A stretch of 4,787 nt of DNA from IMG/VR virus record IMGVR_UViG_2698536549_000024; one strand, written 5' to 3'. How positions within the stretch are numbered: the stretch's first letter is position 1; each line of letters starts with the position of its first letter. The notes under the pieces are model-generated. The model was not told the origin of the DNA. It saw only the letters and a program-made list of their open reading frames with translations, and ran no database searches. The position numbers and the translations under genes are program-made. Positions 1-4,787 of the stretch are shown here, one piece after another. The stretch is from a virus (lineage: Duplodnaviria; Heunggongvirae; Uroviricota; Caudoviricetes).

Positions 1-2295
1 CCGTTTCTCATCCAGTACCGGCGTCACCTGAATGCTGTTGTTTCCGGCAAACTCAAAAGCCAGTGTGTGCCATCCGTTATCAAAGACCCCGAACGTATCC
101 AGCTTCGCATTCTGCTTCTTGTGGTACATCGCGTTCAGGTTCGTCGCATCCGTCTGCAGGAAGAAGGACATCAGCATGTCGTTGCCTTCCTCTGACAGCG
201 TCACTCCCTCCGGCAGGGACGACAACTGCCAGTAAATACCCAGGGCAAACTGATTCGGCACCAGTGCGCCCGGCACCTTAAACCGCACGCTCACACGTCC
301 GCCTTTCTTCAGCAACTCTGCCCCCTGCCCTGCGGCATCATGCTCCAGAAACCAGATGTGGCTTTCCGGTTTGTTCAGTTGCAGGGCCTTACCACCGGTG
401 GCACCCTCATCACTGACCACAGCCTCAGCGATGTTTTTATTAACACTGTCTCCGCTCGCCGGTTTGTGATAATAGCGCCAGCCCTGTGATGCCAGGTCTT
501 CACCGGACGCCAGCAGACTNNNNNNNNNNNNNNNNNNNNNNNNNNNNNNNNNNNNNNNNNNNNNNNNNNGTCACCTGAATGCTGTTGTTTCCGGCAAACT
601 CAAAAGCCAGCGTGTGCCATCCGTTATCAAAGACCCCGAATGTATCCAGCTTCGCATTCGGCTTCCTGTGATGCATCGCGTTCAGGTTCGTCGTATCCGT
701 CTGCAGGAAGAAGGACATCAGCATATCGTTACCTTCTCCTGACAGCGTCACCCCCTCCGGCAGGGACGACAACTGCCAGTAAATGCCCAGGGCAAACTGA
801 TTCGGCACCAGTGAACCCGGCAACTTAAACCGTACACTCACACGTCCGCCCTTCTTCAGTAACTCCGCCCCCTGTCCGGCTGCATCATGCTCCAGAAACC
901 AGATGTGGTTTTCCGGTTTGTTCAGTTGCAGAGCCTTACCTCCCGTAGCCCCCGCATCACTGACCACCGCTTCAGCAATGTTTTTGTTAACACTGTCTCC
1001 GCCCGCCGGTTTGTGATAATAGCGCCAGCCCTGTGATGCCAGGTCTTCACCGGACGCCAGCAGACTCATCAGGGTTCGGTTACTGACCGGGGCTTCCGCC
1101 TCTCTCTCCGGACCTTCACCGGAAGGTACGGTGGGCCTCACCATATCAGGCTGTTTTCCGGTAATGAATTCAGCGGTTCTCCCGGCGTGCACCAGAATCG
1201 CCGTTGCCAGACGGTCGGAAATAATCCCCCGGCGAGCCCAGGTGCTGAAATGGCTCGCCCTGTCCTGTGACGTCCAGGTGGCTGAGCTGTCACGCCATTT
1301 CGAACCGTAATACCCGATACCCGGAATGTCCGGGTCTTCTTCCGGTTTGTTCGTCGGCACATTCACCCCGTTCTCATCCGTCATGAACGGTACGAAATGG
1401 ATATTCTTTTCCGTTTTGTTTTTATAGCTGCCGTACACCATCTGGTAGGTGGATTCGTTCTTCTGCTTCCAGAAATACGTCGTGTCCCCGCATATCCAGG
1501 GAACACCGCCAGCAGAGCCACCAACGCACTGACCTGCCATATCCGTCAGGTCTGCACGGAATTTATCAACCAGCGCACCAAACTGTGCTGCGTGATTTCC
1601 GGGCGTGCCGTCAAAATCAAATTCCCCCTGCATCCACACCACGGCAAACAGCACATTTTTCGGGTTCTTCTTCAGTGCTGCTTTTGTTCGACCGATAAGG
1701 TCCTTATACAGCGGCTTGTCCACACCCCAGCGCGCTGAATTCTCCGAGGCACCACTCGCGTCACTGTATGTGCCATCAGCTCCGGTGGTGAACGCTGAAC
1801 CACCACGACAGCACGGAACCAGCAGAATACCCGCATTCGCCGGTATAAACGGCAGCAGTTTTTTGGCGATATGCAGCCCCTGCCCCACNNNNNNNNNNNN
1901 NNNNNNNNNNNNNNNNNNNNNNNNNNNNNNNNNNNNNNNNNNNNNNNACTGCGGCGCGCCAGCTGCTTAATACGCGGGTCCGGACGGTCATATGTCTCCG
2001 GCAGCGGAAGACCTTCACCATACGACATGCCATTTGACTGCCCTGCCAGAACCACAACAAAGTAATACTCCGGGTCGCTGGTGGCACTGACAGCCACCGC
2101 CTTACCCTCATTACCGGTCACCGCCACTGGTGTGGTGACATCACCTTCCGCCGCAATGGCCTGCATCAGGGTATAAGGCGTGATGACCACCGGACTGCCA
2201 AATGGCTGCCAGCCCTCCTTCAGTTTTTGTGTCAGTCGTTCAGCAAGGTCTGACGGCGATGCCGCCCTGACCACATCGTAGTGTTTAAATGCCAT
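1..2295 (-). CDS. nanS-p: Prophage-type sialate (9-O-acetyl-N-acetylneuraminic acid) O-acetylesterase, NanS-p-like; 3' end runs off the window; interrupted by two N-runs
   Basis: Seen: ATG is the reverse complement of cat at 2293-2295, preceded by GGGAGG with a 4-nt spacer. The N-terminus MAFKHYDVVRAASPSDLAERLTQKLKEGWQPFGSPVV... continues to ...YYFVVVLAGQSNGMSYGEG. After the 1889-1947 gap the frame stays open from 1888 to the 520-569 gap and, by my hand translation, continues open to position 1 (...NNSIQVTPVLDEKR). Established knowledge: GQSN is the catalytic-serine block of the SASA/SGNH sialate O-acetylesterase family, and the N-terminal region resembles the DUF1737 segment of phage NanS-p proteins. 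Inference: assignment is from recalled motifs, not a search. The track splits this gene into ORFs 1672..2295 and 500..1888 only because the N-run lengths shift the frame. Confidence 0.75.
23..519 (-). repeat. Intragenic tandem duplication, copy 1 (distal, C-terminal copy of the duplicated domain in the esterase gene)
   Basis: Seen: 23-519 aligns base-for-base with 570-1066 at a fixed offset of 547 nt. I counted about 38 mismatches over 497 aligned bases (about 92% identity). Minus-strand translation of copy 1 (SLLASGEDLASQGWRYYHKPASGDSVNKN...NNSIQV) is about 93% identical to copy 2. Confidence 0.9.
520..569. other. N-run (50 nt): assembly gap or mask at the junction of the two intragenic repeat copies
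   Basis: Seen: 50 consecutive n. Codon phase on the minus strand differs on the two flanks (lowest codon coordinate is 2 mod 3 above the gap and 1 mod 3 below). Continuity therefore needs a true length of 1 mod 3, such as 49 or 52, not 50. Confidence 0.95.
570..1066 (-). repeat. Intragenic tandem duplication, copy 2 (proximal copy)
   Basis: Seen: same alignment as copy 1. The two copies are separated only by the 520-569 N-run. Most differences are third-position or conservative, so both copies stay open in frame. Confidence 0.9.
1889..1947. other. N-run (59 nt): assembly gap or mask inside the esterase catalytic domain
   Basis: Seen: 59 consecutive n. Complete codons abut both edges (1948-1950 above, 1886-1888 below), so an intact gene needs a gap length divisible by 3; 59 is not. 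Confidence 0.95.
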
Positions 2296-2494
2296 GAATC
2301 CTCCCGGCCGGGATAATGTTCTGAGTCAGAGAAGGCACGGACTGACCTCCGGAAACACAAAAGTCACACAGAAAAACAGCCCGCAAAAAAGAAATACGCC
2401 CTTACAGTTGCGCAAGGTGATTACTCTAAGGTATTATTAGGGTGCTGAATAAATTACTTCACGTTTTGTTATTTATTCCTTGCTTCCTTGCCAA

Positions 2495-2521
2495 CCGCTC
2501 TTCCCGGGAGCGGTTTTTTTT
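2495..2521 (+). terminator. Candidate Rho-independent terminator, plus strand
   Basis: Seen: stem ccgctc (2495-2500) pairs with gagcgg (2508-2513) around a 7-nt loop, followed by T8 (2514-2521). Confidence 0.5.
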
Positions 2522-2527
2522 ACATGT

Positions 2528-2552
2528 AAAAAGGCTCCTGCGATGAGGAGCC
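2528..2552 (-). terminator. Candidate Rho-independent terminator, minus strand (T0), convergent with the plus-strand terminator
   Basis: Seen: on the minus strand, hairpin ggctcc / 8-nt loop / ggagcc (2533-2552) is followed by T5 (reverse complement of A 2528-2532). It is separated from the plus-strand terminator only by ACATGT. Confidence 0.45.
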
Positions 2553-2801
2553 TGGATGTATGCCTAATCTCTGTATACTGCAGGTGCCGGGTGCCTCCCG
2601 GTGAACAAATGTCCGTGATATCAGTCGGCCACACAGGAAATGATACGATATCACCCCTCCGCACAGGGGGATTCACCATGCCCGTTTTTTTTAACAAACT
2701 CCTCATCAATCAGACAATCATCAACCTCATGAATTGTGAGGAATTTAACATTTCACAACACAGCCTTTTCCCTGCATAAAAAAGCCCCTCCGGAGAGGGG
2801 C
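2553..2801. repeat. Non-coding repeat unit R1 (complete) of a tandem array with about 260-bp period
   Basis: Seen: conserved blocks shared with R2 and R3. Hairpin X tgccgggtgcctcccggtg (2585-2603); hairpin Y cccctccgcacaggggg followed by attcaccATG (2654-2680); block Z gaattgtgaggaatttaacatttcacaacacagccttttccc (2731-2772); then A6 plus a GC hairpin (2778-2801). Confidence 0.85.
2778..2801 (-). terminator. Strong candidate Rho-independent terminator, minus strand (T1)
   Basis: Seen: 7-bp GC-rich stem gcccctc/gaggggc with a 4-nt loop (2784-2801), followed on the minus strand by T6 (reverse complement of A 2778-2783). On the plus strand the same hairpin is followed by ttcgct, which is not a U-tract. 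Confidence 0.7.
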
Positions 2802-3061
2802 TTCGCTACGTGTCTGTTAACCATATGCATGATGCCGGGTGCCTCCCGGTGAGTTCAGTATCAGCACCTGAACCCGCACAGAAAGGATAGAGTAGAAACA
2901 CCTGCGCTGATATGCCCCTCCGCTCAGGGGGATTCACCATGCAGAACTTTTTTAACAACTCCCCCTCAGACAGGCAAGCATCAACCATCTGAACTGTGAG
3001 GAATTTAACACTTAACAACACAGCCTTTTCCCGCACAAAAAAAGCCCCTCCGGAGAGGGGC
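2802..3061. repeat. Non-coding repeat unit R2 (complete)
   Basis: Seen: hairpin X at 2833-2851 (identical to R1), hairpin Y at 2915-2941 (cccctccgctcaggggg attcaccATG), block Z at 2991-3032 (cacttaacaacacagccttttccc), then the terminator hairpin. Block spacing to R1 is 248-261 bp. Confidence 0.85.
3037..3061 (-). terminator. Strong candidate Rho-independent terminator, minus strand (T2)
   Basis: Seen: the same gcccctccggagaggggc hairpin (3044-3061), followed on the minus strand by T7 (reverse complement of A 3037-3043). Confidence 0.7.
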
Positions 3062-3280
3062 CGATCGCTATGTATACACCATAAGCAGCATAGTGCCGGG
3101 TGCCTCCCGGTAGATTCAGCCTGACTACTGAATCTGCGTATTGTGACCATCGCTATGGAGACCATGTCAGACGCCCCTCCGCACAGGGGGATTCACTATG
3201 CTGGCTCGTTTTTACAAGACTTCCATCGATCAGACAATAGTCCATCAACCGAATTGTGAGTCATTTAACATTTCCATGAG
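3062..3280. repeat. Non-coding repeat unit R3 (truncated and diverged: lacks the CA-rich motif and the terminator)
   Basis: Seen: hairpin X at 3094-3111, hairpin Y with ATG at 3174-3200, partial block Z gaattgtgagtcatttaacattt at 3251-3273. Homology is lost after about 3275. Confidence 0.75.
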
Positions 3281-3519
3281 GTAACTGATATCCAGCTAAC
3301 AATCATCTACAATGGACGAAGCCAGTTCCAGAACTTGCCCACGGTACAGCAACAACCACTGCATACACATAATTACCACCGGACTCTCTGAACCTGCCTC
3401 CTGGCTAACCCCAGATACAACACCACCAGTCACAAAAGCATCTTATTCTGAAGTACAACTGCCGTGCGGCAGATACTAAAAGCGCCTGTATGTAACAACA
3501 TAAATATACAGGATATGTT

Positions 3520-3798
3520 TTATCCACGGGATATAATTTTGATTTCATCAAAACCGTTACTACCTGCAATTCTGTTGTACTCCTGAACAAGACTCAGTAA
3601 CTCCGAATTAGCCGCGGTGAACTCCTCACAGACGTTCCGAAGTGCATCTACATCCAGAAGAACCATCTCCTGACCTGAACGTCGATCAGGGGTACAAAAT
3701 AAAACTGTCAGACGACTGAAGACCTTTGTTCGTTCCACATTGACGGCTTCAATACGCTGTAACAGTTGGCTACATCTGATTTTCTCATCAATATTCAC
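3520..3798 (-). CDS. Hypothetical protein (92 aa), function unknown
   Basis: Seen: open frame with a GTG start (reverse complement of cac 3796-3798), weak GGTG Shine-Dalgarno, TTATAAT about 18 nt upstream. The translation is protein-like but I recognise no motif. It is co-oriented with and 89 bp downstream of the AraC-family gene. Start codon is uncertain. Confidence 0.4.
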   Translation of the reverse strand: MNIDEKIRCSQLLQRIEAVNVERTKVFSRLTVLFCTPDRRSGQEMVLLDVDALRNVCEEFTAANSELLSLVQEYNRIAGSNGFDEIKIISRG

Positions 3799-3887
3799 GC
3801 AAACACCAAATGATTATAACTCTTTATGCTGAACACATTCAGACTATATCTAATACAGTCAATCAATATATGCCTGATGAAAAAACA

Positions 3888-4613
3888 TCAGATAACGTCT
3901 GCTTTCTGCAAATATGCATAGCTCTCAGGTGGTGCACCATAATACTGGTGAAATACAGAAATGAAATAGGACTTACTTGAGTAACCACATTTTTCCGCTA
4001 TCGCTTGTCCACACTCTCGCTGGAAACATACAAGATTAACAGCAACACGCATTCGCTCCTCCAGCAACAACCGACTAAAGCTATAACCTTCATCCTTAAG
4101 TTTTCGCTTCAACAAGCTTTCGCTCATATGCAATTGTAATGCAATCACACCTAGCATCCAGCCTGCCGATATGTCGGTCTGAATTATAGCCCTTACTTTA
4201 CAGCTGATATTATTTACAGCACCGGACAAAAATAATGGCAGACGCCTGTCTGTTGCAAATAAGGAGATACATGAAAATGCGGTTATAACAGAGAAATCCT
4301 TCAAAGTATCACTGGATTCACTATGCTGGGTTATTAAAGCCTCCGCCAGTTCCGTATTGTAAATATCAGACATCAAATAAAGAGGCATTTTTGTCGGTGT
4401 ATACTCCGTCAGTTCACACTCCCTTTCCAGATACTGATTGACGACGCTGTTACTTATATCTGCCATTTTCACTCTGTCGGCATAAGCACAGAAAAGCCCT
4501 CTTATATTTCTGGCAACAAGCATAACACTTCCGGCATCGAGTGAAACTTTTTCTTTTTCAAGAAAAATATCTATCGGATAGCGAATCAGGACCACAGAGC
4601 AGGCAACATCCAT
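3888..4613 (-). CDS. AraC/XylS-family transcriptional regulator, GadW/YdeO/GadX-like (comparable to prophage-encoded regulators of the PsrA/PsrB/PatE type)
   Basis: Seen: 241-aa ORF. The N-terminus MDVACSVVLIRYPIDIF parallels GadW MTHVCSVILIRRSFDIY and YdeO MSLVCSVIFIHH as I recall them. The C-terminus has a canonical AraC double helix-turn-helix (SESLLKRKLKDEGYSFSRLLLEERM...IAEKCGYSSKSYFISVFHQYYG). Local composition is clearly AT-rich. Inference: which named paralogue it is cannot be decided without a database comparison. Confidence 0.88.
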   Translation of the reverse strand: MDVACSVVLIRYPIDIFLEKEKVSLDAGSVMLVARNIRGLFCAYADRVKMADISNSVVNQYLERECELTEYTPTKMPLYLMSDIYNTELAEALITQHSESSDTLKDFSVITAFSCISLFATDRRLPLFLSGAVNNISCKVRAIIQTDISAGWMLGVIALQLHMSESLLKRKLKDEGYSFSRLLLEERMRVAVNLVCFQRECGQAIAEKCGYSSKSYFISVFHQYYGAPPESYAYLQKADVI

Positions 4614-4676
4614 TTTGAATTAACCTGAGCAAAAAGACTTAATACCAGTATATTCCAAAAATGGCATTTTGGGAGA

Positions 4677-4787
4677 TTACTTCTGCAAACCGCTCCCGCT
4701 AAATACATCCCTGATTTCCTGCGCAGTCTGTTCAAAACGCCCGGTATCCAGCTCAACGCCAGTTGCACGACGCCCCAGCGCCATCGC
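4677..4787 (-). CDS. 3' end of an unidentified upstream gene (last 36 codons; partial at the window edge)
   Basis: Seen: minus-strand frame open from the window edge to TAA (reverse complement of tta 4677-4679), giving ...AMALGRRATGVELDTGRFEQTAQEIRDVFSGSGLQK*. The segment is GC-rich, unlike the adjacent AraC gene. A short independent ORF starting at the internal Met cannot be excluded. Confidence 0.4.
   Translation of the reverse strand, partial: AMALGRRATGVELDTGRFEQTAQEIRDVFSGSGLQK

Follow-up and report, generated by a model that had tools for sequence, protein, structure and literature searches.

Why should a gene be preceded by three intrinsic terminators that point in its own direction, and how would such a gene be expressed? 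The question arises in a stretch of viral DNA (IMGVR_UViG_2698536549_000024, 4,787 nucleotides, hereafter the window), on whose minus strand an esterase gene lies behind ~1.2 kb without long ORFs. This interval begins at a 92-amino-acid ORF (3798..3520), upstream of which lies the gene of an AraC-like regulator (4613..3888, HTH_18/HTH_AraC); both are also on the minus strand. The esterase gene and its leader are as follows.

500..2295, minus strand: SASA/NanS-p-type sialate O-acetylesterase gene with its ATG at 2295; N-runs interrupt the gene in the window
2296..2521, minus strand: esterase leader (226 bp), conserved among Stx and lambdoid phages by alignment and scan

The esterase ORF opens with MAFKHYDV..., and GGGAGG, which we read as its ribosome-binding site, lies 5 nt 5' of the ATG. 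We assign it to the NanS-p-type sialate O-acetylesterases because the identical gene in a locus of E. coli N51 (L001), which matches the window without a single mismatch across the 1,015 bases compared, carries DUF1737, SASA and DUF6645.

A consensus scan detected three minus-strand hairpins with T-runs in the interval, here numbered from the esterase outward: one at 3062..3043 (8 pairs, 6 of them GC, then TTTTTT), one at 2798..2785, which is the inner portion of a longer stem (~2803..2784) and is also followed by TTTTTT, and one at 2553..2532 (8 pairs, 5 GC, then TTTT). Local fold energies were -18.4, -22.6 and -14.3 kcal/mol, respectively. The whole window holds 13 terminator-like sites, compared to 4.2 ± 2.3 in shuffles, with the three array hairpins among the best.

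3036..3062, minus strand: intrinsic terminator of copy 3, stem 3062..3043 with a U-tract after it (scan and fold)
2778..2803, minus strand: intrinsic terminator of copy 2, stem ~2803..2784, U-tract 2783..2778 (scan and fold)
2527..2553, minus strand: intrinsic terminator of copy 1, stem 2553..2532 with a U-tract after it (scan and fold)

The first-pass annotation had placed terminators at 3037-3061, 2778-2801 and 2528-2552, each preceding the esterase start at 2295 and pointing the same way. The scan agrees within a few bases, and position and orientation hold for all three. What is not supported is the picture of a bare terminator array, as each terminator is the 3' end of a small RNA gene of the STnc100 family. 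The hairpins recur every ~260 bp as homologous elements of a direct repeat of that length, arranged head to tail; the number of terminators therefore reflects duplication and not three separate acquisitions. Searching with the Rfam model of STnc100 (RF02076, curated gathering score 47 bits) returned three hits over the full model (positions 1-206) at 119.5-141.2 bits, with the terminator as the last element of the model.

3035..3230, minus strand: STnc100-family sRNA gene, copy 3 (distal), RF02076 at 119.5 bits, E=1.1e-26, model 1-206
2772..2971, minus strand: STnc100-family sRNA gene, copy 2 (middle), RF02076 at 141.2 bits, E=2.9e-32
2522..2710, minus strand: STnc100-family sRNA gene, copy 1 (adjoining the esterase), RF02076 at 132.1 bits, E=6.5e-30

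All three units end in the Rho-independent 3' terminator that characterises STnc100. Their mean column identity is only 76%; most differences fall in the variable helix and the 3' tail, and the promoter, the CRP half-sites and helices P1, P2 and P5 are conserved. Copy 1 carries a 3' tail and terminator of the 933W type, as seen in alignment to 933W and to a further locus (L127). Two other identities for the repeat were discarded. ARAGORN found nothing tRNA- or tmRNA-like in it, and our first idea, a duplicated late-promoter/terminator module (pR'-tR', compare the 6S RNA of lambda), was rejected because 933W carries its unit downstream of stx2B, at a great distance from the annotated pR'/qut, and because the distance from unit to Q is 500-1,200 bp or more in other phages.

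We then assessed whether the units are built as RNAs. An 18-mer from one hairpin, searched in species-representative genomes, led to more than 120 contigs, nearly all from Enterobacterales, and a profile of the window units recognised ~125 cores in 85 loci. From 46 diverse cores chosen under a strict motif filter, RNAalifold derived a consensus of 26 pairs, 15 of which show compensatory (double) changes, with P1 and P4 covarying strongly. The consensus consists of a closing stem P1 (6 pairs, 5 with compensatory changes), a hairpin GAAUCC-CCCU..GCGG.GGGG together with a short long-range helix, a variable hairpin P4 (7 pairs, all covarying) and a last hairpin CCGGG-AGGCA-CCCGG. This last hairpin (ACCGGGAGGCACCCGGCA) is invariant across genera by construction, because it served as the search pattern. 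An independent count for P1 found it paired in 87% of cases, through 63 distinct stem combinations, versus at most 78% in 1,000 shuffles. As in STnc100, the closing stem of the window units surrounds the hairpins GAAUCCCCCU..GCGG.GGGG and CCGGGAGGCACCCGG and a variable helix, and the predicted fold runs from this P1-closed multi-helix core through a single-stranded, copy-specific tail into the terminator.

The three copies differ in how well P1 is kept. In copy 3 it reads GCAUAGUG/CACUAUGC, maintained through compensatory G>A and C>U changes relative to the GCAUGGUG/CACCAUGC of 933W and of a fourth copy in N51; in copy 2 it contains a G-U pair; and in copy 1 its 3' strand has lost 1 nt relative to strain S19-141. 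Fold z-scores against shuffles were -3.7 for copy 3, -3.7 for copy 2 and a weaker -1.2 for copy 1. Copy 1 may be impaired, given the P1 deletion and a modelled fold no better than shuffles.

Each unit also has a promoter-like element at its 5' end.

3209..3237, minus strand: promoter-like element of copy 3, TTGTCT (3237..3232), 17-nt spacer, TAAAAA (3214..3209), predicted start ~3201/3202
2949..2977, minus strand: promoter-like element of copy 2, TTGCCT (2977..2972), 17-nt spacer, TAAAAA (2954..2949), predicted start ~2942
2688..2717, minus strand: promoter-like element of copy 1, TTGTCT (2717..2712), 18-nt spacer, TAAAAA (2693..2688), predicted start ~2681

A simple minus-strand promoter scan at threshold 8 gave essentially no hits, and the -10 element TAAAAA is without the usually critical final T; the promoter call draws on comparative position, with consensus strength playing no part in it. 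In 66 of the 138 copies of the family, the best sigma70-like site begins 10-19 nt ahead of the core, and other genera carry near-consensus sites at the equivalent place (TTGACA-17-TAAAAT or TATTAA). The promoter of the enteropathogenic E. coli (EPEC) sRNA PasD2, TTGACT-18-TAAAAA, aligns with the TTGyCT-17/18-TAAAAA elements of the window, and the 5' end of PasD2 estimated by RNA-seq (NC_011601:741157) is the first base of P1, 7 nt past TAAAAA. By homology to PasD2, transcription would start near 3201, 2942 and 2681, and the predicted RNAs extend from ~3201 to 3037 (~165 nt, copy 3), from ~2942 to 2778 (~165 nt, copy 2) and from ~2681 to 2527 (~155 nt, copy 1). Local promoters thus probably exist, each feeding a terminated RNA of ~160 nt, and the first ~29 positions of the RF02076 model appear, from this alignment, to be promoter DNA and not RNA.

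Upstream of each promoter-like element lies a CRP-like site.

3255..3270, no strand assigned: CRP-like site of copy 3, TGTTA-N6-TCACA, centre at ~-61.5 from the predicted start
2995..3010, no strand assigned: CRP-like site of copy 2, centre at ~-60.5 from the predicted start
2735..2750, no strand assigned: CRP-like site of copy 1, centre at ~-61.5 from the predicted start

The pattern TGTGA-N6-TCACA with at most one mismatch (9 of 10 core positions) occurs exactly three times in the window, once per unit, against an expectation of 0.14, and 0 of 200 shuffles reach three. Among 16 E. coli-type copies, the half-sites are kept while the spacer between them varies. A centre at -61.5 is the classic class I position of CRP, as at lac. 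These candidate sites, at class I distance from the predicted starts, may point to CRP-type regulation of the units. The same conserved block (TGTTAAATT) might instead be an extended -10 element (TGtTAAATT), which would give RNAs of ~220 nt. A CRP half-site seems to us the more likely reading: 933W and 1720a-02 carry TGTAATCTG at the block and yet keep TCACA, and the block sits exactly at -61.5 from the start deduced through PasD2. The first-pass annotation had found no convincing local promoter. That statement stands for the leader but not for the array interval, where every unit has conserved promoter-like and CRP-like elements.

To place the array in its phage, we examined the N51 locus, where order and orientation extend beyond the window. 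L001 encodes, in sequence, RusA, Q, tRNA-Ile, tRNA-Arg, a TolA-like gene, a fourth STnc100 copy (L001 7257-7527) and a methylase remnant, followed by the AraC-like gene, the triple array, the esterase, holin, lysozyme, Rz and terminase, all co-oriented; holin, lysozyme, a lysis protein, terminase and portal genes lie downstream of the esterase in the same orientation. The Q antiterminator is encoded at L001 5445-6134 (PF06323, E=7e-91), 4.1 kb upstream, and a promoter-like TTGCAA-17-TATATT overlaps its 3' end (L001 6118-6146). Q and the late promoter lie outside the window and are taken from L001, whose identity to the window is known over the 1,015 bases compared only. The order Q, STnc100 unit or units, esterase and lysis genes occurs in L001 and seven other phage or prophage loci, with Q, sRNA, esterase and lysis genes in this order in 933W, an Stx1 phage, PhiR5_1, phiSTEC1589-Stx1c, 1720a-02 and prophage PP2 of E2348/69. 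In Superficieibacter electus, a three-copy array stands directly upstream of lysozyme and Rz. The first-pass annotation had likened the layout to the Q-to-lysis interval of lambdoid phages and advised looking upstream for Q and a late promoter; N51 shows both the co-oriented order and the Q gene, with the promoter-like site at the end of Q, and the like order recurs in 933W and others.

Loci differ in how many units immediately precede the esterase: one in 933W, the Stx1 phage, PhiR5_1 and 1720a-02, two in phiSTEC1589, S19-141 and LZSFT34, and three in the window and N51. S19-141 equals the window array minus 3196..2938 and LZSFT34 equals it minus 2829..2583, exactly one unit in each case, and the breakpoints of both deletions fall inside conserved core motifs. 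On these alignments, array size changes by unequal crossover within conserved core motifs, of which the one-unit deletions are the signature. The triple arrangement is rare: of 5,426 complete E. coli genomes, about 10 match the 1,225-base interval over its full length in a single piece, and no isolated phage record does so. Strains with the triple array include N51 (NZ_CM165887), OkiPb01681 (NZ_AP042510) and 05-3629 (NZ_CP027373). Of 98 clusters from species representatives, 13 contain 2-6 cores arrayed on one strand, and Pantoea rodasii has three cores in series with ~20-nt linkers and one common terminator. A survey in a 2026 preprint describes multiple PasA and PasD copies as encoded distally and not in tandem (10.64898/2026.05.13.724894), and our search of the literature found no report of tandem arrays of the STnc100 type. 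In the RefSeq records examined, neither the three STnc100 paralogues nor the convergent antisense unit described below is annotated. The array is made of known components (an Rfam family, a known genomic slot and late-operon logic) in a tandem arrangement that is apparently undescribed. What may be new is this tandem array, its contraction by unequal crossover, the similar arrays in other Enterobacterales and the CRP-type promoter geometry.

Between the array and the esterase ATG, the consensus and local scans of 2296-2527 found no minus-strand promoter match of at least 9/12, in keeping with the earlier description of only weak -35/-10 matches in the leader; a weak GTGAAG-18-AATAAT, read from the sequence, is conserved in several phages. 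The leader also contains a fourth, weaker sense-strand hairpin with a T-rich tract (2417..2385; stem 2417..2400, then GCGTATTTCTTTTTT), which aligns with the PasD2 terminator. On the opposite strand we found a further candidate, with a start deduced from TTGCGC-18-TATTAT.

2444..2521, plus strand: putative antisense small RNA (~78 nt), terminator stem 2493-2515 and T-run, converging on and abutting copy 1

Published work on relatives bears on when such loci are expressed. STnc100, a structured, Hfq-associated prophage sRNA of Salmonella and E. coli, has already been reported adjoining nanS-p esterase genes. EDL933 carries 11 dispersed STnc100 copies that are transcribed without induction, one of them positive by Northern blot (PMC5331693), and in Stx2 phages a copy lies 75 nt downstream of stx2 (PMC12370729). 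The family has been described as a structural relative of the Hfq-dependent EPEC sRNAs PasD1/2, with PasD linked to Q and sialic-acid esterase genes (10.64898/2026.05.13.724894) and its Hfq dependence documented (Pearl Mizrahi 2021, PMC8550237). The nanS-p transcript increased by 1-2.4 log on mitomycin C as measured by qPCR (PMC10462455), data that derive from Stx2a phages with a single sRNA copy, and z1466 is among the genes most induced by norfloxacin (PMC8065619). An upstream Q and induction-dependent expression, as the first-pass annotation proposed, thus fit what is reported for relatives, in which nanS-p and z1466 are induced, and this is standard late-region behaviour. The array region, for its part, most likely fires constitutively or conditionally, because the units carry promoter-like and CRP-like elements and STnc100 copies are transcribed in uninduced EDL933.

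Taking this together, we consider it probable that 2522-3270 on the minus strand is an array of three paralogous STnc100-family sRNA genes that have their own terminators and are read through by Q-modified polymerase on induction. Each unit comprises a CRP-like site, a predicted weak sigma-70 promoter (TTGyCT-17/18-TAAAAA), a core of ~110 nt in which P1 encloses four helices, and a single-stranded, copy-specific tail of ~25-30 nt that runs into a strong intrinsic terminator. Transcription from each promoter would give a lysogen a discrete RNA of ~155-165 nt that stops at the unit's own terminator, possibly under control of cAMP-CRP. As a by-product, the three terminators and the weaker leader hairpin would stop transcription arriving from the sRNA promoters, the AraC-like gene and the 92-amino-acid ORF, and would thereby shield the esterase and the lysis cassette. 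Upon induction, the Q protein, encoded ~4 kb upstream, would render RNA polymerase from the late promoter resistant to termination, so that it could pass the tRNAs, the morons and the terminators of all four sRNAs and go on to transcribe esterase, holin, lysozyme and Rz. The units' identity and structure, their terminators, the order of genes and the conservation of both kinds of motif are observed; start sites, dependence on CRP, efficiency of termination and read-through by Q are inferred. The terminators most likely serve primarily to end the sRNAs, with the block to read-through into the esterase and lysis genes as a consequence. By analogy with lambdoid phages, where it is textbook behaviour, a need for antitermination in esterase expression is plausible.

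In one rival reading, the hairpins do nothing other than block transcription into the esterase and lysis genes, and the repeat yields no RNA product. The terminators are indeed real, strong and co-oriented, and insulation of the lysis genes downstream is plausible, but this reading leaves unexplained that each hairpin ends a full-length match to a curated sRNA family, that the core has compensatory base changes across genera, that a promoter-like element is conserved upstream of each unit and that family members are transcribed and Hfq-associated in published work; we give it very little credence. A quite improbable account, in our view, is that the extra copies are recent neutral duplications of a single working sRNA gene, with one copy or none still functional. 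Copy number of one, two or three among near-identical prophages through simple unequal crossover, the rarity of the triple array (~10/5,426 complete E. coli genomes) and the P1 deletion in copy 1 would fit such a history. It is harder to reconcile with 76% identity in which most divergence falls in the variable helix and tail and the promoter, CRP half-sites, P1, P2 and P5 are conserved, with the double (compensatory) change that preserves P1 in copy 3, or with the recurrence of 2-6-core arrays in other genera.

More serious, though still unlikely on balance, is the proposal that the esterase is not strictly Q-dependent and is expressed in the lysogen as well, through a weak leader promoter or through leakage from the CRP-type sRNA promoters just upstream. 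Uninduced nanS-p transcript was measurable in all strains tested but one (PMC10462455), and prophage nanS-p genes enable growth of EDL933 on Neu5,9Ac2 (summarised in PMC8065619). The locus itself offers three CRP-like sites facing the esterase, the GTGAAG-18-AATAAT match kept in several phages, and a proximal terminator predicted to be the weakest of the three (-14.3 kcal/mol, 5 U). However, the leader has no promoter match of at least 9/12, in 933W, which lacks the AATAAT block, the gene is nonetheless induced together with stx2, a subpopulation undergoing spontaneous induction could equally generate the basal signal, and both an extra hairpin with a T-tract and a convergent antisense unit intervene between array and ATG. 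Were leaky read-through to occur, the basal level of esterase would be tied to carbon status.

Reading the locus as an array of sRNA genes transcribed through on induction, we compared it to the systems it most resembles. The window units share with STnc100 the core fold, the terminator and the slot between Q and the lysis genes, and the array lies directly upstream of a nanS-p esterase gene as does the 933W copy. They differ in that the window copies stand head to tail at ~260 bp with divergent variable helices and tails, whereas the 11 copies of EDL933 are dispersed. PasD1 and PasD2 of EPEC E2348/69, reported to be homologous to EcOnc13 in EHEC (a literature search found no paper on EcOnc13), occupy the same slot of Q, sRNA, SASA esterase and holin, and resemble the units in the closing stem GCAUGG/CCAUGC, the P2 hairpin and the position of the promoter. 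In contrast to the units, PasD2 has neither a P5 hairpin nor a CRP-like site, its -35 (TTGACT) is better, and scanning its locus with RF02076 gave no PasD2 match at or above the gathering score. Nor do the units show BLAST-level identity to PasD or its UUGUGAG seed upstream of a GGCUGCGCAUUGCGCAGCC terminator; the PasD2 seed is missing from the tails of the window copies as read from the sequences, and the core and promoter alone are shared.

With the Q-dependent late operons of lambdoid and Stx phages (pR'-tR', stx or other morons, nanS-p, S-R-Rz), the locus shares gene order, orientation, an upstream Q, multiple intrinsic terminators in the stretch from Q to the lysis genes, and homologues whose nanS-p expression depends on induction. 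Its terminators, however, are not of the tR' type and are the ends of sRNA genes with candidate promoters of their own. The tandemly duplicated sRNA genes OmrA/OmrB and PrrF1/PrrF2, which have been cited for comparison (10.64898/2026.05.13.724894), are likewise adjacent paralogues with a conserved scaffold and terminator and divergent regions, an architecture consistent with diversified targets, but the window array is prophage-borne and strain-variable in copy number. Related arrays in Pantoea place several cores before a single terminator, whereas the window array has a terminator per unit.

Of the partners in CsrA-bound RNA chimeras of EPEC, PasD2 is the most abundant (10.64898/2026.08.12.744399), so the conserved core might be a scaffold for protein binding. 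We put forward only tentatively, and think unlikely as a whole, that the ~110-nt core is a modular scaffold multiplied in tandem whose chief task is to bind and titrate, or to recruit, a global RNA-binding protein (Hfq and/or CsrA), with the tail defining targets and, in E. coli, the array switched on by cAMP-CRP. Counts of GGA motifs, a crude test of CsrA binding, lend this no support, at only 3-4 per ~160 nt and, by rough estimate, near chance. Under this proposal, cores would be multiplied as separately terminated genes in E. coli and Superficieibacter and as several cores per transcript in Pantoea. If the scaffold proposal is true, array size, set by unequal crossover, would tune dose, and carbon status, the host post-transcriptional network and, via read-through, the sialic-acid esterase would be linked.

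For annotation, the correction is that small-RNA genes crowd the "non-coding" spacer that precedes prophage esterase genes. The need of a late-region gene for Q when it lies behind terminators is textbook knowledge in lambdoid phages, and for nanS-p it already has the backing of published induction data. Should the array, its CRP-type promoters and the changes in copy number prove real, dose and repertoire would vary between strains for a prophage sRNA family that interacts with Hfq and whose relative PasD2 interacts with CsrA, and such variation could influence virulence-related regulation in STEC and EPEC. A further consequence would be that intrinsic terminators in phage late operons are often the ends of sRNA genes and not dedicated regulatory terminators.

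The putative plus-strand unit in the leader has a positional counterpart in Stx2 phages. We considered the anti-sRNAs AsxR (RF02703) and AgvB (RF02702) as identities for it and rejected both, as neither model matched, whether the whole window was scanned at E≤1 or 2280-2560 at a permissive E≤10. In 933W, AsxR (RF02703, 88 bits) lies on the opposite strand and abuts STnc100; the window unit occupies the same position, convergent with and abutting the STnc100 terminator, but its body is unlike AsxR in sequence and is U/G-rich.

We found that the leader of the sialate O-acetylesterase gene carries predicted elements on both strands:

2385-2417, minus strand: weak sense-strand hairpin with a T-rich tract, within the esterase leader
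2408-2437, plus strand: candidate promoter of the plus-strand unit, TTGCGC-18-TATTAT
2444-2521, plus strand: convergent terminated unit with its terminator stem at 2493-2515, abutting sRNA copy 1

The body of the plus-strand unit is U/G-rich (…CACGUUUUGUUAUUUAUUCCUUGCUUCCUUGCC…), and an RNA read from this unit would run antisense to the leader of the esterase gene. The unit occupies a position equivalent to that of the anti-sRNA AsxR in the Stx2 phage 933W, and a search of Rfam gave no match to it. Within the putative antisense unit, a perfect 8-nt tandem duplication (2476-2491, two copies of TTCCTTGC) was also observed, and this duplication is missing in the other phage leaders that were aligned. 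On the sense strand, the leader hairpin aligns with the terminator of PasD2, the STnc100-related sRNA of EPEC E2348/69, and is neighboured by CCTTAGAGTAATCACC, which resembles the PasD seed region CCUUGUGAGUUCUGG. These two sequence similarities suggest that an STnc100-type locus gave rise to PasD when a deletion joined the core to the leader.

Upstream of the sRNA array lies a cluster of morons, and the E. coli N51 locus (L001) holds two further elements:

3520-3798, minus strand: hypothetical ORF of 92 aa
3888-4613, minus strand: AraC-family regulator of 241 aa
4680-4787, minus strand: C-terminal remnant of a DNA methyltransferase
L001 7257-7527: fourth STnc100 copy, after a TolA-like gene and just past the right end of the window
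L001 12492-12520, plus strand: strong intrinsic terminator of 13 pairs in the esterase-holin gap, just upstream of the holin gene

The exact sequence of the AraC-family regulator, named 'activator of adiA' in some sources, is present on about 1,000 contigs, and the 92-aa ORF is common across E. coli and carries no annotation in the RefSeq record. Behind the fourth STnc100 copy come a convergent terminator and a leader-type hairpin of its own (L001 7539-7560, 7629-7644); it looks as though insertion of the AraC-like moron and the triple array had stranded an esterase leader there. The terminator upstream of the holin gene occupies the slot that the literature assigns to PasA/PasC, and may be the end of another sRNA inside the late operon.

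Repeated cores are also found in Pantoea, where five loci (L103 at 3238-3645, L093, L110, L041 and L055) hold 3-6 STnc100-like cores at a spacing of 115-135 nt. Because the linkers between cores in L103 are only about 20 nt and a single terminator is common to them all, this array looks, from its sequence, like a multi-core transcript rather than separate genes.

Two plus-strand elements overlap predicted sRNA promoters of the window in reverse:

2691-2718 and 3211-3238, plus strand: promoter-like matches TTAACA/TTTACA-16-GACAAT, overlapping minus-strand sRNA promoters

Transcription from these matches would run into the CRP-like site and the terminator that precedes it, and the matches may be a mere mirror of the A/T-rich promoter region.

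The esterase gene itself is broken in the window by two N-runs (520-569 and 1889-1947), the second of which spans 59 bases where the identical gene of N51 has 132. Positions 23-519 are a second version of 570-1066 (92.8% identity), yet they correspond to another stretch of the esterase gene (CDS 1303-1821, 92%). The left end (1-519) therefore resembles a paralogous nanS-p allele joined on during scaffolding rather than a genuine tandem repeat. In phage phi24B, a processed esterase is reported to decorate the capsid (bioRxiv 10.64898/2026.04.10.717836); if the NanS-p homologue is such a virion component, placement of its gene in the late operon would be expected.

Follow-up and report, generated by a model that had tools for sequence, protein, structure and literature searches.

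A tandem array of three STnc100-family small RNA genes in a lambdoid prophage late region

The repeats found in the window, by which we mean the whole 4,787-nucleotide stretch of DNA analyzed, are three complete, back-to-back sRNA genes of the STnc100/EcOnc27/PasD family, carried by a lambdoid prophage in its late region. The best explanation of the data, with a probability of roughly 0.88, is that independent STnc100-family sRNA genes (U1, U2, and U3) follow one another head-to-tail on the minus strand; by analogy with homologs, they most likely act in trans through putative seeds in their linkers. The STnc100 family has already been described and the observation is ordinary in that respect; the modestly new element is the tandem array itself, with a varying copy number and a different putative targeting segment in each copy.

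Identity and layout of the array

A covariance-model search of Rfam, proposed as a check with the original prediction of prophage small-RNA genes, was positive and supported that interpretation. It returned three full-length minus-strand matches to STnc100 (RF02076; model positions 1–206 of 206) with E-values of 1e-26 to 3e-32 and scores 2.5 to 3 times the gathering score of 47 bits (Table 1). Identical matches were obtained in strain N51 and in a relative carrying four units. All three units are therefore members of one family, in agreement with the suggestion of several paralogous copies. The novelty that had been implied did not survive, as the family is catalogued and any Rfam-based pipeline would annotate the units automatically. 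In RefSeq, the 1.6-kb stretch with the array carries no annotation. A tRNA-like or riboswitch identity of the core was rejected: ARAGORN found no tRNA-like element in it, and STnc100 was the sole Rfam family that matched.

The three consecutive units are direct repeats with a spacing of 260 nt, as originally described. Two of them had been considered complete and one truncated, and terminators had been assigned to only two; instead, all three Rfam matches are full-length, and an intrinsic terminator was found in every unit. The apparent truncation arose because the units were phased on the plus strand, and the third terminator was overlooked because its stem sequence differs (GGCTCCTC...GAGGAGCC). 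That terminator lies just left of position 2553, the left boundary originally drawn. The minus strand, which is sense for the late operon of the prophage, carries all three units as well as the T-run of each terminator; the 3′ ends originally proposed near 2778, 3037, and 2528 agree with these terminators. The feature overruns the interval 2553–3280 in which it was first delimited, with the U1 promoter/leader block reaching ~3290 and a convergent partner gene at ~2400–2523.

The array holds exactly three copies of the hairpin X sequence CCGGGTGCCTCCCGG, of which none of 200 shuffled sequences contained any match. Hairpin Y plus its flank, CCCCTCCGCNCAGGGGGATTCAC, occurs at 2654, 2915, and 3174. 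Hairpin Y had also been called perfectly conserved, which holds for its presence in three copies and fails in the loop of U2, where CCGCTC replaces CCGCAC. The reading frames differ between units, as had been noted.

Annotation of N51 and of isolate 07-4299 gave the late-region order as Q, tRNAs, an AraC-like moron, the array, a SASA esterase, and holin/lysozyme. The array thus sits on the sense strand in the moron region between Q/PR′ and the esterase-lysis genes, confirming the prediction that it would lie after the late antiterminator gene and before the lysis genes. This is also exactly where Tree et al. 2014 placed convergent pairs of Hfq-bound sRNAs (a "dyad") in EHEC prophages, in line with the original statement that the region carries Hfq-dependent sRNAs and anti-sRNAs. 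In the window, the esterase gene is broken by N-runs and its left end is uncertain.

Table 1. Positions of the array units, their parts, and neighboring features in the window.
Feature	Position	Strand	Remark
AraC-family (HTH_18/HTH_AraC, phrog_1450) moron gene	3888..4613	-	upstream of array
SASA / NanS-p-type sialate O-acetylesterase gene	331..2295	-	directly downstream of array
U1 STnc100-family sRNA gene	3035..3255	-	Rfam match 3230-3035, 119.5 bits
U1 predicted long RNA	~3255 to 3037	-	~219 nt; 5′ end from homolog Northern sizes
U1 structured core start	3201	-	GCAUAGUG
U2 STnc100-family sRNA gene	2772..2995	-	Rfam match 2971-2772, 141.2 bits
U2 predicted long RNA	~2995 to 2779	-	~217 nt; core start 2942
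U3 STnc100-family sRNA gene	2522..2735	-	Rfam match 2710-2522, 132.1 bits
U3 predicted long RNA	~2735 to 2527	-	~209 nt; core start 2681
U1 upstream flank	3256..3290	-	-10-like TGTTAAAT at 3270-3263
-10-like block upstream of U2, U3	3010-3003, 2750-2743	-	
CTCACARTTC after -10-like block (U1, U2, U3)	3260-3251, 3000-2991, 2740-2731	-	
P1, U1	3194..3201 (5′ strand) with 3088-3095	-	fold and covariation
P1, U2	2935-2942 with 2827-2834	-	
P1, U3	2674-2681 with 2580-2586	-	
Hairpin Y (U1, U2, U3)	3174..3190, 2915-2931, 2654-2670	-	RNA CCCCCUGUGCGGAGGGG; one loop change in U2
Hairpin X (U1, U2, U3)	3096..3110, 2835-2849, 2587-2601	-	RNA CCGGGAGGCACCCGG; invariant
U1 linker, putative seed	3062..3087	-	UGCUUAUGGUGUAUACAUAGCGAUCG; between P1 and terminator
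U2 linker, putative seed	2802..2826	-	AUAUGGUUAACAGACACGUAGCGAA
U3 linker, putative seed	2553..2579	-	AGUAUACAGAGAUUAGGCAUACAUCCA; complementary to 4593-4612
U1 intrinsic terminator	3043..3062	-	GGCCCCTCTCCGGAGGGGC then T7
U2 intrinsic terminator	2779..2803	-	GCCCCTCTCCGGAGGGGC then T6
U3 intrinsic terminator	2527..2553 (stem 2553-2532)	-	AGGCTCCTCATCGCAGGAGCCT then T5
Convergent partner RNA gene	2400..2523	+	homologous to Sakai Sp4/Sp15 EcOnc08/21/42
Partner promoter	-35 TTGCGC 2408, -10 TATTAT 2432-2437	+	predicted
Partner RNA elements	terminator 2493-2521	+	5′ hairpin, CU-rich open stretch (TTCCTTGC x2), terminator
Predicted U3-linker target in AraC-like mRNA	4593..4612	-	nt +2 to +21 (UGGAUGUUGCCUGCUCUGUG); prediction only

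Unit architecture and alternative explanations

Each unit consists of a promoter/leader block (TGTTAAAT-N-CTCACAATTC ... TTGTCTG-N17-TTAAAA), a structured core, a linker of ~25 nt that is largely open in the fold, and a Rho-independent terminator with a U-tail. The core is a multi-helix junction closed by P1, a long-range helix of 8 bp (GCAUGGUG/CACCAUGC). Inside it stand, in turn, hairpin Y (CCCCCUGNGCGGAGGGG), one or two hairpins that vary, and hairpin X (CCGGGAGGCACCCGG), and all three units showed P1 around the X and Y hairpins. The U1 fold (z-score -3.4) comprised P1, both of these hairpins, and the terminator; U2 displayed the same architecture and z-score, with the minimum free energy structure equal to the centroid. 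U3 shared this architecture at a weak z-score of -1.19 and carries a 1-nt deletion in the 3′ strand of P1, visible as a gap relative to the near-identical prophage L002. Because of this deletion and the unremarkable z-score, U3 may be impaired. The linker sequence differs between U1, U2, and U3; within the sampled sequences the U1 allele belongs to this prophage lineage only, and alignment with the Sakai stx2B-esterase interval revealed that the linker/terminator allele of U3 is that of EcOnc27.

Among 33 diverse family members, 94.4% of the cells of the proposed helices were paired, compared with 40–51% when the partners were slid, and 19 pairs had changed on both sides, values reached by none of 500 shuffles. 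Compensatory changes affected 6 of 8 pairs in P1, all 7 pairs in the helix next to X, and 6 of 8 in the terminator. Pair 85-110 is G-U in 21 of the 33 sequences; such frequent G-U pairs support the minus strand, since they would be C-A on the opposite one. Hairpins X and Y were invariant across the 33 members. Covariation is therefore neutral on hairpin Y, which never varies, and a simple seed-plus-Hfq model leaves the role of the invariant hairpins unexplained.

The promoter-like block upstream of each unit is conserved in singleton family members too. By analogy with homologs, the long transcripts probably start at the CTCACARTTC block, a placement that follows from the Northern sizes of EcOnc05 (~222 nt) and EcOnc27 (~235/247 nt). 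These sizes correspond to a start ~57 nt upstream of P1, and PasD RNA-seq coverage starts at P1; for the array units, both placements are ones we infer. A CRP-dependent promoter was considered from the motif TGTTA-N6-TCACA, centered at -61.5 from the G of GCAUGG and kept in 30 of 89 distinct upstream regions, and was dropped. With the start indicated by the EcOnc05 and EcOnc27 Northern sizes the motif overlaps the -10 and the start itself, its positional conservation equals simple homology, and its scores of 13–16 out of 22 are equaled by a few percent of shuffled sequences.

That the repeats encode small proteins, or are remnants of them, is scarcely tenable. The candidates are a plus-strand ORF from the ATG after hairpin Y and minus-strand ORFs at 2806–3165 and 2473–2709. 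The plus-strand ATG (CACCATGC) is preceded by a Shine-Dalgarno-like GGGGGA run, the U1 and U3 peptides are alike, short PHROG families match fragments of ORFs overlapping the units, and ribosome footprints have been reported on some EDL933 STnc100 copies. However, this ATG is complementary to the P1 helix, and in distant members it is replaced by CACCACAC, CACCACGC, or CGCCATAT with a compensating change in the other strand. Members that lose the ATG yet keep the pairing indicate that the units are RNA genes and not ORFs. Coding hypotheses were rejected on this covariation, on the lack of any Pfam match, and on the fragmentary PHROG matches, which span 16–30 residues on both strands in different frames and coincide with conserved RNA blocks; U2 is, moreover, frameshifted. 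Miscalled ORFs in phage records would be expected to yield such matches, and the DNA of the STnc100 RNA appears to underlie several PHROG "protein families", a point relevant to phage annotation. The compensatory changes, which display selection on the RNA fold, also weigh against the idea that the conserved blocks are chiefly recombination substrates at lambdoid mosaic boundaries and the extra copies neutral products of unequal crossing-over. Gain and loss of whole units between near-identical prophages, module reassortment, decayed partial units in some arrays, and the P1 deletion in U3 would all suit that idea; yet the promoter block, core pairing, and terminator are intact in all three units despite strongly diverged variable modules, and we consider it improbable.

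A role in cis deserves more weight. It is possible, though we lean against it, that the units serve mainly as a triple terminator insulating against read-through from the AraC-like moron or any constitutive promoter, with the RNAs as by-products. Three strong minus-strand terminators stand within 760 nt between the moron and the esterase/holin/lysozyme genes, and in Sakai, the stx2 and stx1 operons both have the same element at their 3′ end. However, termination by itself does not call for a core of 130 nt with invariant hairpins and covarying helices, or for a conserved promoter block in front of it, and the RNAs of homologs accumulate, are bound by Hfq, and occur in chimeras with mRNAs. An insulator role does not compete with sRNA function but can coexist with it: as a secondary activity, the three tandem terminators should stop moron transcription before the lysis genes in the lysogen, and after induction Q-modified polymerase would read through them. 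A cis-regulatory leader (riboswitch or attenuator) for the downstream esterase gene would fit the distance of ~230 nt from the U3 terminator to the esterase start downstream of it, as well as the frequent adjacency of family members to esterase genes. This explanation is highly improbable, considering that units also occur without a following esterase (as in N51, where the unit at L001 14695–14907 precedes the AraC-like gene), that the convergent gene and its terminator intervene between U3 and the esterase, that the Rfam search gave no riboswitch family match, and that every unit has its own promoter-like block.

Relation to characterized sRNAs

The preferred reading, three sRNA genes acting in trans, draws its proposed mechanism from characterized homologs. 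EcOnc27 (sRNA103), located downstream of stx2B in prophage Sp5 of O157 Sakai, shows a peak in Hfq-CRAC data and runs on Northern blots as bands of ~235/247 nt, of which the 247-nt one is destabilized in an hfq deletion mutant; its published Northern probe matches a linker allele common to U3. EcOnc05, which is the STnc100 unit of Sakai Sp4, is Hfq-bound and runs at ~222 nt on Northern blots, and STnc100_4 was Northern-positive in EDL933. PasD1/2 were detected by Northern blot, with Hfq-dependent stability, RIL-seq targets, and a seed in the linker. Both the PasD seed (UGUGAG) and the EcOnc27 Hfq-CRAC peak map to the linker-equivalent segment. By analogy, the array units are expected to produce discrete, Hfq-stabilized transcripts in which the U-tail and linker would bind Hfq and the linker would serve as a seed for base pairing with mRNAs in trans, so that three copies may provide three targeting specificities on one conserved scaffold. 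The sole effect reported for STnc100 members is that sRNA103 overexpression raises fimZ and espA transcripts. RNAs of the STnc100/EcOnc27 type adjoin Shiga-toxin genes, and EcOnc27 leader variants were recently flagged as predictors of hemolytic uremic syndrome (PMC12711010).

The units share fold, terminator, and prophage late-region location with STnc100, a prophage sRNA of gammaproteobacteria, with no structural difference; the first ~29 positions of the Rfam model are leader or promoter-proximal and are RNA or not depending on the start site used. In contrast to members elsewhere, which are dispersed, those of the array are adjacent. EcOnc27, EcOnc05, and EcOnc04 belong to the same family and occupy the same slot (moron, sRNA, convergent sRNA, esterase). 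EcOnc27 shares the linker/terminator allele of U3 with 3–4 linker differences, whereas its central module differs, and U1 and U2 carry other linker alleles; its upstream moron is stx instead of an AraC-like gene, and each Sakai prophage checked for loci of this type carried a single unit compared to three here.

PasD1 and PasD2 (EPEC E2348/69; EcOnc13 in Sakai) resemble the units in P1 and the hairpin Y start GCAUGGUGAAUCC, in overall architecture, in the position upstream of the esterase, and in a linker seed before the terminator. In PasD, by contrast, hairpin X is degenerate, the linker is longer and rich in U, and the promoter is a different one that lacks the CTCACAATTC block upstream. 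PasD membership has been defined by the UGUGAG linker seed together with BLAST-level similarity to PasD1/2 (Pearl Mizrahi 2021, Zhu 2026). UGUGAG is absent from all three unit linkers, PasD2 aligned to the units only in the 5′ block and the hairpin X region, and PasD scored only 50 bits against the family HMM built here. On these sequence comparisons, the units are related to PasD and are not PasD. A common ancestor of PasD and STnc100 was proposed by Zhu et al. 2026. The PasD preprint describes PasD copies as dispersed and gained by superinfection rather than tandem duplication; the array runs counter to this recent statement that such related copies come from superinfection only.

The convergent plus-strand partner folds with a z-score of -4.6 and is 83% identical over 76 nt to segments of Sakai Sp4/Sp15 alike in position and orientation (L126 1467–1541 and L125 3733–3807), where the Hfq-CRAC peak region of EcOnc08/21/42 is convergent with the STnc100 unit; the probe published for EcOnc08/21/42 falls within the Sakai segment that is homologous. 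Judged from its sequence, the partner gene completes the published dyad, so that the array would close with the arrangement typical of these EHEC prophages. AsxR lies tail-to-tail with EcOnc27 in Sp5, as the partner does with U3, and has the -35 TTGCGC and the spacing in common. The AsxR/AgvB class is defined as a 51–60 nt RNA with a conserved ~42-nt 3′ region (AGTATCTCATGC..TTGCCCGAACCC..), which distinguishes AsxR, AgvB, and EcOnc03 from the partner, where this 42-nt region is missing. An AgvB/AsxR identity was rejected, as the 265-nt stretch searched gave no AgvB/AsxR match in Rfam even at E ≤ 10 and the sequence is unlike those in Fig. S4 of Tree et al. Because the Sakai homolog runs ~271 nt, the real 5′ end of the partner may lie inside the esterase gene, in antisense, and not at the predicted promoter.

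Adjacent paralogs with a common scaffold and terminator and partly different pairing regions are familiar from OmrA/OmrB, PrrF1/PrrF2, and Qrr, which are core-genome sRNAs in two copies and fixed number. The array differs in residing on a mobile element, with 3–4 units in near-identical prophages and shuffled modules.

Candidate targets and copy-number variation

Linkers, leaders, and the partner seed were screened for duplexes with four local RNAs (27 local tests in all), and only U3 against the translation initiation region (TIR) of the AraC-like gene stood out. The U3 linker pairs with 20 of 20 consecutive mRNA nucleotides at -26.9 to -27.4 kcal/mol, an energy reached by none of 3000 linker shuffles, and it ranks first of 38 natural linker alleles against this start region. 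The duplex of U3 with the esterase TIR had a z-score of -2.45, and all others were at background. Pairing over the start codon of the AraC-like (Psr/PatE-like) mRNA would block translation initiation. Another linker allele, CAUGAUGAUACAGAUACGC, has an equally long match to the start of a second AraC-like paralog (Sakai Sp4 ECs_1087 type).

These matches suggest a cassette system with a constant scaffold and exchangeable seeds, at least one of them aimed at the AraC-like regulator of its own prophage, a tentative proposal that we still regard as rather doubtful. The U3 linker and the AraC-like gene co-occur in 12 of 12 cases, all from a single lineage, and CAUGAUGAUACAGAUACGC and the second paralog are linked in cis in only 8 of ~53 loci. 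A search for psrA/psrB beside the Sakai Sp9/Sp10 units found no AraC-like gene in those late regions. When the AraC-like 5′ end was compared with the unit leaders, only U2 aligned weakly (12 of 500 shuffles reach the score), which is not significant after three tests. Because of this weak resemblance, part of the U3-AraC complementarity may be inherited from internal leader-linker pairing. The locus nevertheless supplies a concrete candidate target in the neighboring AraC-like regulator. If true, STnc100-family sRNAs would be post-transcriptional governors of prophage AraC-like virulence/acid-resistance regulators, and such targeting could also account for the espA rise on sRNA103 overexpression.

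The locus is, in addition, a natural example of how a prophage sRNA repertoire expands through duplication or loss of units and shuffling of linkers on an invariant scaffold. BLASTN comparison, the check originally proposed for variable copy number, was positive: L002 has four units versus three in the window; the difference is exactly one unit of 270 nt, and the remaining 1.6 kb contains 4 mismatches. Among 56 distinct sequences we distinguished 18 central and 19 linker alleles, and six central alleles occurred with more than one linker allele, suggesting that the variable modules reassort between family members. The array would thus grow and shrink through homologous recombination between units, with variable modules swapped between members. 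Some arrays elsewhere hold decayed partial units.

The tandem junction was counted with a 206-nt query against 5,426 E. coli genomes. The 2,445 genomes matched at ≥80% coverage are unusable as a tandem count, their records spanning 222–294 nt, because two non-colinear pieces of a single unit get joined. Only 78 records at ≥99% identity are acceptable as true U2-U3 junctions, an example being H81, a full-length match in a single piece.

Anatomy and family of the tandem units

An Rfam scan of the window, a check proposed with the original prediction, returned three full-length minus-strand matches to STnc100 (RF02076), at 119.5-141.2 bits against a gathering score of 47. The three tandem units (U1, U2 and U3) are members of this catalogued family, not of a new one, and their reading as small-RNA genes in a late prophage region was essentially right. 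The count of two complete units and one truncated, with terminators in two, did not hold: all three are full-length and all three carry a terminator. The third terminator has a different stem sequence and lies at the left boundary originally drawn for the array, which accounts for both miscounts. What the analysis adds is this corrected anatomy, of three complete minus-strand units with a convergent partner, together with array copy-number dynamics and module shuffling, and one candidate target, the AraC-like mRNA.

Coordinates of the units, the partner gene and neighbouring features in the window
Feature	Position	Strand	Remarks
U1 Rfam match	3230-3035	minus	119.5 bits
U2 Rfam match	2971-2772	minus	141.2 bits
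U3 Rfam match	2710-2522	minus	132.1 bits
U3 terminator	2553-2532	minus	stem unlike the other two
Partner sRNA-like gene	~2400-2523	plus	-35 TTGCGC, -10 TATTAT; 5' hairpin, open CU-rich stretch, strong terminator; fold z -4.6
AraC-family gene	4613-3888	minus	N51 annotation
SASA-family sialate esterase start	2295	minus	N51 annotation
ORF with PHROG fragments	2806-3165	minus
ORF with PHROG fragments	2473-2709	minus
ORF with PHROG fragments	2480-2779	plus

Direct repeats in the window are spaced 260 nt. There are exactly three copies of the hairpin X 15-mer and three of a 23-mer covering hairpin Y and its flank (each 0/200 shuffles); the repeats described originally are thus real, but only X is perfectly conserved, as Y has one loop substitution in the middle copy. 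Read on the minus strand, each unit comprises a promoter/leader, a long-range closing helix (P1), hairpin Y, variable hairpins, hairpin X, the other strand of P1, a linker of ~25 nt (the putative seed) and the terminator.

STnc100 is a multi-copy prophage sRNA with 11 dispersed copies in EDL933, one of them Northern-verified, and an STnc100-family segment was found in 2,911 of 5,426 complete E. coli genomes. EcOnc27 (sRNA103) is the copy downstream of stx2B; it has an Hfq-CRAC peak and gives Northern bands of ~235/247 nt, the larger being destabilised without Hfq. U3 has the same linker and terminator allele as Sakai EcOnc27, and the published EcOnc27 probe is complementary to this common linker. 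PasD1 and PasD2 of EPEC, validated by Northern blot and RIL-seq, have the seed UGUGAG and the reported target motif CUCACA; a 2026 preprint judged PasD and STnc100 to be of common ancestry, with multiple PasD copies dispersed rather than in tandem. PasD2 starts exactly at the conserved GCAUGGUGAAUCC and carries its seed in the linker directly before the terminator. Published work holds no validated direct target for any STnc100 member.

The unit in the Sakai prophage Sp4 (EcOnc05) spans 164 nt from P1 to terminator and yields a Northern band of ~222 nt, while EcOnc27 in Sp5 spans 180 nt. From these sizes and the EcOnc27 bands, the 5' end would fall ~57 nt upstream of P1, within the CTCACAATTC block, itself strongly conserved upstream of units. 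Just upstream of this end is a -10-like TGTTAAAT, present in all three window units and most family members. With the 5' end so placed, the predicted long forms would be ~219 (U1), ~217 (U2) and ~209 nt (U3). A second, P1-proximal promoter used by PasD, TTGTCT-17-TTAAAA, may give forms of ~160 nt. Each unit is preceded, at a constant distance, by a CRP-like half-palindrome, TGTTA-N6-TCACA (2743-2764, 3003-3024 and 3263-3284, minus strand), which recurs at homologous positions in family members. A class I CRP site is an unlikely reading, since the motif shares nucleotides with the -10-like element and with the likely long-transcript start. Promoter-like plus-strand sites (TTAACA/TTTACA-16-GACAAT) at 2691-2718 and 3211-3238 run antisense to U3 and U1, over the proximal promoter region of each. 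Their elements are the units' own TGTTAA and ATTGTC in reverse complement, and U2 does not conserve them; they possibly reflect divergent transcription or coincidence.

Folding, strand and the coding question

Each unit alone folds into the same architecture (z -3.4 for U1, -3.4 for U2 and -1.2 for U3). Family members from 120 phage contigs gave 57 distinct full-length sequences, of which 33 representatives, PasD2 included, entered a sequence-only alignment. The proposed structure pairs 94.4% of its cells, compared with 40-51% when partners are slid by 1-3 columns, and 19 of 33 pairs show both-side changes. Such changes affect 6/8 pairs of P1, where GCAUGGUG/CACCAUGC becomes GUGUGGUG/CACCACAC, GCGUGGUG/CACCACGC or AUAUGGCG/CGCCAUAU, all 7 pairs of the helix adjoining hairpin X, and 6/8 of the terminator stem. 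Hairpins X and Y are invariant across the alignment, so covariation is silent on both; such constancy in a family that otherwise diverges strongly suggests that a partner recognises them. G-U pairs are frequent (one pair is G-U in 21/33 sequences), which together with the position of the T-runs identifies the minus strand as the RNA strand.

A coding explanation could point to the plus-strand ATG noted originally and to PHROG matches over the units. That ATG is the complement of P1 and is gone in distant members that keep the pairing, while the PHROG matches are fragmentary only and fall on both strands. ORFs over the units gave no Pfam match, and U2 is frameshifted. These observations exclude the coding explanation and bear out the earlier view that frames are not conserved and that conservation is at the RNA/DNA level. 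The PHROG families concerned (35554, 23494, 27294 and 24488, all "unknown function") match as 16-30-residue fragments exactly over conserved RNA blocks, and probably arose where STnc100 DNA in phage records had been miscalled as ORFs.

Two irregularities were observed. The 3' strand of U3 P1 (2580-2586, minus) lacks one A in both the window and N51, reading CACC-UGC where the four-unit relative has CACCAUGC; with the weakest folding z of the three (-1.19), U3 may be a slightly impaired copy. The 16-nt GGATTCACTATGCTGG recurs exactly at 3189-3204 and 4314-4329 (plus; 0/200 shuffles with two matches), one copy covering the P1 5' strand and proximal promoter of U1 and the other lying inside the AraC-like coding sequence. 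U1 is also alone in having GCAUAGUG rather than GCAUGGUG; recombination may have left this trace.

Genomic setting, copy number and the convergent partner

The window comes from the late region of a lambdoid prophage in an E. coli of non-O157 STEC-like type. Over positions 1948-4787 it matches the strain N51 chromosome at 99.9% identity, and the late-operon sense strand is its minus strand. N51 has, in order, antiterminator Q, tRNA-Ile and tRNA-Arg, a TolA-like ORF, the AraC-family gene, a 1.6-kb unannotated stretch that holds the array, a SASA-family sialate esterase, holin, lysozyme, Rz and terminase. The RefSeq annotation of N51 lacks a 92-aa ORF that lies in the interval from the AraC-like gene to the array (3520-3798, minus); along its whole length this ORF matches phrog_2873 (E 1e-46), and it is probably a real, unannotated phage gene. 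Window 1-519 repeats the 3' part of the esterase as a paralogue (92% identical to 570-1066), with an N-run (520-569) at the join between the two. The second N-run (1889-1947) has 59 N for 132 nt in N51, and with the left-end paralogue this marks the N-runs as masks or scaffold gaps; left of 570 the window is not colinear with N51, and the esterase is unreadable as a single ORF.

Variation of the units in copy number, another check proposed with the original prediction, was confirmed by the near-identical prophage of isolate 07-4299, which has four tandem units: one clean 270-nt unit is added at window ~2965, with otherwise 4 mismatches in 1.6 kb. Upstream of the AraC-like gene there is one more full-length copy, scoring 172 bits (L001, the N51 locus, 14695-14907, ~200 nt past the window's right end; L002, the 07-4299 locus, 5967-6179), so that the Q-to-esterase interval holds 4 copies in N51 and 5 in 07-4299. 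Strict tandem arrays, of up to four units, occur in 4 of 120 phage-contig loci; in about 9 others a decayed remnant sits between two full units spaced 470-490 nt, and all five Sakai prophage late regions checked have a single unit. Among 56 sequences we found 18 discrete central modules and 19 linkers, which reassort: the U1 combination is found in this prophage lineage only, the U2 central module occurs with other linkers too, and the U3 linker occurs with four central modules.

Tail-to-tail with U3 lies the partner sRNA-like gene, whose open stretch includes two perfect tandem copies of the 8-nt TTCCTTGC (2476-2491). Tree et al. (2014) described convergent Hfq-bound sRNA pairs, placed between moron and downstream ORF, in at least 8 Sakai prophages. 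The partner shares its position and -35 with AsxR; membership of the AgvB/AsxR class was rejected, with no Rfam AgvB/AsxR match and a sequence unlike the published class. It is homologous to the Sakai Sp4/Sp15 partner (83% over 76 nt), listed by Tree et al. as EcOnc08/21/42 at ~271 nt; an RNA of that length would begin inside the esterase gene and be antisense to the start of that gene.

A candidate target in the AraC-like mRNA

Three linkers, three leaders and the partner's open stretch were screened for duplexes with four local RNAs. The sole standout paired the U3 linker with the start of the adjacent AraC-like mRNA over 20 consecutive mRNA nt (+2 to +21; 7+6+7 bp, two G-U pairs), interrupted only by sRNA-side bulges of 1 and 2 nt, with a dG of -26.9 to -27.4 that 0/3000 linker shuffles reached. 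This start is the linker's best non-self site on either strand of the window, and the U3 linker ranks first against it among 38 natural linker alleles. The U3 linker allele is present in 12/12 loci with this AraC-like allele, all 12 being one lineage. Accessibility is middling, and part of the complementarity may be inherited, given a weak similarity of the AraC-like 5' end to the leader of the units. We put the chance that the U3 linker targets this mRNA at about one in four.

For a second AraC-like paralogue family (58% identical; Sakai Sp4 ECs_1087 type), the best-matching linker allele is a different one, pairing 22 bp across +2 to +28 at -23 to -26 kcal/mol. One of these paralogues has an mRNA G-to-A change at +4, and some linker variants, though not from the same locus, have the corresponding C-to-U. 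None of the five Sakai units checked has the linker allele that matches Sakai Sp4-type mRNAs, (G/U/A)CAUGAUGAUACAGAUACGC. This allele is linked in cis to its paralogue in only 8 of ~53 loci; it comes from the extra fourth unit of 07-4299 (L002, 3739-3948) and from the loci L017, L048 and L040.

Follow-up and report, generated by a model that had tools for sequence, protein, structure and literature searches.

An AraC-type regulator in the late region of Escherichia coli lambdoid prophages is a divergent relative of PsrA and PsrB

The window analysed here, a stretch of 4,787 nucleotides of Caudoviricetes DNA (IMG/VR record IMGVR_UViG_2698536549_000024), carries the gene of an AraC/XylS-type regulator that sequence comparison identifies as a divergent relative, or paralogue, of PsrA and PsrB, known from prophages of E. 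coli O157:H7 as regulators of secretion, and as an uncharacterised third Psr lineage. The gene is likely a moron of the Q-to-lysis region of lambdoid prophages, whose product would act on gadE- and hdeA-type promoters for acid resistance. Psr-type prophage regulators are already known, and the window gene adds a lineage to them.

The regulator gene

The features of the window are the following.

4677–4787, minus strand: 3′ end of an N6/N4 DNA methyltransferase gene, the last 36 codons and the stop (translation)
4647–4652, minus strand: −10-like box TATACT, candidate promoter of the regulator gene, approximately 33 nt upstream of its ATG (alignment of psr-family loci)
3888–4613, minus strand: psr-family AraC/XylS regulator gene, 241 aa (ATG-to-TGA open reading frame (ORF), Pfam, RefSeq WP_000382066.1)
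3909–4238, minus strand: C-terminal double helix-turn-helix DNA-binding half of the regulator, residues 126–235 (PsrA identity, GadX structure match)
3520–3798, minus strand: 92-aa gene, product a predicted helical hairpin (phrog_2873, E 1e-46)
3035–3230, minus strand: STnc100 sRNA gene, copy 1 (Rfam RF02076, 119.5 bits)
2772–2971, minus strand: STnc100 sRNA gene, copy 2 (Rfam RF02076, 141.2 bits)
2522–2710, minus strand: STnc100 sRNA gene, copy 3 (Rfam RF02076, 132.1 bits)
1–2295, minus strand: nanS-p-type carbohydrate esterase gene (DUF1737, SASA and DUF6645), running off the window (Pfam)

The RefSeq entry WP_000382066.1, named 'helix-turn-helix domain-containing protein', corresponds exactly to the regulator ORF. 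Residues 158–232 match the Pfam family HTH_18 (47.3 bits, cut-off 33.6), and the protein also matches HTH_AraC (41.5 bits, cut-off 26.6) and phrog_1450 (E 4.8e-92). The C-terminal domain of approximately 100 aa contains two helix-turn-helix motifs, as in the AraC/XylS family, and the best solved relative of the DNA-binding half is the DNA-binding domain of GadX (3mkl, E 1.9e-18). The first-pass annotation had described a GadW/YdeO-like AraC regulator whose two ends parallel GadW and YdeO. The domain scores and the intact 241-aa ORF bear out this description, and both ends align: the N-terminal M-x-x-x-C-S-V-(I/V) motif and the C-terminal double helix-turn-helix can be superimposed on GadW, YdeO, AppY, PatE and PsrA without large gaps. 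The dN/dS ratio, calculated against three diverged homologues, is 0.16–0.21, which indicates a coding gene under purifying selection rather than a chance ORF. An AlphaFold2 model of the regulator from a 12-sequence alignment was too poor to use (pLDDT 44.7, pTM 0.32), and in PADLOC neither the regulator nor the 92-aa protein matched any defence system.

The regulator gene has a G+C content of 41.3%, compared with 55.9% for the esterase gene (1–2295) and 57.9% for the methyltransferase 3′ end (4681–4787), in agreement with the earlier remark that it is more AT-rich than its flanks. That remark had been extended to an independent acquisition of the gene, which does not follow, because the relatives are all AT-rich as well: psrA and gadW have 42% G+C, gadX 41%, ydeO 39.5%, patE 35% and appY 32%. 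Low G+C is thus a trait of the family and no proof of acquisition apart from the neighbouring genes.

Placement within the Psr clade

Reference proteins were drawn from annotated genomes. ECs_1087 of strain Sakai, which carries the name psrA (PMC13502914), served as the PsrA reference and was read as 237 aa, starting at an ATG upstream of the annotated one. O157 has a second copy, ECs_2191 in prophage Sp11, which is 90.7% identical to ECs_1087; this fits the published PsrA–PsrB identity of 90% (PMC10877973), and ECs_2191 was therefore taken as PsrB. Both genes (L006 28678–29391 and L021 1933–2646) are annotated as 195 aa in NC_002695.2. The in-frame upstream ATG of each extends the product to 237 aa, fits the family N-terminus MxxVCSV and yields the length of most of their database homologues.

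In BLASTP comparisons, the window regulator is 58.2% identical to PsrA and 58.6% identical to the presumed PsrB (239 aa aligned in each case), followed by PatE (36.9%, 233 aa), GadW (35.3%, 238 aa), YdeO (31.3%, 230 aa) and AppY (31.2%, 237 aa); the match to GadX (41.3%) is confined to the C-terminal 121 aa. The alignments with GadW, YdeO and AppY are collinear over the full length and include the N-terminal half, which places the protein in the GadX/GadW/YdeO/AppY group. The first-pass annotation had proposed this comparison, with best hits outside the GadW/YdeO clade counting against its assignment; the best hits lie within it, and PsrA and PsrB lead them at 58%. The nearest NCBIfam models are YdeO (E 1.4e-34, 119.8 bits) and GadX (E 2.2e-26, 92.6 bits), with scores far under the equivalog cut-offs of 348 and 500, and an orthologue of YdeO or GadX was rejected on this basis.

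In neighbour-joining trees, a Psr clade that includes the window regulator and excludes PatE, GadW, GadX, YdeO and AppY was recovered in 200 of 200 bootstraps, so that the earlier guess of a PsrA/PsrB-type protein pointed to the right clade. Inside it, the window regulator forms a separate sub-branch with the proteins P0066 and P0005, and P0066, a 242-aa E. coli protein with 63% identity, is its sister in 186 of 200 bootstraps. 'Six additional Psr homologs' are mentioned in the literature (PMC10877973).

Identity to PsrA is unevenly distributed: 46.7% for the N-terminal half, rising to 72.7% for the DNA-binding half. Both recognition helices are nearly identical to those of PsrA: helix 3 reads SESLLKRKLK in the window regulator and SESLLKIKLK in PsrA, and the second recognition helix reads SYFISVFHQYYG and SYFISVFHRYYG, respectively. 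The single-residue differences are Arg versus Ile or Thr in helix 3 and Lys versus Trp or Arg in helix 6. Lys169 of the window regulator aligns with Lys170 of AppY, where the substitution K170E abolishes DNA binding (PMC10057817).

Distribution

Of 5426 complete E. coli genomes, 80 carry the regulator gene at 99% identity or higher, each time in the chromosome. Each of the 80 has an intact ORF, and at least three different prophage backbones are represented among them. Many carriers have STEC names or come from cattle. They include strains of O113:H21 and O91:H21, serogroups described as LEE-negative STEC (PMC2681110, PMC6455142). None of 50,697 phage records contains the gene; the best translated match among them, at 59%, is in an Stx2k phage. 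Homologues among 5.8 billion proteins are from E. coli and Shigella only, and all are generically named.

Prophage position and synteny

The slot of the regulator is in lambdoid prophages, between antiterminator Q or a DNA methyltransferase gene on one side and a nanS-p-type esterase with the lysis genes on the other. In strain SMBL (L001), the carrier prophage is integrated beside yecN and cmoA and reads, in phage orientation, Q, two opposite-strand ORFs, a small ORF, the DNA methyltransferase, the regulator, STnc100 copies, the SASA (nanS-p-type) esterase, holin, lysozyme and terminase. The same cassette occurs in N51 and in O113:H21 FWSEC0010 (L008 and L009), in prophages whose Q, head and packaging genes are not those of SMBL and in which only a methyltransferase remnant stands ahead of the regulator; a full methyltransferase gene precedes it in L001, L010 and L011. 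In RefSeq, the esterase of L001, L008 and L009 is named 'SASA family carbohydrate esterase'.

In Sakai Sp4 (psrA) and Sp11 (ECs_2191), the order is Q, small ORF, psr gene, tRNAs and nanS-p, and L001, L008 and L009 share with these two prophages the Psr-family location behind antiterminator Q of a lambdoid prophage. The recurrent order of Q, small ORF or methyltransferase, psr-type gene, tRNAs and/or STnc100, nanS-p and holin was found in Sp4 and Sp11, at the loci of the 60%, 63% and PsrB-type homologues and in an Stx2k phage. A 59% homologue lies directly upstream of tRNAs and stx2k in phage phiSTEC1575-Stx2k, and a 37% homologue lies between Q and holin in phage 1H12. The synteny comparison in EHEC prophages that had been suggested earlier thus finds the regulator in the psrA/psrB slot downstream of Q. 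The shared Q-to-lysis layout makes it the positional equivalent of psrA and psrB, in a moron hot spot that also carries stx.

This position within the late-gene region, in the same orientation and always close upstream of nanS-p or lysis genes, could also suit a phage-internal regulator that controls nanS-p, STnc100, the 92-aa gene or the lysis genes rather than host genes. We regard such a role as improbable, because the downstream neighbours vary between tRNAs, stx2k, STnc100, the 92-aa gene and holin directly, leaving no constant local target, and because many lambdoid prophages have the late region without a psr gene; in Sakai Sp10, for example, no psr gene was found in the same late region.

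The regulator had also been placed next to the repeat array and the esterase. It does lie in the same region, but the 92-aa gene intervenes, and the distances are 657 nt to the nearest repeat copy and 1592 nt to the esterase start. The part of the esterase gene that encodes DUF6645 contains two direct repeats of 497 nt each (23–519 and 570–1066), 92.8% identical and separated by 50 N; runs of N occupy 520–569 and 1889–1947. Compared with N51, the best genome match, the window has 474 nt more than the corresponding stretch. The repeats and the extra length suggest either a duplicated C-terminal domain or an assembly effect.

Expression signals

The stop codon of the methyltransferase gene (4677–4679) is separated from the regulator ATG by a gap of only 63 nt, and the regulator may therefore be expressed mainly with the phage late genes. 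A consensus scan of the minus strand upstream of the regulator detected no full sigma-70 promoter, and the −35 element is weak. A TATAAT-like box is nevertheless present at a fixed spot before the start in five diverged psr-family loci (the window, L006, L007, L010 and L011), with divergent sequence around it. We infer that the gene has a weak promoter of its own and that induction additionally brings read-through from the Q-dependent late promoter.

The absence of a strong promoter from the consensus scan, together with an AT-richness that makes silencing by H-NS likely, would fit a passenger gene that stays silent and plays no part in the lysogen. This is scarcely credible for an ORF with a dN/dS ratio of 0.16–0.21 that is intact in 80 of 80 genomes across prophage backbones and has a conserved −10 box.

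Eight terminator-like sites were found in the window, compared with 1.8 expected from shuffles. Two of the terminator-like type, facing one another, lie between the last STnc100 copy and the start of the esterase gene (2493–2515, plus strand, and 2532–2553, minus strand), and every STnc100 copy ends in its own GC-rich hairpin and T run. For a terminator after the 92-aa gene the evidence is at the level of pattern, as the segment 3440–3530 folds no better than shuffles (z = −0.16).

The STnc100 array and the 92-aa gene

The repeat array consists of three tandem STnc100 copies with a 260-nt period, each of which spans the whole RF02076 model and scores above its gathering threshold of 47 bits. 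Copy number varies among otherwise near-identical loci, with two copies in SMBL, three in the window and in N51, and four in O113:H21 FWSEC0010. In N51 and FWSEC0010, a further STnc100 lies upstream of the methyltransferase remnant, so that the regulator cassette is bracketed by copies. STnc100, which is related to PasD, is described as a general sRNA marker of Stx-type prophages beside esterase genes (bioRxiv 10.64898/2026.05.13.724894).

The 92-aa gene is unannotated in the RefSeq loci L001, L008 and L009. Its product shares 62% identity with that of the ORF located after the P0066-type regulator, and the dN/dS ratio of the gene is 0.28–0.30. The AlphaFold2 model of the protein (pLDDT 82) consists of two long helices; Foldseek against the PDB returned only non-specific helical hairpins, none at E ≤0.001, and Pfam gave no match even at E up to 10. 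A pairing with the regulator would resemble AraC regulators that have small anti-activators, although the 92-aa protein is no member of the ANR family. Proteins of that family (Aar-type) are smaller than 10 kDa, with three helices and signature residues that include two conserved tryptophans (PMC4983702); the 92-aa protein has no tryptophan and two long modelled helices, and membership was rejected.

The proximity of the array had raised the idea of a combined protein-plus-RNA moron, in which the regulator would have arrived with the STnc100 array and would function jointly with it. The two are neighbours on one strand of the window, and STnc100 brackets the regulator cassette in two genomes. 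The components nonetheless assort independently, leaving a joint unit unsupported: the regulator and the 92-aa gene occur without STnc100 in L011–L013, the regulator and STnc100 without the 92-aa gene in L010, the 92-aa gene and STnc100 without the regulator in phage mEp460_ev081, and STnc100 with nanS-p without the regulator in 122 phage records. STnc100 is also found upstream of nanS-p in Sakai Sp4 and is missing near the 63% homologue, and two to four copies accompany an identical regulator. These observations, and the status of STnc100/PasD as general Stx-type prophage markers, make a composite moron very improbable. Quite unlikely, too, is a joint reading in which this Psr sub-lineage, which seems to be frequent in LEE-negative STEC, does more than duplicate PsrA or PsrB: the regulator would have its own regulon or input, the 92-aa protein would form a regulator–modulator pair with it, and the flanking STnc100 copies would be recombination sites that move the cassette between prophages.

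Likely role

Besides the prophage-encoded regulators, GadX, GadW and YdeO act on gadE. PsrA and PsrB induce gadE and yhiF and thereby repress type III secretion (PMC10877973, PMC8565820). PsrB binds the promoters of gadE and hdeA, PatE also binds the hdeA promoter (PMC10877973), where it acts on the same region as PsrB (PMC10877973, PMC8565820), and AppY binds gadE P3 (PMC10057817). The characterised members of the group, down to 31% identity to the window regulator, all converge on gadE and the acid fitness island (PMC10877973, PMC10057817). This convergence, combined with the 73% identity to PsrA in the DNA-binding half, makes activation of gadE and hdeA the most likely function, and the window regulator probably binds gadE/hdeA-type promoters and raises glutamate-dependent acid resistance.

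In the mechanism that we propose from these sequence relationships, the regulator would be transcribed at a low level in the lysogen, from its own weak promoter with the conserved −10 box; induction would add read-through from the Q-dependent late promoter. Dimers probably form via the N-terminal half of the protein, and its two helix-turn-helix motifs probably bind AT-rich sites within the acid fitness island, namely in gadE and hdeA-type promoters. Binding would lead to more GadE and greater glutamate-dependent acid resistance and, in LEE-positive hosts, would secondarily lower type III secretion. In LEE-negative hosts, which the O113:H21 and O91:H21 carriers may be, given how their serogroups are described, only the acid-resistance arm could apply, as a secretion arm would have no target.

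Against a shared function stand the N-terminal half, with 47% identity to PsrA, and the one-residue changes in both recognition helices, owing to which site preference and input signals may differ from those of PsrA. A Psr-clade protein with a different regulon, such as one resembling that of AppY (hya, app, biofilm, motility) or one particular to LEE-negative STEC, would be consistent with these differences, with the separate sub-branch shared with P0066 (186/200) and P0005, and with carriers in O113:H21 and O91:H21, described as LEE-negative (PMC2681110, PMC6455142). We consider this reading unlikely, given the convergence of even the most distant characterised members on gadE and the acid fitness island (PMC10877973, PMC10057817) and given that the helix 3 sequence SESLLKRKLK is identical in PatE, an activator of hdeA and gadE.

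Comparison with the closest known systems

The closest known systems are PsrA (Z1789; ecs1087, Sakai Sp4) and PsrB (Z2104; presumed ECs_2191, Sp11). They are of the same length class (237 versus 241 aa), collinear with the window regulator over the full length with 58% identity overall and 73% in the DNA-binding half, and they share the Q-to-nanS-p prophage slot, the AT-rich composition and the upstream −10-like box. The window regulator differs in forming a separate sub-lineage with approximately 42% amino-acid divergence, in having a DNA methyltransferase gene, or what remains of one, ahead of it, and in being followed by the 92-aa gene and the STnc100 array, whereas psrA and psrB are followed by the tRNA genes ileZ, argN and argO. 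It is also rarer, psrA/psrB-type DNA being present in 726 of the 5426 genomes compared with 80 for the window gene.

psrA and psrB are reported to be associated with Pch regulators and type III effector loci (PMC10877973), and in Sakai pchA and pchB lie between the lysis and the packaging/terminase genes, near psrA and psrB. No pchABC-type gene was found between the lysis and terminase genes of L001, L008 and L009; the only PerC-family gene of L001 is of the yfdN type and lies in the early region. The effector genes of Sakai Sp11 are at the tail-fibre-distal end, a region beyond the reach of the carrier loci read.

PatE (Z0321/ECs_0287, prophage CP-933H/Sp1) is likewise a prophage AraC regulator of the same group with an identical helix 3, but its identity is 37% and patE is found next to an IS element where a degraded prophage ends, outside the Q-to-lysis slot. 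GadW, GadX and YdeO share the domain plan and the N-terminal CSV motif of the window regulator. They differ in being chromosomal regulators with 31–35% identity over the full length (GadW and YdeO) or 41% over the C-terminal 121 aa only (GadX), and the window gene is no orthologue of them and lies outside the acid fitness island. AppY, from the DLP12 prophage of K-12, also belongs to the group, is prophage-borne and activates gadE directly (PMC10057817), and its DNA-binding lysine is kept in the window regulator. The identity is 31%, however, and appY adjoins ompT close to the end of its prophage rather than following Q.

Implications

Through PsrA, PsrB and PatE, prophages can wire themselves into the master switch of host acid resistance and thereby into type III secretion. 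A third Psr lineage is unlikely to surprise a specialist, yet it would extend this wiring beyond O157-type EHEC. The lineage occupies the position that stx has in Stx phages and occurs in serotypes such as O113:H21 and O91:H21; the fact that it exists would suggest that acid resistance, and not the control of secretion, is the benefit common to the whole family.
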